IMG/VR virus record: IMGVR_UViG_3300042731_011014
Span: 113,891 to 177,890 of that record
DNA: 64,000 nucleotides
DNA from: a virus
Strand: one strand, 5' to 3'
Notes under the pieces: generated by a model
Databases searched by the model: none
Told to the model about the DNA's origin: nothing
The model's input: only the letters and a program-made list of their open reading frames with translations
Program-made: the position numbers and the translations under genes
Shown: in pieces, positions 1-64,000 of the stretch
How positions within the stretch are numbered: position 1 is the stretch's first letter
Layout of the letters: each line of letters opens with the position of its first letter

Positions 1-240
1 CCATGTTCTTAAAGATCGATAAACCTCTCTGCGAGCCTTGGCATCAAGTAATTCGTCATTATGCTCAAAAACAAGTTCATAAATTTCACTACCAAAGCCA
101 GGGAGCATCACTCTCTCGCCTTTTCTCGTGCTAAGTATCTGCCTAATTGAGCTTTTTATAACCTCTCTATCCTCCTCAGTAGCAGGAATTCCACTTTTTC
201 CTTTTCTAAATGGATAAGATATTCCCTTAATCACAGCCAT
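1..240 (-). CDS. Baseplate wedge protein, gp25/GPW family (partial; runs off window start; not in ORF track)
   Basis: Manual translation from ATG at 240: MAVIKGISYPFRKG...IKSSIRQILSTRKGERVMLPGFGSEIYELVFE, the gp25 motif I..IL.T..GER.M.P.FGS. Confidence 0.92.
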   Translation of the reverse strand, partial: MAVIKGISYPFRKGKSGIPATEEDREVIKSSIRQILSTRKGERVMLPGFGSEIYELVFEHNDELLDAKARREVYRSLRTW

Positions 241-248
241 AAATCACC

Positions 249-755
249 TCATATCAATGGCATTGGAGGCGGTGGGGGTGGAATAGGAGGTGGTACAATA
301 AATGTAACTAGCGCTGTCTTTGTTGCCGCATCAATAATCGTAGCCATTTGATTTGCAATACTATCATAAGTGTTTTTTAGGTTAGCCAACGCCCCAGCTA
401 TTCCCGGTCCTATCATTGCCGCACCAGGCATCACAAGGCACATCCCAGGGTGTGGAGCTGGTGCAAACATCACCGGAGGGGCTGTCCAGTAAGCCATAAC
501 AGCATTTTGGATCGCCATCGCAAACGTCATAGCTTGGCCCTGTGGACTTAATGCACCCATGAGCGTAGTCATCATTAGTGCTTTCTCTGCACCGGTAAAA
601 ATCGGAGTAGACGGGCCAGCCATAGCCGCACTTGCATAATTTGCATAGGCATCAGCAAAGGCCTTCGCCGCATCAAGATGTTGTTTATTATTCTCAGCCA
701 CATCCTTAAGAAAGGATTTGATCGGGTTAACTAACTTTATCGGAATCAATGGCAT
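249..755 (-). CDS. Hypothetical baseplate-associated protein, Ala-rich with poly-Pro C-terminus
   Basis: 168 aa ORF between the spike and gp25 genes, co-oriented. No motif recognised. Confidence 0.6.
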   Translation of the reverse strand: MPLIPIKLVNPIKSFLKDVAENNKQHLDAAKAFADAYANYASAAMAGPSTPIFTGAEKALMMTTLMGALSPQGQAMTFAMAIQNAVMAYWTAPPVMFAPAPHPGMCLVMPGAAMIGPGIAGALANLKNTYDSIANQMATIIDAATKTALVTFIVPPPIPPPPPPMPLI

Positions 756-758
756 AAA

Positions 759-1436
759 TCACCTTACTTCTATTATATCACTTTTTAATTCATCAATCTC
801 AGTAAACTCGTTAAAATATTTGGAATGGAGCCTGCTATGACACTCCGCACAACACCAAACAACATCAAGAGGCTTGCTGTAATCTTTATGGTGAGCTTCT
901 ATATTCTTATTAGATCCACAAATACCGCACAGCCCCCTTATTAATTTTCCACTCCTAACTGCTGCGCTAACAGCACCTCTGGCCTTTAGTTTTTCTTTAT
1001 TTTTTAAATCTAATCTAATTTTTCCGCTCTTAAGTATTAGTTTTTCTTTAATTTCTGGTCTTTGCCTATATTTTTTATACATTTCTTTAATTTCTGGTCT
1101 TTGCCTATATCTTCTACCGTATTCTCTATTCTTTTTTTTATTTTCCGGCTTCTGCTTAATTATAGCTCGCCTTCCACTAATCTTATACTTCTCTCTATAT
1201 TCCATCTCTTTTTGCTTAACATCAAACCTTTGTCGATATTCCTTACGTCTTTCTTTAAACTCTGGAATCTGTTCACGCTCTCTTCTTTTTTGTTTTGTTT
1301 CTGGTCTTTGGCTATATTTTTTTTGGCAATCCCTACAATGGCTTCGCCTTCCATCTTTTGAAGAACTTTTTCTATTAAAACAGTTTAGTGATTTTATTTC
1401 TCCACACCTACTGCATTTCTTCTTGCCTAAGTTCAT
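759..1436 (-). CDS. HNH (homing) endonuclease
   Basis: N-terminal CSRC..CRDC zinc finger, repeated YRQRPEIKE helices, C-terminal CGICG..EAHHKDYSKPLDVVWCCAECHSRLH HNH motif. Confidence 0.85.
   Translation of the reverse strand: MNLGKKKCSRCGEIKSLNCFNRKSSSKDGRRSHCRDCQKKYSQRPETKQKRREREQIPEFKERRKEYRQRFDVKQKEMEYREKYKISGRRAIIKQKPENKKKNREYGRRYRQRPEIKEMYKKYRQRPEIKEKLILKSGKIRLDLKNKEKLKARGAVSAAVRSGKLIRGLCGICGSNKNIEAHHKDYSKPLDVVWCCAECHSRLHSKYFNEFTEIDELKSDIIEVR
1043..1110. repeat. 29 bp direct repeat, period 39 bp, inside the HNH gene
   Basis: tttctttaatttctggtctttgcctatat at 1043-1071 and 1082-1110; encodes the duplicated YRQRPEIKE. Confidence 0.9.
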
Positions 1437-2428
1437 TATTTTTTTCCAAACACTCTTGAACTATATGTTGCTGGAGTAGGTGGCTGTGCTGGAACTGTTG
1501 GAGGAGATGTAGGGCCGACTCCAGATCCGTGAAAATGAGTATTGAATGTTGTATTAATATGATTATCAACCCACGTTTTAAATTGGTTACCTAAAACCAT
1601 CTTTTCTGATGCACCCCCGCCAAGCATAATTTTATCGGCAGTTACTTCAACTTCCTTTGTTTTCACATCAACCTTATCGTCTGATTCAACAAATATTTCA
1701 CCACCTTTTAGTGTAATTTTACTACCCCCAGCATGCAAAATTTCTATTTGCTCGCCTTTCATAGTGATTATATTCTCATTGTCAGCCTTATTCGTAATTA
1801 CAATTTCTTTGTTTTCAGCATCAAGATAAACTGTATTTTCATTCTTATCTTTAGTGGTGATAGATCCTTTTTCATCCATTAAAAATTCTGATAGCTCAGG
1901 ATGAATAATCTTAAACTGATCTTTTTCTGGCTCGCGACTAAAAAGCATTAAAAATGACTTTGCCGCATCGCTAGCAAGCATCTTAATACCGCGAACATAT
2001 GGCGCTTTTTTATCAGACTCCTTACCATCCCAATCCTTACCGGGCTGACCCTCTGTTTTAAATTCATCCGGAAGCTCTGACTTGCCCTGGTCCTCCCCTT
2101 TATCATCATCGCTAGCCCACCATTGACCTATATACCATGGATAACGAATATCACCATTTTCAAACCAAACTAAAACAGCTTCATCTTTCTCAGGTGGGAA
2201 GAATATTCCATGATCTCTACCAGCATACGGCGAACTTGGCCACGCCGGCTCACCAAGCACATCATCGCCAGATACAACAGGCACTTTAACCAGAATCCTA
2301 CCTTGTCCACCTGGATCTGCATTCGCAAAAACAGTTCCATGATAAATTCCATAGAATCTACCATAATATTCTAAACCATGAGTTACTAAGTTTCTAATAA
2401 AATTCTTAATAAAATCAGCGGCGTTCAT
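1436..2428 (-). CDS. Baseplate central spike (gp5/gpV/VgrG-like OB fold plus beta-helix)
   Basis: YGIYHGTV..NADP...GRILVKVP...WP..PYAG.DHGIFFPP....V.V.FENGD..YP OB-fold signature; C-terminal THFH (HxH) spike-tip motif. Confidence 0.9.
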   Translation of the reverse strand: MNAADFIKNFIRNLVTHGLEYYGRFYGIYHGTVFANADPGGQGRILVKVPVVSGDDVLGEPAWPSSPYAGRDHGIFFPPEKDEAVLVWFENGDIRYPWYIGQWWASDDDKGEDQGKSELPDEFKTEGQPGKDWDGKESDKKAPYVRGIKMLASDAAKSFLMLFSREPEKDQFKIIHPELSEFLMDEKGSITTKDKNENTVYLDAENKEIVITNKADNENIITMKGEQIEILHAGGSKITLKGGEIFVESDDKVDVKTKEVEVTADKIMLGGGASEKMVLGNQFKTWVDNHINTTFNTHFHGSGVGPTSPPTVPAQPPTPATYSSRVFGKK

Positions 2429-3822
2429 ATTGCTACCTTAGCATTCCCGCCACCACCACCTTCAGGTTTCTTTTGACTACCTCCAGCCGCGTTTTTTTCA
2501 CCCTTTGCCTTTTTTGATACAAGATCTTTATTAACCCCTAAACTAATACCTTTAATACTCATATTGTACCCACCAGACCCAACATCATGGCTAACATTTA
2601 TGACTCTATAATTACCAGATAGCCAAGAAGATCCGAACTCAAACGCAACAATAGATCCAGGATCAGCTACATTTGGAACCCCAATAGTATCAAACTCTAG
2701 CGTAACACCAGCAACACCAAACATGCCATTGATATACAATGAATCAGCTATATCCTTACTATCCCTCTCCTCTCTTGGAGGTCTCGGAAACATCTTACCA
2801 GCGTCTCTTTTATCTTCCTTTATCTTACCTACAAAAATTCCATCTTCATCTTTTATCGTCGATCCAACATCTGAGTTAGATAACTCACCGCCATCGTTAA
2901 TTGTTTTTACCTTTGTTGTTTTTGCTCCAGCCTCAACTTTAACTGATTTTTTCTTATTTAGAGATAAATGCTGGACAACCGCATCCCCCTTTTTTGCGGC
3001 AAATAGAGAATTAAGAGGTAGATTTACAGATCCAGTAATTGGAAACACATTATCTTTTCCAAATTCCCCAGAATGATAGACAAACTTAATCTTGGGCTCT
3101 ATCTCCGCCATTTTTAGCCAAGAATAAATAACCAAAGTATTTCCTCGCAACTCAGGTGTAGCAAGATTATAAGCGCAAAGCCACTCAATATAATCCCACC
3201 CGCTAAGACCAGATATAATATAACTATTTTTCTTTTCAGTAAACCTCTTCATTTCGCCTGGAGGGGATGATTCTGCACCGGGCATATATATGGGGCCATG
3301 CCATCCATTTCTTTTAACAAGTACCTTGATAATATCTTCAGCAGAATGTTGCTTAGGTAATCCAGTCTCAGATCCACCAAATACCTTAGCAGCCGTAGCA
3401 GACTGAGCAAACTTATTAAGCCCCTTAGCATTTAATGTTATATCAATCATTTGACCAAGAGTTATACTAGGTGGATCCATTGACACATTAAGCCAATCTG
3501 TTTGATGTAATGCGTCTGAAGCATACCCCCATCTAACTGATAATCTATTGTGCAATTTAACAAACTCATTTAATCCACTATACCCTCCCACACTAGGATC
3601 ACCTAATAATGCTAAACCCATATCTCGGTTCATCGGCTTCAATGAAACAGAAACCATTGAACTAGATGGTGTCAGCTTAACTGAAAGGGATTCAGCTATC
3701 GGAACATGGTAAAAATCCAATCCTGGATTTTCTCTACTGCCAGGGGTTAAAATAAGCTTTTTCTTATCGGGCGTTACAATCATCGCCTCAAAAAAAGGAC
3801 TGAAAAAATCATACGCTGCCAT
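2425..3822 (-). CDS. Baseplate hub protein (gp27/late control D-like)
   Basis: Directly upstream of the spike. RWGY motif and C-terminal TIGVPNVADPG...LSGNYRVINVSHDVGSGGYNMSI typical of hub proteins. Confidence 0.75.
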   Translation of the reverse strand: MAAYDFFSPFFEAMIVTPDKKKLILTPGSRENPGLDFYHVPIAESLSVKLTPSSSMVSVSLKPMNRDMGLALLGDPSVGGYSGLNEFVKLHNRLSVRWGYASDALHQTDWLNVSMDPPSITLGQMIDITLNAKGLNKFAQSATAAKVFGGSETGLPKQHSAEDIIKVLVKRNGWHGPIYMPGAESSPPGEMKRFTEKKNSYIISGLSGWDYIEWLCAYNLATPELRGNTLVIYSWLKMAEIEPKIKFVYHSGEFGKDNVFPITGSVNLPLNSLFAAKKGDAVVQHLSLNKKKSVKVEAGAKTTKVKTINDGGELSNSDVGSTIKDEDGIFVGKIKEDKRDAGKMFPRPPREERDSKDIADSLYINGMFGVAGVTLEFDTIGVPNVADPGSIVAFEFGSSWLSGNYRVINVSHDVGSGGYNMSIKGISLGVNKDLVSKKAKGEKNAAGGSQKKPEGGGGGNAKVAI

Positions 3823-3823
3823 A

Positions 3824-4135
3824 CTATTCCTTTGATCTTAGGACAGCCCCGATAACTCTATTTCTATTCGGTATCCTAATTTTTTTACCCTTAAAAATCC
3901 CAAAAGGAGCAATCATAAGCTCATTTGCCTGCATTATTACCCAATATAATGAAGGATCTCCATAATATTTATAAGCAAGAAGATCCATCCTAGTATTCTC
4001 CTCAACAGTTATGAAAATATCATCATCTTGCTCTGGGAAATCTTGGACAATTGGTGCCTCAAAAAACTCAACACCATCCTCAAGCCTTAACTCTGTTAAA
4101 TTTAATCGACTATTTACACTAACTGTTACAGCCAT
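3824..4135 (-). CDS. LysM-like / tail X baseplate protein
   Basis: TRMDLLAYKYYGDPSLYWVIMQAN...G.KIRIP motif; lies between tape measure and hub. Confidence 0.85.
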   Translation of the reverse strand: MAVTVSVNSRLNLTELRLEDGVEFFEAPIVQDFPEQDDDIFITVEENTRMDLLAYKYYGDPSLYWVIMQANELMIAPFGIFKGKKIRIPNRNRVIGAVLRSKE

Positions 4136-4414
4136 AGATAATTCTCACTTACAGTGACATAAGGTGGAATAAAATATTCATTTTTGACAAAAACCCATAT
4201 TTTATAAGTATTATCATGCTTTTTCTACACTTACATTATCAAACCATCTAAACCGTCCTAAGTCACATTTTAACCTTTTAGCCTCCTTGATGGCTTCATT
4301 TTTTGTCATTAAAACAATCTCCTTTTTCTAACTACTACCTCACCAATCCAAAAAAAGTAAATAGATTAAAAAACACCACAATTACAACAACTACAACCTT
4401 GATAATCTCAATTA

Positions 4415-7400
4415 CTATGTAAACCCTCCAAAATCTGAAAACTCACCACTGTCAGCCCTTGCTGCATCCATGAACTTATCAAACTTACCTTTTATAACAA
4501 TTGGCTGTTTGGCTATAATCATAATCGCACTTCTAAGCATAGATACCTGATTTGCAAGTGCCGAAATTTGATCCGAAACAGATGATGGTATAGAACCACG
4601 TTCGCCCATAGTAACATCCTGTTCATCCGCGCCTTTACCATTAACAAATCTTTGAACAGTAAGATCGGCAGGTTTAGATGCAACATAATCCTCAGATGTT
4701 CTTATTCCAGTCTCCTTACTCACAACCATCGCTCCTGGTATAATCTTTTGCTCAGGAACAAGAGCATCAATCACCTTCGGTTGTTCCGGCTTGACGATTT
4801 CCCTATCAGCTTTAACCCTTACAGGTTTTTTCATAATAACTTTCTTAGGTTTCCATAACGCCTTCAACTGTTCCGGCTTAGTAACATCTTTTTTAACCTT
4901 GATTTTTGCAGGTTTTTCAGCAATAGTTTTTTTAGGCTTTTCAACTATCTCAGTAGATACAGGAGCGACAATCTTCTTTCTCTCCAACATTTTGCTTATA
5001 TCATCAAACTCCTTTTTCTTCATCTTCACACCAGGACTGATAGATATTTCATCCTTACCTAGTTTAGTCTCAATCAATTTTTTAGTTTTCTTAAGATCAT
5101 CCTCATCAGGGGAGATTCTTATTTTTCGCATTTTACCAAGTAGAGCCTCAGTTTGCTTTTTATCAAAGCCAAGTGCCTCGCTAGTTTTAGTTACTGCAAC
5201 CCTAAACTGATCAACACGTTTCATTTCCTCTTTTGTTAAAGGCCCTACTCTGCTCATTAAGGCAGTCGTCTCATTAATAGACTTTGCAGATATACCGAAA
5301 TCCTCTTTAATTCTACCAACAACCTTTTGTACTGGACCGAACTCCATATCAAATCTAACCATTTTTTGGAGCCCTTTAGCCATCTCATTCATTTCATCTC
5401 GGCTGGCACCTTTAATACCAGACCCGGCAAGCATTTCTTTAAACCAGTTTTCGCCACCCACCTCCATACCTTTCAACATTTCAATCTTGGCGGCCGTACT
5501 GTAACCGGTCATACTCTTAAAAAATGCACCTACACGATCCTCTATTTTCTCACCCGCATCCCATCCATGTTTAGCAACTGAATCGTTGAATTTATCAAGT
5601 TCACTTTTTGGCATCTTGATCCCAGGGGCCACAGTAATCGTATATTCCTCTGGAATACCACTATTTAATGCCATGGTAACTTGTTCAAAATCTTTTCTAG
5701 TTGGCGGCTCGATCTTTGCTTTTGTATCACCTGAAGGTCTTCCTGGTGCAGCTCCCCCACCAAAACCGCCACCGCCTCCAAATCCACTCGCCATAGGTTT
5801 ATCACTTCTTGGTTTACTTGGTTTTGGCTTAGGCTTGGGCTTGCTTATTTTTTCAATATCGTTTTGGAATTTCTTCTGAATATCAACCTTTATTTTTGCT
5901 TTTGCCTTTTCAGTGTCTTTTGATTTTCTAATCTCTGTCCTGCCAGGTATCCCCTTATCAGCTTCAGAAATCATACGACGATCACGCAAAACCTGTTTCG
6001 CATATTGCTTCCTCGCACTTTTTCTTTCTTTATCAAAAGAATTTAATACTATTTTTTCCTGCTCTTTTGCTTTCATTATATTGGCTAGCGCCTCGTCGGA
6101 TGATGATGCCTGCCTCTTAACCTCTTCCCGTCTACTTTTCTCAGTTGCTTTATCTCTTTTTTTAATACCATCATCCCAGACCTGCTCTAACGTCCTACCA
6201 GTCCTTTTCATTTCGGATTCCATTTTATCAAGGCCAAGAGATTTCTTAATAACATCCAACTTAGGAGTAAATGAAGGCAATGAACTAACAAATTTTAAAA
6301 TCCCATATCTAACCTTATCTATCAAAAAAGTAAAAGCATCACTTAAAGACCATACCATTTTTGTAAATACAAGCTTTATTCCGGCAATAGCATCAATGAA
6401 CATGTGCTTAAACTTCAACCATCCAATATTTAATTTTGATGTTAGTTTAAACCAAACTTCTTTTATTCCTACTATTGACTCTTTAAAAGATAATTTAATC
6501 CCGCTCCAAACAATTGACGCATATCCCATAAATTTAGTTATAGTGTTAGACATAACATCAACCATAGACTCCCATAACCCTTTGGCTGTTTCAGCAGATA
6601 CCCCGACCATTTGAAGTATTCCAGAAAAAACACTCTGAGAGACCGACAGCGCCTTGTCCCCGGTTGACATAATTGGATTTTCAATCGCTGCCATCACTTC
6701 GCTAGCTACCCCAGGTAGAACCCTAAAAGCTTGAATAATCAATCCAACAGCAAGTGTACCTTTTAAACCGATTGTTTTAAATATTCCAAAAGCAATGCTT
6801 CCAAGCTTACCAATTCCACCCATGAGTAATGGTAAAAAATTAAACAACTTTCTAGGTGATGCCAAAAGTCCAAAGGCAAAGGCTCCGCCAATCACTTTGG
6901 CCGCATCTCCAACTTTATCGCCAAATGATTTACTGTCATCATTCCACCATTGGCCAATCTTATCCCATAGTCTTGCTAATCCATCCTTTACCGCCTTAGC
7001 TAAGGCACGACCTAATCCACCCACAGCCTTGCTTAACCCTTTTTCCATTGGGTCTTTCATACTTTCCGCGCCGGCCTCAACCTTCTTTTTTTCACTAGAT
7101 CCAAATAATCCGTCCCATAAGCCAGAAAAAAGCTTCATAATTAAGTTAGATAGCCATTTAGTGGCTTTTACAATTCCCTTACCAATCTTTCCAAAAACCT
7201 CACCCCAGTCCACTTGGCCAATTCTCTCTGAAATCTTATCTATCGACCTAGTTAAAATCGTACTAATTGCGGCAAACATCTTGCTAGCAACTCGTGATCC
7301 CGCAGTCTCAGCCTTTTTTTCTGCCTTCTTATCGCCAAATAACGCATCCCACGCGTCAGATAAAAAAATTCCAATTCTGTCAAAAGACCAATCGATTGCC

Positions 7401-9397
7401 CTGATTATTGAGCCTGAAACCTTATCAGCAAACTTGATCCAATTAACCTGATCGAGTTGTTTAACCACCCAATCAAACATTCTACCAATCAAATCGACAC
7501 CTGTCTTGAAAGTATCGACAGCAAAACTCCATGCCCTCTTAAGTCCTTCAGCTACAATCATTCCAACTTTTTTCCAGGGTCCATCACCGGCTAACCCAAT
7601 AGAATTAGCAATATCCTTGACCCATTGCGGACCGAATTTCTTAGCAAACTTAAGTAATTCATTAGGCATCTTCGTGCCAAACATTTCTTTTGCTTTGCTT
7701 GTTCCTTCCTTGCCAGCGCTACTAATAGCTTTTCCGATCAAACCAATCCCACCGACAACCAGGCCAGCCGGTCCAACAATTTTAAGAAGTCTTCCAGGCA
7801 TTCCACCTAACATAGAGTTAAACACATCAAACGGAGCTCCTAATGGGGAAATTACCTTACCAAGCATGTTAAAGTTAAATCCCATATTAGTTAGCGCGGT
7901 TATAAATTGGGCGTTCTTTTGGATAACTTGAAACGCACTATCTGCGAACTCACCAAGAGCGCCAGCCGCCGGGCCTATTGCAGACATTAACCCAGAGAAT
8001 CCGGCTATCCTAAGTTTAATCATGGCTTTGGTCATCCCGGCTATTGGGCCATCACCTGAAGCAAGGGTCCCCGCAACGTCCTGAATCATCTTAAACGCCT
8101 TCCTCTGCCGCGCTATCAGCTTATTAGCATCTAATCCCCCTATTTCCCTCATAGCTATCTTGTGGGATTCTTCCATTCTCTGCATGCGCTCTTCGAACGT
8201 TCTACCTGTCTTATGGCCTATTTTTCCTATCTCCTGAAACGCCCCTTTTACGTCACCTGCTGCGGTAACTGAACTTCCACCTAGCGCCTCAATGGTAGAT
8301 CCAAGGCCGCCAAGCTCACCGCTCATGCGTTCAAGTAATTTATGGATATCTGGACCAACAGTTGAAATAAGTGATTCTCGCAGCTTCATAGCAATTGGAC
8401 TAAAATTACCACCTTTCTTTTCAAGCTCACCAATATACTTAACAAAATCAACGGGTGACTGAGATAATTTCAAAAATAGCGAATCTAAACTACCAGTGTG
8501 GCTAGCGATTGTTTTCATCTCTTCACTGAGATCGGTTCCATCCGTTACTAGCCCCCTCCACTGGTCTTGCATTCCTAACATACCCTCAACAACCTTTGAT
8601 GCTGATGCAGTAGCCTCACTCATACCTTTGCCGAGGTTTTTCTTTATCATGGTCGCCAAGGCACCTACGCCTTTAATGGCCTGAGATGGGTCCATCCTGA
8701 ACCGTTCAGGTATAGCACGTTGTGCCTCATCAATCTTAGCGTACAAATCAGGCATCATCTTAAGTGTTGCGCTAACATCGCCTGCTCTCTTACCTGTTGC
8801 AGTCATCTGATCCATAAACTTACGGAATTCCTTGACACCGTCCTTTCCGGCCGCATTAAAATCACGGATCATCTGTTTACCAAAAGATCCTATTTCTTTG
8901 GGATCTAAATCTAAAACATCAAATGTTTTAAGAACCTGCTCATAAGAATCACCATACGCCTTAGTCAAATCTTTGCTTCCATCCTTTAGCGCCTTAAAAA
9001 GTCCAGTAGCCTTCCCAGCATCGATATTTAGATCAACAACTGCACTTTTTATCCTTTTTCCCCACATTGCGGCTTCTTTGCTGGTAAGATTCATATTAGC
9101 CGCGGTTTTACTAAACTCCTTATTCATTTGGATAGCTTGTTGCTCAAGGCCAGTTGTTAACGATAGCCCGGCCATACCATCACCTATCCCAGAAATCTTC
9201 TCTGAGATCTCACTCAATTTTGAGACCGACCAGCTATTGATGATTGTATTAAACTTGGATGCTCCAGCTATAGCCTCAAGCTTACTGAAAGCCGATTCTA
9301 GGAGCCCAAATGACTTGGAGGCATTATCGGCCACCCTAGACACTCCATCATCTCTAGCGCCAAATATGAAGCCCAGACCAGCAAAATTAAAACCCAT
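4415..9397 (-). CDS. Tail tape measure protein
   Basis: 1660 aa, helical Ala/Gly/Lys-rich, MGFNFAGLGFIFGARD N-terminus, periodic W/F repeats, position between chaperone and baseplate genes. Confidence 0.88.
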   Translation of the reverse strand: MGFNFAGLGFIFGARDDGVSRVADNASKSFGLLESAFSKLEAIAGASKFNTIINSWSVSKLSEISEKISGIGDGMAGLSLTTGLEQQAIQMNKEFSKTAANMNLTSKEAAMWGKRIKSAVVDLNIDAGKATGLFKALKDGSKDLTKAYGDSYEQVLKTFDVLDLDPKEIGSFGKQMIRDFNAAGKDGVKEFRKFMDQMTATGKRAGDVSATLKMMPDLYAKIDEAQRAIPERFRMDPSQAIKGVGALATMIKKNLGKGMSEATASASKVVEGMLGMQDQWRGLVTDGTDLSEEMKTIASHTGSLDSLFLKLSQSPVDFVKYIGELEKKGGNFSPIAMKLRESLISTVGPDIHKLLERMSGELGGLGSTIEALGGSSVTAAGDVKGAFQEIGKIGHKTGRTFEERMQRMEESHKIAMREIGGLDANKLIARQRKAFKMIQDVAGTLASGDGPIAGMTKAMIKLRIAGFSGLMSAIGPAAGALGEFADSAFQVIQKNAQFITALTNMGFNFNMLGKVISPLGAPFDVFNSMLGGMPGRLLKIVGPAGLVVGGIGLIGKAISSAGKEGTSKAKEMFGTKMPNELLKFAKKFGPQWVKDIANSIGLAGDGPWKKVGMIVAEGLKRAWSFAVDTFKTGVDLIGRMFDWVVKQLDQVNWIKFADKVSGSIIRAIDWSFDRIGIFLSDAWDALFGDKKAEKKAETAGSRVASKMFAAISTILTRSIDKISERIGQVDWGEVFGKIGKGIVKATKWLSNLIMKLFSGLWDGLFGSSEKKKVEAGAESMKDPMEKGLSKAVGGLGRALAKAVKDGLARLWDKIGQWWNDDSKSFGDKVGDAAKVIGGAFAFGLLASPRKLFNFLPLLMGGIGKLGSIAFGIFKTIGLKGTLAVGLIIQAFRVLPGVASEVMAAIENPIMSTGDKALSVSQSVFSGILQMVGVSAETAKGLWESMVDVMSNTITKFMGYASIVWSGIKLSFKESIVGIKEVWFKLTSKLNIGWLKFKHMFIDAIAGIKLVFTKMVWSLSDAFTFLIDKVRYGILKFVSSLPSFTPKLDVIKKSLGLDKMESEMKRTGRTLEQVWDDGIKKRDKATEKSRREEVKRQASSSDEALANIMKAKEQEKIVLNSFDKERKSARKQYAKQVLRDRRMISEADKGIPGRTEIRKSKDTEKAKAKIKVDIQKKFQNDIEKISKPKPKPKPSKPRSDKPMASGFGGGGGFGGGAAPGRPSGDTKAKIEPPTRKDFEQVTMALNSGIPEEYTITVAPGIKMPKSELDKFNDSVAKHGWDAGEKIEDRVGAFFKSMTGYSTAAKIEMLKGMEVGGENWFKEMLAGSGIKGASRDEMNEMAKGLQKMVRFDMEFGPVQKVVGRIKEDFGISAKSINETTALMSRVGPLTKEEMKRVDQFRVAVTKTSEALGFDKKQTEALLGKMRKIRISPDEDDLKKTKKLIETKLGKDEISISPGVKMKKKEFDDISKMLERKKIVAPVSTEIVEKPKKTIAEKPAKIKVKKDVTKPEQLKALWKPKKVIMKKPVRVKADREIVKPEQPKVIDALVPEQKIIPGAMVVSKETGIRTSEDYVASKPADLTVQRFVNGKGADEQDVTMGERGSIPSSVSDQISALANQVSMLRSAIMIIAKQPIVIKGKFDKFMDAARADSGEFSDFGGFT

Positions 9398-9411
9398 GTC
9401 AAACCCCTAAA

Positions 9412-10179
9412 CTAATTTGCCACAGTTAATCTTCTCTCTAGCTTTTCAGCAAAATCCATTCTATCTTTAATAAAATCCTTAAATGCTAATATAAACAAGT
9501 CTTTATCTGCTAACGTATAAATATCAGTATCATAACCATGTTTCTTTTTATATAATTTTTTCAAGATTTTACTGAAAATATTACTATATTTCTTTATCTC
9601 ACTATCAAGTAAACCGTTATCCTTAAGAAAAGAATCGACGCTAATCACCAATCTATCATCCCAGACTAAACCTTTTTCATCGCTATTCTCATACGTTCCA
9701 ATACTTGCACTAGTTAATGCAGATAGCTCATGCTCGGCTACACGCCTAATATTGTCAGGTAAATTTCTTTTTGATAAAACATTCATATATTTAATTACAA
9801 GATTATGCCTCTTAATATCTTCAATATTGTTTGTTTCAAAGAAAAGTTTCCTAAGAACTTTAGATGCCTCTTTCTGATAGGCCTCAAGTTTTAATCTGAC
9901 ATGACTTGCTACCTTATTAGCGTTAATTGTTGCTAGCCACATGGGAAGGGAATCTAGGTCAATCATAAAAATTCCTTGTTTTCGACCACTTGCATCGTGT
10001 GAGGTAATGATAACTACACATGCCCATTCCTTTTCTTGCAACTTTTTCATCTGAGATTTTGAATCAATCCCCAATGCTTCACACACCCTACGGACACTAA
10101 TCCAAAGGGTTTCATTGTCTTTAATCACTTCCAAATTATCGCCCTGGAAGTTAAACTTCGTTAATTCTTTACCTGTCAT
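9412..10179 (-). CDS. Phage antirepressor, P22_AR N-terminal-like domain
   Basis: WISVRRVCEALGID..SQ..KL...HDASGRKQ...MIDLDSLPMWLATINANKV....KLEAYQKE...L...F. Confidence 0.85.
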   Translation of the reverse strand: MTGKELTKFNFQGDNLEVIKDNETLWISVRRVCEALGIDSKSQMKKLQEKEWACVVIITSHDASGRKQGIFMIDLDSLPMWLATINANKVASHVRLKLEAYQKEASKVLRKLFFETNNIEDIKRHNLVIKYMNVLSKRNLPDNIRRVAEHELSALTSASIGTYENSDEKGLVWDDRLVISVDSFLKDNGLLDSEIKKYSNIFSKILKKLYKKKHGYDTDIYTLADKDLFILAFKDFIKDRMDFAEKLERRLTVAN

Positions 10180-10542
10180 CGTACCTCTCTACAAAAAAAC
10201 AAACGTGAAGACCATTATAGCTCTTTTTCTCTTTTACTTCTATCCCCAAACCCAAAAATTTTCTTCCTTTTAGGGAAAAATCTGATCAACTCTTTTTCTC
10301 TCCCTTTCATTCTCTTTTCCTAGTCCCTATAGGGCACTCAATAACTAGGCGATGTACTAAAGAAAAAATGCAATAATTTCATACCGCTACCAGCGGATAA
10401 TGAAATTGTGTTGTCAAATTCGAGCCTTAGCGAAAAATTTGACCAAAATTTGTATTCTTATATTAGTATTATTAGAGCACGGAATCAACCGGGGTAACAT
10501 GAGGAAAATATTATAAAAACCGCCCCAGATCGGTGGCTGAAA

Positions 10543-10722
10543 AGTGACATATTTGTCACTACTTAATGACATATTTGTCACTTTTACAATTCATTAAAAA
10601 TGACATATTTGTCACTTTTTTAAGTTTATCAAATTTAAAGGATTTTAGAGTGTGACACACTACCTGAATTTTATTTTGTATCGGTAGATACAGTTTTTTT
10701 AATTTTTAATGTGTCACTTTTT
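10543..10722. promoter_or_regulatory. Array of palindromic sites TGACA-TATT-TGTCA (three full copies plus two half-sites) in AT-rich noncoding DNA
   Basis: TGACATATTTGTCACT at 10545-10560, 10567-10582 and 10601-10616; half-sites GTGACA at 10652 and TGTCAC at 10712. Confidence 0.8.
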
Positions 10723-10774
10723 AAAAGAAGGGATCTATTAGATTTCAAAAATAATGTATTTGCAGATACTAAAT

Positions 10775-11098
10775 TTAGTGTTCACCTATGTGGTCCTCAC
10801 CTAATTTATGAAGAATAACGCGGAGTATCCAGCACCATCCTGAACTAATAAATCCACATGCAACCAAATTGATGGCTGTAATATAAAAATCATCATGTGA
10901 CTTAATAAATTCTATATCTGGGACTTGTACATGCGGTATATTATAGGAACCAACTGCACTCACTAGTATGCCAACCCAAAACCCAAAACACATTGGACAC
11001 CTGAACACTTGGAATCTCCTTAGCGGCTCAAATAGCTTGCCACCTGTTACGGAGTTTGTAATCCCAAAGCAAATCATCAAGAAAACAATAAAATTCAT
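10775..11098 (-). CDS. Small membrane protein with CPMC.GFW motif (DUF1360-like)
   Basis: Several hydrophobic segments; RCPMCFGFWVG. Confidence 0.6.
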   Translation of the reverse strand: MNFIVFLMICFGITNSVTGGKLFEPLRRFQVFRCPMCFGFWVGILVSAVGSYNIPHVQVPDIEFIKSHDDFYITAINLVACGFISSGWCWILRVILHKLGEDHIGEH

Positions 11099-11331
11099 TT
11101 TATTCCTTTTTTTCGATCCTCAATTACCTCTTTTGGTACTTTTATAACCTGTTCTAGTGGCATTTTTATATGGTAGATATCGCCTTTATAATCGAAGACA
11201 ATTTTCATGTATTTTTTACCATCATATTTTATTGATGGTTTATATCTTTTGTCTTCGACGATATCAGCCGATATAGCAAAATCAATTACTTCCACATCGA
11301 TTTTTTCTCTTTTTCTATCGTATTTCGACAT
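11095..11331 (-). CDS. Hypothetical protein
   Basis: Co-oriented ORF with overlapping start/stop coupling. Confidence 0.55.
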   Translation of the reverse strand: MSKYDRKREKIDVEVIDFAISADIVEDKRYKPSIKYDGKKYMKIVFDYKGDIYHIKMPLEQVIKVPKEVIEDRKKGIK

Positions 11332-11557
11332 AGGTTTTACAACACGATTTACTATGACCGATAGGTGGTATTTCCCATTTTTTTTTCGGCAGGTTTATGT
11401 GTTCAATTTGACTTGGAAGTTCAATCATGTCGTCATCCCAGTTAGTCCTAATATCGTCTCTTTTTCTGAAAGGAATTTCTTCCTCTCTTTTGTGTGGGAT
11501 CTCTTGCCCCGGTTTCTCTTGATTATATAACATATCCTTCTCGCAATTGTTAATCAA
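11315..11557 (-). CDS. Hypothetical protein
   Basis: Co-oriented coupled ORF. Confidence 0.45.
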   Translation of the reverse strand: MINNCEKDMLYNQEKPGQEIPHKREEEIPFRKRDDIRTNWDDDMIELPSQIEHINLPKKKWEIPPIGHSKSCCKTYVEIR

Positions 11558-11960
11558 CCAGTGACGCTGGTTGCGGTATTGACTTTACTTTTTCCTTTAT
11601 GTTTAATTTAATTATCGAATCAATAGGATCACCATTGGACTTAGTTTCATGGTACATATCTATCACTTCAATTCTTTCTACATCAGCCAAAAAATACTTT
11701 AGCTCTTCCAGTTTTTGCTTAATATGAAGGGCTTTATCGTCATGCCATTTTGTTACCCATTGAGGGTTAGATCCGATACGCGATTCCTTTATTGAACTTT
11801 CCTCACTAAAATATTCCCAATTCTTATCTGATACTGAAAAAATCAATTTAAGATCTCTATTACGTATTTTCAACTGTCCGCAATCATCAACCTCTGCCTC
11901 AAGTCCTTCTACTTTTAAATACTTTTCAGATCCATGCATTTTTACAATAAACTTTTTCAT
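11550..11960 (-). CDS. Hypothetical protein
   Basis: GGAG RBS upstream; ATG overlaps the stop of the chaperone -1 frame (TAATG). Confidence 0.6.
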   Translation of the reverse strand: MKKFIVKMHGSEKYLKVEGLEAEVDDCGQLKIRNRDLKLIFSVSDKNWEYFSEESSIKESRIGSNPQWVTKWHDDKALHIKQKLEELKYFLADVERIEVIDMYHETKSNGDPIDSIIKLNIKEKVKSIPQPASLVD

Positions 11961-12178
11961 TATCTCCGTCTCCTAGATCTAGCTGATGTGGCAGCCGATA
12001 CCCTCGCAGATTTGATTTTTTCTGTTTTAACTTGTTCTATTTCATGTTTCTTCAAACATATTCTCATGCGTCTGGAAACAGGCATTCCCATAATTGTATC
12101 ATACTGCTGGTGCAGTGTTTCCATCAAGAAGAATAACTGATCTTCTAACCCATCTATGTCTCCGACGGGAAAAAAAAA
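11960..12178 (-). CDS. -1 frameshift extension of tail assembly chaperone (GT / gp51-like part); not in ORF track
   Basis: After the T9 run at 12170-12178 the -1 frame reads FPVGDIDGLEDQLFFLMETLHQQYDTIMGMPVSRRMRICLKKHEIEQVKTEKIKSARVSAATSARSRRRR* to TAA at 11960-11962. Confidence 0.8.
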   Translation of the reverse strand, partial: FFFPVGDIDGLEDQLFFLMETLHQQYDTIMGMPVSRRMRICLKKHEIEQVKTEKIKSARVSAATSARSRRRR

Positions 12179-12933
12179 TCAGCACTAAGCACTTCCAATC
12201 TAACAGCAAAAGTATTACCGCATGAATTACATGTAACATCTATATCTGTTTCAATTCCACCCTCTTTTTTAATAAAAGAATTCCTTATTGCATTCCTATC
12301 TCTTAATGATAGGTTCTTTAGGTCCTTTACATTTGGCGGGTGACCATCAATTTCAATAACACGAGTTAATAACTTCGTAGTCATTAGATCTTTACTTTGA
12401 CGAAGCATTATACCTGCTTTTTTCTGATCTTTTGCCTGCATAGCTTTCATTTTGACCATTTTCTTAGAGGCAGGAAGTTCTATTTCCCATATAAGCTTTT
12501 CTGGCTCTTCAGGGTATTTTACCTCAAGATCATCTATTTCAGATACATAATTTGATTCATATCCACAGTCATTATCCGTGCATTTTACTTTGAATTTATA
12601 GGTACTTCCAAGACTTACAATTCTTATTAACAAAATCCCGTAAATAAGATCGGTAATCTGCATATCCTGAATTGCTTTACCTATTTGCATGGGTTTATCA
12701 ATAATAAAGCTATTCTCATTTGTATCGCTTAGATTGATGGTGCATTTTGAAAGAATCTGCATTACCTTGTCTTCTACAGCTAGTTTTCTATTGGCTAAGA
12801 TATCTTCTTCATTGCCCGATAACTCTCTTATTGCTATATGCTTCAATAATGTCGTTGTACCATCATGCTCCCATACGACGCCACCAGGAAGGTCGAATTC
12901 ACCGGTAGTGCTTTTAGGATCTTCGTAACTCAT
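12154..12933 (-). CDS. Tail assembly chaperone G (T4 gp26-like)
   Basis: IAIRELSGNEEDIL, D...LL.IRIVSLGSTY.F.VKC...C, M.AM..KD, L..RDRNAIR, C.SCG; ends at slippery ADFFFPSET*. Confidence 0.85.
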   Translation of the reverse strand: MSYEDPKSTTGEFDLPGGVVWEHDGTTTLLKHIAIRELSGNEEDILANRKLAVEDKVMQILSKCTINLSDTNENSFIIDKPMQIGKAIQDMQITDLIYGILLIRIVSLGSTYKFKVKCTDNDCGYESNYVSEIDDLEVKYPEEPEKLIWEIELPASKKMVKMKAMQAKDQKKAGIMLRQSKDLMTTKLLTRVIEIDGHPPNVKDLKNLSLRDRNAIRNSFIKKEGGIETDIDVTCNSCGNTFAVRLEVLSADFFFPSET

Positions 12934-12946
12934 GTTTTTTTCTCTC

Positions 12947-13180
12947 CTACCTATCTTCTGGGTTGACTACCAAAAACTTATCAATCAGATATCTGATTAT
13001 ATCGCTAACAGTTCTATCCTCACATTTTGCCAATTCTTTTAGTTCGGCGTATTTATTTGATTCTACCCATACATTTAGTCTTATATTTTTTTGCTTTATT
13101 GCATTATTTTTGTCCCATTCTCTGCCGCGTCCAATGTTTACGCCCAACTTTCTTTCTTTATTTGGTTTATCTGAACTCAC
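12947..13180 (-). CDS. Ribbon-helix-helix (CopG/Arc-like) DNA-binding protein
   Basis: IRLNVWV beta strand, YAELKELAKCEDRTVSDIIRYLIDKFL helices. Confidence 0.8.
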   Translation of the reverse strand: MSSDKPNKERKLGVNIGRGREWDKNNAIKQKNIRLNVWVESNKYAELKELAKCEDRTVSDIIRYLIDKFLVVNPEDR

Positions 13181-13261
13181 TTATTTAACCTTGTTTATAC
13201 TTCTGTTAATAGAAGTAAAATAAAGTCAATTGTCAACCCTAGTTAGAGTAAAAAAAACTAA

Positions 13262-13480
13262 TTATCGGCAACTACATTTTGCAAACAAATCACTTACTGT
13301 AGTAAAACCAATCTTTTTCCGTTTTTTTCGCCTCTTTGATTTCTTAAAAATATTATGAATTTTTGGCGTTCTCATTGCCATAGGTCTTAAAATTGGGGAA
13401 ATATTTGAGGTCACTAACTGCTCATTAAAGAGACTATTAGCATATCTTAGAAGATCATCAACATATAATCTGTCTAGCAT
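13262..13480 (-). CDS. Hypothetical basic protein
   Basis: Co-oriented 72 aa ORF filling the gap; no motif. Confidence 0.3.
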   Translation of the reverse strand: MLDRLYVDDLLRYANSLFNEQLVTSNISPILRPMAMRTPKIHNIFKKSKRRKKRKKIGFTTVSDLFAKCSCR

Positions 13481-13483
13481 TTT

Positions 13484-14143
13484 CTATCCTGGAATTAGGT
13501 TTTCTGCAAATGCTGCCAAGCTATATTCTTCAACTAACTCCGGTTCAAGATCTAACTCGGCTATAGACACCTCGCTGCTCCTGGCATCAAAATCTGACGC
13601 TGCTTTCCATCTTGAGGGCAAACAGTTCCAAAGCATCCATGTTTTAGCAGGCATCCGCCAAATACCACCCATACCAGTAACTATTCCAGCTGATGCCCCC
13701 ATTGATGCAGCAAGGCTTCCACCCGTCTCACCAGCCGCAGCCACCAATCCCGCACCAAATGCAGTAGTACTTGCAATAGCAGCTACACCAGAATCTTGGG
13801 CAAACTGTATTAAAAGAAAATTCCGTCTAACTCTTGGGTTACCCATTTTGGGTGTTGGCCCCAAGATTCCACGAGAAAACCAGCGCCAAAAATCAGAATC
13901 ATAAAAAGTCGAACCACGTGAAAGAGTAATCGCGGAAACAGTGGCTCCTTTGATAACTTTACGTTTAGCTATAAAGTTACCTTCAGGTATTTCTTCAATC
14001 TCTGCTGTAATCTCTGGTGCCGTTGCTGATGAAAATCCAGCTTGAGGCATGAAAACCGGAACATGAGGCGGAATCAGCGGACATACATCAAGTAGATGAA
14101 ATCTAAAAACAGCTAATTCGTCTAATAACGTATGTCTCGCCAT
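13484..14143 (-). CDS. Tail tube-like protein 2 (gp19 family; probably tube-baseplate junction)
   Basis: GFSSATAPEIT.E.EE..EGN....KV......ITLSRG....DSDFW.W, W.L.NCLP.RW...DFDA.SSEVSIAEL.L. Confidence 0.85.
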   Translation of the reverse strand: MARHTLLDELAVFRFHLLDVCPLIPPHVPVFMPQAGFSSATAPEITAEIEEIPEGNFIAKRKVIKGATVSAITLSRGSTFYDSDFWRWFSRGILGPTPKMGNPRVRRNFLLIQFAQDSGVAAIASTTAFGAGLVAAAGETGGSLAASMGASAGIVTGMGGIWRMPAKTWMLWNCLPSRWKAASDFDARSSEVSIAELDLEPELVEEYSLAAFAENLIPG

Positions 14144-14151
14144 TCAAAATA

Positions 14152-14508
14152 CTAACCTTTAGGATTGCTTAGCTTTTTTGACATTCTAGTTGCTTTACCT
14201 TTTCGAAAAGTTGCTAATTTTTTCTTATATGCCTTTCTCTCTTTTCGCTTTGTTGCTGCGCTCTTTTTACCAACTTCACACCCACCTTTATCTTTTTTCT
14301 TTCCAATTTTACACCCACCTAAATTAACAGCTTCAACTAAATCACTAAGATCCTCAATAATATCCCCTAACATTTCACCAATATCTTCAATACTTAATTG
14401 ATTTTCTTCATCAAGATCCTCGTAATTTTCGTAATCCTCTTGTCCACTGTCATAATCTTCAGTGTAACCGGAAAGTCTCCTTAATTCTTCAAGCATACCT
14501 TTACTCAT
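14152..14508 (-). CDS. Hypothetical protein with acidic N-half and basic C-half (possible head-associated protein)
   Basis: MSKGMLEELRRLSG start and strong charge segregation. Confidence 0.55.
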   Translation of the reverse strand: MSKGMLEELRRLSGYTEDYDSGQEDYENYEDLDEENQLSIEDIGEMLGDIIEDLSDLVEAVNLGGCKIGKKKDKGGCEVGKKSAATKRKERKAYKKKLATFRKGKATRMSKKLSNPKG

Positions 14509-14567
14509 TTTTTATCTCCTAAATGTACCTGTCCTGTGTTTTTACAGAAACAGAGATTAAATTGTTT

Positions 14568-15050
14568 TTAGCTAACCACCTCAAGCTCAAAATATTCCAT
14601 TGATAAATCAAGCTCTTGGATGTTAATATCAGATGCCGTTGCATCCATATCGCCGGCAATTTTACATCTAATAGGCTGCGCCTCAAAGATGTTATACTTT
14701 TTTGCGATTGCAGTCCCATCGGGATCAATCGGTGTACCCGCATCACGGTGATAATGTCTAATTTCTATAGTTTGACGATACTGTTCGCCATTAATTGACA
14801 TCATGACCCAGTCCCAAAAATTGGTATCTGCACGAGTTGTTCCTCTCGACAAAGTAATGTCAGAGAAGGTTGGATTGCCAGCATATTTTCGTGTATATGT
14901 CCAGAGTCCTTCCTTGTACTCGCCTTGTTCAATGGACACCTCAGGTGTAGTTACTGCTGAAAAACCAGCACCAACTTCAAGGTAGTTATCCTCAGTGACC
15001 ACATGATATTTGGCTGATCCAAGAAAATCATCCGCTGTTGCTCTACCCAT
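14568..15050 (-). CDS. Major tail tube protein (T4 gp19-like)
   Basis: AGFSAVTTPEVSIEQGEYKEG....RKYAG...FSDITLSRG, FWDW, Y.I.EAQPIR.K..GDMDATASDINIQEL.L..E. Confidence 0.92.
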   Translation of the reverse strand: MGRATADDFLGSAKYHVVTEDNYLEVGAGFSAVTTPEVSIEQGEYKEGLWTYTRKYAGNPTFSDITLSRGTTRADTNFWDWVMMSINGEQYRQTIEIRHYHRDAGTPIDPDGTAIAKKYNIFEAQPIRCKIAGDMDATASDINIQELDLSMEYFELEVVS

Positions 15051-15090
15051 AATAAATCCTCCAAATCGTAAGAGTTAAGCTCTTACTTCT

Positions 15091-15119
15091 AATATACAAG
15101 GGGTCAAAATAGCAGTCAA
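15091..15119 (-). promoter_or_regulatory. Sigma70-type promoter upstream of tail tube gene
   Basis: TTGACT-17 bp-TATATT on minus strand, followed by a hairpin (15068-15086) and GGAGG RBS. Confidence 0.6.
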
Positions 15120-15143
15120 CTATGATAACCTCTCACGGGTCAC

Positions 15144-17663
15144 TTAGCCAGCAGAAGCAGTTTTTTGCTGAAATCTAATCCTAACAAACTCGCTTGGTTT
15201 CTCAGGTGCGATGTAAACATCAATAACTATGAATCCAGCATCAATACTGCCTTGTGGATTATTGCTTGTGTCAACAATTACTGCAAACGCTTCCTCTGGT
15301 GAATTTCCGGCAAAATAACCATCGTTGTAAAGATTGTTTAGAAAACCAACAATCTGTGTTTTTATCCTTGCCCAGAGACCAGGACCATTATTTTCAAATA
15401 CAATCCAATGGGTTGCATTGAATACAGATTTTTTGACAAAGATAAAAAGCCTTCTGGCCTGGATATATCTCCATTCACTGTCAAGTGACAATGTTCGAAC
15501 ACCCCAAACTGCCCGTCCGGTAAAACTTGAGTCCATAAACGGATTAATCCTGGTACTATAAAGAACGTCTCTTTCTCCTTTAGATAGAAGTCGTTCAATA
15601 CCAATGCAATAATTTAGCTTACCATCCTCAATACCACCTGGGGCCTTTCCTACGTTCCGATTTGAATCAGTTCGGGCATAAACACCAGCAACATGCCCAA
15701 CAGGAGGCAATAGCATTGGGCGACCCTCATTTAAGGGATCGGCGATCTGAAGATGCGGATAATACAGCGCACAGTAACTTGTGTTTTTATTTAGCGTTTG
15801 ACGATTCCATTTTGCTGCATCAGTTGGAGTATAGTTCATTGGAACCGCAGCAAGAACAAAACAATCATCCCTGTTCTCTGCGTAACCAATTTGATCATCT
15901 AGTGATGTTGGATCGCTACAAAAATCAGGAATAGAAATCTGCATAGGTTCCTCAATCTTATCAAAGGCATATATACCTTCAAGATCAGCTGCCAATGCAG
16001 GGGCAGTTACATCATTTCGAGTAATCGCCGCAGATCCATCAGCTCCACCGGAAAGTTCACAATAAGCTGTTCCAGTGGGTTCCAGAATATAAGTAACCTG
16101 AATATTGGTGTCTGCCGATGGCTCACTACCACCGTTAAAAATAACCGTACAGGCACCGGTCGTATAATTAACCACTGAGCCACTAGCTAGATTGGTACCA
16201 GAAATTACTCCGGTTCCATCACCCTGATCAGCGTCACCGCCCTCAGAAGCCCCGCCGTCAACATGAACAGTACAAGATCCGGGAAGAATTGACCATCCTG
16301 TTGGGACAACAAGATCTGCCGTAAAAGTGTCAGCCGATCCGGTTCCGTAACCAATCGAATACAGTGACTTGCTAACTGGTTTCAAGGAAGGTGGTACGTC
16401 AGGGCCATCAGCGCCAACAGTTAGATCGACACGTGTCGAAAGAGCATTGATAACGTTTGGTGCGTACCTTGCGCTATCTACATCACTAAAACTTAGTTCG
16501 AGATATTGTTCCTCAATCTGATACACATCATCATCATCTTTTTCATACACATAATAATCGAATTTTGTATAGGCGCCGGTTACAGCACTTTTATAATCCT
16601 CATTGAGTCTAATTTCGCCTTTAACCCCATTTCCCCATGCACCTTTGGATATTGCATCAACATCCCAATATGCACCGGCTGCGACACCATTATAAGTGTG
16701 TGGGTAGCTTCCTTCGGCAAGACCTAGTAGTAAATTGGAGCAATCATTTTCACTTGGCGCACTAAACTCAACTTCTGATAATACTCCAGTTGTTGGGGAC
16801 GTAAAAACCAGTCGGTTATCATCATCTTTTGCGACAATATCTTGCGTGTTTGAAGTATAAGTATGAGGATATGCACCTTCATCAAGACCAAGTAAAAGAT
16901 TGGTGCAATCATTTGCTGATGGTGCGGCAAACTCAATCTCTGTACCGGCCTTAAATAGTAACTTGGTGCCTTGAACAAAACACACCGTTGAACCAACGGC
17001 CGTGTTAATATTGGCAGCAATTACAGTTAACGCATAAGATCCACCTACACCACTATCACCGGTAACATCAATATCCGCAGCTCCACCGTCATCAATATCT
17101 AAATTGATATTAAAGTGTGTACCATCTAATGTGAGAATAGGATCAGTAATCGCTGCACCAAGAAATCGTGCTTTTTGCCAATCGTTATTAATATTGGTCA
17201 CAATTGCAGATAATGCATAAGATCCACCAACACCTTCGTCATTAGTAACATCAATCTCTTTTGCTTCGCCACCATCAATTGCAACATTGATATTATAATG
17301 TGTACCATCTAACGCCGTCGCTGGATCAGGTAAAACTCTCCCGGTTGACTCAGCCGCTGATGCAGACGAATTATGAGCACATGCAGCCGCGGCCGCATCA
17401 CTCGGAGTTACCCTAACCATATAAAGACGCTGGCCTCCATTTGCAAAAAAAGCTGTTACAGCAAAAGAAATATATGATTTTTTCCAATGTTCTCCAAAAG
17501 TTCGGAAATACTGTTCCAAACTTGTTATTAATGTAGCTTCATGCTCGGGACCGCGAGGCGTAAACCCCATGGTCGCCATTGTTGAAGTCGAAACAGCAGC
17601 AATGGCCCCAGCACCGGCTTTCCTCTCTTCGATATAAATTCCGGGACTTAGATAACTGGGCAT
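15144..17663 (-). CDS. Tail sheath protein with large insertion domains
   Basis: Likely start MPSYLSPGIYIEE at 17663 (GGAGG RBS). GFTPRGP, FFANGGQRLYMVRV; C-terminal LLPPVGHVAGVYARTD, RINP, VWGVRTL, WRYIQARRLF, VFENN, APEKPSEFVRIRF. Confidence 0.95.
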   Translation of the reverse strand: MPSYLSPGIYIEERKAGAGAIAAVSTSTMATMGFTPRGPEHEATLITSLEQYFRTFGEHWKKSYISFAVTAFFANGGQRLYMVRVTPSDAAAAACAHNSSASAAESTGRVLPDPATALDGTHYNINVAIDGGEAKEIDVTNDEGVGGSYALSAIVTNINNDWQKARFLGAAITDPILTLDGTHFNINLDIDDGGAADIDVTGDSGVGGSYALTVIAANINTAVGSTVCFVQGTKLLFKAGTEIEFAAPSANDCTNLLLGLDEGAYPHTYTSNTQDIVAKDDDNRLVFTSPTTGVLSEVEFSAPSENDCSNLLLGLAEGSYPHTYNGVAAGAYWDVDAISKGAWGNGVKGEIRLNEDYKSAVTGAYTKFDYYVYEKDDDDVYQIEEQYLELSFSDVDSARYAPNVINALSTRVDLTVGADGPDVPPSLKPVSKSLYSIGYGTGSADTFTADLVVPTGWSILPGSCTVHVDGGASEGGDADQGDGTGVISGTNLASGSVVNYTTGACTVIFNGGSEPSADTNIQVTYILEPTGTAYCELSGGADGSAAITRNDVTAPALAADLEGIYAFDKIEEPMQISIPDFCSDPTSLDDQIGYAENRDDCFVLAAVPMNYTPTDAAKWNRQTLNKNTSYCALYYPHLQIADPLNEGRPMLLPPVGHVAGVYARTDSNRNVGKAPGGIEDGKLNYCIGIERLLSKGERDVLYSTRINPFMDSSFTGRAVWGVRTLSLDSEWRYIQARRLFIFVKKSVFNATHWIVFENNGPGLWARIKTQIVGFLNNLYNDGYFAGNSPEEAFAVIVDTSNNPQGSIDAGFIVIDVYIAPEKPSEFVRIRFQQKTASAG

Positions 17664-17721
17664 TTTAACCTCCAAAAAAAACCTTACGGTATTTGTTCAT
17701 TTTTAATGCTTATTAAGCTTT

Positions 17722-18252
17722 TTATATCTCTTCATCATTGTTACTAGTCCAATCAATTTCACCTTTGAAATATGAACTATGTTTATCCTCTTCAACTTCT
17801 TCATCTAAGTCCAATTCGTTTATTGTGCTCTCTTCTTTAATGGGTTCGCTTTTTTCTACATTATCCATTTTCTCTTCAATAATCTCTTGCTCATCTACTA
17901 AATCTTTTGTTTGCGTTTCTTTTTGTTTTTCTTCCTCTAGTTGATCGTCTTTGACTGTGATTTCCTCGACATTTTCATTAGTCTCGGGATCACTAACTTC
18001 CCTTATATTATTAACCGGCTGAATGTTTTGTTCAACCTCTTTTTTCTTTTTATTTTCTATACTTACTTCTATCTGCTCTTCTAAATAGATTTCTTTTATC
18101 CATTTACTTCTAAGATACCTGCTAATATCAGGAGAATTAACATTAATACCCTCAACCATAAAAGTAGAAAATCTCGGTACTAATATTGAAGGACCCTCAA
18201 TAAGATTAATCGGTAATGGCCCACTGAAAATGTTTCTGTATGCTTTTTTCAT
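17722..18252 (-). CDS. Hypothetical protein with acidic low-complexity C-terminus
   Basis: Co-oriented ORF directly upstream of the sheath. Confidence 0.6.
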   Translation of the reverse strand: MKKAYRNIFSGPLPINLIEGPSILVPRFSTFMVEGINVNSPDISRYLRSKWIKEIYLEEQIEVSIENKKKKEVEQNIQPVNNIREVSDPETNENVEEITVKDDQLEEEKQKETQTKDLVDEQEIIEEKMDNVEKSEPIKEESTINELDLDEEVEEDKHSSYFKGEIDWTSNNDEEI

Positions 18253-18330
18253 AAAAAAACCCCTTTACTTTGTCCACGCGGCGGAAACCCCTGATTTCAA
18301 TCAGGAGAGGAGCCACCTAACGATTGAACA

Positions 18331-18464
18331 CTATGCATACGAATAACCGTCTATCCGTTGCAATATTTAAAAGCGATACCTTTCTTTAGCAATTCCCTTA
18401 CACGTGCCGGATGGCAGGGCATTAACGGCATTTTGTTTTTGTCTAAAACAAGAGCTTTTAACAT
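18331..18464 (-). pseudogene. iscB: iscB remnant (N-terminal PLMP fused to extreme C-terminus)
   Basis: MLKALVLDKNKMPLMPCHPARVRELLKKG|IAFKYC, then in a shifted frame LQRIDGYSYA*. Confidence 0.88.
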
Positions 18465-18701
18465 TGGGAGTTACCTCCCAATTCTCTGCTTTCGCAGGTA
18501 AAGGTCACCTCGGCAAAGTTAATGCACGGTTTTATATGCAAACAGCACTGGCTTAACCCCTTAGACCTGGTGAAGCATTCCAAAGTGCCTATATATTTGC
18601 GCTTAACGTAGCTCAAGAAGTATTGCTCCTTTGCTTAGCCTGGTCAACATAAGGCCTGTTATTTTTCACAAACCTCCGACTTAAAGTCGAGGGCAGTTGA
18701 C
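18465..18701 (-). ncRNA. omega-RNA (HEARO-like) scaffold of IscB
   Basis: GTCAAC...GTTGACCAGGCTAAG...GAGCTACGTT...TGCTTCACCAG...ACTTTGCCGAGG landmarks directly upstream of the PLMP start codon. Confidence 0.8.
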
Positions 18702-18703
18702 AT

Positions 18704-19441
18704 CTATTCCTTTTGGTGCATATTGTGTTTACCTTCTTTAACTGCCTTATAGACAACCGGATCATTCAAATCTATTTGCCCCTCAACTCTAATAGTTACC
18801 GACCATACAGCTAATCGATTACCTATTTCAGCAAATTCGCTAATATCTGAAAATCCTTCAAGATAAACATCGTATGTTCTGTCCTCATCAAGGCTATCTT
18901 TCACGTTAACCAACGAATATGGCTGATAAGTTCTTAGGACCTTCTTTAAAATAGCCTGCGTAACTCTCCTGTATTTGGATCGAATAATTATGGTGTAGTT
19001 AATATCATAGGGCCATGCCATAACTTTAGTTTCGTAAGAATCATATCCATTAAGGGTTGTCCCGTCAGGCTTTGTAATCACAACCGGATTTGCACCATCA
19101 GCAGGTCTTTTATACTGCAAACCAAGGGAAGGCCATCTTCCAAGTGCCAAAACCGGCTCACCATTTCTTTGGACCTCAATTGAAGGTAAAACGTGATTTT
19201 CAACTGTCGCCTTCGGATTGGTAAAAGTTATCGGGATACCTGGAGCAGTAGTGCCTGTACTATCAACAGGTAAATCTGATGAACCTAGCCCGGCTATATC
19301 GCCTAATGGAATTATGTAATTTTGCTGATTATTACCGTCCTGGGACCATCCAAGCAACTGTCCTCCCATAGTAGTAATTACACCCGTATCAAAATCCCTA
19401 ACCCAAACATCACCAGTTTTTTGATCACCAACTAATGGCAT
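18704..19441 (-). CDS. Tail terminator / completion protein (gp15-like)
   Basis: IPITF.NP, LPSIEVQR, AWPYDINYTI.IRSKYR..TQ.IL, ...WSVTIRVEG pattern; upstream of sheath. Confidence 0.7.
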   Translation of the reverse strand: MPLVGDQKTGDVWVRDFDTGVITTMGGQLLGWSQDGNNQQNYIIPLGDIAGLGSSDLPVDSTGTTAPGIPITFTNPKATVENHVLPSIEVQRNGEPVLALGRWPSLGLQYKRPADGANPVVITKPDGTTLNGYDSYETKVMAWPYDINYTIIIRSKYRRVTQAILKKVLRTYQPYSLVNVKDSLDEDRTYDVYLEGFSDISEFAEIGNRLAVWSVTIRVEGQIDLNDPVVYKAVKEGKHNMHQKE

Positions 19442-19451
19442 AATTCACCTG

Positions 19452-19880
19452 CTAACTTGTCTTATGACTGGCGCCAAGTAGACTTGCATAATCGACAACG
19501 GATTTAATTAATACATTGTAGTCATTTTTATCACGCTGACCTGAAAAATTTTGTCTCAGTTTTCCATTTATATCCCTGACGCTAACATTAATCGTCTCCT
19601 CATCCACCTTAACATTGATTTTAAATCCGGTTTTTCTAACCTCCCCATCATGACCAAGTTCTTTTGCTCCAAAATGACCGGTTGCCTTGGCAGTTTCCTT
19701 GGTTACAGAGCTAGATCCCTCCATGTCATGAATAGGAATTGCCATCATATCGGAAATATCAGTCAAGGTAATTTTGGCAACGTCCTCAGGATGGCCATAC
19801 CCCTCAGAAAGGTAAACCTCTCGTTTAAGACCATTTAATTTTTTGTTACATTCTTTAATACTCATTTTTTTTACCCTCAT
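19452..19880 (-). CDS. Hypothetical protein
   Basis: Co-oriented coupled ORF. Confidence 0.55.
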   Translation of the reverse strand: MRVKKMSIKECNKKLNGLKREVYLSEGYGHPEDVAKITLTDISDMMAIPIHDMEGSSSVTKETAKATGHFGAKELGHDGEVRKTGFKINVKVDEETINVSVRDINGKLRQNFSGQRDKNDYNVLIKSVVDYASLLGASHKTS

Positions 19881-20701
19881 GTAACTTTACTTTGAAATTT
19901 CAAAAACTTAATTGCATCACTTTCAGATATTGATTGTTTATCGCTTGGCTTTTTCCACTCCCTATTAAACGGGTTTGTAAGAACATCTGTGATGTCCTTA
20001 TTTTTTGCTATTTCACGAGGAAGTGCTCTTTTTACTTTTTGGATCATAGGCCTCCAATGCGGGGTGATTCTTGTACCACCTAGACCAAATTCCATTCTGA
20101 TTGCATTAAAAACAACATCAGGGATAGTTTTTGATTCCTGTGGAGGTTGTTCCATCTCAGATCCGGGAATTGTGTCCCTTTTACTTATTCCAGCCTTGCG
20201 TAAAACTTCATCTATTGTTTTATTTTGAGATTTCCTTCGTTTTCTAACCTGTACTACTTCGTCCTTGCTCACTTTTCTATAGATAACATCAGCCTGGTCA
20301 CCGGATGGAACAACAGGAATAGTATCTATAGTCCACGGGCTTAGGTCTTCAATCATTTGAAGCCATTCGTCAATGCTCTCATTTGCAGTGCGCTTAACTC
20401 TTACATAAACAATATCATGCTGGGGCTCAAGTTCTCTTAAATGCCTCTTACTCATAGTCTCAACAGATGAAATTATCGCAGCTCCAGTCGATCCATCCGA
20501 TAACTCCACCTGTTTAATAACTAAACTATCCCCATATTCGTTATCATCCTCGCTATCAGGTATCCTATCTTTAAGTAATTCGAGGCCTTTTTCGGCTGCT
20601 GTTTCAACACAGATCTGCATTGCGCGTTTAACCCTTTTGTCAAACTCACCTAAAAGCTTCCTATATCTTTGCCAGTTATCCGGCGGCGAAACCTTTAACA
20701 T
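19877..20701 (-). CDS. Putative neck/tail morphogenesis protein (HK97 gp10-like)
   Basis: N-terminal helical EFDKRVKRAM..., C-terminal MEFGLGG....PHWRP motif; next to tail terminator. Confidence 0.5.
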   Translation of the reverse strand: MLKVSPPDNWQRYRKLLGEFDKRVKRAMQICVETAAEKGLELLKDRIPDSEDDNEYGDSLVIKQVELSDGSTGAAIISSVETMSKRHLRELEPQHDIVYVRVKRTANESIDEWLQMIEDLSPWTIDTIPVVPSGDQADVIYRKVSKDEVVQVRKRRKSQNKTIDEVLRKAGISKRDTIPGSEMEQPPQESKTIPDVVFNAIRMEFGLGGTRITPHWRPMIQKVKRALPREIAKNKDITDVLTNPFNREWKKPSDKQSISESDAIKFLKFQSKVT

Positions 20702-21175
20702 TTACTTTCTTTCTATTGGTGCAAGTGTCTCCAGATCTTCCAATAGTGTACTATCTAATCCAAAAATGGAGTTTTCTTTATACATTTTAGCTATTTTTGG
20801 CGCCTTTCCCGTATCAATGTAATCATCGATTTTCTTGATAGTTTTAGTAGGCTTCTTTTCCTTTGATTTGGGAAAATGCTTCTTAATTACCTTCTCAATT
20901 TTCAACGCAAGATCGTTGGCAGATTTTATTTTGAGTTCGGGTTTCTTTTTTGCTTCATTAAGTGAATCAATTAAGTCACTTAATGACATTTCCTCTTTCT
21001 TAAACGCTATTATATCAGATGGTTTCATATCTTCCCCTGATTTTACACCGCATGCTTTTTTAAGTACGCTATAAGCTATTGCCATATCCTGCTTTGATGG
21101 TGGTTCACCTTTTTTTCGTTTATGGTTTACGTTCCACTGGAACGCTTTCATAGAGCATTGTTTTTTTAATGGCAT
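20702..21175 (-). CDS. Hypothetical basic protein (MPLKK...MAIAYS motif), possible head protein
   Basis: ORF track; internal LIDSLNEA resembles a prohead protease site. Confidence 0.55.
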   Translation of the reverse strand: MPLKKQCSMKAFQWNVNHKRKKGEPPSKQDMAIAYSVLKKACGVKSGEDMKPSDIIAFKKEEMSLSDLIDSLNEAKKKPELKIKSANDLALKIEKVIKKHFPKSKEKKPTKTIKKIDDYIDTGKAPKIAKMYKENSIFGLDSTLLEDLETLAPIERK

Positions 21176-21564
21176 TATTTCTTTCCATTTGTCATTTTTT
21201 TAATGACCTTATTAAGAACAGGTAGCTTTTTCTCAAGTTCATCTCTAGTAAACATTTCGCTAAAAGACTGTCCTTTTTTACCTAAATCCTTAATCCCAAA
21301 ATTAGGATCGTTGATACTTGCCTTTGCTTTATTCGGCCATTTGGCATAAACAGAATACATGGTATCGCCGTCAATATTATCAACCTCTACGCGAAACACG
21401 TAACCATTAGGATGCTCAAAAAACACTTGCTTCTTTTTATAGGCTATAACATTCCATCCTTTAAATCTTGTTTTTGAAAATAATTTCGTCATAGAAAGAT
21501 CTGTACTCTCATTCAGCACTACTTTTAGCTCATTCAGTTTGATATTAGCCAGCTTGATGTTCAT
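21175..21564 (-). CDS. Hypothetical protein, possible head protein
   Basis: N-terminal ...VVLNES leader-like segment. Confidence 0.55.
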   Translation of the reverse strand: MNIKLANIKLNELKVVLNESTDLSMTKLFSKTRFKGWNVIAYKKKQVFFEHPNGYVFRVEVDNIDGDTMYSVYAKWPNKAKASINDPNFGIKDLGKKGQSFSEMFTRDELEKKLPVLNKVIKKMTNGKK

Positions 21565-21700
21565 TCCTATAGATCCTTTTTTCTCATTATAAACATGAGT
21601 TTTTTGTTATCCCTGATAAGATTGTAGATACCAGCCGCATAATCTCATATTATCTGTTCGTCAATAGATATCATCTCATTTGCTTCAGATATTTTCATGA

Positions 21701-22141
21701 TTATTTTCCTATTATTACAGGATTTTTAACCGTATCTATACGATCACTTTGACCATTGACAGTTTTTTTACTGGCCTCGTTAATTTTAAGTCTTTTGACA
21801 AGATCTAAATGCTTTTCGCAAACCCCAATTACCTTACTAGAAATAGAGCTTTCACTTATAACACCTCTAAGCGCATAGTTAGATTGTTCGCCGCATACGT
21901 AACAAAGGTTTTTAAAGTTAAGTATAGGGCCATCGTAATCGTTAAACGCACCGCCCGATGATGGACTACCGCAACCATTCTGGGATGTACATCTGACTGT
22001 ATTATCCCATCTCTTTAACCCTTTTTCTTTTCCCTCCCAATATTTTTTACACATTGCGCAAACAAATATCAGACCAGTTTTCATCTCGCCAAGTACTTGT
22101 TCCTTCGTAAACATTATTTCTCCAATACTATGAACCACCAA
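21701..22141 (-). CDS. Cys-rich putative zinc-binding protein
   Basis: CAMC, CTSQNGC, CYVC, CEKH. Confidence 0.6.
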   Translation of the reverse strand: MVVHSIGEIMFTKEQVLGEMKTGLIFVCAMCKKYWEGKEKGLKRWDNTVRCTSQNGCGSPSSGGAFNDYDGPILNFKNLCYVCGEQSNYALRGVISESSISSKVIGVCEKHLDLVKRLKINEASKKTVNGQSDRIDTVKNPVIIGK

Positions 22142-23084
22142 AGAGTTTCTTGTTTATATTAGCTCTAAACTTTTTAGCTAGTTCAGGTCCGCCAACTTCC
22201 CATCTTGGGAAATTTTTTATAAACGTTGGGTGATCTATTAATGACCCTTTTGGTATAATCATTATTAAGTCTTTTTTTAGATTCGCAGCCCATATATTAT
22301 TTTCACTTCTTTTTATACCAGATGCAGCTTTTACCGCATCTCTAGTACTACTTCTGGCATAATGCTTAATTAGTTTTTTTATCCTGTCTTTTGCATGAAG
22401 ATTATATACTTTTTCTTTTGGAATATACTCAAACTCTGGAATAAGCTTTTCAACTCTTTTTAAAAGAGCATTCGTAATTTTCTTCCCTGCTAGAAATAAA
22501 TATTTTCTCTCATTTTTATGATAAAATAATGGATAATCAAAACTTTGCCTGAATCCGTAAGTCATGGACATTTTTTCCATTGCATCAGTTACGGTATCAG
22601 CGGATGTTTTTCTATATGCATTCAATACGATTTTTATTCTTTTCTCATCTACTGAACTTAATGATTTCTGATCTTTAGGAATAGTTACAGAATTCTTTAT
22701 TTTAGTTATCATCGATTTGGATAGTTCTTTAGTGATACCAAGAGCTTTATGAACATGATCAAACCCATATGGGGTAATACTTTTATCATCTTTATGCCAA
22801 ACATAAAAGATATGAACTATCTTCCTGTTACATGTCGAACATATTTCAGCTCTATCCCAATCACTCACCCTAACATCCTTAACTTCATCACCAATTTCTC
22901 TAATGTCCCATTTCCAAGGCCAAATATAAGACACAACCTTATTTCCATTTGGACCCTCAAAGTTATCTTTTCTAAGGGCAGATTTTAACCAGTTTTTATT
23001 TGTATACTTAGATATAATTTTATCCTCAAAAAGACTCTTGTTTTTTCTGATAAAATCCAATCCCTCTCTAAAAATTTTACTCAT
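22128..23084 (-). CDS. Putative internal head protein (shared leader family, copy 1)
   Basis: Leader MSKIFREGLDFIRKNKSLFE; CSTC..IVH...YGFDH motif. Confidence 0.6.
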   Translation of the reverse strand: MSKIFREGLDFIRKNKSLFEDKIISKYTNKNWLKSALRKDNFEGPNGNKVVSYIWPWKWDIREIGDEVKDVRVSDWDRAEICSTCNRKIVHIFYVWHKDDKSITPYGFDHVHKALGITKELSKSMITKIKNSVTIPKDQKSLSSVDEKRIKIVLNAYRKTSADTVTDAMEKMSMTYGFRQSFDYPLFYHKNERKYLFLAGKKITNALLKRVEKLIPEFEYIPKEKVYNLHAKDRIKKLIKHYARSSTRDAVKAASGIKRSENNIWAANLKKDLIMIIPKGSLIDHPTFIKNFPRWEVGGPELAKKFRANINKKLFGGS

Positions 23085-23124
23085 TATATTTCCTTATTTT
23101 TAAGTCTAATCCATATCATTTTCT

Positions 23125-24294
23125 CTAATGCTTTTGCATTACTTTTCTTATTTCTCCATCGCTTGTTTTATCTATCATATCTGCCAATCTTCTCATGTCA
23201 GTTAGTGTTTTTATGGCTTTTTTGGTTGGTTTTTTTGTTTTTGATGCTTTTATAATCTGCTTGGGGACCTCTAGAATAAGATCCTCAAGGTTAGCATATG
23301 AGTATTTCCCTTTGCTTACAAACCGTGTACGAAATAATTCATCAAAGGGGAATTTCAAAATTCTATATGCCCTATTGTTATGCCAATCCGGATAATTTCC
23401 TTTTTTGTAATCATTTATAAAATCAGTAATGCCTTTTCTTATCTCGTCATTATCATAACTATCGTCATCTTTTCTTATGTCCAAAAGAACGTCCCCAAGT
23501 TTTTTCATAAAATTAAGAATTTTATTAAAATCAGATTTCCATTCGCTTTTGTCGCCAAGGCCAATGTCAGCTTCTTTTTCGCCGAACTTACTGGCAATTT
23601 TGTTAAATATAATCATTTGTTTTGGTGACAGTGTCTTGCCGCGCTTAATCTGAGATCTAAACGAATCAATCATATCGTGATCACTATGAGGATCGCCTTT
23701 ATAGTCGTCATCCGGGACATTCCCAAAAATTACATCCTCAATTTTATCGCGGATTTCATTGACCTTTTTGAGCATTTTTTCGTCAACTTTTACATTAAAA
23801 AAATCAACAACTATCTCAGGCAAAATATTTGGATCTCTTTTAAACTTTTGTTCAACCTTGGAAAAGTTCATTTTAAAGTCACCACCTTCACTTTTTGGAT
23901 GATCAACTTTCACTTTTCCATGGTAAACAACACCGCCACTATCAAGGATAGTCATGAATGCATGGTATCTTATCTTCGATTTGGTTTTTCTTCCAAATTC
24001 TTTAAGTTGAATTTTTTCGGCCACAACAATTGAATTTTTCCCATGATCATGACCCATTTTCTTAGCAATATCAGAAGCTTTTTTAAAATCAGTAGATCTA
24101 AAGCTATGACGTGAGATATTTTTGCCCGCATTCAATAAAAACTTACCCTGCCTGTCAGATTTCCATTCGCCCTTGTTATTTTTAATGAGGGTATTAACCG
24201 ATTTATAGAAATCAACTATAGCCTCGTCTAATTGCTCAAAAATAAGCGAAGCTTCCCTAATTAGGCTTAATCCATGTTCTAATATTTTACTCAT
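23125..24294 (-). CDS. Putative internal head protein (shared leader family, copy 2)
   Basis: Leader MSKILEHGLSLIREASLIFEQLDE. Confidence 0.6.
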   Translation of the reverse strand: MSKILEHGLSLIREASLIFEQLDEAIVDFYKSVNTLIKNNKGEWKSDRQGKFLLNAGKNISRHSFRSTDFKKASDIAKKMGHDHGKNSIVVAEKIQLKEFGRKTKSKIRYHAFMTILDSGGVVYHGKVKVDHPKSEGGDFKMNFSKVEQKFKRDPNILPEIVVDFFNVKVDEKMLKKVNEIRDKIEDVIFGNVPDDDYKGDPHSDHDMIDSFRSQIKRGKTLSPKQMIIFNKIASKFGEKEADIGLGDKSEWKSDFNKILNFMKKLGDVLLDIRKDDDSYDNDEIRKGITDFINDYKKGNYPDWHNNRAYRILKFPFDELFRTRFVSKGKYSYANLEDLILEVPKQIIKASKTKKPTKKAIKTLTDMRRLADMIDKTSDGEIRKVMQKH

Positions 24295-24297
24295 ACC

Positions 24298-24762
24298 TTA
24301 CTCCATTTCGGATATGATAGCGGATAAATCGCCTATTATACTCTCTTCTTTTTCCTGCTTCTGATACAATGAACTTAGCCCGTCAGTATTTATTTCGCCT
24401 TCGACCTTTGCGCATGACTTAGGCGAACTGAAGTGCTTACAATTTCCGCACCGCTTATTAGGGTCCTCTGATGTTTCAACATAACTGGCAGTCTCCTTGG
24501 ACACCTTTCCTTTCTTACTATCGCTTTTCTTTCTTATACTCACATCAGATTTTTTGTTACTAATATTGGTGTTTCCTTTTTCCTTGTTATCCTCTTTACT
24601 TTTTTTAAGTGTCGGAGGTGGATCAGCCCTGTTGCCATCATCACCAATATTAGCGTCAGCGTCGTTATCCTGATCACTATCTTTGTCTTCTTTTTCGAGA
24701 ATATATTTCACTGTATCCTCAAGAAATTGAAGACCTTCTTTTAATATACTATTGTGTTTCAT
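24298..24762 (-). CDS. Putative internal head protein (leader copy 3) with HiPIP-like Cys motif
   Basis: Leader MKHNSILKEGLQFLEDTVKYILE; C-terminal ASY...KRCGNCKHF...CAKVEGEI..DG. Confidence 0.55.
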   Translation of the reverse strand: MKHNSILKEGLQFLEDTVKYILEKEDKDSDQDNDADANIGDDGNRADPPPTLKKSKEDNKEKGNTNISNKKSDVSIRKKSDSKKGKVSKETASYVETSEDPNKRCGNCKHFSSPKSCAKVEGEINTDGLSSLYQKQEKEESIIGDLSAIISEME

Positions 24763-25016
24763 AATTTTATTCCTTTTTCTTTTGCTAACGCTCTCAGATC
24801 GTCAATACTCATATTGTCAAGAATATACGTCTCGTATCCTTTTGATGCATCCATTACCTTATACCTACCACTTATTTTTTTGGCATCGCCGGATCTTTTA
24901 AATGCTTTAAAAATCGCCCTTATAATTTTCATTTTAATATCAGCTTCAACAATCACTGAATGTTTTCTGATAAACTCTAAACCATTTTGAAGAATCTTAC
25001 CGTATTTCATAATCAC
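24759..25016 (-). CDS. Putative internal head protein (leader copy 4)
   Basis: Leader MKYGKILQNGLEFIRKHSVIVEA. Confidence 0.55.
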   Translation of the reverse strand: MIMKYGKILQNGLEFIRKHSVIVEADIKMKIIRAIFKAFKRSGDAKKISGRYKVMDASKGYETYILDNMSIDDLRALAKEKGIKL

Positions 25017-25017
25017 C

Positions 25018-25566
25018 TCACGTATTCATCTTTCTTTCAGGAGTGAATTTAGAATGACGAATTAGCTCAAGGTTGAAACAATCATAAGTTGTACCGGTAT
25101 CTTTGTCTCGATCTATGCTGGTTATATCGAATTTAATACCATTCATTTCAACAATATCGCCTATTTTTGGGACAATTGTTTTGTCAGTAACTTCAGATGT
25201 TGCGTTAAGAGCAGTCTCCCAGTCCCCAAAAAGGATTTTTATTCGGGTATCAAAGGTTTTATACTTACCTTTTTCATCACCTGTTGTAGTGGTTCCAACA
25301 AACGCATAGAAGAAATCAAGCTCAAAACCAAAATCAACCTCTTTGATGTACTCGTTATTGATTGGTTCGTCATATAGTGGATCCCTGACAGTAGTGGCAA
25401 GATTTAGAACTATGTATCGACCGGTAGTCTTTCCGGCCATGTCGCTTAGATCTATGTATTTATCATTAAGGCCAAAGCTTTTCTTAGTATCCTCAATCTC
25501 AGATATTATGTTTGTAAAAAACGCGGCTTCACGTTCCTGACATTTTGGCTTTGAGTCACAGCTCAT
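25018..25566 (-). CDS. Head closure / neck protein (gp14-like)
   Basis: DPLYDEP, PKIGDIVE...FDIT motifs; downstream of the gp13-like gene. Confidence 0.65.
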   Translation of the reverse strand: MSCDSKPKCQEREAAFFTNIISEIEDTKKSFGLNDKYIDLSDMAGKTTGRYIVLNLATTVRDPLYDEPINNEYIKEVDFGFELDFFYAFVGTTTTGDEKGKYKTFDTRIKILFGDWETALNATSEVTDKTIVPKIGDIVEMNGIKFDITSIDRDKDTGTTYDCFNLELIRHSKFTPERKMNT

Positions 25567-25567
25567 A

Positions 25568-25981
25568 CTATCCCCATCTTATTCGGCCACCAAAGCACTT
25601 GACAAGGTGTTCAAGGTGTTGCCTGGCCTCTTGTAATGGTGACATTTTTGGTTTTCTAACAGGTTCAAAATCATCTTCCTCGATACTGTAGTTGATCAAA
25701 CTTTCGTCATCATCAACGCCAGGTACACTGCAAAACATATCTATTTCACTATCAATCTCAGGACCACCTAACCCAAGCATCATATTACTAGTTCCACCAC
25801 CTCCTTTAAGTATAAGATCCTCAAGCGGTGTACCCTGCATCTTAGGAGGAACAAATTGCTCAACCATTTTTTGCTTTTTCGACCTAGCAGGTTTACGTGC
25901 CTGTGGCGATTGTCGTCTTGGTTGTTTTTTATTTGGAACCTTACATATACTAATGATTTCATCCATAAAGTTACTCATCAT
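25568..25981 (-). CDS. Hypothetical protein
   Basis: Co-oriented coupled ORF. Confidence 0.55.
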   Translation of the reverse strand: MMSNFMDEIISICKVPNKKQPRRQSPQARKPARSKKQKMVEQFVPPKMQGTPLEDLILKGGGGTSNMMLGLGGPEIDSEIDMFCSVPGVDDDESLINYSIEEDDFEPVRKPKMSPLQEARQHLEHLVKCFGGRIRWG

Positions 25982-26556
25982 CTGCCCCTTTTTAGATCTC
26001 TTTCTATTCTTCTCTGCGTGCTTCGTCTTAGTGGTGACTTCTCTTTTTTGGGGACTTTCTTGCTCTTCTCTTTTTCCTTGCCTTTCTCCGCTTTGGCTTT
26101 TCTCGCTTCTTTACCTTGCTTTGTTCCGGTAGCCCCTCCAGATTTTTTATCATCATCTTTTTTACCCCTATTTAGACGTTTCAAGTATCTATTATACTCA
26201 CGCTCAAACCTAAGTGTCATAAAATTGTAATGCGAAGTTTTTCTAGCGCCGCCACGCTCAAACGCATGCTTAAAATCACGTCTTACACCGCGCTGTGTTC
26301 GCTTCATATCCGAGACTTTCCCTTTATGGGACCCTCGTTTATAGAACGCTGATAAGCCATCCTTATGATGGTGCCAGGGTTTTGTCATAACATGTCTGCA
26401 CATATTCATCGCAGCAAAAGCCCTGGTACCTTTTTTAGGTTTGAACTTTCTGTTTTTATAAACAGCCAAGGTGCAGTGTTTAATGAGCGTAGGTGCCTGT
26501 TTTAAATCCGATTCACCAGCTTCAGCTAAAAGATGTTTTATACTAATAAGTTTCAT
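25978..26556 (-). CDS. Highly basic hypothetical protein (possible DNA-binding head protein)
   Basis: Lys/Arg-rich; N-terminal HLLAEA cleavage-like site. Confidence 0.55.
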   Translation of the reverse strand: MKLISIKHLLAEAGESDLKQAPTLIKHCTLAVYKNRKFKPKKGTRAFAAMNMCRHVMTKPWHHHKDGLSAFYKRGSHKGKVSDMKRTQRGVRRDFKHAFERGGARKTSHYNFMTLRFEREYNRYLKRLNRGKKDDDKKSGGATGTKQGKEARKAKAEKGKEKEKSKKVPKKEKSPLRRSTQRRIERDLKRGR

Positions 26557-27442
26557 TTATTACTTTAGCCTTTTCAAATTTATACCTTCCAAAACAATCA
26601 AAACCTTGAGTATTAAAAATCTTTTTAATCTCCGGTCTTACATTTTCAGATCTATCAACTATCCAAATACACTCTGTACGTTCTTTATCAATGCTAACTT
26701 CTTTTATTTTAGAAGCGAATATTTTAACTTCAAACCTGATAGTAAACCATTCATCTGGAACATAGTTGTTATCATATCCTGATAAAACGAATGAGCCCTC
26801 TGCATTATTAAGAGCAAGGATAAGGTTTTTATAATAGCTATCGTCAATTTTAAATTCATAGTTCTGATCAGTGCCAATATATGGCGGGTCACAATAAAAT
26901 AAAGTTTGCGGACTGTCCCATTTTTTAATTATATTAATAGCATCATCACATTCAATATAAACACTCTGCAATCTATCAAGTGGACTTTTTAATCTGTTAT
27001 TCCCATTAGACCAAGTAACACAATGATTTTGAGTAAATAAACCAAAACCCCATCCGCCATTTTCTATTTTTGCAAATGATTGATTTATATTAACATAATA
27101 CGCCCATGCTTTTTCCAGATCGCTAGCGCCATTAGGATTTTTACATATTTCTACAGCCTTTTTATGTTCAGCCTTAGAGTATGGAGTAAGTTTTAAATGC
27201 CTTATTAATTCTTCACCATCATCACTACGTAGCACCCTAAAAAAATTAACTAAAAGCTCATTTTTATCGTTAAGAACTTCACGATAGTGAGTACTGTTAG
27301 TTATCATAGGTAGTGGTTTTGTAAAAAATACTGCTGCACCACCACAGAAAGGCTCTACATAAACAGTGTGATTGGGGAAATACTTCACAATTTTCGAAGC
27401 TATACGCTGCTTGCCACCATAATACGAAATAGGAGTTTTCAT
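26543..27442 (-). CDS. dam: DNA adenine methyltransferase (Dam/D12 class)
   Basis: YYGGKQRIA, YVEPFCGGAAVFF, EVLND, FYCDPPY, FVLSGY motifs. Confidence 0.93.
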   Translation of the reverse strand: MKTPISYYGGKQRIASKIVKYFPNHTVYVEPFCGGAAVFFTKPLPMITNSTHYREVLNDKNELLVNFFRVLRSDDGEELIRHLKLTPYSKAEHKKAVEICKNPNGASDLEKAWAYYVNINQSFAKIENGGWGFGLFTQNHCVTWSNGNNRLKSPLDRLQSVYIECDDAINIIKKWDSPQTLFYCDPPYIGTDQNYEFKIDDSYYKNLILALNNAEGSFVLSGYDNNYVPDEWFTIRFEVKIFASKIKEVSIDKERTECIWIVDRSENVRPEIKKIFNTQGFDCFGRYKFEKAKVINETY

Positions 27443-27621
27443 TTACCACCAACAAGTTTCATTGCTTTTTCTCGACCCTCATTAGGCTGACCAGTTTTCG
27501 GATCAACATTAAATAAACCAGGAGGAAGTCTCATATACTTACCAGCAAAAGTAGCTGCACTTTTACACGCCTTCTCATAATTCAAATTAAGTTCTTTCAT
27601 ATTCCTCATGAATTTCGCCAT
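27439..27621 (-). CDS. Hypothetical protein
   Basis: 60 aa; ATGA overlap with dam. Confidence 0.45.
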   Translation of the reverse strand: MAKFMRNMKELNLNYEKACKSAATFAGKYMRLPPGLFNVDPKTGQPNEGREKAMKLVGGK

Positions 27622-27679
27622 AATTAGTACCTGGAGCTATTCCAGAAAGCATTCTTAATTCTTCTACAAGTTTCATTAG

Positions 27680-28423
27680 TCACTCCGTAAAAAAGCTTAA
27701 TGGGTAAAAATTTCTTGCTTCCTCTTTTAAGATCTCAAGCTCCTTGTCTGACTCATCAAGTAACTGGGCACCATCAAGTACCACTGCACCACCGGGTACA
27801 GGAATATTATCGAACTTGGATCGGATCCTACCAAGCGTTTGCTTTGCGTGTGCTATGCAGCATTTTCTCAGAAAATCCTCCTCACGCGGTCGAAGCCGAT
27901 CTCCGTCAACAATACTTCTTTTATATTCAAAAATAGCTGTCCCACTTTGAGTACGCTCCGGCATTATAAGAAGAATGCCAGTATCAAAATCAAACTCAAA
28001 AGCAGTGTCACCACTAAGAACCCGTTTTATTTGCTCTTGATGCTGAATCGATTGAACGATCCCGCTATACGTCAATTCAGACGAAATATGAGCGCTTTCA
28101 TAGGGCACACCAGACAGTCCAAGGAAATCATAATTGAGCATAAAACTAACGTCTACAGGGCCAGCAGGGAGCCATAACTTAGTCACAGAAACAAGTTCGT
28201 CAAACTCGTCAGCAGACAGAATCGTGCTAAGATCGTATTCCATAACCCCAGCTGTAATTTGGAATGATGCCTTTTTCTTTTTTCCAAGACGAGCAGAATA
28301 CCACCTCAAACCGTCGTCAATAGCATCATCAAGATCATTACTGCTAAGTTCAACACACATCTGTTCGCCGCCAAGCTTACGAACAATATAATCCTTCAGT
28401 TTAGTTCTCTTAATAACTCCCAT
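27680..28423 (-). CDS. Head-tail adaptor / neck protein (T4 gp13-like)
   Basis: LKDYIVRKLG....VEL...LDDAID..L, AKQTLGRIRSKF..IPVPGG.V.LDG..LL.E. Confidence 0.9.
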   Translation of the reverse strand: MGVIKRTKLKDYIVRKLGGEQMCVELSSNDLDDAIDDGLRWYSARLGKKKKASFQITAGVMEYDLSTILSADEFDELVSVTKLWLPAGPVDVSFMLNYDFLGLSGVPYESAHISSELTYSGIVQSIQHQEQIKRVLSGDTAFEFDFDTGILLIMPERTQSGTAIFEYKRSIVDGDRLRPREEDFLRKCCIAHAKQTLGRIRSKFDNIPVPGGAVVLDGAQLLDESDKELEILKEEARNFYPLSFFTE

Positions 28424-28439
28424 CTAAACATCCTTAGTC

Positions 28440-28928
28440 TTACTCTCCTGTTAATTTTTTCTTGGCTGACTCAACAAGGGACTCAGTAAATTCGGTTGTT
28501 CTATTTATTTTCATAGCCAAGTTAACAGGGTGAACGTTTGCTATTTTCTCGAAACTGCCAAAGCCGGCCTTGATAAGTTTTTTAGCTGTCTGTATTCCAA
28601 TACCATCCAGTTGGGTAAGATCATCCTCCTTCTCTGGCTCAATACTAAAATCCAGACCATCACTTAGTAATGGATCAATGTCTGAATCAATAAACTCATC
28701 AATAGGATCGATTACATCTTTAACTTCCTCTTTTGGCGGTTCCTGTTTTACTTCAACATACTCTACCAAGATAGGTGGCTTTTTTTTAAAAGTTGGCTTC
28801 AAATACTTTACCCATTCTTTCCCCGCCAAAATTGTAGACCTGTCAATGTCCTGACCGTTAATACATACACTATCCGCTGGCCAGGCGGGATTTAATTTAT
28901 ACTTCATTGTGCACTCCTTGCGAAGCAA
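28440..28928 (-). CDS. Helix-hairpin-helix domain protein
   Basis: DDLTQLDGIGIQTAKKLIKAGF.SFEKIA. Confidence 0.8.
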   Translation of the reverse strand: MLRKECTMKYKLNPAWPADSVCINGQDIDRSTILAGKEWVKYLKPTFKKKPPILVEYVEVKQEPPKEEVKDVIDPIDEFIDSDIDPLLSDGLDFSIEPEKEDDLTQLDGIGIQTAKKLIKAGFGSFEKIANVHPVNLAMKINRTTEFTESLVESAKKKLTGE

Positions 28929-28966
28929 AAAGAAAGGAATAAGGAGGGAGACGAATGCCTCCCTCC
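28927..28966 (-). terminator. Rho-independent terminator after the major capsid gene
   Basis: 8 bp stem GGAGGGAG / CTCCCTCC (28943-28966) followed by ttattcctttcttttt on the minus strand. Confidence 0.75.
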
Positions 28967-28986
28967 CTCAAAGGCTAAATTAAGAA

Positions 28987-30468
28987 CTATGGCAGGTTAG
29001 AACAAGTGATTAAACCATAGTACTTATTGTTAACTAATTTTTTCGCGTAGCGTGTCCGCATCCCCTTCCTGAAGTTTTGGTCATCAGGGTCGAGGAATGT
29101 TGGAGTAACCTGTAAGGGCACATAAGGCGCATACACCATTCCTGAATCCAAGAATGTTGGTCCCTTTAGGCCTATCATGATTTGATCATCTGGGAATAGT
29201 GGATCAACATAAACAGTCCATCGGTTTTGTAACACGCCTAGGCCATATACACCGAATCCTGACGGCGACGTTGGAGGTTGAGGTGCGGGTTGACCAAGGG
29301 TCCCTTGACCAGCCGGCATACTTCCACCATCAAAAACTGATTTAAAGCTACCATGAGTCTCCATGGCGCTAAACAAGGATGCAGCCCGAGTGCTTGTAAC
29401 AATCCAATTACCCGGACCACGCAAGGTTTGCTTACCGACTTCCTGGGAAACCTTGGCAATCTTGGTTAAAAGAGTCATGTAATGCTCTACTGGGCTATAG
29501 CTTAAACCAGACACATCCGCATCAAACGATTCCTTGTTTGTACCAGCGGCAGCACCTAAATACATGTCCATAATTAGCTCACGGTCGATTTCCAGAGCCA
29601 GTTCTGATGCTACACCACCAACTAACTCCCCTTCAGCGTCCATACCGTGTATGGCTTTTAAATCATCGGCAGCTTCAGCGCTCCACAAGAATTTCAGCTT
29701 CCGGCTACTTACCTTGATTGGGTCAAGGCCGATATCCAAATAGACTTGAGGCACGGTAACATTTGCCCCTTCCATATCGAAAAAGTAGTTAGCGTAGATA
29801 GGAGCTTTGTCATCTACATTACCATCCCAGGTAATATCATAGGCACCATCCGAGTAAGTAATCGTTGATGCTGCACCAGTATCACCAGCTAAATCCCCAC
29901 TTCCGTCGGGATCATAGATTCTTTTGGCTGCGGTTCCAACCAGGGTTGTAAACTCAAGACCAACTTGGGCTTGCGGACATGAAATAAAAGGTTTTACAGG
30001 TGTCCATGAAAGGTTACCAGTGTAATTCGCTGTCGCACCATTACCGGTCGCGATAACTTCGTGATAGATATACTCTGAAGAATAATACCTGTCGAAGTTC
30101 TCGATCATATTGTCGCCAGCTGTAATTGTTCCCTTGGAGGTACCGTATTTGTACTCCCAAGTGAAAATGCCTCCTATAGGGCCAGTCATTGGTTGTATAG
30201 AAACGAGATTGTTAGCAATTAAGTTCGGCCATACCCTACGAATCATAGGGAAGACGAACTTCACGAAATCAGCGAAGTTACCTGTGGTTGTATTTTCACT
30301 GAGGTTTCGGACATGCTGCATTTGATTTTCGAATAAAATAGCCGTGGCTGCCCTACGATAGGGTTCATGGATACCTTCTAAAAGGGGTGCCCATTTTTTA
30401 GTTACAGCTGCGACAAAACTCTTATTTTGAATTGAACGGGTTTCGTTCATTATTTCTCTGGCTTCCAT
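28987..30468 (-). CDS. Major capsid protein (T4 gp23-like)
   Basis: KWAPLL, AILFENQ, FPMIRRVWPNLIANNLVSIQPMTGP, SRKLK..WS.E...DL.A.HG.D.E, EIDRE, YAPYVPL, F..GMRTRY. Confidence 0.96.
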   Translation of the reverse strand: MEAREIMNETRSIQNKSFVAAVTKKWAPLLEGIHEPYRRAATAILFENQMQHVRNLSENTTTGNFADFVKFVFPMIRRVWPNLIANNLVSIQPMTGPIGGIFTWEYKYGTSKGTITAGDNMIENFDRYYSSEYIYHEVIATGNGATANYTGNLSWTPVKPFISCPQAQVGLEFTTLVGTAAKRIYDPDGSGDLAGDTGAASTITYSDGAYDITWDGNVDDKAPIYANYFFDMEGANVTVPQVYLDIGLDPIKVSSRKLKFLWSAEAADDLKAIHGMDAEGELVGGVASELALEIDRELIMDMYLGAAAGTNKESFDADVSGLSYSPVEHYMTLLTKIAKVSQEVGKQTLRGPGNWIVTSTRAASLFSAMETHGSFKSVFDGGSMPAGQGTLGQPAPQPPTSPSGFGVYGLGVLQNRWTVYVDPLFPDDQIMIGLKGPTFLDSGMVYAPYVPLQVTPTFLDPDDQNFRKGMRTRYAKKLVNNKYYGLITCSNLP

Positions 30469-30519
30469 TAGTTTCCTCCAAAAATAATCAAAAAATTAGA
30501 AAGTTCTAATTTTTCTTAC

Positions 30520-32124
30520 TTATTCTTTTTTAATTCCTGACAGATCAACTAAAGTATCTATTCCTATTCCAAACAAATCGCCTTCATCCAGCTTTTTTGC
30601 TCGGGTATCCGAATCTATGGAAGTATCATTTCTCCCCTTACGAAGAGATCTAGTGATACTATTATACTCTTCACTTACAGGATTATTATCATCGTATTCA
30701 TCAATGATATCATTAATCTCTTGCTGATTATTTGCAGCACCGTTCGAAATTGCACCCTCAATAATTTTGCGAACCCTTAATTTGTGCGGGTGATCCGAAA
30801 TCTTGCGCTCCACATAAAGTTGCAATGCAAGCTGTCGAGCTGCTATATGAGCCTCAGTTACACTCTGTGATAATTTGTCATTATCATCTTTGAGCTTCTG
30901 AACTTCCTCAGTAACAGCACGTTCGGCCTCCGATTGCTTCTTTACCTTGTTGATAACCAATCTGACTGATTCCTCAAGCTCACTGATTGATTTAAACCTC
31001 ATTATGTCGCCAATGTTATTTTTGACAACTTCAAGATTCTCATCAATCTCATTAACTATATTAGTCAAATGATGTTCAAATCCAATCCGCTTTGCAACGT
31101 TCATGTAATCGTCACGTTCTTTCTCAAGAGCCTCAACTTTTTCCTTGAGTTCACTGCTAACTTTCTTAAGTTGTTCCTTAAGATCTGAGATCTCCTTTTC
31201 TCTTTGACTAACGAGATCGTTAACATCCTCAGGTAAAAGATAAGGAATGAGTTTTTTTGCAATATCTTCCAGTGTTACTTTGGCTCCAGCTACACCAGGA
31301 TCACTTAGTAGCTCGCCGCGCACTTCTTCCTTTGCTTCACTCTTTATCGTCCCTACTTTATCTTCAAGCTTCTTTGCAAAATCCTGCTTAAGATTGTCTT
31401 CTATTTCCTTTTTAAGCTCTTCCTTTGTCTTATTGCTCTGCTTTTCGATTTCTTCCTTTGTTTCCTTCACTGCCATTGAGACAATGTTGTTATATAATTC
31501 AGGATATTTCTTTCTAAATTCCTCAATTGTCATGTCTGAATCTCCATCACCCTCTTGGGTCTGATTATGTTTTTGTTCGTTTACACCAGTAACATTGTCA
31601 TCGCTGCTAGTTTCCTCTTTAAAATCAGGATACGAATTCACCGCAGCTGGATCTGCAACGAAATCAAATGTTATTAGGTTATAATCCTCTTGTACAATGT
31701 CATTGCCAGACCCATCAGGTCTAGTGGTGCCCCAACCTCTGCTAGAAACTCCGACCTTGCCGCCAGACCCAACAATAGCCTTAAGTTCCTTGCCCTTAGA
31801 GGTATCCATAACCAGTGCTTCACCATAAATTTCACCATTTGGTTTCATTTGAAGCTTAGTGATTCTATGACTTGATCGAGATAGTTTTGTTTTACCATCC
31901 CCAGGATGATCGAGTTCACCATAAACAGTATTTTCTTTAATAGCGCTTTGCTTTTTATGTACCTCACGCTCCATTAATTTGCGCTTGTACACTCTCTTAT
32001 TTGCTGTAGGCGTATCACTTAAGCCAAATCTACCTTTAGCTATTAATCTGGTATTACCAGCGGATTCCTCAAGAACATTAATGCTGACATTGGACCATTC
32101 ATCAATTAGTAAGACCTTATCCAT
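30520..32124 (-). CDS. Prohead protease (gp21-like) fused to coiled-coil scaffold
   Basis: NKRVY, YGELDHP, GVSSRGWG, FDFVADPA in the first ~170 aa, then a long E/K-rich coiled coil. Confidence 0.92.
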   Translation of the reverse strand: MDKVLLIDEWSNVSINVLEESAGNTRLIAKGRFGLSDTPTANKRVYKRKLMEREVHKKQSAIKENTVYGELDHPGDGKTKLSRSSHRITKLQMKPNGEIYGEALVMDTSKGKELKAIVGSGGKVGVSSRGWGTTRPDGSGNDIVQEDYNLITFDFVADPAAVNSYPDFKEETSSDDNVTGVNEQKHNQTQEGDGDSDMTIEEFRKKYPELYNNIVSMAVKETKEEIEKQSNKTKEELKKEIEDNLKQDFAKKLEDKVGTIKSEAKEEVRGELLSDPGVAGAKVTLEDIAKKLIPYLLPEDVNDLVSQREKEISDLKEQLKKVSSELKEKVEALEKERDDYMNVAKRIGFEHHLTNIVNEIDENLEVVKNNIGDIMRFKSISELEESVRLVINKVKKQSEAERAVTEEVQKLKDDNDKLSQSVTEAHIAARQLALQLYVERKISDHPHKLRVRKIIEGAISNGAANNQQEINDIIDEYDDNNPVSEEYNSITRSLRKGRNDTSIDSDTRAKKLDEGDLFGIGIDTLVDLSGIKKE

Positions 32125-32135
32125 ATTAAAGTCCT

Positions 32136-32948
32136 TTACTCGTCATCTCCTAAAAAAACCTCTGGTAACTCAATCTCGTCATTTTCACCCTCTTCGAGAT
32201 CTTCTTGGATGCTTTTGTGTACATTAACAGCTTCACTTAGTACCTGAGTGATAATATGCACGCCAAAATCAAGCTCTAGTGACATATCTTCGGTTAGCTC
32301 CTCATCGTGGATATTTTCCAATGCAGATTCGGCCATTGCGCCAGTTGTCATTAGTTCATCAATTAGCTCTTCAAGGGCTTCGTGTTCTTCGTATTCTTCG
32401 AATGACTCGATTAGTGTAAGAGCTAAATATCTAGCGCCATCTAAAAACTCCACATATTCTTCATGGGTCCCTTGCGGATCGTGAATCTGCTCAAGCAGAG
32501 AAATGGAATTGTTAAGATGATCCATGGCAGTATTTTCGCCAAAGCCCCTTCTTTTGAGTTTTTTTCTGGCGATCTTTGCTTTTATCTTTGATGATGCTTT
32601 CTTCCAATATTTTTTAGCCAAGGCCTTCATTTTGGCCGTAACCTTCTTAAAAAATACCTTGCCGCCTTTCATAACTCTATGGAAGCCTTTTTTGTGGCGA
32701 CCTTTTTTTCTCTTTTTTCCAATTGCAGTAAGCTTCTTAAGTAGACCTTCGTCTAGATCAAACTCATCATCGAAGTCTTCGCTTTCGTCTTCGTTTTCAT
32801 TTTCTAGATCTAAATCTGTGTCTTCTATATTGTCATCTTCGTTTAGGTTAAAAGTTTCCTCTCCTAAATTTCTTTTTTCGCCTCTTGTATTTAGCAGCGT
32901 AAGATCTTCTTCAAGCGCATTTAGTGAAAAAAATCGTCTATCTATCAT
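32136..32948 (-). CDS. Prohead core protein (acidic-basic-acidic)
   Basis: Between portal and protease; LNE/LDE sites and a KKRKK-rich core. Confidence 0.65.
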   Translation of the reverse strand: MIDRRFFSLNALEEDLTLLNTRGEKRNLGEETFNLNEDDNIEDTDLDLENENEDESEDFDDEFDLDEGLLKKLTAIGKKRKKGRHKKGFHRVMKGGKVFFKKVTAKMKALAKKYWKKASSKIKAKIARKKLKRRGFGENTAMDHLNNSISLLEQIHDPQGTHEEYVEFLDGARYLALTLIESFEEYEEHEALEELIDELMTTGAMAESALENIHDEELTEDMSLELDFGVHIITQVLSEAVNVHKSIQEDLEEGENDEIELPEVFLGDDE

Positions 32949-32966
32949 TTTTATACCTCCAAAGAA

Positions 32967-34253
32967 TTATGAATTTTTTTCTAAAGCTTTACTAACAAGT
33001 TTCGTTGCAAGCTCATAGTCAACTAGGTTTTTTGCAAATTCATCAAAGACCAATCCAAGGCAAGGAATACACCCATCACTCTCGATTACCACTTCTTTTA
33101 TACCATTACTGAGATCTGCCAAGTCATCTTTTAAGTCTTTAATAAAAATGTTAAATTCCTTTATTGCCTTATCAGACTTAAGATCTCGAAACACATGATC
33201 TCTTTTCTGGTATTCATCATGATATTTTGATATGTTCTCTTTTAGATTATTTACTCTAGATACTAAATTATCTATATCTTGCTCAATCGTTTGGGATGCT
33301 TCGGCAAGTTTTTCGTCGCTAATATTTTTAGAATACAAATGGCGATATTTTGATTTCAATGATTCTTCTTTTATTTTTCCAATATCGCCATAAAGAACTT
33401 TTGCTACAGTCTCTTTATTGTCTCTTAAAAATTCTTTCCACTTCTTATTTGTCGGAAATACTTTTTTAAGTGACGATACGACCCTGTCAAAACTCTCAAT
33501 TAGGATGGATTCCTTGTCTGGAACAGACCTTATAAGCTTACGCATATTGTCTTTAAAAAGACTATCATCCCCTTCTATCAGACCCTCAACAGCACTATTT
33601 ATTACTTCGTTTGAATCTTCCTCATAAACAGCAATATTGGCGTCCGCGACCTCGTTAAATTCAACACTATTATCAGAGCAACTAAATCGTGCTCTGTAGA
33701 ACTTACCATCACTATTTGCGACTACAACATAATCTTTAAATGTTGCTATTGGTTTCGCAAATCCTTCGGTAAACTCAATCTCTATATCACCCGATCCCTC
33801 AAGAGAATCTGCGGACATTGACACAATCTTATCCTTACTGGGACCATCAAGCATTTTGACGTCATAGGCAACAGGGGTCCCAAATATTCCAAGGTTCACC
33901 TTGATAATTTTACCCTTATGTTTGCCTTTTTTTACATCAATATCAACCTCTGTAACTATCGAACTATTGTCACATGTGATACTTTCAATCACTTGTTTGT
34001 TATTATCTAAAAGATCGGCTTCGTAAATTCTTCCATCTTCATCACTGCTCACAATGCCAGTGATACGACCGCGCCTATCTAGAATAAAAACTTCCTTCCC
34101 AACAATTTTATCTTCTTTTAGTCCAAATTTTGTTCTGTTGTTTTCTACAGCGTATCTTACTTTTTGAAGCAAGTTTTCGTAAGAACCTTCCATCAGTTTA
34201 TCTATTATTCTGGTAGGTACGTATTTACTCTTTGATTCTGTATCGTTAGCCAT
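32967..34253 (-). CDS. Hypothetical head morphogenesis protein
   Basis: 428 aa ORF directly downstream of the portal. Confidence 0.65.
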   Translation of the reverse strand: MANDTESKSKYVPTRIIDKLMEGSYENLLQKVRYAVENNRTKFGLKEDKIVGKEVFILDRRGRITGIVSSDEDGRIYEADLLDNNKQVIESITCDNSSIVTEVDIDVKKGKHKGKIIKVNLGIFGTPVAYDVKMLDGPSKDKIVSMSADSLEGSGDIEIEFTEGFAKPIATFKDYVVVANSDGKFYRARFSCSDNSVEFNEVADANIAVYEEDSNEVINSAVEGLIEGDDSLFKDNMRKLIRSVPDKESILIESFDRVVSSLKKVFPTNKKWKEFLRDNKETVAKVLYGDIGKIKEESLKSKYRHLYSKNISDEKLAEASQTIEQDIDNLVSRVNNLKENISKYHDEYQKRDHVFRDLKSDKAIKEFNIFIKDLKDDLADLSNGIKEVVIESDGCIPCLGLVFDEFAKNLVDYELATKLVSKALEKNS

Positions 34254-34364
34254 GCCTTTTCTCCGATTGTAAAAATCTCAGCTTGTCAAGCTGAAACTAT
34301 ACTATCTAACTCATATTAACATGCAAAAATCTTTTATCAATATTTACTTTAACTTACTTCTATC

Positions 34365-37300
34365 TTATGCTACTTTTTTGTAGCTGATAGCTTCCTTAAT
34401 CTCGCGCATGAGGATCCTTAGTTCTCTAACACCTTTATTGAGTTCTTTGTTTGAATTAATAATATTTAAAACCTGGTCTTTTGACACATTCTTATCTCTG
34501 CCTGAAGTAAGTCTTCTTTCAAATCTGCGTCTTAATTGCTTTTTAACAACTTGAAGGTCCTCTTGAGGAACGTTTTCTGCTGGCTTTTCGGCCGGCAATT
34601 GTCCACTCATTGATATTTTAGATCTGATTTTATCTTGCCTACCTTCAATTGATGCCATTCTTATAGCATCCTCAACACGATGATCTAAGATATCCTCAAT
34701 TTCTGAGTTAGTCATGCCGAAAATGTTTTCCATAATCCATCGTTGTGATACCCATTGTTGCATAGAATCGGCTAACTGTGCTCTTTGATTTCTCACTTCC
34801 ATTTGGGCCATTTCAAAAACAGCGCTCGGGACTGTCATCATGACATTAAAATTAACAGATGATGGGTCAAGGCCTTTAGCCGCAAGATGGACACGTCCAA
34901 TTTGATGGAATCCAGTTTTAAGGACCCTTTGGACCCTCAGTATTGTACGCGCAAATCTAACATCTTCCTGGGAATTATGAACAAAAACTCCGCATTCCGT
35001 AGCAAAATTATGATAACCATCAACAGTCATATCATAAGTATCAATAACAGGGCCTTCTCTAACTTCAACAACCTTATGATTTCTCCCCTTTTTTATCGCG
35101 GTAGCAGTAGACCTACTCATGTACTTCAGCATGTACTCATGTGCAAAATCTGCGTACTTGATGCCATTTTCTGAAAAAATCCTATTAAGTAAACACTCAC
35201 TATATCCGGACCACTTAATAAGCTCTTTTTTACTTTTACATCTATAACTTTTTGCAACTTCTATTAGATGTTCAATATTTGCATCAGCACCTGGACTATA
35301 AACCTGCTCGTAATCTTTTAACTTTTGTGCCCTACCAATACCAGAAGCATTTCTCCTATATAGAGGCATTAGTGAATCCTCAGGTTTTAAATCTATTGCT
35401 TCTCTATAAGATCCGTCTCTCATCATAATAGGATGATCTGGCGTACAAGTTAAAATCTCCCCGTTATCAAGAACAACTTCCACTGTTCTGGTTTTTTTCT
35501 TAGTTAAACGAGCATTTTTTGCTAGACCAGGTACAATATGACCATCATCATTACAAGAGTAAACCCAAAATGGCTTGCTTCTTTTTGAAAGATTCTCAAT
35601 TGTTTCAGATGTTCCATCCAATAAAGGAATCATTGTATTGCCAGCTAAACACAAGGTGGCTCGTGATATTGTTTCCTCATACCCAAGGTAAGCCCTAGGA
35701 ACTTTTATTGCTGCATACAATTTCATTCTAAAATAATCAACGTCATCAATTCCCTGGTACATACTACCCTGAAGCATGTCAATCCGCGTACTATCTTTTC
35801 CACTACGTGTTGGAATCCAGAAATCCTCATCTTGAGAATTCTTTATGAAAATACCAGCCGTTAACGCAAAATTATGATATTTTTCAACAGTTAAAGTATA
35901 AGTATCTTCACACTGTTCAATGTATTTAACTGAAACGACTTTATGATTATTCGATGATGCCCATTTTTTAAAAGATTTGAAATTGTCAAAACCTTTTTCC
36001 CTATACATTTTTAACATTAAATGTCTATGAACTTTCTTTGACAAATTTTCCTGTTTAAATAAATCAATCAATCTGGAATTATTGACATAATTTACAACAT
36101 CTTCTGCGCTAACATTTAAATTGTTGGCCACATATGATTGAACGCCAACGAAAAAATCATCAGAAAACTTAATTTTTCTTTTTTCAGAAAAAGCTACTCT
36201 GTTTTCCTCGTTTTCCCAAAATTTCTTTTTATTTTCTGACCGCTTAACATTGTCTTGCTCATGTTTACATGAATTATTATAAGCTATTATGTACTTTTCT
36301 ATCTTATTCCAAGCTGAAATATTTGCAGATGACACCTTTTTTAGTTTTTTATCCAAAACAGGATCGGATAACCTTATCTGAGACATAATATGACCAATAT
36401 TATGACCATTATCACGATGTATTATACTATGTTCGCTTTTTTTCATAAAAGACAAATTATCGGGAGAATTATCAGTTTTTATAAAATTTTCATGATGAGT
36501 TACACCATTTTGCTTCAATTCATCTCTAACCATACGATGGGTGTAAATATATTTTTTTGTTTTTGGATCATAAACCATCTCGTACCCATCTATTGAATAA
36601 CCCTTATCCTTTGACGAAATAAGAGTTTTGTATGGCATAAGAGAATCACCAGATTTTAAATATCTTGCTTCACAATATTTCCCATCTCTTTTTATAAATT
36701 TATGATCTGGGGTAGTCCTAATTGTTTCACCATTATCAAGAGTTACCTCAACAAGTTGTGCCATTTTTCGGGTTTTTCCTGCCCAAACTATTTTTCCTGG
36801 AACAATTTTCCCACTATCAGATCTATCAACAGAATATACCCAGTTCTCTTTTCCTCTGTTGAATTCGCCAACAAGGTTAACTATTGGGATATCTCTGCCA
36901 TCAAGTAACGCTATTTTTGTATCACCGGTCAAACAAAGAGGATTGTACTTCATATTCAAAGTACCATCTGAGTTGACAAACTTGCGTTTTTTAAACTCAT
37001 TTCGCATTTGTCTGACATGAGCGGTCGCCTCATCGGCATCCATGTCACCCGTATCAACGTAGAAAGCAAACCTTGTAGGAGCCCTGGTAAGTCGGTAAAC
37101 AAGCATCGCATCCTCAAGGAGAACTAATCGTTTCCAGATCCATCTTGCGGGCTCGAGCACGCTATTGTGAACAACAATACCATCTGAAACAAAGCAATGT
37201 CCGTCATCAGCAACTTCTATGTCATAAACCTTTTCAATAATACTTGGTTCTTTAGAAACTATTTTTTCTGAAAAAAAATCATTATCAGAAATATTTTCTC

Positions 37301-40085
37301 TAAAGAATGACAACAAATAACTGTCTCCACTATTTATTTCTTTACCATTTATTATAGATTTTTTATCTCTCGGCTTACGCGGTCTAATGTTCCCAGATAT
37401 CCATCCTAATCCATCTATAACTGTTTTAATATCAGCTAAAAGATTTTTATTGCAAAGCTCAGTGTGATTATATTCTCCTTTTTTGGTTATCCACCCGTCG
37501 GCCTCCATAAATCCATCTATCATCGCTGTTCTGATACTTTTTGGAGCATTATAAACCCAATATGGCACTCTTTTGTTTCTTGCCCTATTAATCCACCCTA
37601 TTTTAATCATTAGATCAGATAATCTTTTTGAACTGACATTAATCGTCCTGCTTATTCCATCATCTCCTCTGCTGACTTCTCTGACATTTAAACCAATACT
37701 TCTTAAGTAATTTTCATAAAATATATTTCTTTCTTCATATACTCCAAGGTGTATAATTATACACCCGTTTTCAATTGCACCATTACCAAGCATATACCCC
37801 CAAAACTTGGCAAATCTATGATCTATAAAATCTGGCAAAATCAATGAATCATATTTTTTCTGCTCAATAGAGTCATAAGTAAATGGTACTCTAATGGAAC
37901 TAAACAATTTTTTTGCACTATCAAATGACAAAGAACTTTTACCATCTAATAATTCATCAAGCTTTCCTTTAGTTATCCCAATATCTTCGGCAAATCTTTT
38001 CAATCCATCAAATTTACTGGAATATTTACTTATTTTTGCACAAGTTTTAAGCGAGTTAATTCCACGTTTACTTAAAACAAATTCAGATTTAGAATTAAAC
38101 TCATCTAATAAAAGGCCAAGTGGAATATTATTCTTTGTTTCTGGGCAATTACTAACGCACATTATTTTATCATTAGGAGACAAATCTTTAACCTGAACCC
38201 ACGTATTTCTCCCTGGCTTTTTATCAACTAAAACAGGATGTTCGCCAGTTAATATTATTTCTCTATGTGCTGTTTTTAACTTAAAGGTTTGCTTTTCCCC
38301 ACTACAAACATGATTCAGTACTTTAGTTTGTCTAAGTAACCCTGCGTGTCTAGTAAAAACACTATCGCCTGGTTTAATATCCTTAATGAACTTCACACCA
38401 TCTGGGGTCCAAACCCTTGATTCACCTGATAAACAATACCCGTACTTACTCTTTCTCATTTTTGATCTAAGACGGAAATGAGCAATCTTCCATGGCTCAT
38501 ATAAAATGGTATTACCATCCTGGGATGCCATTGCACCGTTTGGCATTTCAATGCCAAAAACAGATTTATCAATTTTAAAGTCACCTGAATAAGATTGTGC
38601 AAACCCCAATATTGCACCGGTCCCAGTTTCAAACCTCCTAATCGTAGCTGATGGAAGGAAATTTAATCCCTGAACACCATCATCGTTAACCAGTATCTCT
38701 TCATAATCACTGCCATATTTGCAAACTGTTCTAGATATCTCCCAAATATTGTCTTCAGCTCTTATTTTGTTGTCATACATATCGGTAAGATCTGTTTGAA
38801 CATTATCATCCTCGCATTCAACCCACATAGATCGGTTTTTTTCACCATCAGTTTGTGTTGAATCGTCTGCATATATATCGAGAGCCGAATTGTGAACAAC
38901 TACTCCATTGCAAACAAAATTATGATATTTTGGGACTTCAATATCATACACATCGTAAGATTCGCTAATTCTTATAACATTAACCACTCGATGATTTCCA
39001 ACATCAGAGATGAGATCGAATTCTTCTAGCCTGCGTTTCAGTACGCCAAAAGATACGCCTAGCTTTTTTGCTGCCTCAGTTATACTACTTGATGACATAT
39101 AAGCAGCTTCAACCTCTTCCCTGCTAAGCTTTATTTTATGCCCTTCAGCTATCTTGCGCTTGTGCTCTTCTGATAGTTTTTTGTCTGTTAACGGCACTCT
39201 CTGCTTTTTATCTGTTTTCCTTTGATTTGGATGTTTTGTTCCAAGCATTTTTCTAGAGCGCTCTTTGCGCAATTCATCTGTCCATTCTGGAAAATACTTA
39301 GTTGTATCGTGACTTTCGAAATTATGCTTTCTGGCATGAGAATTATGGGTTTCTAGACTAAGGTTGTCCAAACTATTATTTAAAGGGTTGTTGTCTTTGT
39401 GGTGGACAACCTCCCCTTTTTTTCTTTCCAAAAGCTCATTAGCGACCAATTTATGAATCCAAGTCCACCTTTTCCCGTCACTTTCTCTTATTGATTCTGG
39501 TGATGGTTGGTGGACTTGCCAATATTCGTTTTTACTCTTAGGAGTTAATTTTCTAGTTCTAAGTGCCCCTGGCATTAATCGTGTACCAGGTTTTAGTTCG
39601 CCAGCTTTTTTCCAAACATTAATTTTGGTTAAAAACAAATGATCATCAGTACATGTAATGCTTTCGCCATTATCAAATAAAACTTTGACCATTTGTTTTG
39701 GATGACCTGCCTTGCCTGTTATACGTGCATTTTTTGCTTTTGCAGGTAATAGAGATCTTCTTAACCTGTTATAAGAAAGAACATGAAACTCTCCTCCTCT
39801 CTCTGCAAGTTTTTTAACTTCAATCCAACCATCTTCTATTGTAAAAATCTTACAACATCCCGTAATACAAGAAAGATCTGGGTAGTCATCCATATTTTCA
39901 TAATCGACATAGCGACTCATAAGATCATGATCTAATTGCAAATAATCGGCTACTGAGTCAAATCCGAACTGCATAAACAGGTTGAAATCTTTTTCGCCAG
40001 CCTGAGGAAGATCGGACCGAGAAACCTCATTTTCTCTTTTGAAAATATTTCTTACATATCCAGCAATTTTATCACTTATTGACAT
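34365..40085 (-). CDS. Portal protein (T4 gp20-like) containing four inteins; spliced product about 563 aa
   Basis: Exteins join to YPDLS-SALDIYADD, YGY-SVLEPARWIWKRL.LLEDAMLVYR..RAP.R..FYVD.G, YNPL-SQDEDFWIP.R, TL-SQEDVRFAR. Confidence 0.95.
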   Translation of the reverse strand: MSISDKIAGYVRNIFKRENEVSRSDLPQAGEKDFNLFMQFGFDSVADYLQLDHDLMSRYVDYENMDDYPDLSCITGCCKIFTIEDGWIEVKKLAERGGEFHVLSYNRLRRSLLPAKAKNARITGKAGHPKQMVKVLFDNGESITCTDDHLFLTKINVWKKAGELKPGTRLMPGALRTRKLTPKSKNEYWQVHQPSPESIRESDGKRWTWIHKLVANELLERKKGEVVHHKDNNPLNNSLDNLSLETHNSHARKHNFESHDTTKYFPEWTDELRKERSRKMLGTKHPNQRKTDKKQRVPLTDKKLSEEHKRKIAEGHKIKLSREEVEAAYMSSSSITEAAKKLGVSFGVLKRRLEEFDLISDVGNHRVVNVIRISESYDVYDIEVPKYHNFVCNGVVVHNSALDIYADDSTQTDGEKNRSMWVECEDDNVQTDLTDMYDNKIRAEDNIWEISRTVCKYGSDYEEILVNDDGVQGLNFLPSATIRRFETGTGAILGFAQSYSGDFKIDKSVFGIEMPNGAMASQDGNTILYEPWKIAHFRLRSKMRKSKYGYCLSGESRVWTPDGVKFIKDIKPGDSVFTRHAGLLRQTKVLNHVCSGEKQTFKLKTAHREIILTGEHPVLVDKKPGRNTWVQVKDLSPNDKIMCVSNCPETKNNIPLGLLLDEFNSKSEFVLSKRGINSLKTCAKISKYSSKFDGLKRFAEDIGITKGKLDELLDGKSSLSFDSAKKLFSSIRVPFTYDSIEQKKYDSLILPDFIDHRFAKFWGYMLGNGAIENGCIIIHLGVYEERNIFYENYLRSIGLNVREVSRGDDGISRTINVSSKRLSDLMIKIGWINRARNKRVPYWVYNAPKSIRTAMIDGFMEADGWITKKGEYNHTELCNKNLLADIKTVIDGLGWISGNIRPRKPRDKKSIINGKEINSGDSYLLSFFRENISDNDFFSEKIVSKEPSIIEKVYDIEVADDGHCFVSDGIVVHNSVLEPARWIWKRLVLLEDAMLVYRLTRAPTRFAFYVDTGDMDADEATAHVRQMRNEFKKRKFVNSDGTLNMKYNPLCLTGDTKIALLDGRDIPIVNLVGEFNRGKENWVYSVDRSDSGKIVPGKIVWAGKTRKMAQLVEVTLDNGETIRTTPDHKFIKRDGKYCEARYLKSGDSLMPYKTLISSKDKGYSIDGYEMVYDPKTKKYIYTHRMVRDELKQNGVTHHENFIKTDNSPDNLSFMKKSEHSIIHRDNGHNIGHIMSQIRLSDPVLDKKLKKVSSANISAWNKIEKYIIAYNNSCKHEQDNVKRSENKKKFWENEENRVAFSEKRKIKFSDDFFVGVQSYVANNLNVSAEDVVNYVNNSRLIDLFKQENLSKKVHRHLMLKMYREKGFDNFKSFKKWASSNNHKVVSVKYIEQCEDTYTLTVEKYHNFALTAGIFIKNSQDEDFWIPTRSGKDSTRIDMLQGSMYQGIDDVDYFRMKLYAAIKVPRAYLGYEETISRATLCLAGNTMIPLLDGTSETIENLSKRSKPFWVYSCNDDGHIVPGLAKNARLTKKKTRTVEVVLDNGEILTCTPDHPIMMRDGSYREAIDLKPEDSLMPLYRRNASGIGRAQKLKDYEQVYSPGADANIEHLIEVAKSYRCKSKKELIKWSGYSECLLNRIFSENGIKYADFAHEYMLKYMSRSTATAIKKGRNHKVVEVREGPVIDTYDMTVDGYHNFATECGVFVHNSQEDVRFARTILRVQRVLKTGFHQIGRVHLAAKGLDPSSVNFNVMMTVPSAVFEMAQMEVRNQRAQLADSMQQWVSQRWIMENIFGMTNSEIEDILDHRVEDAIRMASIEGRQDKIRSKISMSGQLPAEKPAENVPQEDLQVVKKQLRRRFERRLTSGRDKNVSKDQVLNIINSNKELNKGVRELRILMREIKEAISYKKVA
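34974..35651 (-). mobile_element. Portal intein 4 (226 aa, endonuclease largely deleted)
   Basis: CLAGNTMI, CTPDHPIM, no HNH or LAGLIDADG core, ends TYDMTVDGYHNFATECGVFVHN|S. Confidence 0.93.
35838..36935 (-). mobile_element. Portal intein 3 (366 aa, HNH-type; ends Lys-Asn)
   Basis: CLTGDTKI, TTPDHKF, YTHRMV...THHENFIKTDNSPDNL, ends TYTLTVEKYHNFALTAGIFIKN|S. Confidence 0.93.
37164..38435 (-). mobile_element. Portal intein 2 (424 aa, LAGLIDADG homing endonuclease)
   Basis: CLSGESRV, LTGEHPVL, FWGYMLGNG and MIDGFMEADG motifs, ends VYDIEV...HCFVSDGIVVHN|S. Confidence 0.95.
38889..39869 (-). mobile_element. Portal intein 1 (327 aa, HNH-type homing endonuclease)
   Basis: Starts C (CITG), block B CTDDHLF, WIHKLV...VVHHKDNNPLNNSLDNL, ends VYDIEVPKYHNFVCNGVVVHN|S. 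Confidence 0.93.
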
Positions 40086-40088
40086 ATC

Positions 40089-42122
40089 TTACCCCATTAT
40101 GATCGAAGGCATTATTTTCTTAGGTTTGCCCGGTTTCCCTTTTGGTTTCAAATTCTTATTTCTAACAACCCAATCGTATTCTCTCATACTTCCACTGATT
40201 GGCTCAATGCTTTTCATTATTGGCAAAGGCATTCTCATTGGCACTGTAGTTAACCCATAGCATACACCGCACACCGCATCAGATATATCCTTACTGCCTT
40301 TATCAAGGTGATCGATTTTTCCGGTCGTTTCATCATCAACCAGTCCTTTTAGTTCCTGAATCAATGGAGCATACCTGTAATAAACAATCCTATTTTCATA
40401 CAACGCCTCTTTTAGTATTTTATACGGATCTTTTGACCTATCAACACTAACTATTTCAGCCTTGTATCCTTTCTTGACTAATTTCTGCTTTGATTCTATC
40501 GATTGAAACGAGTCCATTGATACATATCGGATTGGGTAACCCATCTCTGTTAAAATGTAAACTAGCTGCCTACCGGTTCCCAAATCAATCTCATCATCTT
40601 GGGGCGGAATAATTCTTATAGCAAAATCAATAACAATAACAGGAGCTTTCTCTGATGTCATTTTACCCGTTGATTTATCGCGTCTACTTACATTAACCAT
40701 GCCAGATACATGGCCCATAGCAAAACCAGTGGCATCTCCAGTAAGTGATGGATCGATATGGACAAATCTTGGTGACTTCGGCGATATGATAGGTCTAATT
40801 TTTCCATTACTATCTGGTGCCACCATAAGCCTTCTATTAAAAGCAATAGGTAAATTTGGGTTCCATTCGATAACATCAGTCGGATGAGCCATATTATCGT
40901 TGATTGCTTCAAATATCTTTTCCCTACGAACAATAAATGGCCTAACTGCCATGGTGGCAATTCCGGCCATATCGCGCAAAGCATCATCAATGTCTTTTTC
41001 GAAATCAAAACGGAAGTCCTCAGGTACCTCTATAATAGTGCACCCTTCGTCTTCCATTTCCTTAGTCATTTCAAAATCTTCGTCTTGATCTAGTACTCTT
41101 GATCTTTGCGCATCAACGCCAACAAATACCTGAAATCTATTTTTTGAAAACCGTTCGGGCGGCTGAACGTCCCAAATTGCATAATCGCGAACAAATAAAG
41201 TTGGATCATCCCTGGACTCAAGAATCCTTTTTTGGGTAAAATCATGCTCAGTTTGTTTTGACGAAGGAAGTAAAAGAATACCGGGTAACCTACCGGTCCG
41301 ACCGAACCTTGATCTCATTCTTCTGATAACGGAGTTGTAAACCAAACTAGCGTCGTCAATAATTCCATACTTTGCATGGGCAGCCTTTTCTTGCTTAGTT
41401 CGGCGTCCACCTTTAAAGTTTGACTCATCGATCACACCACCAAAAATATTTAATCCAAGGGACCCTGTCCTTGCACTGGACAGTGGTGCAAGCCAAACGT
41501 TTTTAGGGAACCTAATTTCACTGCTAGTTATTTTAGGATCAAAATGCTCTTTAAAATATGGCGAACAAACAAGCATTGCAACAACACCTGTGAATACAAC
41601 TTTTTTAGCCATCTTCTCAGTAACATGATAATTAACAATAGCTATCTGCTGATTCTCGGATTGGCCGTAGCTTTTTTGAGGATTCCTAAGGCATGATATC
41701 TCATAAAGCATTCGGCATATTGCAAGGTTGGAGAAAAAAGTTTTCCCCCACCCTATTGCACCGGTAAGTATTGCTTCGTGATATGGGCCACTAAACATCT
41801 CGATAAAATCTTTCTCAAGCTGAGGCCATAATTGGTTGCCTGTATCACCCATGTAGTAGGGATCGTGAAGCCAGGTCTCAACATCAACTACCTCCCTTTC
41901 ATATTCAGCCTCCCGGTATATATCGACTATTTTGAATTCTTCTTTCCTCCCGTACTCGTCGATATATAACTTACTATCATCCGTTGCCAGCTCCTTTAAC
42001 ACTTCCCTTAAGACTTCTATCTCATTTTTAGATAATCCAGCTATTGCCTTCGTTATCTCTTCGACACGTTCCCTGTCCGTCCTCTCGCTTTTGAACCTTC
42101 CATTATTTACAACAACAGCCAT
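40089..42122 (-). CDS. terL: Terminase large subunit
   Basis: Walker A AILTGAIGWGKT, Walker B GGVIDE, nuclease VHIDPSLTGDATG and KIDH...GSKDISDAV. No intein. Confidence 0.95.
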   Translation of the reverse strand: MAVVVNNGRFKSERTDRERVEEITKAIAGLSKNEIEVLREVLKELATDDSKLYIDEYGRKEEFKIVDIYREAEYEREVVDVETWLHDPYYMGDTGNQLWPQLEKDFIEMFSGPYHEAILTGAIGWGKTFFSNLAICRMLYEISCLRNPQKSYGQSENQQIAIVNYHVTEKMAKKVVFTGVVAMLVCSPYFKEHFDPKITSSEIRFPKNVWLAPLSSARTGSLGLNIFGGVIDESNFKGGRRTKQEKAAHAKYGIIDDASLVYNSVIRRMRSRFGRTGRLPGILLLPSSKQTEHDFTQKRILESRDDPTLFVRDYAIWDVQPPERFSKNRFQVFVGVDAQRSRVLDQDEDFEMTKEMEDEGCTIIEVPEDFRFDFEKDIDDALRDMAGIATMAVRPFIVRREKIFEAINDNMAHPTDVIEWNPNLPIAFNRRLMVAPDSNGKIRPIISPKSPRFVHIDPSLTGDATGFAMGHVSGMVNVSRRDKSTGKMTSEKAPVIVIDFAIRIIPPQDDEIDLGTGRQLVYILTEMGYPIRYVSMDSFQSIESKQKLVKKGYKAEIVSVDRSKDPYKILKEALYENRIVYYRYAPLIQELKGLVDDETTGKIDHLDKGSKDISDAVCGVCYGLTTVPMRMPLPIMKSIEPISGSMREYDWVVRNKNLKPKGKPGKPKKIMPSIIMG

Positions 42123-42135
42123 TTATTCACCGTTT

Positions 42136-42852
42136 CTAATTATCATTTATCCATATACGCTCTATACTTTTTTTGAACTTATTACCACTACCGTGATTGA
42201 TGTATATATTTTTGAAGTCAAGCCAATCTACCCCAGGCCCCTCGCAAACAATAACTTGTCCACTTCTCGTTTTACACCATTCAGCTAGTCTTTTATAATC
42301 CATATTGGTTAAATTGCAAATATAATACTTATTATTAATATAGGGAGGATATATAAACCAAGTAACTTTCATTGGAGGTTCAACTACAGAATAATCATTA
42401 CAATAAACCTCCCAGTGGTTTATTTTATTAACTTGATTTGCAATCTTTTTTCTAGTCAATTCTGACCAAAAGCCGCATACATTAGCATTTGATTCAGCAA
42501 TTGCGGATTTTACAAGTGATTTTTTAGGCTTTATGCAGTTTTTGTTTAACCAAAAACCAATAAAATCTTTTTCAGCATCAGATAATGTTTTTATGTTATC
42601 TATCTTCTCTCCTCTATTTAATAGAGGCAAACTAAGTATATCGTTTTTGTTTGCCTCTATTAAATATTTCCATACTCTATATACTCTAAAATATTTTTCA
42701 ATAAGTACTATTTTCTTATCGTAATATAAGGTAGAGTAACCCGCAGATCCGGCAAATGGTTCAACTATCATATCATACTTAGGTTCAGGATATTTTCCTG
42801 CCTTACACCATTTGGAACCAAAATAAGAAAAAAAAGGAGCTAACCTACTCAT
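42136..42852 (-). CDS. Short Dam-like DNA methyltransferase, copy B (motif IV reads YPPY)
   Basis: Probable start MSRLAPFFSYFGSK at 42852 (track start 43020 overlaps the upstream gene); IVEPFAGSAGYS; WFIYPPY (codon TAT where GAT is expected). Confidence 0.8.
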   Translation of the reverse strand: MSRLAPFFSYFGSKWCKAGKYPEPKYDMIVEPFAGSAGYSTLYYDKKIVLIEKYFRVYRVWKYLIEANKNDILSLPLLNRGEKIDNIKTLSDAEKDFIGFWLNKNCIKPKKSLVKSAIAESNANVCGFWSELTRKKIANQVNKINHWEVYCNDYSVVEPPMKVTWFIYPPYINNKYYICNLTNMDYKRLAEWCKTRSGQVIVCEGPGVDWLDFKNIYINHGSGNKFKKSIERIWINDN

Positions 42853-43555
42853 TAATCCAAACCAATTCCTTTGTTCTACATCTACTTCCTTCCGTATTAC
42901 ATAAATAAGTAAAAGGAAGCCAGTCAGCAGATTCGTTCTCGCAAACAATAACTTGACCCTCTCTTGTTTTGCACCACTCAGCAAGTTTTTTATAATCTGA
43001 ATCCAATAAAGGACAGACATAACAGTAACCCATTTTTTTATATGGTGGATCTATCAACCAGGTGGCTTTAAATGGCGGATCAGCTATTGAATAGTCGCCT
43101 AAATAAACTTTCCAATGATCTGTCTTATAGATATTTTTAGCTAACCTTTTTCTTGTTAGCTCACTCCATGATCCACACTGTCCCTTATTATTTGTCTCTA
43201 TTGCACGAGGTGATAGATAATTTTTTGGTTTTTCAGTTCCCCTATTAATCCAAAATCCTATAAGATCTCTTTCTTCATCTGATAGGTACTCAATATCTCT
43301 TATATTTTGATCTCTTTCCACTAAAGGAAGGTTTAAAATATCCTTTTCTGTTGCTGAAATAAGATACTTCCACAATCTAGCTATGCGGAAATATTTATCA
43401 ATTAGAATAATATTTTTTTCCCAATGTAACGTTGAGTAACCTGCCGCTCCGGCCAACGGTTCAATTATTACATCATGTTTTGGAGGTGGGTATTTGCTAG
43501 ATATCGTATTCTTGCTTCCAAAATAGGAAAAAAAGGGGGGCGTCTTGTCGCTCAT
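42845..43555 (-). CDS. Short Dam-like DNA methyltransferase, copy A
   Basis: FFSYFGSK, IIEPLAGAAGYS, WLIDPPY, GQVIVCEN. Confidence 0.85.
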   Translation of the reverse strand: MSDKTPPFFSYFGSKNTISSKYPPPKHDVIIEPLAGAAGYSTLHWEKNIILIDKYFRIARLWKYLISATEKDILNLPLVERDQNIRDIEYLSDEERDLIGFWINRGTEKPKNYLSPRAIETNNKGQCGSWSELTRKRLAKNIYKTDHWKVYLGDYSIADPPFKATWLIDPPYKKMGYCYVCPLLDSDYKKLAEWCKTREGQVIVCENESADWLPFTYLCNTEGSRCRTKELVWINE

Positions 43556-44319
43556 TTGCTGCCATTGCCTTTACCATTTCCGCTTCCATTATCTCCTTTT
43601 GATATTAACTGATCTTGCAGATCAGGTCTTAATGATGCAATATTGTTAGCTATCTCGAGAACCTTTTTCCTTGACTCTGGCATTTTTAAAATCCTTCGTG
43701 CAGCCCTACTACTCATACTTCCATCTAACATAGCCATAGTCTTTGTATCAACATCAATTATTTTACTACTACCATCCCGGATACCTAATGCAACCTGGTA
43801 TTCTGCAATAGTTTTTAAAATAGTCAAACATTGATCTATTTCACGGACGGTTGTGGGGAACAGCATTCCAAGTTTTTCTTCATGTTCGCTAACTATTCCG
43901 ACCCTTTTCTTTTGTAGCCGATATATTTCTGACATTTCATTTAAAACACTTATTCCCTCTTCAAATTCTCGCATTTTTTCCAGATACCTCCTAGGGAACA
44001 TATGCTCCGCTACTTCTGCTGGTGGCAGGTTACTGCGATATTTTTTTAAGGCCTTCTCAATTTGATTTGCAGTCAGATCGCGGAATATGCACAAGTTATT
44101 ATGAATATAATCTGCAATAAAAACAATACTATATCCGTCTTTAACCATGCGCGAAATCTCGTCAAAGTCCCTTGACTCACGCATTCTTTTGAGGACCCTA
44201 TCTCTTTTCTTTTTCTCAGGATCGGTAAGTGTTTTTTGAAACCCAGATAGATCGCTTGGTACGCTACGCAGCTCTACCCTTTTCAGATCTTTGTTATCTA
44301 ATTTTTCTGCCGCATCCAT
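43552..44319 (-). CDS. Putative terminase small subunit
   Basis: Helical N-terminal HTH-like part plus coiled coil, upstream of terL. Positional inference. Confidence 0.5.
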   Translation of the reverse strand: MDAAEKLDNKDLKRVELRSVPSDLSGFQKTLTDPEKKKRDRVLKRMRESRDFDEISRMVKDGYSIVFIADYIHNNLCIFRDLTANQIEKALKKYRSNLPPAEVAEHMFPRRYLEKMREFEEGISVLNEMSEIYRLQKKRVGIVSEHEEKLGMLFPTTVREIDQCLTILKTIAEYQVALGIRDGSSKIIDVDTKTMAMLDGSMSSRAARRILKMPESRKKVLEIANNIASLRPDLQDQLISKGDNGSGNGKGNGSK

Positions 44320-44360
44320 TTGTCACCTGTGACGTGGATATAGTATTCCTCACTATATCC

Positions 44361-44389
44361 AAAATACACTGTAAACATAAAAATGTCAA
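44361..44389 (-). promoter_or_regulatory. Sigma70-type promoter for the packaging/head operon
   Basis: TTGACA-17 bp-TATTTT, followed immediately by hairpin GGATATAGT-N7-ACTATATCC (44336-44360). Confidence 0.55.
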
Positions 44390-44437
44390 TTAGATCGGTT
44401 GGAAGCGGATTTTGTAACAAATTAAGACAAGGGCAGG

Positions 44438-44800
44438 TTACTTAACTTTACCGTCGATAACGTCTAATGTTTTTTCCATTGTTTTGACATCAAACGAGCT
44501 TGCATCATTGCCATCTATTATGTCATACATTCTCTGGGCTCTAAGATAACGGACTAACCCGTCAGTTTCGGCGAGATCATCTTGGGATAATTGATCAACT
44601 TTAATACCAGATTTTCTGGCATTTTTAATCATCCTAGCAAATGCAGGGAGGCTCATCAATTGATCTATTTCCAAGTCGGCTATCCCAAATAATTTTTGGG
44701 CTCTGTGACTTACATATGCTGTTGAGCTATCATCGGTAAACAGTTTTTTATATTGTTTATCAACGAATTTTTTTAATTCTTTCTGTATTTCTTTTTTCAT
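44438..44800 (-). CDS. Hypothetical protein
   Basis: Co-oriented ORF. Confidence 0.55.
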   Translation of the reverse strand: MKKEIQKELKKFVDKQYKKLFTDDSSTAYVSHRAQKLFGIADLEIDQLMSLPAFARMIKNARKSGIKVDQLSQDDLAETDGLVRYLRAQRMYDIIDGNDASSFDVKTMEKTLDVIDGKVK

Positions 44801-44803
44801 GGC

Positions 44804-45160
44804 TTAATAGACGACTTTTGCTTCTTTTTCTCTGTAAGCCTTCTCTTGTACTTCCTGAAATCTCTTGATCCAGTTACCAATAGCATTCACCGCATTGGCA
44901 AGTTTTTTATTATCGCTGGCACTCATCATGTCTAACTTATCTTTCATTGAATGCATAATATTATCAGTTCCACCACCACTCCAGTAACCTAGGTGTTTAA
45001 AAACGGAATCAATAGCTAATGCAATGTCGCCGTTACCATACCCACTTTCAAGTTCATAAATTTTACTTTCATTAATCTCATTGTTTTCCGGGCTATCACC
45101 GATCTCTTCTTTGTTCTTTTTTCTGTCTATAATTTCGTTAATCTCATCAATAAGATTCAT
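44804..45160 (-). CDS. Hypothetical protein
   Basis: Co-oriented ORF with GGAGG RBS. Confidence 0.55.
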   Translation of the reverse strand: MNLIDEINEIIDRKKNKEEIGDSPENNEINESKIYELESGYGNGDIALAIDSVFKHLGYWSGGGTDNIMHSMKDKLDMMSASDNKKLANAVNAIGNWIKRFQEVQEKAYREKEAKVVY

Positions 45161-45170
45161 TGAACGCCTC

Positions 45171-45419
45171 CTATGGGATAAGATTTGCTAATCTAATTTC
45201 TTCCTTGGTTTGAGGGGCCATCTCTCTTTTTGGCCTTTTCCTTATAATCTCTCTTACCTTATCTTGCAATTCAATTGGTAAAATATCAAGTCTAACATAG
45301 TCAGCAACATTTTCATCTTCCCTGATTTTTTCCCATACATGAATAATGTCAGGAGCTTGCTCATTTCTCATAGTTACTATCAGACCATATAGTGAATCTA
45401 TTTCACGCTCAATACTCAT
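45171..45419 (-). CDS. Hypothetical protein
   Basis: Co-oriented ORF. Confidence 0.5.
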   Translation of the reverse strand: MSIEREIDSLYGLIVTMRNEQAPDIIHVWEKIREDENVADYVRLDILPIELQDKVREIIRKRPKREMAPQTKEEIRLANLIP

Positions 45420-45444
45420 TTTCTTTATTTTCTTTCTGTTTTCT

Positions 45445-45473
45445 TTTATAATTCAGTTCAAATAGCCTGTCAA
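45445..45473 (-). promoter_or_regulatory. Sigma70-type promoter
   Basis: TTGACA-17 bp-TATAAA. Confidence 0.6.
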
Positions 45474-45518
45474 TAATCTGTTCTTTAAACTCATCATTTA
45501 AATACTTTAAGCAATCTA

Positions 45519-46514
45519 TTACTTTACATCGACTCCAATAAGTTCCTTGAGGAAAGTGATCCCAGACTTGTCCATTCTTCGCCTAGTCTCTCTTAAAATA
45601 TTCCCCGGCCAACTGGGACCACTAGTAACAAAACCGGTCAATGCCTGTACGGCTGATGCTCCGTTTCTTATGTACTTGAGAAAATTACCCGCGGTGCGGA
45701 CACCTCCAACACCAATAATAGGCATTCTACCTTCAGTTATTCTGTAAATATCTTTTACCATGGCTACGCCGTGATCATAAATAGGCCTTCCACTCATTTC
45801 GCAATCATAATCACCGCCTATTTTCTCACTTAACCTAGTGCTGATCGTATTAATTACAACAAATCCAGTAAATCCGGCGTTAATAGCCCAGTCAACTTTT
45901 TTACCTAAATCGCCAGCTCGATCATGGTAACCAAGCTTAACAAAAACAGGGTAATTTATTTCAGTAAAATTCCTAATTGCTACCCTAATCCTTTCATCCT
46001 GAATATTAGAATCAAACCGCTCTCCATCAACGATCGGACATGACATGTTAATGGTCACATAATCAAATCCTAGCTTGCCAATTAAATGATCAGCAATATC
46101 TATAATATGAGGATCATGTCCCCATATATTAACTCCAATAATACAGTTACCTGTCCTCATATTTAGTCTTGGCGCTACCCTTAAAATACCATCGCTAGGC
46201 AATTCGACCCGATTAAAAAGGATATCATTTTTCATGATTATCCTTGGTCTTGGGGCGCCGTCTCTCTGTCTGTAAGTAATAGTACCAACTTCAACACATC
46301 CAAACCCAATAGAGCTTAGTCCATCAATCATGGTCCCATTTTTATCAAATCCGGCCGCAATACAAAGAGGATTAGAGAACATCATATCAGATATTATAAT
46401 ATTTAACCGCGGATCATAGACAATATCTCTATTTCTTTTTCGAGCCCATGATTTAAACAAACTGTTTCTAAGAACCATACCAGCCACATTGTGGAGTGTT
46501 TCTCTATCAAACAT
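45519..46514 (-). CDS. pyrD: Dihydroorotate dehydrogenase, divergent class 2-like
   Basis: NPLCIAAGFDKNG, GFGCVEVGTIT, Q.G..RPRI, INMSCP, VFVKL, VINT, MSGRP, PIIGVGGV, GASAVQ. Confidence 0.9.
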   Translation of the reverse strand: MFDRETLHNVAGMVLRNSLFKSWARKRNRDIVYDPRLNIIISDMMFSNPLCIAAGFDKNGTMIDGLSSIGFGCVEVGTITYRQRDGAPRPRIIMKNDILFNRVELPSDGILRVAPRLNMRTGNCIIGVNIWGHDPHIIDIADHLIGKLGFDYVTINMSCPIVDGERFDSNIQDERIRVAIRNFTEINYPVFVKLGYHDRAGDLGKKVDWAINAGFTGFVVINTISTRLSEKIGGDYDCEMSGRPIYDHGVAMVKDIYRITEGRMPIIGVGGVRTAGNFLKYIRNGASAVQALTGFVTSGPSWPGNILRETRRRMDKSGITFLKELIGVDVK

Positions 46515-46771
46515 TTAACACCTTTTGCCTTTCTCAATTTTTTTCTTCTTTTTCTTTTCATCTGTTTAAGCCAATCCCATCGCTTCTGGCAGATATCAAG
46601 GGAACATGGCCTAAACTCGCGTTTTCTCAGTTTAAATATTAAGACTGATTGTTCTTTAAAGATGACTTGGCTTGCACCAAGTGGAAGGTATCATGAGCCT
46701 TCCCTAAATTCACACTCCTCATCCTCTCTCTCTTTAAAATCTTCATAGTACCAAATTTTAATTTCATGCAT
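46515..46771 (-). pseudogene. Interrupted hypothetical ORF (in-frame TGA at codon 27)
   Basis: MHEIKIWYYEDF...GS*YLPLGASQ...KRRKKLRK by manual translation. Confidence 0.3.
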
Positions 46772-46772
46772 T

Positions 46773-47603
46773 TCAGACGTTGTTGTGATGGTCCCCGTTT
46801 CGCAATCTATACTGATCACTCGAACTCCTCAAAAATACTTTTCTTTTCCTCTCAAGCTTACTCATAGCTTTTTTTAATATTTGCTCCGCCCGCTGCTTTG
46901 AAAACCCAAATTTCTGACCTATTTGGACAAAGCTCCATTCATCCCTAACTTTTAAAATTAAAACCTCCCTCTCCTTATCCGTCAAGCATGATAACAGTTT
47001 ATTCGCGATATCTAAATCATATCTAACTCTATAATTATCCTCCTGATTGCACTCATCAAAGGCAAGGTTTTTAACAAAAAATGTACCATCACCAATCCTT
47101 AAAGGTTTCTCAATATTTACTGTATTACTAAGTGCCGTGCCCGATATTATGACAGCAACGGCTATTTTAAGATATCTGCCGTTTGGTGTCCCCTCGTCAA
47201 TTCTATCTAAAATATCGTTAACATTGTCGCCGTTGCTACTTGCTATCAATTTTCTTGCATCGTTTAATCTCCATGCAACCTGTTCAGGTATTCGAACACC
47301 GCTTAATTTACTTGATATAAACCTACAGATTTCATTACTTATACACCGCCTTGCATAGGTGGATACTCTATAACCCTTTTGTATTTTAAAATAGTCCACA
47401 GCCCTCATAAGACCTATTGTGCCCTCCTGGATTAAGTCATCAAGAATCTGTGGCATATTTAACAATCTCGCATATCTACTAGCTATCGCAATAACAAAAG
47501 GCAAATGAGATACTACTAACATCTCTTTATCACCTGATAAAGCTGCCTCTTTCTCTTCTTCTTTTGTTAAAATTCTAATATTCTTATAGATACTGTTTTC
47601 CAT
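46773..47603 (-). CDS. Sigma70-family RNA polymerase sigma factor
   Basis: Region 2 SHLPFVIAIASRY..DDLIQEGTIGLMRAVDYF...GYRVSTYA; region 4 LTDKEREVL...SFVQIGQKFGFSKQRAEQI. Confidence 0.92.
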   Translation of the reverse strand: MENSIYKNIRILTKEEEKEAALSGDKEMLVVSHLPFVIAIASRYARLLNMPQILDDLIQEGTIGLMRAVDYFKIQKGYRVSTYARRCISNEICRFISSKLSGVRIPEQVAWRLNDARKLIASSNGDNVNDILDRIDEGTPNGRYLKIAVAVIISGTALSNTVNIEKPLRIGDGTFFVKNLAFDECNQEDNYRVRYDLDIANKLLSCLTDKEREVLILKVRDEWSFVQIGQKFGFSKQRAEQILKKAMSKLERKRKVFLRSSSDQYRLRNGDHHNNV

Positions 47604-47640
47604 GTAAAATAATCACATTCCTTAATGTTAGTATATAATA

Positions 47641-49909
47641 CTAAACTGATATTTTAAGGTGTTCAATTATTTGACATGGTCTATCGATTTGAGACGTATT
47701 TTGTAGCACAATACCAATTTTATTTTTAAATAAAACTAGGTCTACCTCTTTTATCTCAAAAATCATCCCCTTATAAGTAACATAGTCTCCAGGTTGAACA
47801 GTCTTCCTTGCCTCAACTATAATGGTAACCCCTTTGCCTGGGACATTGTAATCCTCATAACCGCCAAAAATATGGATCCTTTTCCATTCCCTGGTTAGAT
47901 CTGATCCGCAATGCACGCAGTACTTCCACCCTACCTGGACTTCTTTAGAACAAAACTTACATGACTCCATTATTTTTCCTTGTCCTCCGGATACTCTATA
48001 ACCTCAAAAACATCATATTTTTCCCCAAGTAATGAACTCCCAATTGAAGCTCCCTTAATCCACTCCAGTGCTTCCTCGCGAGTTTTAAAGTAAAAACTAA
48101 CAGGCTGAGTAACCCTTTCCCCGTACGCCTCCAATGTTTCTATTATAATATAGATCTTTTTCATTTCACTTCCTTGTAATAGTGGAGAAAACACTCATCA
48201 TGACAAACTTCAAAGCATGTCTTTTTTATCATTTTAATAGCCAGGGATTTATCTTGATTATAATCAATTGCTTCACATGTCCCATCTCCCGTCCCTGCAC
48301 GACACACCCGGTCACTATAAGATGGTATTTGACAATTACAGCCAATAATCATAAGAAGAAGGTACCTTAGGATTTTCATTTTTTGCCTCTACATTAATAT
48401 AAATTGCTGAATTGTTGGTAAACTCAAAATGAGCAAAGTCCGATTTTCCTCTACTATATCGACTTTACCATTAATACCTTCGTAAAGTTTTGTCCCTACG
48501 TTTTTTACAAGTATACTTATCTGCTACAAGGTTGACAGTATTAACTATCATTTCTTTCATTTCTTCACTTGATTGACCGAGATCAATAAACCTAAATAAT
48601 GCATCAACAATCTTACCGAGTACAAATGCCTTCTTGCATTCCTCATGAAAACATTCGTCCTCAAGCTTATCTAACGCGATATGTGCCGATGAAAGAATTT
48701 CCATCTGCATTATACTGACAATGTGATCGTTATCTAGAAATCCATAACATGGACTAACTAACATATCATGGACTTTTTCCATTGCACTGCTTAAGTTGTC
48801 AAAGGTGTCGGTAGCTACGTAACCATTGCCTCTCACTGTGAATTGGTTTTTCTCTATAATGCAATCTATAAACCTATGCTCTCCTTTAAATTCAAACATA
48901 GGATAAAAAGCATCTTCGCCGTCAGGCAGTATCTCAATATTGGTAAGCGATTCGGCTAATAGCTGGTTAACGGTGACAGCCTTAGCCATTTTTTCAACTA
49001 AATCCTTTTGGTCGCCGCTTAACCGATTATATCCTATTACTAACTCAATGTTCTCATATATTTTGTATCTCACTACTGACTCCTATTGAGCGTATAATGT
49101 CATCATGTCTCTGTTTTACAACTGCATCAATTTTTTCCACAATCATAGAATACAATAAAGGCTCTCGACTTTTTTTAATATAGAAAATAAAGACCCATCC
49201 ACCTTTATTGTAGTAAAAATAAAAACTTCCAGTGGTTGAGCAACGTCTTATCAGGTATTTTTTATTAACAATAAACTCATTGCATACTAACATAGTGGAT
49301 GAAAATTTCCAGTAACCATAGGCGTTAGAAGTGTCAAGAATCTCGCCAATAACTTTATTTTTAATCCCATTGAGTAATTTCTCTTTTTCGTCAGTCATGG
49401 TGCCCTCCCCGGGTCCCATTCAGAACTGCATATTTCGCCGTCATCCTTATATTCCCTTTCATAGTCTTTGACAAATTTATCGTAATCAGGTCCGCTTAGG
49501 GCACGGACCATCTGATCGATAACCCACATTTTATGATGATCTCCATCGTACCAGGAATCACTCCATGCTATGTCTAGTGCCTTATTTATTCGGTCAACTG
49601 CTTCCTTTTGATCGATTGCTTTCACTAAAAACTTCATACTTGGACAGCTCAATTTATCTCTCCTTTTATCCATTTAACATAAAGGTTATCAAGTTCAATC
49701 TCCATTCTCATTATTTGACTACGGCATGAATCACTAGACGCACCGAGACGTATCTTATAATAAGCTAGTCGTTTTATAAGATTTATTGATTCACGAAGTT
49801 GTTTGATTTGCTGAAGTCTGTAAAAGCTGCTTCCAAGCTCATATATTCCATCAATCTCTTTTTCAGTAAATATACCGCTCAAATACCTCTTAACACTATC
49901 CTTATCCAT
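47641..49909 (-). other. Run of seven short co-oriented hypothetical ORFs (47641-47970 zinc ribbon; 47970-48194; 48161-48379; 48471-49073; 49054-49419; 49395-49673; 49649-49909)
   Basis: Tightly coupled minus-strand ORFs. CKFC/CVHC in the first; GDHHKMWVIDQMVRAL in 49395-49673. Confidence 0.6.
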
Positions 49910-50486
49910 ACGCCTTCTTAAGTCTGTTCTTGTCGCGATTAGTAAACGTAAGAGGTTTGGTATTTTTACCGATAGTTGGCCTCATTATTGAGTTACCAAT
50001 ATTATCGTGGTCTAGCCCAAGTCCATGTCCGATCTCATGTCTCATTACCGCATCCAATAAATCACCTTCTAACCCATAATCGATTGTTATTAGGCATACA
50101 ATTAGTCGCCCACTTTTTTCATAGCGATACTGGTTTAGACCCTTGTTCCTACCTCTTAAATCGTCTTTGCGTAGATAAATATGACCACGTGGTACCTTCT
50201 CAATCTCATTAATTCTTGGAAAATACCACGTAGTTATCCCAGCAAAAACCTCTTTGCCAACAATTTTATTGACTTCTTTAATTATGGCAGAACATGATTT
50301 TTTGTAAATAGGATCCAAATTGTCATTGTGTAAAATAAAAATCGGCAGGTCATCCTTTGACCATCTGATTTCACGGCCGCTCTTGGTCTTTATGAAACCA
50401 ATATCCTTATCCCTGAAGTAATCAGCTAACAGAAAAACAATGATAATTGCAATAATTGCGGCTGGAAAGCAAAGTATCCACATCAC
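49902..50486 (-). CDS. Membrane-anchored zinc metalloprotease (matrixin/M10-like metzincin)
   Basis: N-terminal TM helix; HEIGHGLGLDH zinc motif and SIMRP Met-turn. Confidence 0.85.
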   Translation of the reverse strand: MMWILCFPAAIIAIIIVFLLADYFRDKDIGFIKTKSGREIRWSKDDLPIFILHNDNLDPIYKKSCSAIIKEVNKIVGKEVFAGITTWYFPRINEIEKVPRGHIYLRKDDLRGRNKGLNQYRYEKSGRLIVCLITIDYGLEGDLLDAVMRHEIGHGLGLDHDNIGNSIMRPTIGKNTKPLTFTNRDKNRLKKAYG

Positions 50487-50504
50487 TCAATCAACCTCCA
50501 GATG

Positions 50505-50702
50505 TTAAAAAGGATTATTTAAGGCGTCTTTTACTGCATCCTTCACCAAATCGCTACTGTTATCGATGGATTTACCACATTCTAGCCACCCTATTGCATA
50601 AATAAGCATTGCAATAATTGTAATCATCAGTAATGCAGAAAAAATCAGTTGGACCTTATTTTTCCAACTTGCATGCCATATATCAATAAACCACTGAATC
50701 AT
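50505..50702 (-). CDS. Small membrane protein
   Basis: One TM helix. Confidence 0.5.
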   Translation of the reverse strand: MIQWFIDIWHASWKNKVQLIFSALLMITIIAMLIYAIGWLECGKSIDNSSDLVKDAVKDALNNPF

Positions 50703-50712
50703 TTTTTTCCTC

Positions 50713-51010
50713 TCACTTTCTAAGGGATACTTCCCCTAAAATAACAAAAAAATCAACTCTTCTATTGAGTTGCATCCCGGCATTTGTGCCCGTTTCATCA
50801 AGCCTGTACATCTCGCCAAGCGGTTTAATCTTTACTCAATCTACTCTTACCCCCTTTAGAGACAAAATATTCTACAGCAGCCATAGCACGTTTCTTAGAG
50901 AGCTTCATATTATACTCATGACTTGCCCTGTGGTCAGTATTACTCTCAACAATTAACAACCTTATATCAGACCTCGTTTTTAATAACTTAACCACATCAT
51001 CTAAAATTAT
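50713..51010 (-). pseudogene. OmpA/Pal-like peptidoglycan-binding domain remnant
   Basis: LDDVVKLLKTRSDIRLLIVESNTDHRASHEYNMKLSKKRAMAAVEYFVSKG, frameshift in a G5 run, then VRVD*VKIKPLGE...AGMQLNRRVDF. Confidence 0.8.
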
Positions 51011-51052
51011 AATCGATTCAAGCCGAAGTGTCGATTTTTTGCTTGAGCCACT

Positions 51053-52675
51053 CTACCGCCCTTCTGGCCGCATATGTGGAAAAAGGACTACATCTCGAAT
51101 GCTTGGCTGATCACAAAGGAGCATCACCAAACGATCAATTCCTATGCCCTCACCTGCTGTTGGAGGCATGCCGTATTCCAAAGCCCGACAATAATCCTCA
51201 TCATACTCCATTGCCTCCTCATCACCGCGCTCCCTTTCTTTGAGTTGGTGAACAAATCGGTCCCGTTGATCTGCTGGATCATTCAACTCCGAAAACGCGT
51301 TTACTATCTCACGCCCGGCAATAAATAGCTCAAATCGGTCAACTAACTCTGGACAGTTATCTTTGCGTCGAGAAAGAGGGGATGTAGCCGCTGGATAATC
51401 AATAACAAAAGTGGGCCTGTCTGCGGGTAAATGAGACTCACCTAGCTCCTCAAACAAAATCCCCAAACGCTTGCCATGGCTTTCTGCAAAACGAAGCCAT
51501 TGACCAAGTTGGTCATCACGGGCTAAAAGCCCTGCTTCCTTACACCACTTCTCAGTTGCACCAGCGTCGTCAAGGGTTTTAAGGGTCACTTCTGGTGAAA
51601 AACCTTCCTTTTTGCAGGCCTGAACAATACATTCTTTTACGGTAAGTCGGGGCCAGCGAGGCGATAAATCAATGTCTTGCCCTTGATACTGTATTTGGGT
51701 GCTATTACAAATTTGCTTGGTTAGCTGCATAAAGAGATCCTCTGTGAGATCCATAAGGTCTTGATATGTGGCATATGCCTGATAGAACTCGAGCATAGTG
51801 AATTCGGGGTTATGTTGGCGAGATAATCCTTCATTGCGAAAATTTCTGCCGATCTCATAGACCCGCTCAAATCCGCCGACCACCAATCGCTTTAAAAACA
51901 ACTCTGGGGCAATACGCAAATAAAGTGGCATATTTAATGCGTTATGGTGAGTACAAAAGGGTTTAGCAGCAGCGCCACCTAGTATGCTATGAAGAAGAGG
52001 GGTTTCAACCTCAATAAAATCAATGTCATCAAAATATTTGCGCAGAAATTTGATAATTTCGCTTCGTTTACGAAAAACTTCGGCGACCTCTGGATTGGCG
52101 ATCAGGTCCACATATCGCTGACGATAACGGGTTTCCTTATCTTTTAGGCCTTTCCACTTTTCAGGTGGAGGACGGACCGCTTTGGTAAGCAAAACAACTT
52201 CCTCAGCCATAAGCGTTAGCTCGCCAGTTTTTGTAAGAAATGGTTTTCCACTTACTCCTAAAAAATCATAGGCCTCTGCCTTTTTAAAGATGGCATAAGC
52301 CTCTTGTCCAACCATATCTTTTCGTATGTAAACCTGCAATCGGTCGGTTCTATCGGCTAATTTAACAAAAGCAACCTTGCCAAAGATCCTATGCTCAACA
52401 ATACGGCCAGCTATGGAAAACAGCTCATTCAATATTGGCTCCCCATTAGGGCTTCCACCATCTGGAAGCTCTACCTTGGCAAGCTTCTTTTTAATCTGAT
52501 AGGTTGTGTGGGTGGGCTTAAAATCATTCCTATATGGATTATGACCATCTTTTTGTAGCTGCCGAGCCTTTGCTTGCCGCTTTAGGATGAGCCGATTCAC
52601 TTCTTCGATTGTTTGCTGCTTTTCTATTGTGTCTGCTGAAGGACCCCGGGGGGCACTTACCTTCTGTTGCTCCAC
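51053..52675 (-). CDS. lysS: Lysyl-tRNA synthetase, class II (full length)
   Basis: Probable GTG start at 52675 after AAGGAG (track uses TTG 52693). OB fold GRIVEHRIFGKVAF, YRQRYVDL, motif 1 EVETPLL, motif 2 YEIGRNFRNEG...HNPEFTMLE, motif 3 ALEYGMPPTAGEGIGIDRLVML. Confidence 0.97.
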   Translation of the reverse strand: MEQQKVSAPRGPSADTIEKQQTIEEVNRLILKRQAKARQLQKDGHNPYRNDFKPTHTTYQIKKKLAKVELPDGGSPNGEPILNELFSIAGRIVEHRIFGKVAFVKLADRTDRLQVYIRKDMVGQEAYAIFKKAEAYDFLGVSGKPFLTKTGELTLMAEEVVLLTKAVRPPPEKWKGLKDKETRYRQRYVDLIANPEVAEVFRKRSEIIKFLRKYFDDIDFIEVETPLLHSILGGAAAKPFCTHHNALNMPLYLRIAPELFLKRLVVGGFERVYEIGRNFRNEGLSRQHNPEFTMLEFYQAYATYQDLMDLTEDLFMQLTKQICNSTQIQYQGQDIDLSPRWPRLTVKECIVQACKKEGFSPEVTLKTLDDAGATEKWCKEAGLLARDDQLGQWLRFAESHGKRLGILFEELGESHLPADRPTFVIDYPAATSPLSRRKDNCPELVDRFELFIAGREIVNAFSELNDPADQRDRFVHQLKERERGDEEAMEYDEDYCRALEYGMPPTAGEGIGIDRLVMLLCDQPSIRDVVLFPHMRPEGR

Positions 52676-52745
52676 AACTACTCCTTTTGCCAACTCTTTA
52701 TCTTAAACAAATTCAAATTCTTAATTGGACTCGCCACTGCCTTAT

Positions 52746-53057
52746 TCAAATTTTTAAACGTCTCCTGTGCTGAAGTTCGGCTATCTGTGATTCTAGACTA
52801 ACCAATTCATCTTCAATCAATTCACTTTTTTTTCTATTTTTAGAAATAAAATCCTCTAAATTATCTTTGAGGATACCTTTTTTATTTTTAAGATTTTCTA
52901 TTCTACTTTTCATATCAACAATCGAACTTGTGTACTCAAAATCATCATCTGTAATTTCACCAAATAGCTCAAAATAAACATTAAGAGTATTTTTTAGTCC
53001 ACGTATTTCTATATCTTTTCTATCGCAGTATGGACAATCTTTATGCAAAATGGTCAT
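52746..53057 (-). CDS. Hypothetical protein (CPYC plus coiled coil)
   Basis: Co-oriented ORF. Confidence 0.55.
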   Translation of the reverse strand: MTILHKDCPYCDRKDIEIRGLKNTLNVYFELFGEITDDDFEYTSSIVDMKSRIENLKNKKGILKDNLEDFISKNRKKSELIEDELVSLESQIAELQHRRRLKI

Positions 53058-53128
53058 ATTGCCTCAATCCCTTCTGAGTTACCCTCAATATCTATATCAT
53101 GTATGGCTTTTAAATCATCGGCAGCCAT
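53054..53128 (-). CDS. 24 aa mini-ORF resembling a major capsid protein segment
   Basis: MAADDLKAIHDIDIEGNSEGIEAI* versus capsid AADDLKAIHGMDAEG; 26 nt identical to 29648-29673; ATGA overlap with the next gene. Confidence 0.5.
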   Translation of the reverse strand: MAADDLKAIHDIDIEGNSEGIEAI

Positions 53129-53558
53129 TACCGAGATAATATCCTTCTAGGAACTTATTCTTTAAATCAGGTCTTAAAGAAAAGATACTATCGGCCACGC
53201 TTAAAACTTTCATCCTTGATTCGTTACTTTTTAGCACATCATCATAGTAATTGGTAGTTCCCTTTATTAACTTGCGGTCAGTACGGTGAATATTCTGCTC
53301 AACTTCAAGAGAATCTTTTTTTCTTAGATTGATGTTTTCTTTAGCAAACACCATACCACCTGAAAAGCAACTGTCATCGCAATTATCCTTAGCAAGATAG
53401 TCCTCATCAATCCACTCTGGGTTGTAATTCTTGAATTTTACAAGGTACTCATTATTTTCTTTGCAAACCCGATGTTCAGCAATTTTTCCCTGATTACCGT
53501 TAAAAATAAATTTAACACACTCACCTATTTTAAACTTTGGACTGCTTGTTTTTGACAT
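53115..53558 (-). CDS. Mosaic hypothetical protein (SH3-like N-terminus; C-terminus like the putative TerS tail)
   Basis: KFKIGECV N-terminus; ESRMKVLSVADSIFSLRPDL C-terminus. Confidence 0.55.
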   Translation of the reverse strand: MSKTSSPKFKIGECVKFIFNGNQGKIAEHRVCKENNEYLVKFKNYNPEWIDEDYLAKDNCDDSCFSGGMVFAKENINLRKKDSLEVEQNIHRTDRKLIKGTTNYYDDVLKSNESRMKVLSVADSIFSLRPDLKNKFLEGYYLGNGCR

Positions 53559-54091
53559 TGTATCTCCTGAACTATTTTGTTCATTTTTTCTTTTACTTGT
53601 TCATAGCTTACAGGATAAAATCCCCATGCATCAACCCCCACATCAAATGATAAACCATACGGGGGTAAGTCACCGTGTGAATGACCATATAGGTGCCAAC
53701 TGCCGTAATGCGATAGAGGCCAGACTCTCATAGCATAATGGCATAAAACTATTATCCTTTTTCCGCCCGGTACATCCCTATCTGGAACTTTCAATTTGTA
53801 GATATCTTTTACCCACGAAAATAAGCCTTTTTCTCTGGAAATCTTCTTATCATGATTCCCTCTAATAAGAAACTTGTTTCCATTTAAAGACTTTATAAAT
53901 GCGCGACTTCGTTCAACATTGCTATCCAATGAAATATCACCCAGGATATAAACGCTATCGCCTCGTTTAACAACAGAATTCCAGTTGCATGCAATGTTGG
54001 TGTACATGGAATCTGCATTATCAAACGGTCTATTACAGTGTCTGATAATGTTGTCATGGCATAAATGCAGATCTGCGGTGAAAAATATCAT
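53525..54091 (-). CDS. Calcineurin-like metallophosphoesterase
   Basis: FTADLHLCH, ILGD, IRGNHD, LCHY, LYGHSH, FDVGVD. Confidence 0.92.
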   Translation of the reverse strand: MIFFTADLHLCHDNIIRHCNRPFDNADSMYTNIACNWNSVVKRGDSVYILGDISLDSNVERSRAFIKSLNGNKFLIRGNHDKKISREKGLFSWVKDIYKLKVPDRDVPGGKRIIVLCHYAMRVWPLSHYGSWHLYGHSHGDLPPYGLSFDVGVDAWGFYPVSYEQVKEKMNKIVQEIQCQKQAVQSLK

Positions 54092-54172
54092 TCAACACTC
54101 TTTATTAAACATGTTAAAGCATTAAGTAAATGATGACTAAATTAGCAGTTTTGTCAATGTATTATTGAATAT

Positions 54173-55200
54173 TTATTTAATTAGGTAGGGTTCGGATACA
54201 ATCAAATCACCATTAGATAGCTCATTTAGCAAATCTTCAACATGGGTGTACTCCATATCCTCTAGCCAATTCCTTGTCTCTTCCTTATTGCCACTCGCTG
54301 CTAAGTTAATAACAGCCTCACATACTGCACGATATTCATCTGGTGATTCAACCACAGTTACTCTATTTGTTCCGCTAAATGGATCAAATATACCTACTGC
54401 ATACTTCATTACTAACTCCTAGTTGACTGTTTTTTTATCAAGTTTTCTGGACTTCCAAACACGTTTTAATATTTCTATTACAGTACCTAAATCAGTATCA
54501 AGAGTTTTAGCGCACAATGTTATTAAACATACCATGGCAAATACAATTATCTTACCAGCGCGATCATTATTTACATAATAATCAGATAAAAGATTTCTAT
54601 CGACAACTTCTTTTAACTCATCCATTAGTTTGCCAATATCTTCTATGTCCTTTTTTGTTAATGTTACCATCACTTATCTTCATTTATCGCAAACCTAATA
54701 AGGCGGTTTATGCTTCCTTGGTACTTCTTTTTTGCAGCGATCAGGGAATCAATATGATGATCAATAGCCACCTTTAATTGATCTAATGTCAACTCAACAT
54801 AAAAACAACAATGTGGTCTATCAAAAATAACCCCATGCAATACCGAAACCTCTCGCGCTAATTCAATCTCGAATTCAGATGGCGAAGCATGATCTCTAAT
54901 TAACGTATGAATACTGTAAAACAGTACAATCTTGTGTTTACCATGAACCTGGTGAGTTCTGTACCTAATACCGTATTTATCACATTCCTCTTTAGCCTTA
55001 GATATTCTTTCTTTTTTTATTTCGGTTTCCTTTGGAGGGCATACACAATATGACTTATCATCGCCCTTAATCCTGCTATCACGGCAATCCGAGCACATTA
55101 ACTCATAGGGCCACCCCACCGCGCAAAAACATCCCTCAACCCCTTTTCTGCAATAGCCGCCACCTACCAATTTTTTAGCATCAACATCTTTATATTCCAT
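54173..55200 (-). other. Three hypothetical ORFs (54173-54409; 54419-54673; 54670-55200, Cys-rich N-terminus)
   Basis: Co-oriented ORFs from the track. Confidence 0.55.
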
Positions 55201-55561
55201 CTTAATCCCTTAATCCTTTAATGCTTTTTATTTCAGAAAACACTTCAGCTCTACCACTTTTCGACCTATATCATGACCATGGGTTACACCCATAGCAAAC
55301 ATTTCTTTCATGTAAGAAACGTAAATTTCAAACGTAGTAGCACGACGAGAGTTCAATGAAACTAAAAGAGAAAGATCATGATTCATTTTCTTAGCAATGT
55401 GTTCAATGGTTTTTATTATTCATCTATAAAATTTTTACCTATCAAACGCGATAGCACATACAGGAAAATGATTATAATTGAGCCGGTAACTAGCTCGAAA
55501 ATAATTAAATCATCAATCAGTTCAGTAAATAAATAAATATCATCTATAACCCTATGCATTC

Positions 55562-55774
55562 TCATTTTTTATCTACTCCGCAATACTCACATTTGCAACT
55601 TGTGAATAAATTAACAAACTTATGATCACACTTCTTTTCTTTAGATATAGGAACGAAATCAAATTCTGTTTGAGATAAATCTGTCATTGGTTGAACTGTT
55701 ACTATTTCATCTACACCTGGTATATTACTCCAACTAGTGCTAATTTTTATTCCCTTACTCAGGGCACGATCCAA
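55562..55774 (-). CDS. Small protein with capsid-like IVTVQPMT motif and C-terminal Cys cluster
   Basis: DEIVTVQPMT versus capsid NNLVSIQPMT; CDH...CKCEYC. Confidence 0.5.
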   Translation of the reverse strand: MDRALSKGIKISTSWSNIPGVDEIVTVQPMTDLSQTEFDFVPISKEKKCDHKFVNLFTSCKCEYCGVDKK

Positions 55775-56402
55775 ATCTCTTACCTATCTCATCCTTTGTT
55801 TTTACAAAGACTTCCTCAGCAACTTCCTCAATCAACTTTAAGCCATCTATTACCTCTACCCTTATGGATGAACTAGCATTAAATAGCCTATGCATAACAT
55901 CAGGCGAGATAGATTTCCAATAGGATTGTCTCGCATTTTTAAGAAAATGCATATATTCAAACATTTCTCGCTTACCGCGCTTAAGGACCCGCTCCATTGA
56001 TTTCGTTGGATCAATATCAAACAAAAAAACCATATCAGGCTTAAATATTTGACCGATAGCTGCTTCAACCTCTTTTCTATCCACGTGAAGCTGCTGATAA
56101 ACCCAGGTCGAAAAAACGTACCTGTCAGTTATTACTACCTCGTTATTGCACAAATGAGGCTTAATGCAATTCTCGATATGATCATGTCTATCAGCGCAAA
56201 AAAGATGCAAGAGGGCCTTCTTGTGGACCTCATCATTACCAATTAGTATATTTCGAATAAGTACCCCTATGCATTTATCAGTAGGTTCCTTGGTCCAGTA
56301 TGTTTTTATGCCAAGTTCCTTTTGTATTCTATTTGCCAAAGACCTGGACGCAGTTGTTGTGCCAGCTCCGTCGATTCCTTCAAATACAATAAACATGATC
56401 AC
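55755..56402 (-). CDS. tmk: Thymidylate kinase
   Basis: FIVFEGIDGAGTTT, TKEPT, LFCADR.DH, VITDRY..ST.VYQ, KPD.VFLFDIDP. Confidence 0.92.
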   Translation of the reverse strand: MIMFIVFEGIDGAGTTTASRSLANRIQKELGIKTYWTKEPTDKCIGVLIRNILIGNDEVHKKALLHLFCADRHDHIENCIKPHLCNNEVVITDRYVFSTWVYQQLHVDRKEVEAAIGQIFKPDMVFLFDIDPTKSMERVLKRGKREMFEYMHFLKNARQSYWKSISPDVMHRLFNASSSIRVEVIDGLKLIEEVAEEVFVKTKDEIGKRFGSCPE

Positions 56403-56411
56403 CTCAGTAAG

Positions 56412-57125
56412 TTAAATTATCTCCTTAACATCAAAACTACCATTCGAGCCTGGTAAACCTACCTTGTTTTTTGTTATGCGAAAATAAATCTTGCTATTCT
56501 CTTTTCGAAATACATTTCTATTAGTCAATTCAATGCCAACAGTGCTAGCAAAGTAACAGGAGAGTATTTCCTTGAATGAATGCATTGGTATACATATAAT
56601 AATAGTAGTTCTAGAATTACATGTCTTAAACAAAGAATTATGAATACTAGTAATTTTTCTAATTAAAGAATCGCATAAATGATGTTCTCTGATATTTTCA
56701 AGATATAAGTTATCGATAACCACAAACTTATTTAGCAAGTTCTCATTATTAATAAAAATATGTATCTCTGATACATGGTCAACTTTAATGACTTTGCATG
56801 GCTCTATTGCATTGACGCCCAGTCTTTTTGCCCGATCAGAATCAAACTTAGCTCTATATGAAAACCAAAGACAGGGAACACCAGCACTTGCAGCATACCT
56901 CATTGCTATACCGGTTTTACCGGATTTGCGACCCCCATCTATGCATGTGATTCTATTTACAGGAATACCTCCACCTATTGCAGAATCGAGAACTTCTATA
57001 CCACACTTAATCTTTTGTATCTCTACAAGGTCACTAGCTCTGATACTGCTTAATTTTCCAAATTCCTCATTTACTTCATTTCTCCCTCTATTTCGTATCT
57101 CTTCCCTTTCCTTATTCGAGATCAT
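56412..57125 (-). CDS. Divergent, shortened RecA-like ATPase
   Basis: CGIEVLDSAIGGGIPVNRIT.I.G...SGKT, VVIDN, KNKVGLPG...FDV. Confidence 0.75.
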   Translation of the reverse strand: MISNKEREEIRNRGRNEVNEEFGKLSSIRASDLVEIQKIKCGIEVLDSAIGGGIPVNRITCIDGGRKSGKTGIAMRYAASAGVPCLWFSYRAKFDSDRAKRLGVNAIEPCKVIKVDHVSEIHIFINNENLLNKFVVIDNLYLENIREHHLCDSLIRKITSIHNSLFKTCNSRTTIIICIPMHSFKEILSCYFASTVGIELTNRNVFRKENSKIYFRITKNKVGLPGSNGSFDVKEII

Positions 57126-57133
57126 TGATGCTC

Positions 57134-57313
57134 CTATAATGAATCACTTCCAAAGCCATCCCTAGCAGTCTTCTTAACAAATTCCTTGGCCTCTTTAATT
57201 TTCCCAGCCCCCTTTTTATCACCTACCCGCTCAGCCACTTTTTGGGCCTCATGAAGCTCGTCATCAGCATTTTCTAGGTGTTTTCTGATTTCACGTAAAT
57301 CATGTTTTCCCAT
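57134..57313 (-). CDS. Hypothetical 59 aa helical protein (below track cutoff)
   Basis: MGKHDLREIRKHLENADDELHEAQKVAERVGDKKGAGKIKEAKEFVKKTARDGFGSDSL*; GAGG RBS. Confidence 0.5.
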   Translation of the reverse strand: MGKHDLREIRKHLENADDELHEAQKVAERVGDKKGAGKIKEAKEFVKKTARDGFGSDSL

Positions 57314-57367
57314 TTTACCCTCTTTTCACAATATTATGACATTAACACGGGAATTGTGTCATTTAAA

Positions 57368-57850
57368 TCAGATTTTTGTTTTTAAATCCTTGATTATGTT
57401 ATTATTTTTTTTCAAAAATGAACATTTTTTCCTTGCTTTATGTATGTTCAGTTTTTTCCATCGATTTCTTCCTATGACACCACCTAAAATATATTTACCA
57501 TATGGCGTCTCATTTAATGTAATTATTCGATTATACGGAAAATAAACCGATGATCTATCCTTACTTATTATTCCAGTCACCATAACTGAATTACTAGAAA
57601 GAGTATTCCCTTTACTCTCAATCTGAAAAACTATCATTCCTTTTATAGATCTATCCTTAACATCAAATACTGCACCGAACTTTACAACAGACCATTTATC
57701 ACTCTGTACACCAGTATAGAGGTTACCTTTAGTATTTATTTTATTAAAGGTCATGCATATTCCACCGCCAATATACCAGGTCCCTAACATTTCCTTACCA
57801 GCAAACGTAGTAGCAGGTAACAATATTATCAAAAAAACAAAGTACTTCAT
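57368..57850 (-). CDS. Secreted / exported beta-rich protein
   Basis: Signal peptide MKYFVFLIILLPATTFA. Confidence 0.6.
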   Translation of the reverse strand: MKYFVFLIILLPATTFAGKEMLGTWYIGGGICMTFNKINTKGNLYTGVQSDKWSVVKFGAVFDVKDRSIKGMIVFQIESKGNTLSSNSVMVTGIISKDRSSVYFPYNRIITLNETPYGKYILGGVIGRNRWKKLNIHKARKKCSFLKKNNNIIKDLKTKI

Positions 57851-57865
57851 TTTTCCTTTTCCTGT

Positions 57866-58060
57866 TTAGCAAACGTGATATTGATTTTTTTCCGACAGCC
57901 TGGGAACAGTGAAAGCAAAATCAACGGCAGGGGGTTCGGTTGATTCATCAATATCAATGACTTTAATTACGCATCCCGAATAGATTTTCTTTAAAAAATC
58001 AACGCGTTTAGCGATATCTTTAGCGAGATAATATTTTTTCCAATTACACTTACTGCTCAT
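57866..58060 (-). CDS. Hypothetical protein
   Basis: Co-oriented ORF. Confidence 0.45.
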   Translation of the reverse strand: MSSKCNWKKYYLAKDIAKRVDFLKKIYSGCVIKVIDIDESTEPPAVDFAFTVPRLSEKNQYHVC

Positions 58061-58527
58061 TATTTCTTTCCTAATATTTTATCCATAGCATTGTTCAGCT
58101 CTTTCATTTTTCCATCATCACCGCCATAGTCTGGATGATACAATAAACTAAGTGCTCGATATGATGCCTTAATAACTTCCATGGGCGCATACTTAGTCAC
58201 ATAAAGCACGTCATGCGCTGTTTTAACTTCCCTGACATCAAGATTATCAAGTAATTCATCGCAGAAACTTTTGTAATTCTTTGTCCATGGTTCGGCTTCG
58301 TGACAAAAACTATCATTCGAGTGAAGGGCAACCCATTTTTCATTAACCCGGCCAATTATAGCCTGCTCACCAACATTGATATAACCCATGCAATTATTAC
58401 ATCGCTGCCTATATTCGAGCTGAGCCATTCTAGCACCGTGCTTACAGCAGATAGTCCAACTATTACTAATTTTAATAAGGTCCTCTAATTTGACAACCTC
58501 GTTGCAAATTGCACAAACACCTGTCAT
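58060..58527 (-). CDS. Zinc-finger plus C-terminal J-domain protein
   Basis: CAIC/CCKH/CNNC; AHDVL.V...A..EVIKASYRALSLLYHPDYGG....MKELNNA with HPD motif. Confidence 0.88.
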   Translation of the reverse strand: MTGVCAICNEVVKLEDLIKISNSWTICCKHGARMAQLEYRQRCNNCMGYINVGEQAIIGRVNEKWVALHSNDSFCHEAEPWTKNYKSFCDELLDNLDVREVKTAHDVLYVTKYAPMEVIKASYRALSLLYHPDYGGDDGKMKELNNAMDKILGKK

Positions 58528-58539
58528 AGATTACCCCTT

Positions 58540-58866
58540 CTACATAATTGCATAACCTTTACCGCGAACAGTTTTTATAAATCTGTCACTCGTGAAGTGA
58601 TTGAGGCCAATTTTTTTTCTGATACGTGAAATATAAACAACAAGGGAGGTGTCCCATGGCAGATATTCACCCTTAAAAAGAAGCATTAGATCCTGGTGGC
58701 TACACAGCTTACCAACGTTCTGCAAAAGATGCGCAAGTATTTTTGTTTCTATATTAGTCAGATTAGTTGTACCATCACCACTAAAACCAGTATGCACATG
58801 AACAGTCATAAGATCGGTATCTAAAGTCAACTCATCGTTTTTGATGATCATCGATTTTATCTCCAT
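58540..58866 (-). CDS. Stand-alone OmpR/PhoB-type winged-helix DNA-binding domain
   Basis: LTNIETKILAHLLQNVGKLCSHQDL...SLVVYISRIRKKIG...IKTVRGKGY; no receiver domain. Confidence 0.88.
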   Translation of the reverse strand: MEIKSMIIKNDELTLDTDLMTVHVHTGFSGDGTTNLTNIETKILAHLLQNVGKLCSHQDLMLLFKGEYLPWDTSLVVYISRIRKKIGLNHFTSDRFIKTVRGKGYAIM

Positions 58867-59013
58867 GCGTCATTTTAAAATCATATGCCATTAGCCTTAT
58901 CTTGCAATCCTCACAATATAGTGGCTCCATCAAAGGTGTTTTCATAAGTTCTTCGTTCGATAAATCGCAACAGTAAAACATTTCTGCCTGTTCATTTTTC
59001 TGCATTATTTACC

Positions 59014-60295
59014 TTACCTGTTCAACTTTATTCGTAAAAGATCAGAGCAAACATCACAAGCAGCATTAGGTGGACCCTCCATCCAGGATCTTAACCCGCA
59101 ATACATGCAATCCCTAATACCATCCGATTTATAAGGCATCCACCTCCGCGGAATACTGATTGAAAAGAAGCACAACCTAATATAACAGCGTCCAGGTGCC
59201 CAGTGCCTACCAATGTTTTTTATATCGAATTTTTTGAATTTGTAAAACCTAATCATCATCTTTCTTTTCGAATTTCGCGTCTAGCTCCTTCAGAAAGCTT
59301 CGGAACTAGCTTGTTAGCTTCCTGTAATGGCAAAAGAAAACTTGCTACATGAGCATAGCTCGTCTCACTACCAGCCCAGTAACCCTCACCGTACTCATCA
59401 TCTTTTTCATTTTCTTCTATATTCTTAAACCCTACCACTGAGTGTCTGTACCAGTACAAAAGAAAATCAGAAATCTTTCTTATTATCACTTCATAGCTAT
59501 CGCCCGGTGCTATTCTATCTGGAACTGCTCTTTTCATTCTTTCACCTTACATTGTTTTTACTCTTAAACAATCGCAAAAACCTACGTATCAAAACCTCAA
59601 TAAACGATACACTGCCAACCACTTCTCTTAGTTCCCGATCTTTTTGCAACTGTTCAAACTCTGACAAAGTCCTCATATCAAGGACCCCCCATTTACCACT
59701 AGGCATCCTATCAACAACACCATGACTCCACCCGCCTAAGTAACCGCGCCTCATTCCTTGATTTATAATATCGTAACGTCTTATTTCTTTTCCATTAATT
59801 CATCAATTATTTCCATTGCGTTCCTCGCTTAAAATTGGTGACCGCAGCTACTCCTTTTATCTTATCGACTTTACTACTTTAAAATTTATATTATGCTCTT
59901 CATCTGTTATTGACACACTTACCTCTATAGAGAAACCTGGCGCCATCTCCTCAAATTCTTTTACTGCATCATTAATCAAATCTTCATACGAAACGAACAT
60001 CTCTTCCTTTAAATCTCTATTGGCCATTAACCTGCTTAGCTTCGGCCCTATATGCTCCATGGCTGTTTTAATTTTATCGATCTGAATCATGCTGGCTTAC
60101 CTTTTAGCCTTCGACCTCAACATTATCATATTTTACACGCAACCCCTTACAATCCTCCCACATGTGCTTACACTTAGAACAAGCAAACACCCCAATAACT
60201 GCATCGCGAACACATTGAAATCGACGGCGTTTGAAAAAAATCTTTTCACTGCTTCCACATTCTGGACATTCCACAATCATTTGGCACCATAACAC
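59014..60295 (-). other. Run of short hypothetical ORFs (59014-59259; 59256-59537; 59542-59754; 59857-60090; 60104-60295 zinc ribbon)
   Basis: Co-oriented ORFs; CPECG/CSKC in the last. Confidence 0.55.
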
Positions 60296-60310
60296 CCACG
60301 ATAGCTACAA

Positions 60311-61027
60311 TTAAACATCTCCTGGAAACTGTTCCCATGCCCGACTATCAAGGAGCCTGCCAGCTTCCTTTCTTTTGACCCCACCCCACTGCTTAAAGAA
60401 AAAAGGAACCTTCCTTTGAATGCATTCATCCCTAATCGGCCTTACCCATTCAGGGTCCATAGGACGCGCACCCGGCCCGCTCTCGCCTCCAACTATAACC
60501 CAGTTCATATTCAGCAATCTCGGCCATATAGGACCTAACAATGGTTCGAATGATACAAACTTGACCGCGGCCCCTGTCTTGCTCAGATCATCAATCCTGT
60601 AAAGGTAATCCTCGCTCTCAACACTTACTCCCATCCACACGTTTTTAGGCCACTCGATGACATGACACAGATCAGTCAGACGCTCAGTTCTTTTTGTAAG
60701 AATCTGAAAAATATGATGTTTTTGAACACGCATTACATCAAAAATTTCTCGAATAAACATTACCGAGATATCGTTATGAAACAGGTCGCTCATTGAGTTG
60801 ACAAAAATTCTCTTGGGCTTTTTCCATGTGAGGGGTTTTAGTAACTTTATCCTGTGCTCGGTGGGAGTAAAGCCATTTCTGTAATTTTCTTGGCCTATAG
60901 CTTTAAGTCTCTTGGCCATGTGCCTAGCGTAGCAATTATCACAACCAGGACTCGCCCACTCGCACCCTGTGACGGGATTCCAAACCTTGTCAGTCCACTC
61001 AATCCCGTGTAAATTAACCTTATCCAT
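60311..61027 (-). CDS. DUF5131 / phage Gp37Gp68 family protein (radical-SAM-like Cys motif)
   Basis: IEWTDKVWNPVTGC...SPGCDNCYA, FVNSMSDLFH, FQILTKR, FVSFEPLLG, WVIVGGESG.GARPM, FFFKQWGG. Confidence 0.92.
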   Translation of the reverse strand: MDKVNLHGIEWTDKVWNPVTGCEWASPGCDNCYARHMAKRLKAIGQENYRNGFTPTEHRIKLLKPLTWKKPKRIFVNSMSDLFHNDISVMFIREIFDVMRVQKHHIFQILTKRTERLTDLCHVIEWPKNVWMGVSVESEDYLYRIDDLSKTGAAVKFVSFEPLLGPIWPRLLNMNWVIVGGESGPGARPMDPEWVRPIRDECIQRKVPFFFKQWGGVKRKEAGRLLDSRAWEQFPGDV

Positions 61028-61054
61028 GCCTTATTTCATTCTTTCACTGCTAAA

Positions 61055-61577
61055 TTATTTCCCTTCAGGACCTACTTTTCCAGTTACAACCATTTCCAGC
61101 CTTTGCCACATATCATCAACTACCGAAGATCCAATATTTGCAAGTTCTCTAGGCTTAGCACCTTTGCTAACCATTGATAAAAATGTATTAACAATGATAC
61201 CTATGCCAGTTTCGACATGAACGAAAAAACCACACTGATCTTCTTCTATATAAGAGTTTATCAGCTCGAGCACTTTTGGCAAGATTGTATCAGCCAGTTT
61301 TGCTTCTTCCTCTCCAATATTTTCTCTTTCAATGACTTTCATTGCAATATCACTACCTTTCATTAAGATAATAATCCCACTCTACACCTTCGATTTCACA
61401 GACTGATTTAGCCAATGCAATAACCCCACTATCACCGAGATTTTCAAATGAATCAGATTCGGACCCATTGACAAGTGACTTACGCACCCAAAAATTATGA
61501 CCTCCGACATCCAAAAGCAATGACTTGTCAGTAGCCCTAACCAGGGTAGCCTCCTCTATAACAACATATTCACTCAT
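61055..61577 (-). other. Two hypothetical ORFs (61055-61363; 61353-61577)
   Basis: Co-oriented ORFs. Confidence 0.55.
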
Positions 61578-61623
61578 TTACATATCTCCAAATATTGTTC
61601 TGATTATCCTGCCAGCGATAACC

Positions 61624-61716
61624 TTAAGGGTTGAGGAATAAAAATTCCCCTTCAGTTTTCTCTTGTTCAGGTAGTCGTCTTATCAAAACACAATCATATA
61701 ATGGTTTAACTTCCAT
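61624..61716 (-). pseudogene. groES: groES (cpn10) 5-prime remnant
   Basis: MEVKPLYDCVLIRRLPEQEKTEG, then after a 1 nt shift GIFIPQ; matches the GroES start M.I.PL.DRV.V.R...E.KT.GGI.IP. Confidence 0.7.
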
Positions 61717-61742
61717 TACTTACCTCTATTCGTGTTGATTTT

Positions 61743-62081
61743 CTATGTTACCACACAAAAACAGTTTTGGCAGATATCCATAAATACGTACTCACTTCCT
61801 CTATTTTTTTCTAACCAGTCGTCATCCTTGCACATCATAGGAAATACTTCATGAAAAAACCAATCATTAAAGTCATAGGAAAAATATTCTAAGGTAATAA
61901 GATCTACTGGACTTTCCGACCAAGTAACCCATTCAATCCCACCGCACATAGGACACTTATTAATGCAATTATCAAGCAATTTTTCTCTTCTTTCGCACTT
62001 AATCTTTTTGTTCAGAATTCTTACTCCATTCGAGATAAATTGTTTTTTCGCTAGTGTATTCAAACTCTTCTTTGAACTCAT
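61743..62081 (-). CDS. Hypothetical zinc-finger protein
   Basis: CPMCGG and CQNC. Confidence 0.5.
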   Translation of the reverse strand: MSSKKSLNTLAKKQFISNGVRILNKKIKCERREKLLDNCINKCPMCGGIEWVTWSESPVDLITLEYFSYDFNDWFFHEVFPMMCKDDDWLEKNRGSEYVFMDICQNCFCVVT

Positions 62082-62259
62082 TTATCCCACGGACGTACAA
62101 CCCAGGATAACCGATCTGATTATAAATAACCATTATTTGACCATCCTGAGCATTCATACCATTCAACGCAAAACCAACAACAGAATACAAACTACCTTCT
62201 TCGAGATTCACATACAGGTTGCCTACAGATATACCATCTATTGCTTTTGAATTAAACAT
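61999..62259 (-). CDS. DUF1653-like protein
   Basis: GNLY....G.LYSV.G.A......MVIY......YVR...EF..EF. Confidence 0.65.
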   Translation of the reverse strand: MFNSKAIDGISVGNLYVNLEEGSLYSVVGFALNGMNAQDGQIMVIYNQIGYPGLYVRGINEFKEEFEYTSEKTIYLEWSKNSEQKD

Positions 62260-62507
62260 TATTATCCTCCTGTCCTATAGTCATCCCTTTTTCTATTTTT
62301 TGAATACAGCCAATCATATCTCTTTCCACTTTACGCCAACCACAAACCATTATTTGGTGCACCCTTTGTTTTTGATATACCTAACTTTTTACCTATTTCA
62401 ACAAAATTATAATCATAAGCAACTTTTAAAATAATTACCTCTTTTTCCCTAATCGTTTTTATTTGATGTCTTTCGATTCTTTTAATTTTCATTTCTTCAG
62501 CTTTCAT
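62252..62507 (-). pseudogene. Frameshifted stand-alone sigma70 region-4 HTH gene (not in track)
   Basis: REKEVIILKVAYDYNFVEIGKKLGISKT, then one extra base, RVHQIMVCGWRKVER. Length 256 nt = 85 codons + 1. Confidence 0.65.
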
Positions 62508-63211
62508 TGCGACTCTCCTAATTCTTGTGCTATTTTTCTGATGATCGAACCATATTCACGGATTTGCTCGGTGGAGTACTTGTGTTTCTTTCCGATGGTT
62601 TCATAGTTTTCTATCCAATCTTTGATAGGTTTTATGAGGCAGCCGATTTGGATTTGTTCTGGAGTAGCTATTATGCAGTCTTTGGAGCCATTGTATTTAA
62701 CAACTTTTATGCCCTTTGTACCTTCGAAGTTAACATATCTCAAGTCAGCCCCTTCGAGGTTGGCCCCTTCGAGGTTGGACCATTTGAGGTTGGCCCCTTT
62801 AAGGTTGGCCCCTTTAAGGTTGGCCCCTTCGAGGTTGGACCATTTGAGGTTGGCCCCTTTAAGGTTGGCCGCATAGAGGTTGGACCATTTAAGGTTGGCC
62901 CCTTTAAGGTTGGCCCCTTCGAGGTTGGACCATTTGAGGTCGGCCCCTTCGAGGTTGGCCGCATAGAGGTTGGCCCCTTTAAGGTTGGCCCCTTTAAGGT
63001 TGGCCCCTTTAAGGTTGGCCCCTTCGAGGTTGGACCATTTGAGGTTGGCCCCTTTAAGGTTGGCCCCTTTAAGGTTGGCCCCTTCGAGGTTGGACCATTT
63101 GAGGTCGGCCCCTTTAAGGTTGGCCGCATAGAGGTTGGACCATTTGAGGTCGGCCCCCTCAAAAATTCTTTGGCCATTAGCGTAGGCCTTGAGCAGATCT
63201 TTAACTTCCAT
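62504..63211 (-). CDS. Pentapeptide repeat protein with C-terminal domain
   Basis: About 28 A(N/D)L(K/E)G / SNLEG / ADLKW repeats, 15 bp DNA periodicity; C-terminal IQIGC...I.DW. Confidence 0.93.
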   Translation of the reverse strand: MEVKDLLKAYANGQRIFEGADLKWSNLYAANLKGADLKWSNLEGANLKGANLKGANLKWSNLEGANLKGANLKGANLKGANLYAANLEGADLKWSNLEGANLKGANLKWSNLYAANLKGANLKWSNLEGANLKGANLKGANLKWSNLEGANLEGADLRYVNFEGTKGIKVVKYNGSKDCIIATPEQIQIGCLIKPIKDWIENYETIGKKHKYSTEQIREYGSIIRKIAQELGESQ

Positions 63212-63419
63212 TTTTTTCTCCTTTGTTGTTTTCTTTTAATCTTATAGATTACATGATTGGGGCCAACTACATGTAGTTATCATTGGGCTTCATGAGATGA
63301 TATTCCGCAACCATCTTTTTTACGACGTTACGTTACCCCGCATGCAGTATCCTGTATATTCTTTCTTAATATAAACCCACCTTATTATTATAGCGGATTT
63401 TATAATTTGCACACTCTAT

Positions 63420-63898
63420 TTAGTACTTTTTATTCATAATTAATTCAATAACAAAAACAATAAGCACAATCGGCCATAATAACAGATAAGTTAAAAATGC
63501 ATCCCCAAATATACTCTCTAATTTACGATCATACCAAATGGGACCACTTATAACAATCCCAAGTATCAACCACATTATTGAAATAAAATAACCTAAAATT
63601 GGAATAAAATAACCTAAACTTTCGATTTCACTCGGACTCATTACACTAACTTCTTAAAAATACTAAAAACCGACTTAGTTAATGGGCATCCGGCAGGGAA
63701 CCCATCTGGTATTCGACCATCCTCGGTAAAACCGTCTTGTTCATTCATCTGAACACCGTCATCTCGGTAACTCCATTCCTCGGCATTACATCGATGAAAA
63801 CTAGGACCATATGGGACACCTTTTTCCCTCCATTCAAAACAATAAAAGGGACATTCCTCACCGCACTTACTAACCTTTATTTCAACTTTCATTGACAA
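63420..63898 (-). other. Two small ORFs (63420-63641 membrane protein; 63641-63898 Cys-containing)
   Basis: Two TM helices in the first; C..CPF..C..CP in the second. Confidence 0.55.
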
Positions 63899-64000
63899 TT
63901 TCCAAATATTGGGATGAATGTGTATTTGTTTAATGTCACGTCAATTTTAACTTTTTTTCTTCAGCTATTTTTTGCCATATTTCCCATAGTGATGGTGATC

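Follow-up and report, generated by a model that had tools for sequence, protein, structure and literature searches.

A nuclease-less, internally deleted IscB-type IS200/IS605 element at a late gene junction of a distant T4-like phage

Introduction

What separates two late genes of a phage by several hundred nucleotides when the same genes are nearly adjacent in its kin? The question is raised by a junction in a 177,890-bp IMG/VR virus record (IMGVR_UViG_3300042731_011014), rated as complete by CheckV. Bases 113891-177890 of this record were examined; this whole stretch of 64,000 nt is called the window, and positions refer to it unless genome coordinates, those of the full record, are stated. 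The phage is a distant T4-like myovirus of ~178 kb, whose sheath protein shares no more than 35% identity with its counterpart in any cultured phage. A preliminary description made from the sequence letters had read the insertion as a hidden miniature IscB transposon that deleted its nuclease and kept its omega-RNA.

The termini of ISC-group transposons are 5'-GTCA, and the target is N|ATGA (Kapitonov, Makarova, Koonin 2016, PMC4810608). The guide of IscB is the 5' flank outside the transposon, which requires read-in transcription, and the TAM of GstIscB was measured as TTCAT (Meers et al. 2023, bioRxiv 10.1101/2023.03.14.532601). Palindrome-associated transposable elements (PATEs) with omega-RNAs, and the idea that these are served in trans, were already described in the same work.

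Results

The insertion lies between the gene for a gp15-like tail sheath stabiliser/terminator of 245 aa (18704-19441, minus strand) and a gene for 176 aa (17722-18252, minus strand), both taken from the list of open reading frames. The former has a weak Pfam T4-gp15_tss match (E 6e-4, under the cut-off) and relatives in the same gene order (P0002 and P0003). The Pfam matches and the list of open reading frames also place a tail sheath gene (15144-17675) and a gp19-type tube gene (14568-15050) on the minus strand. The gp15-like proteins of two related lineages, L008 and L010, are 58-61% identical and the gene order is kept, with a homologue of the 176-aa gene directly after the gp15-like gene. 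The gap between these genes is 14 nt in L008, 2 nt in L010 and 451 nt here. [quoted passage not shown]

The minus-strand segment 18253-18701 is an internally deleted, nuclease-less, non-autonomous IscB-type IS200/IS605 element of 449 bp. All its features are on the minus strand, co-oriented with the late operon. Its first bases, GTCAAC, begin at 18701, 2 nt beyond the TAG stop codon of the gp15-like gene (18704-18706), exactly where the preliminary description had placed it. Both IS200/IS605-type end hairpins that had been claimed are present. On the omega-RNA side there is a subterminal hairpin at 18673-18693 (minus strand) and, beyond it in transposase orientation, a stretch of 8 nt with TGAC as its last bases; the same hairpin and end architecture were found in two full elements (L012 and L013) and in copies from a Nitrospiraceae genome. 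The hairpin of the other end (LE in transposase orientation; 18288-18307, minus strand) has one mismatch, and homologous hairpins occur in 41 family members. Imperfect subterminal hairpins at both ends together with the lack of terminal inverted repeats are traits of the ISC group, and no target-site duplication flanks the element. A 5'-GTCA terminus and insertion directly 5' of ATGA are shared by this copy, a second copy in the same genome and their relatives, on a boundary deduced by comparison, with no empty sibling seen.

The coding remnant of the element is an open reading frame of 37 codons (18351-18464, minus strand). It begins as a PLMP-type IscB N-terminus. Its Pfam RRXRR match, at 29 bits, passes the cut-off, and over 31 residues it shares 81% identity with two full-length IscBs (P0004 and P0005, of 422 and 428 aa). 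At ~18378|18377 the 29 N-terminal residues are joined to ...IAFKYC, a motif (KYC) that sits ~12 residues from the C-terminus in full IscB. A second, small and out-of-frame deletion is found at ~18360|18359, after which the last ten iscB codons continue in a shifted frame (18331-18359, minus strand) to the original stop codon at 18331-18333, as judged by comparison with the C-termini of P0004 and P0005; this stretch is also kept in the second copy. The junction of a PLMP N-terminus to an IscB C-terminus, noticed in the letters alone, is confirmed by the RRXRR match and the identity to the two full-length proteins. An intact IscB, with PLMP, RuvC, bridge helix and HNH, is absent, and 29 N-terminal and ~16 C-terminal residues are left.

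Profile and sequence searches detected no IscB beyond the 37-codon remnant in the whole phage record, and no Y1 transposase (PF01797) was found at E <= 1 in the 177,890 bp. Another type of element is present at genome ~18.1-19.8 kb (L087 1441-3112), namely an apparently intact IS607-type element in which the gene for a 188-aa serine recombinase overlaps that for a 393-aa TnpB with a Cas12f1-like_TNB domain (E 7e-19). Because this pair is apparently intact, the other OMEGA family (TnpB) is apparently represented in the phage by a live RNA-guided nuclease.

Between the iscB remnant and the gp15-like gene lies the omega-RNA scaffold (18465-18701, minus strand), which forms the transposon end nearest the guide. 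It comprises a match to the Rfam HEARO model (RF02033) at 18498-18701, followed by an SD-containing hairpin ahead of iscB. A covariance-model search had been suggested as a check on the omega-RNA; run with cmscan, it returned the whole model (1-211) on the minus strand with 65.7 bits and E 6.5e-13, below the HEARO gathering score of 83 bits. The match surfaced only under an E-value threshold, and the Rfam scan of the whole window at gathering thresholds found nothing. From its end at 18498, the ATG of the remnant iscB (18464) is 33 nt further on the same strand. Alignment with the second copy and the cmscan alignments locate the junction of a 30-nt deletion inside the omega-RNA, at ~18569/18570 (18564-18575, minus strand). 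The deletion lies between 3-nt repeats and has cost one hairpin its 3' arm and the following hairpin its 5' arm. Two helices are thereby broken, and it is this loss of parts of two helices that puts the copy under the cut-off. The scaffold is a damaged HEARO member: the omega-RNA is kept in that a full-length match is present, but it is not intact. Compared with shuffled sequences, the region folds somewhat better (z = -1.98).

Together, the HEARO match, the iscB remnant and the two hairpins bear out the central proposal of a hidden, non-autonomous, nuclease-less IscB/OMEGA element after the stop codon of a tail gene. The term MITE-like fits loosely, for a miniature non-autonomous element; a strict MITE was ruled out, as the element has neither the terminal inverted repeats nor the target-site duplication of a DDE transposon. 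The element is correctly classed as a PATE, with both ends kept, no functional open reading frame and two copies with different flanks, in addition to two end scars.

The second copy (copy 2; the copy in the window is copy 1) has no open reading frame and is located outside the window, at genome 83362-83726 (L004 ~1408-1772). Its HEARO match (genome 83494-83726) reaches 140.5 bits, above the gathering score, with nearly all pairs standard, and its omega-RNA is structurally complete. From copy 2, iscB has been removed by a deletion between two 4-nt repeats, both of which are still visible in copy 1, and neither copy is derived from the other. The copy 1 scaffold is 82-100% identical to that of copy 2. 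A block of 111 nt (18465-18575 and its counterpart in copy 2) is 100% identical and bounded exactly by two indels, and the rest is 82-93% identical. We read this identity as gene conversion between dispersed repeats; purifying selection could also yield it. At copy 2 the upstream gene, encoding a 160-aa membrane protein, reads five codons into the element, and excision would restore a stop codon overlapping the next ATG. For the empty copy 2 site a product of 155 aa is predicted, and no record matched it exactly; homologues of this upstream gene (34-40% identical) were on contigs of at most 1.5 kb only, of no use for the empty site.

The last ~20 nt of copy 1 recur, outside the window, before two other genes. 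At one of these scars (genome 65942-65972; L006) the tip directly adjoins the final 11 nt of the omega-RNA region, to which it is fused, and at the other (genome ~37755-37790) it is joined to the bases ahead of the hairpin. One adjoins a class II ribonucleotide-reductase-like gene and the other a gene for 116 aa. Both alignments to the copy 1 end stand at z ~7 over shuffles, and three of the five genome-wide occurrences of the core 8-mer are at these sites. The idea that the end motif is a general promoter or ribosome-binding site of the phage was discarded, given that it occurs at three sites only and that the usual SD of the phage is AAGGA/AGGAG. At all four loci, the two copies and the two scars, ATGAAAA follows as the start of the next gene. 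The loci form a series of progressively larger deletions, none of which has taken the SD-bearing tip. Decay is visible in copy 1 in the change of CAAG to CAAA, the mismatch in the LE stem, the HEARO score below the cut-off and the two lost helices. The copy 1 element is identical in two other assemblies of the phage (three in all).

The right end of copy 1 was sought by comparison. In IS608-type elements, the four bases ahead of each hairpin pair with the cleavage site. Ahead of the LE hairpin is GAAA, which predicts TCAT and matches copy 1 (the rule was checked on three subfamilies); at the omega-RNA end, CAAG pairs with TGAC in copy 2 and is replaced by the mismatched CAAA in copy 1. The right end would accordingly be at 18253, and the TAM or transposase target the ATGAA at 18252-18248 (minus strand; TTCAT on the plus strand), which is also the start codon of the 176-aa gene. 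In the closest full elements, L012 (with an antisense Y1 TnpA) and L013, 19 nt separate the hairpin from ATGA. A related element is present six times in the Nitrospiraceae genome, and its copies agree as far as ATGAA and diverge beyond it; one of these adjoins the start codon of a CoaD-like gene. Across 41 automatically resolved junctions the pattern is the hairpin, 12-33 nt and ATG[AG], with a mode of 19-20 nt and at most 26 nt in all but L030 (33 nt). Excising 18253-18701 leaves a stop codon, 2 nt and an ATG, as in L010. In the preliminary description the element had ended at 18274, with ACAAA as candidate TAM. Neither is supported: the pairing rule, the six Nitrospiraceae copies, the 41 junctions and the published TTCAT TAM all favour 18253 and ATGAA.

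The terminal linker (18253-18287, minus strand), defined by this boundary argument, measures 35 nt, against 33 nt in copy 2 and 12-26 nt in the relatives surveyed except L030 (33 nt); its length, the weak point of this placement, was either already unusual when the elements moved or increased after insertion. A rival placement has the end nearer the hairpin, either at 18274-18279, where the copies diverge, with the TAM there, or 19 nt after the hairpin with GTAAA as target. The sharp drop of homology between the copies 10 nt after the hairpin is consistent with such an end, as are the modal linker length of 19 nt in relatives and a T-rich spacer with an SD-like motif at the L008 junction. We nevertheless consider it improbable, as neither candidate fits the TCAT predicted from GAAA and relatives with the same GAAA (L012, L013 and L089) adjoin ATGA. 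Moreover, the stretch beyond 18274 travels with the element, because it recurs at two other loci before other genes, and the mere 2 nt from stop codon to ATG in L010 correspond to removal of everything up to 18253. For the boundary 19 nt after the hairpin, a TTAC target was rejected, since it conflicts with the guide tetranucleotide GAAA.

Empty junctions in related phages had been expected to fix the ends and the TAM. Kin with 2-14 nt between the genes do lack the insertion, but a near-identical element-free sibling, from which the ends could be fixed, was not among them. No element-free junction was found in IMG/VR with 0-28 nt allowed, and no relatives of the gp15-like protein were found in that database. 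Searches for the element itself gave similar results: none of 130 family loci held an omega-RNA more than ~78% identical, neither the end hairpin nor a 20-mer of the omega-RNA had an exact match in IMG/VR, metagenome contigs scanned with a 23-mer and a two-block pattern gave none either, and a blastn search with the better copy of the element against 50,697 phage records was equally negative.

The terminal linker contains an SD-like AAAGGGG (18260-18266), 7 nt ahead of the start codon of the 176-aa gene; it differs from the usual SD of the phage given above and recurs at the two scars. This motif probably serves now as the SD of that gene. The association extends to the clade: 27 of the 41 junction ATGs begin a reading frame that reaches 100 codons or more, where the share among control sites is 24%, and SD-like 4-mers at the right distance are carried by 12 of 34 distinct ends in the wider IscB clade, where 4.3 were expected. 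In this clade the ATGA(A) target thus very often coincides with the start codon of a host gene, and an outward SD is present at about one end in three. An insertion at a start codon cuts the gene off from its ribosome-binding site, which an outward SD would repair, and such a repair explains why every scar retains that piece. The combination of start-codon targeting with an outward SD was not found in the literature searched.

At loci L013-L116, from GTDB genomes and IMG/VR, the element adjoins ATG[AG], usually a real start codon (27/41), and the neighbouring starts include CoaD-, TrxB- and LeuD-like N-termini and signal peptides. Two loci from one Proteobacteria MAG, L030 and L033, have GAGA before the hairpin and adjoin AGGA, itself an SD, and not ATGA, as the pairing rule predicts. 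This sub-lineage inserts ahead of ribosome-binding sites.

Discussion

The element belongs to a known class, that of gene-less omega-RNA derivatives, in a new setting. It resembles the IscB-derived, ISGst5-related PATEs of Geobacillus stearothermophilus (Meers et al. 2023) in its subterminal hairpins at both ends, the lack of a functional protein gene, an omega-RNA for which a nuclease would have to be supplied in trans and the TAM TTCAT/ATGAA. Those PATEs reside in a bacterial chromosome, whereas this one is in the genome of a T4-like phage, where the start and end of iscB remain, making the origin by deletion visible, where no transposase or nuclease partner exists in the same genome and where the linker, at 33-35 nt, is unusually long. 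With the ISC/IscB transposons (Kapitonov, Makarova, Koonin 2016) it shares the 5' terminus, the target site, the absence of target duplication and the dependence on Y1 in trans, but here the nuclease gene is cut to 37 codons; that paper does not discuss insertion at start codons or an outward SD. As in HEARO RNA (RF02033), the full model is covered, in the same place relative to the iscB start, and the sister copy exceeds the gathering cut-off, in contrast to copy 1, with 65.7 against 83 bits and a 30-nt deletion in two helices. Altae-Tran and co-workers reportedly described, in 2021, standalone trans-acting omega-RNAs for IscB/IsrB in Ktedonobacter racemifer. These likewise are omega-RNA loci without an adjacent nuclease, but cognate nucleases are found elsewhere in that genome and none is found here.

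We favour, as probably correct, the reading that the copies are immobilised relics eroded by microhomology deletions. The element would have been acquired during replication in a host whose TnpA and IscB elements were active, transposing as single-stranded DNA to a site directly 5' of ATGAA, the start of the 176-aa gene. The insertion would have cut this gene off from its native ribosome-binding site in the end of the upstream gene, and the outward SD in the last 35 nt of the element would have taken over. Microhomology deletions then took away ~375 iscB codons, ~10 nt near the 3' end of the gene and 30 nt of the omega-RNA. Because the phage lacks IscB and a Y1 transposase, copy 1 would now be immobile and its RNA partnerless in cis, read through in the late mRNA and slowly eroded, with only the terminal SD piece under selection. 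A present function of the RNA is probably absent in copy 1. Against this reading, the omega-RNA of copy 2 is complete, and both copies are placed where read-through would supply a guide. Nor is there a sign of ongoing loss at the population level, the element being the same in three assemblies.

An alternative is that the copies are guide cassettes acting in trans, with an omega-RNA produced by read-through, loaded by an IscB of the host or of a co-infecting element and directed against element-free siblings that join guide and ATGAA, which would be cut and thereby converted or eliminated. The guide would be the 16 nt directly 5' of the element (18702-18717, minus strand, placed relative to the HEARO start), which are the last bases of the gp15-like gene, as had been proposed when the 3' end of the tail terminator gene was named as guide. 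The logic of guide and TAM is intact for both copies, with unique phage sequence in the 5' flank and ATGAA opening the 3' flank; the first bases of the element, GTCAA, differ from the TAM at two positions, which would provide self-protection; and both copies are co-oriented with the upstream gene, as the biogenesis of IscB omega-RNAs requires. Copy 2 scores 140.5 bits with nearly all pairs standard, IscB genes are found in 58 IMG/VR viral contigs, and use in trans has been proposed in the literature for omega-RNAs borne by PATEs. We still hold such a role to be unlikely. The phage itself has no IscB, neither the 130 family loci nor the exact-pattern viral and metagenome scans yielded an omega-RNA more than ~78% identical, copy 1 is missing two helices, and a deletion series down to bare scars resembles loss, not maintenance. 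An extension of the same idea, to which we give little credence, is that the orphan omega-RNAs are nuclease-free homing cassettes, transcribed with the late operons of the phage, in which a host IscB cuts the stop/ATGAA junctions of competitor phages and the breaks are repaired from the element-bearing genome. If true, the element would spread among the phages of a population like a homing endonuclease gene without the cost of a nuclease, and its SD end would keep the insertion translationally neutral.

The RNA structure could instead have acquired a cis role in the late mRNA that goes further than supplying an SD. It might uncouple the translation of the tail genes, set the ratio between them, or stabilise or process the transcript. 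The two copies and the two scars all lie exactly between co-directional genes, replacing native translational coupling, and the region folds better than its shuffles. The z-score is weak, however, and expected of any omega-RNA relic; the two host junctions involve unrelated genes, kin phages manage with 2-14 nt at the junction, and the scars show that the structured part is dispensable. A cis role is thus very doubtful, and decay of an immobilised relic remains our preferred reading.

Read as decay, the genome offers a clean natural example of how an IscB element erodes, holding a nuclease remnant, an ORF-less element and two end scars. It also shows that gene junctions in large phage genomes of the lytic type are open to colonisation by IS200/IS605 elements, and the outward SD would explain how the downstream gene survives when such an element sits in a tight operon. 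Should the RNAs prove to work with a host IscB, they would represent a guide-only selfish element in a virus.

The element has a further consequence for assembly. In the Logan short-read contigs of the phage, L086 and L147, the assembly stops within the omega-RNA of each copy, as expected for a repeat, and such repeats may cause phage contigs to be dropped or fragmented.

Follow-up and report, generated by a model that had tools for sequence, protein, structure and literature searches.

A T4-type portal gene with four predicted class-1 inteins, an example of an intein hotspot in uncultured phages

The window analysed here, a stretch of 64,000 nucleotides from a viral genome of 177,890 bp, holds a 5.7-kb reading frame on the minus strand that encodes a portal precursor of 1906 aa. 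The exteins of this ORF match Portal_T4 (PF07230) in four stretches with an E-value of 5e-51, and an intein-free relative of the portal matches the PDB gp20 entries 3ja7 and 6uzc (E 2e-23). A whole-genome profile search found no second Portal_T4 gene in this genome, which is rated complete by CheckV. The source is an uncultured T4-like myovirus with a genome of ~178 kb and a gp20-type portal. The portal gene belongs to a head-morphogenesis module. It is flanked by the large terminase gene on one side and, beyond two unknown ORFs, by the genes for the S77 protease and then the major head protein on the other. The features are as follows.

40089..42122, minus strand: predicted large terminase P0241, 677 aa, immediately upstream of the portal; Walker A GAIGWGKT, Walker B VIDE
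34365..40085, minus strand: portal precursor gene, 1906 aa, 219 kDa; stop codon at 34365-34367
39870..40085, minus strand: extein 1, aa 1-72, ends DLS
38889..39869, minus strand: intein 1 at site a, aa 73-399, 327 aa; Cys1, TDDH, HN/S
about 39315-39467, minus strand: HNH motif of intein 1, followed by a C-terminal HTH-like module
38436..38888, minus strand: extein 2, aa 400-550
37164..38435, minus strand: intein 2 at site b, aa 551-974, 424 aa
about 37761-37814, minus strand: LAGLIDADG motif 1 of intein 2, reading LGNG; the Asn is protein residue 768
36936..37163, minus strand: extein 3, aa 975-1050
35838..36935, minus strand: intein 3 at site c, aa 1051-1416, 366 aa; ends KN/S
about 36396-36551, minus strand: HNH motif of intein 3
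35652..35837, minus strand: extein 4, aa 1417-1478
34974..35651, minus strand: intein 4 at site d, aa 1479-1704, 226 aa; HTH-like module kept
34368..34973, minus strand: extein 5, aa 1705-1906
30520-32124, minus strand: prohead protease (phrog_207, Peptidase_S77), in the head module (28987..32124) downstream of the portal
28987-30468, minus strand: major head protein (phrog_138), in the same head module

The neighbouring frame at 40089-42122 is predicted from its structure model (pLDDT 79.8) to be a large terminase of two domains, an ATPase and an RNase-H-like nuclease fold. The top PDB matches returned by Foldseek were the HK97, D6E, Sf6, and T4 gp17 terminases, with E-values of 8e-14 to 2e-11. 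Only this fold search identified the protein: a profile search of PDB sequences did not recognise it as a terminase, PHROGs and Pfam named no terminase among the 30 large ORFs searched, and Terminase_6N and Terminase_6C had no match in the genome. No intein signal was found in this ORF, in keeping with a preliminary description of this DNA, made from the letters alone, that had called the terminase intein-free.

Together the four inserts of the portal account for 1343 aa (327 + 424 + 366 + 226), or 70.5% of the precursor, and their borders read DLS/C73...HN399/S, YGY/C551...HN974/S, NPL/C1051...KN1416/S, and ATL/C1479...HN1704/S. All four have an N-terminal Cys1 (CITG, CLSG, CLTG, and CLAG for inteins 1-4), a block B TxxH at intein residues 63-75 (TDDH, TGEH, TPDH, and TPDH), and a terminal Asn followed by Ser+1 (HN/S, HN/S, KN/S, and HN/S). 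Scored each on its own against Pfam Intein_splicing (PF14890), they reached 66.2, 41.1, 68.4, and 57.5 bits, all above the gathering cut-off of 35.8 bits. These sequence features confirm the assignment of the inserts as predicted class-1 inteins with a HINT splicing domain. The lengths and borders first proposed for them agree with the boundaries, catalytic residues, and Pfam scores, and the suggested search against intein and gp20 profiles gave the expected picture, with PF14890 passed by all four inteins and PF07230 falling on the exteins. GC3 is 0.24 in the inteins versus 0.34 in the exteins.

When the exteins are joined, they make a gp20-type portal of 563 aa and 65 kDa. Residues 1-554 of it align with the intein-free portal P0173 at 46% identity, and all four junctions are gap-free in this alignment and lie inside conserved motifs; the clean gp20-like portal expected after intein removal was thus recovered. 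Alignment of the exteins to RB27 gp20, with domain limits taken from PMC4493910, placed site a after gp20 residue 96 in the wing domain, site b after residue 253 at the wing/stem border, site c after residue 328 in the clip domain, and site d after residue 396 at the end of the tunnel loop. Because the sequence comes from a metagenome assembly and intein content varies within this portal family, the four inteins might in principle be a product of misassembly that joined alleles from different co-occurring phages. We consider this scarcely credible. The extein pieces make one coherent portal, and an identical 1906-aa protein is present on three contigs, including a 178,203-bp JGI contig with the same neighbour genes, although all three may derive from one sample.

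The inteins differ in the state of their nucleases. Intein 1 scores 28.4 bits with HNH_3, above the 24.8 cut-off, while intein 3 scores 15.7 bits, below it, so that its HNH assignment rests on motif alignment. The HH...N...H residues of both align with those of allelic inteins, and intein 3 can be aligned along its entire length with intein 1 (E 2.5e-19); from these residues, the HNH nucleases of inteins 1 and 3 are apparently competent. Intein 2 scores 13.9 bits with LAGLIDADG_3, below the 22.5 cut-off, and its assignment likewise rests on motif alignment; comparison with its allelic inteins nevertheless makes its fold family clear. Its motif 2 is intact (EADG, protein residue D863). Motif 1, however, reads LGNG, versus LGDG with the catalytic Asp in 11 of 12 allelic inteins, so one of the two motifs of intein 2 lacks its acidic catalytic residue. 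Single-chain I-CreI and I-MsoI lose double-strand cleavage once the Asp of one half-site is changed to Asn (PMC2655683). By analogy, the catalytic competence of intein 2 is doubtful, and with Asn in place of Asp it is therefore probably unable to make double-strand breaks. The LGNG variant also occurs in P0013, one allele 45% identical to intein 2, and may therefore be long-standing and tolerated rather than the result of recent inactivation.

Intein 4 was compared with eight allelic inteins of roughly 380-410 aa. One internal stretch of about 166 aa is missing from it, with a junction near 35288/35289, and with this deletion the HNH core is gone while the splicing blocks are kept; it is best read as a mini-intein derived from an HNH intein by clean loss of the nuclease core. 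The nuclease states given in the preliminary description thus hold for the two HNH inteins, for the presence of a LAGLIDADG pair in intein 2, and for the nuclease loss in intein 4, with three corrections: HNH is above threshold in intein 1 but below it in intein 3, motif 1 of intein 2 has Asn and not Asp, and the loss in intein 4 came about by one internal deletion.

The Lys-Asn ending of intein 3 had been noted as non-canonical. A penultimate His is usual in class-1 inteins but not obligatory. Among 105 site-c inteins, KN/S is the commonest ending (42/105) and only 10 have the penultimate His; the ending is therefore real, but it is usual at site c and no oddity of one copy. Lys-Asn was also considered as the mark of a dead intein, and this was rejected given that it is the prevailing state at site c. 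More broadly, at least one intein could be splicing-dead, leaving the gene a relic and the genome defective or a dead-end variant. The missing His of intein 3 and the decay of two of the four nucleases would fit, yet Cys1, TxxH, the terminal Asn, and Ser+1 are retained in all four inteins, the Lys-Asn ending is typical of its lineage, and splicing is unaffected by nuclease loss. The 5.7-kb frame also has no stop, and there is no other portal gene in the genome. We regard a splicing-dead portal as very unlikely.

To place the inteins, their relatives in other portals were compared. The best relatives of inteins 1-3 occupy the same site in other portals, at 45-53% identity, and the N-terminal part of intein 4 is 60-70% identical to same-site inteins. 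When 237 intein N-terminal domains were placed on a tree, site labels switched 23 times, versus 155 in shuffles. Because the N-terminal domains of inteins 3 and 4 share 47% identity, recent intragenic copying between sites c and d was considered; it was rejected, as each of the two inteins belongs to its own site-specific lineage. The survey of site occupancy in homologous portals that had been proposed found sites a-d patchy and nearly random on the extein tree, with observed versus shuffled changes of 30 vs 28.3 (a), 9 vs 10.7 (b), 34 vs 37.2 (c), and 11 vs 12.5 (d), although these FastTree trees use representatives of 50%-identity clusters and low resolution would make the occupancy look more scattered than it is. 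The nearest neighbour on the extein tree, P0264, is intein-free. The preliminary description had proposed that co-infection homing must be frequent in this population, and near-identical portal alleles with different intein occupancy were sought as a sign of it. None were found in the databases searched, where the best extein identity was about 58%, from a fragment, and intein turnover is evident from these sequences at the family level only.

Nearly random occupancy of the sites, together with the grouping of inteins by site, fits selfish homing elements. We consider it very probable that a single gp20-type portal gene has been invaded by four independent site-specific class-1 inteins that are such elements, and that each comes from a separate lineage widespread among portal inteins. 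We infer that all four splice, and that the 219-kDa precursor would undergo four autocatalytic reactions to give the 65-kDa portal subunit. Each reaction would proceed by an N-S shift at Cys1, transesterification to Ser+1, Asn cyclisation, and an O-N shift. By analogy with T4 gp20 (PMC4493910), the subunits would form a dodecameric ring at the capsid vertex. The unspliced chain presumably could not build this dodecamer, because its inserts lie in the wing, at the wing/stem border, in the clip, and at the end of the tunnel loop. The four inteins would differ in their progress through the homing cycle, two with apparently competent HNH nucleases, one with a mutated LAGLIDADG nuclease, and one with its HNH nuclease deleted. 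For intein 4, the only remaining routes of spread would be co-conversion with a neighbour and vertical descent.

A different role was suggested by the preliminary description, which put the number of splicing events per virion at 48, a figure that is arithmetically right for a dodecamer, and proposed that splicing may gate capsid assembly. The inteins would then have been co-opted as a checkpoint, with conditional splicing in response to redox, metal, or temperature timing the initiation of the prohead. Head assembly is initiated by the portal, and all four inserts are in structurally essential regions. Intein 1 starts CITGCC, and its extra cysteines beside Cys1 could in principle act as a redox trap; conditional splicing is described for other inteins in the portions consulted of PMC7360933. 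If true, an essential 12-mer would have been turned into a checkpoint controlling when mature portal subunits appear. We judge this improbable, however, and the gating claim is left without support. Every site is occupied nearly at random on the portal tree, the closest relative has no inteins, and the inteins follow site-specific mobile lineages, their nucleases either retained or in decay, as expected from the homing cycle. Inteins in general tend to insert in conserved motifs, and no regulation-specific feature was found in these four. The overall pattern matches selfish homing elements.

The portal gene had no megablast match in 50,697 phage records, and tblastn returned distant portals only, with extein and intein together spanned just in two uncultured huge phages and possibly in Sinorhizobium phage Phosso. 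Public data hold 682 T4-type portal matches of at least 1048 aa, and portal genes carrying one to six inteins number in the hundreds in public metagenomes. Selection of the first 240 homologs relied partly on intein similarity. In a set of 150 nearest cluster representatives free of that bias, about two thirds are intein-bearing, although clustering may over-count such forms, and two or three have four inteins. Multi-intein proteins were threaded by chaining hmmsearch domains, as hmmalign gave only one local domain. Several T4-type portals were found to have four inteins, one has five, and two metagenomic ones, P0047 and P0062, have six. Across the family, at least 12 insertion sites were seen. 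Multi-intein T4-type portals are thus common in public data, which by the preliminary description's own reckoning lowers the novelty, and four portal inteins are not without precedent among known sequences.

T4-type portals of uncultured phages are a common and little-described intein hotspot. No paper on multi-intein T4-type portals was found in the literature searched, in which the wider hotspot pattern seems undescribed. The four-intein portal is a strong example of this hotspot and not a one-off; it is not a new kind of thing, because phage portal inteins and four-intein proteins are both known. The published maximum was four inteins per protein until five were reported in 2023 (PMC10710043; PMC2874743; PMC10643990). 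With up to six per chain versus that maximum of five, T4-type portals are possibly the protein family with the highest intein density known, a reading we hold more likely than that of splicing as a checkpoint.

Several known systems offer comparisons. Mycobacteriophage and actinobacteriophage portal inteins, as far as covered by the text consulted of Kelley et al. 2016 (PMC5050341) and an ICE-BLAST survey (bioRxiv 10.1101/2025.01.02.630785), likewise sit in a phage portal, carry homing-endonuclease domains, and are patchy and of several lineages. Those portals are of another family (IPR009279, cluster C1 phages), whereas the portal here is gp20-type (PF07230), and the searched text of both sources makes no mention of two or more inteins per portal, versus four here. 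SPP1 Gp6-like and Mu F-like prophage portals are also recurrent intein hosts in the bacterial mobilome (Novikova et al. 2016, PMC4760082), with 14 inteins in the portal and 22 in Terminase_6. These belong to a different family (COG2369) in prophages of cultured bacteria, and multi-intein portals are not described there. Several non-allelic inteins in one essential protein are likewise found in the Trichodesmium erythraeum ribonucleotide reductase (four inteins), archaeal MCM (four sites), and Anaeramoeba Prp8 (five), but those hosts are cellular replication, nucleotide, or spliceosome proteins, while the host here is a viral structural 12-mer in a family with up to six per protein in the raw data.

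This portal gene offers a clean, complete example of four homing-cycle stages side by side in one essential structural gene. The portal family provides a data set for asking in what ways homing of one intein is favoured or impeded by its neighbours, how far Lys-Asn splicing chemistry is tolerated, and how an oligomeric assembly protein copes with multiple splicing steps. Protein engineering can also draw new orthogonal inteins from this family.

Finally, the whole genome holds about 11 inteins. The crAss-like Zeta group (PMC7886860) and Jug phages (PMC12880540) also have genomes dense in self-splicing elements in core genes. Group I introns dominate in those phages, however, and the crAss paper gives at most 3 inteins per genome; with about 11, the phage described here may be among the most intein-dense on record.

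The portal gene in the window is an uninterrupted ORF (34365-40085, minus strand) encoding a precursor, P0001, of 1906 aa and 219 kDa. It contains four inserts, delimited by motif positions:

C73-N399, intein 1, 327 aa (site a)
C551-N974, intein 2, 424 aa (site b)
C1051-N1416, intein 3, 366 aa (site c)
C1479-N1704, intein 4, 226 aa (site d)

Together they sum to 1343 aa, or 70.5% of the precursor, in agreement with the ~ 70% of the preliminary description. Scanned singly against the Pfam Intein_splicing model (gathering score 35.8 bits), inserts 1-4 scored 66.2, 41.1, 68.4 and 57.5 bits, all above the cut-off, and all four have Cys1, the block-B TxxH, the terminal Asn and Ser at +1. The precursor minus its inserts is matched by Portal_T4 (PF07230, E 5e-51). 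The five exteins, joined by script, give a product of 563 aa and 65.2 kDa that aligns over residues 1-554 with the intein-free portal P0173 (46% identity), and similarly with eleven further intein-free portals; the four junctions are gap-free and lie within strongly conserved portal motifs. Because the Pfam scores, splicing residues, Portal_T4 match and gap-free extein alignment agree, the reported portal with four inteins, leaving a clean 563-aa protein on their removal, is confirmed in full. The arrangement is real and has been verified in full at the sequence level. It is mechanistically ordinary, consisting of four selfish class-1 inteins within an essential gene. The inteins have a higher AT content than the exteins (GC3 0.24 vs 0.34 across 34365-40085). 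Of all the pieces, extein 3, whose 76 codons separate inteins 2 and 3, is the richest in GC (GC3 0.47).

The four inteins differ in the condition of their nucleases. Intein 1 has an HNH_3 match above threshold and a C-terminal HTH-like module, and its HH...N...H residues line up with those of allelic inteins (the ones that occupy the corresponding site of other portals). Intein 3, a full-length homologue of intein 1 (26% identity, E 2.5e-19), retains the HNH residues, with a Pfam HNH score of 15.7 bits, below the cut-off. Its Lys-Asn ending, described as non-canonical, is present but not odd: of 105 inteins at site c, 42 end in KN/S (slash, splice junction) and 5 in KN/T, with His in only 10. 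Intein 2 has two LAGLIDADG motifs, of which the second (EADG) is intact, while the first reads LGNG vs LGDG in 11 of 12 allelic inteins. This nuclease is probably crippled, since single-chain I-CreI and I-MsoI lose double-strand cleavage, and keep nicking at most, when Asp is changed to Asn in one half-site (PMC2655683). The Asn is shared by the 45% identical allele in P0013, so the LGNG state may be old and tolerated. The first 124 residues of intein 4, its N-terminal part, share 60-70% identity with allelic inteins of ~ 380-410 aa, from which intein 4 differs by a single clean gap of ~ 166 aa, exactly the HNH core; the HTH-like module and C-terminal splicing blocks are kept. The mixed nuclease states held up, but instead of three states the inteins are better described as four stages in one gene: two apparently intact HNH nucleases, one LAGLIDADG nuclease without a catalytic Asp, and one deleted HNH.

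To survey site occupancy in homologous portals, as had been suggested, we used several samples. A protein search limited to 1048-3336 aa gave 682 matches, the best 120 of which all carry Portal_T4 and Intein_splicing, with lengths up to 2818 aa. A search of shorter proteins gave chiefly one-intein portals and some intein-free ones. Chaining extein matches in 240 proteins from both length-limited searches, and counting inserts of at least 120 aa, we found 0, 1, 2, 3 and 4 inserts in 16, 104, 76, 34 and 10 proteins, respectively. These occupy a dozen or more distinct sites; a-d are all recurrently used, site c the most. A sample unbiased by intein similarity was obtained by searching P0173 against 1.84 billion cluster representatives (4277 matches). 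Among the best 150, two counting methods gave 45-48 representatives with no intein, 57-59 with one, 30-31 with two, 12-13 with three and 2-3, including the P0001 gene, with four, although the 50%-identity clustering may inflate the number of intein-bearing forms. P0001 therefore belongs to the upper tail and is not unique. The possibility that four portal inteins are unprecedented does not survive in sequence data, where other portals have four, five or six: Pfam finds six Intein_splicing stretches in the metagenomic portal P0047 and four each in P0062, P0004 and P0019, and our own N- and C-terminal splicing-region profiles indicate six inteins each in P0047 and P0062 and five in P0040.

P0047 (2818 aa) and P0062 (2591 aa) each match the N-terminal splicing-region profile six times and the C-terminal one six times, which implies the six inteins. 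In P0062, two inteins apparently abut at residues ~ 1156/1157 (...VVHN/CADLD...), so that a single Cys would serve both as the +1 residue of the first and as Cys1 of the second, and another pair at residues 479-483 is only ~ four extein residues apart (HN/SDEG/C); splicing order would matter for such tandem inteins. Several inteins at more than one site in P0047, P0040 and P0258 align from model position 3, with no obvious Cys, Ser or Thr first residue (e.g. NLPV/KWDTPIP, PLPV/SFDTPIP). Such inteins may belong to class 2 or class 3; alternatively, their boundaries may be misplaced.

Mobility was evaluated on a FastTree phylogeny of the exteins from 148 of the best 150 representatives, comparing site occupancy with shuffled labels.

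Occupancy changes on the extein tree
Site a: occupied 31; state changes 30 observed vs 28.3 shuffled mean
Site b: occupied 11; state changes 9 observed vs 10.7 shuffled mean
Site c: occupied 43; state changes 34 observed vs 37.2 shuffled mean
Site d: occupied 13; state changes 11 observed vs 12.5 shuffled mean

At each site, the scatter was almost equal to that of shuffled labels, and the nearest neighbour of P0001, P0264, has no intein. In the phylogeny of the N-terminal domains of 237 inteins, the site label changed 23 times vs a shuffled mean of 155.5, and inteins 1-4 each nest among own-site inteins. As read from these trees, this is, at the family level, the signature of site-specific homing elements with fast turnover relative to portal divergence; no portals closer than ~ 58% extein identity to P0001 are on record. 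Only 62 codons separate inteins 3 and 4, and the nuclease-free intein 4 could spread by co-conversion during intein 3 homing. Experiments on haloarchaeal MCM found that adjacent inteins can impede one another (PMC10643990).

Aligned to RB27 gp20 (T4-type portal, 524 aa), sites a-d follow residues 96, 253, 328 and 396. The T4 gp20 cryo-EM domain limits place site a in the wing, site b at the wing/stem border, site c in the clip, the part that binds terminase and neck, and site d at the tunnel-loop end (PMC4493910). An unspliced chain would be unable to fold into a portal ring, and 12 subunits with four inteins each entail 48 splicing events. The proposal that splicing gates capsid assembly is unsupported; the pattern is instead that of site-specific homing elements.

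Portal inteins are on record in mycobacteriophages and actinobacteriophages (PMC5050341; bioRxiv 10.1101/2025.01.02.630785) and in SPP1-Gp6-like prophage portals (PMC4760082). No account of T4-type portals with several inteins turned up in the literature searched (intein with gp20, portal protein or portal/metagenome). The published maximum was formerly four inteins per protein, in Trichodesmium ribonucleotide reductase and archaeal MCM, and later five, in Anaeramoeba Prp8 (PMC10710043; PMC2874743), the highest we found, compared with six each in P0047 and P0062. A genome scan identified seven further inteins, all outside the window (G000:C1:60140-65935, L011; 33214-36987, L009; 42018-44471, L010; 39645-41807, L014): three in a class II ribonucleotide reductase (endings HN/C, FN/T, HN/C), two in an SF2 helicase (one PI-SceI-like), one in DnaB, and a probable one in primase (Intein_splicing 29.8 bits, below cut-off; LAGLIDADG_3 above). 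The total of about 11 in 178 kb is well above the up to 3 per genome of crAss-like phages, which together with many introns was termed an unprecedented density (PMC7886860). The interest lies in the clean four-stage series in one gene, the whole-genome intein load and a little-described portal hotspot.

The window is the final 64 kb of a 177,890-bp IMG/VR virus record rated complete by CheckV (GC content 37.8%), in which this is the only Portal_T4 gene. Directly upstream lies a 677-aa ORF, its stop codon three bases from the portal start:

40089-42122, minus strand, large terminase by predicted fold (Walker A GAIGWGKT, Walker B VIDE)

Pfam, PHROGs and PDB sequence searches gave it no name. Its AlphaFold model (26 relatives, pLDDT 79.8) matched the HK97, D6E, Sf6 and T4 gp17 large terminases in Foldseek (E 8e-14 to 2e-11, probability 1.00), and only this predicted fold identifies the ORF as the large terminase. 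Since it shows no intein signal, the statement that the terminase has none was correct. About a fifth of the terminase relatives listed carry an intein; 26 of 119 are 800-1118 aa long, most with intein or LAGLIDADG Pfam domains. The family is labelled only 'hypothetical' in the sources, with precomputed Pfam PF27249, MJ0330_N.

The portal is followed 3' by two unknown ORFs and then by the genes for an S77-type prohead protease and the major head protein. On the minus strand, a pair of ORFs that overlap in different frames (42136-43020 and 42845-43555) match successive parts of the phrog_56 DNA methyltransferase profile and may represent one methyltransferase gene that is frameshifted or recoded; there is also a third methyltransferase, a complete one, at 26543-27442. 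The minus-strand ORF at 46773-47603 resembles an RNA polymerase sigma factor (phrog_351, E 4e-32).
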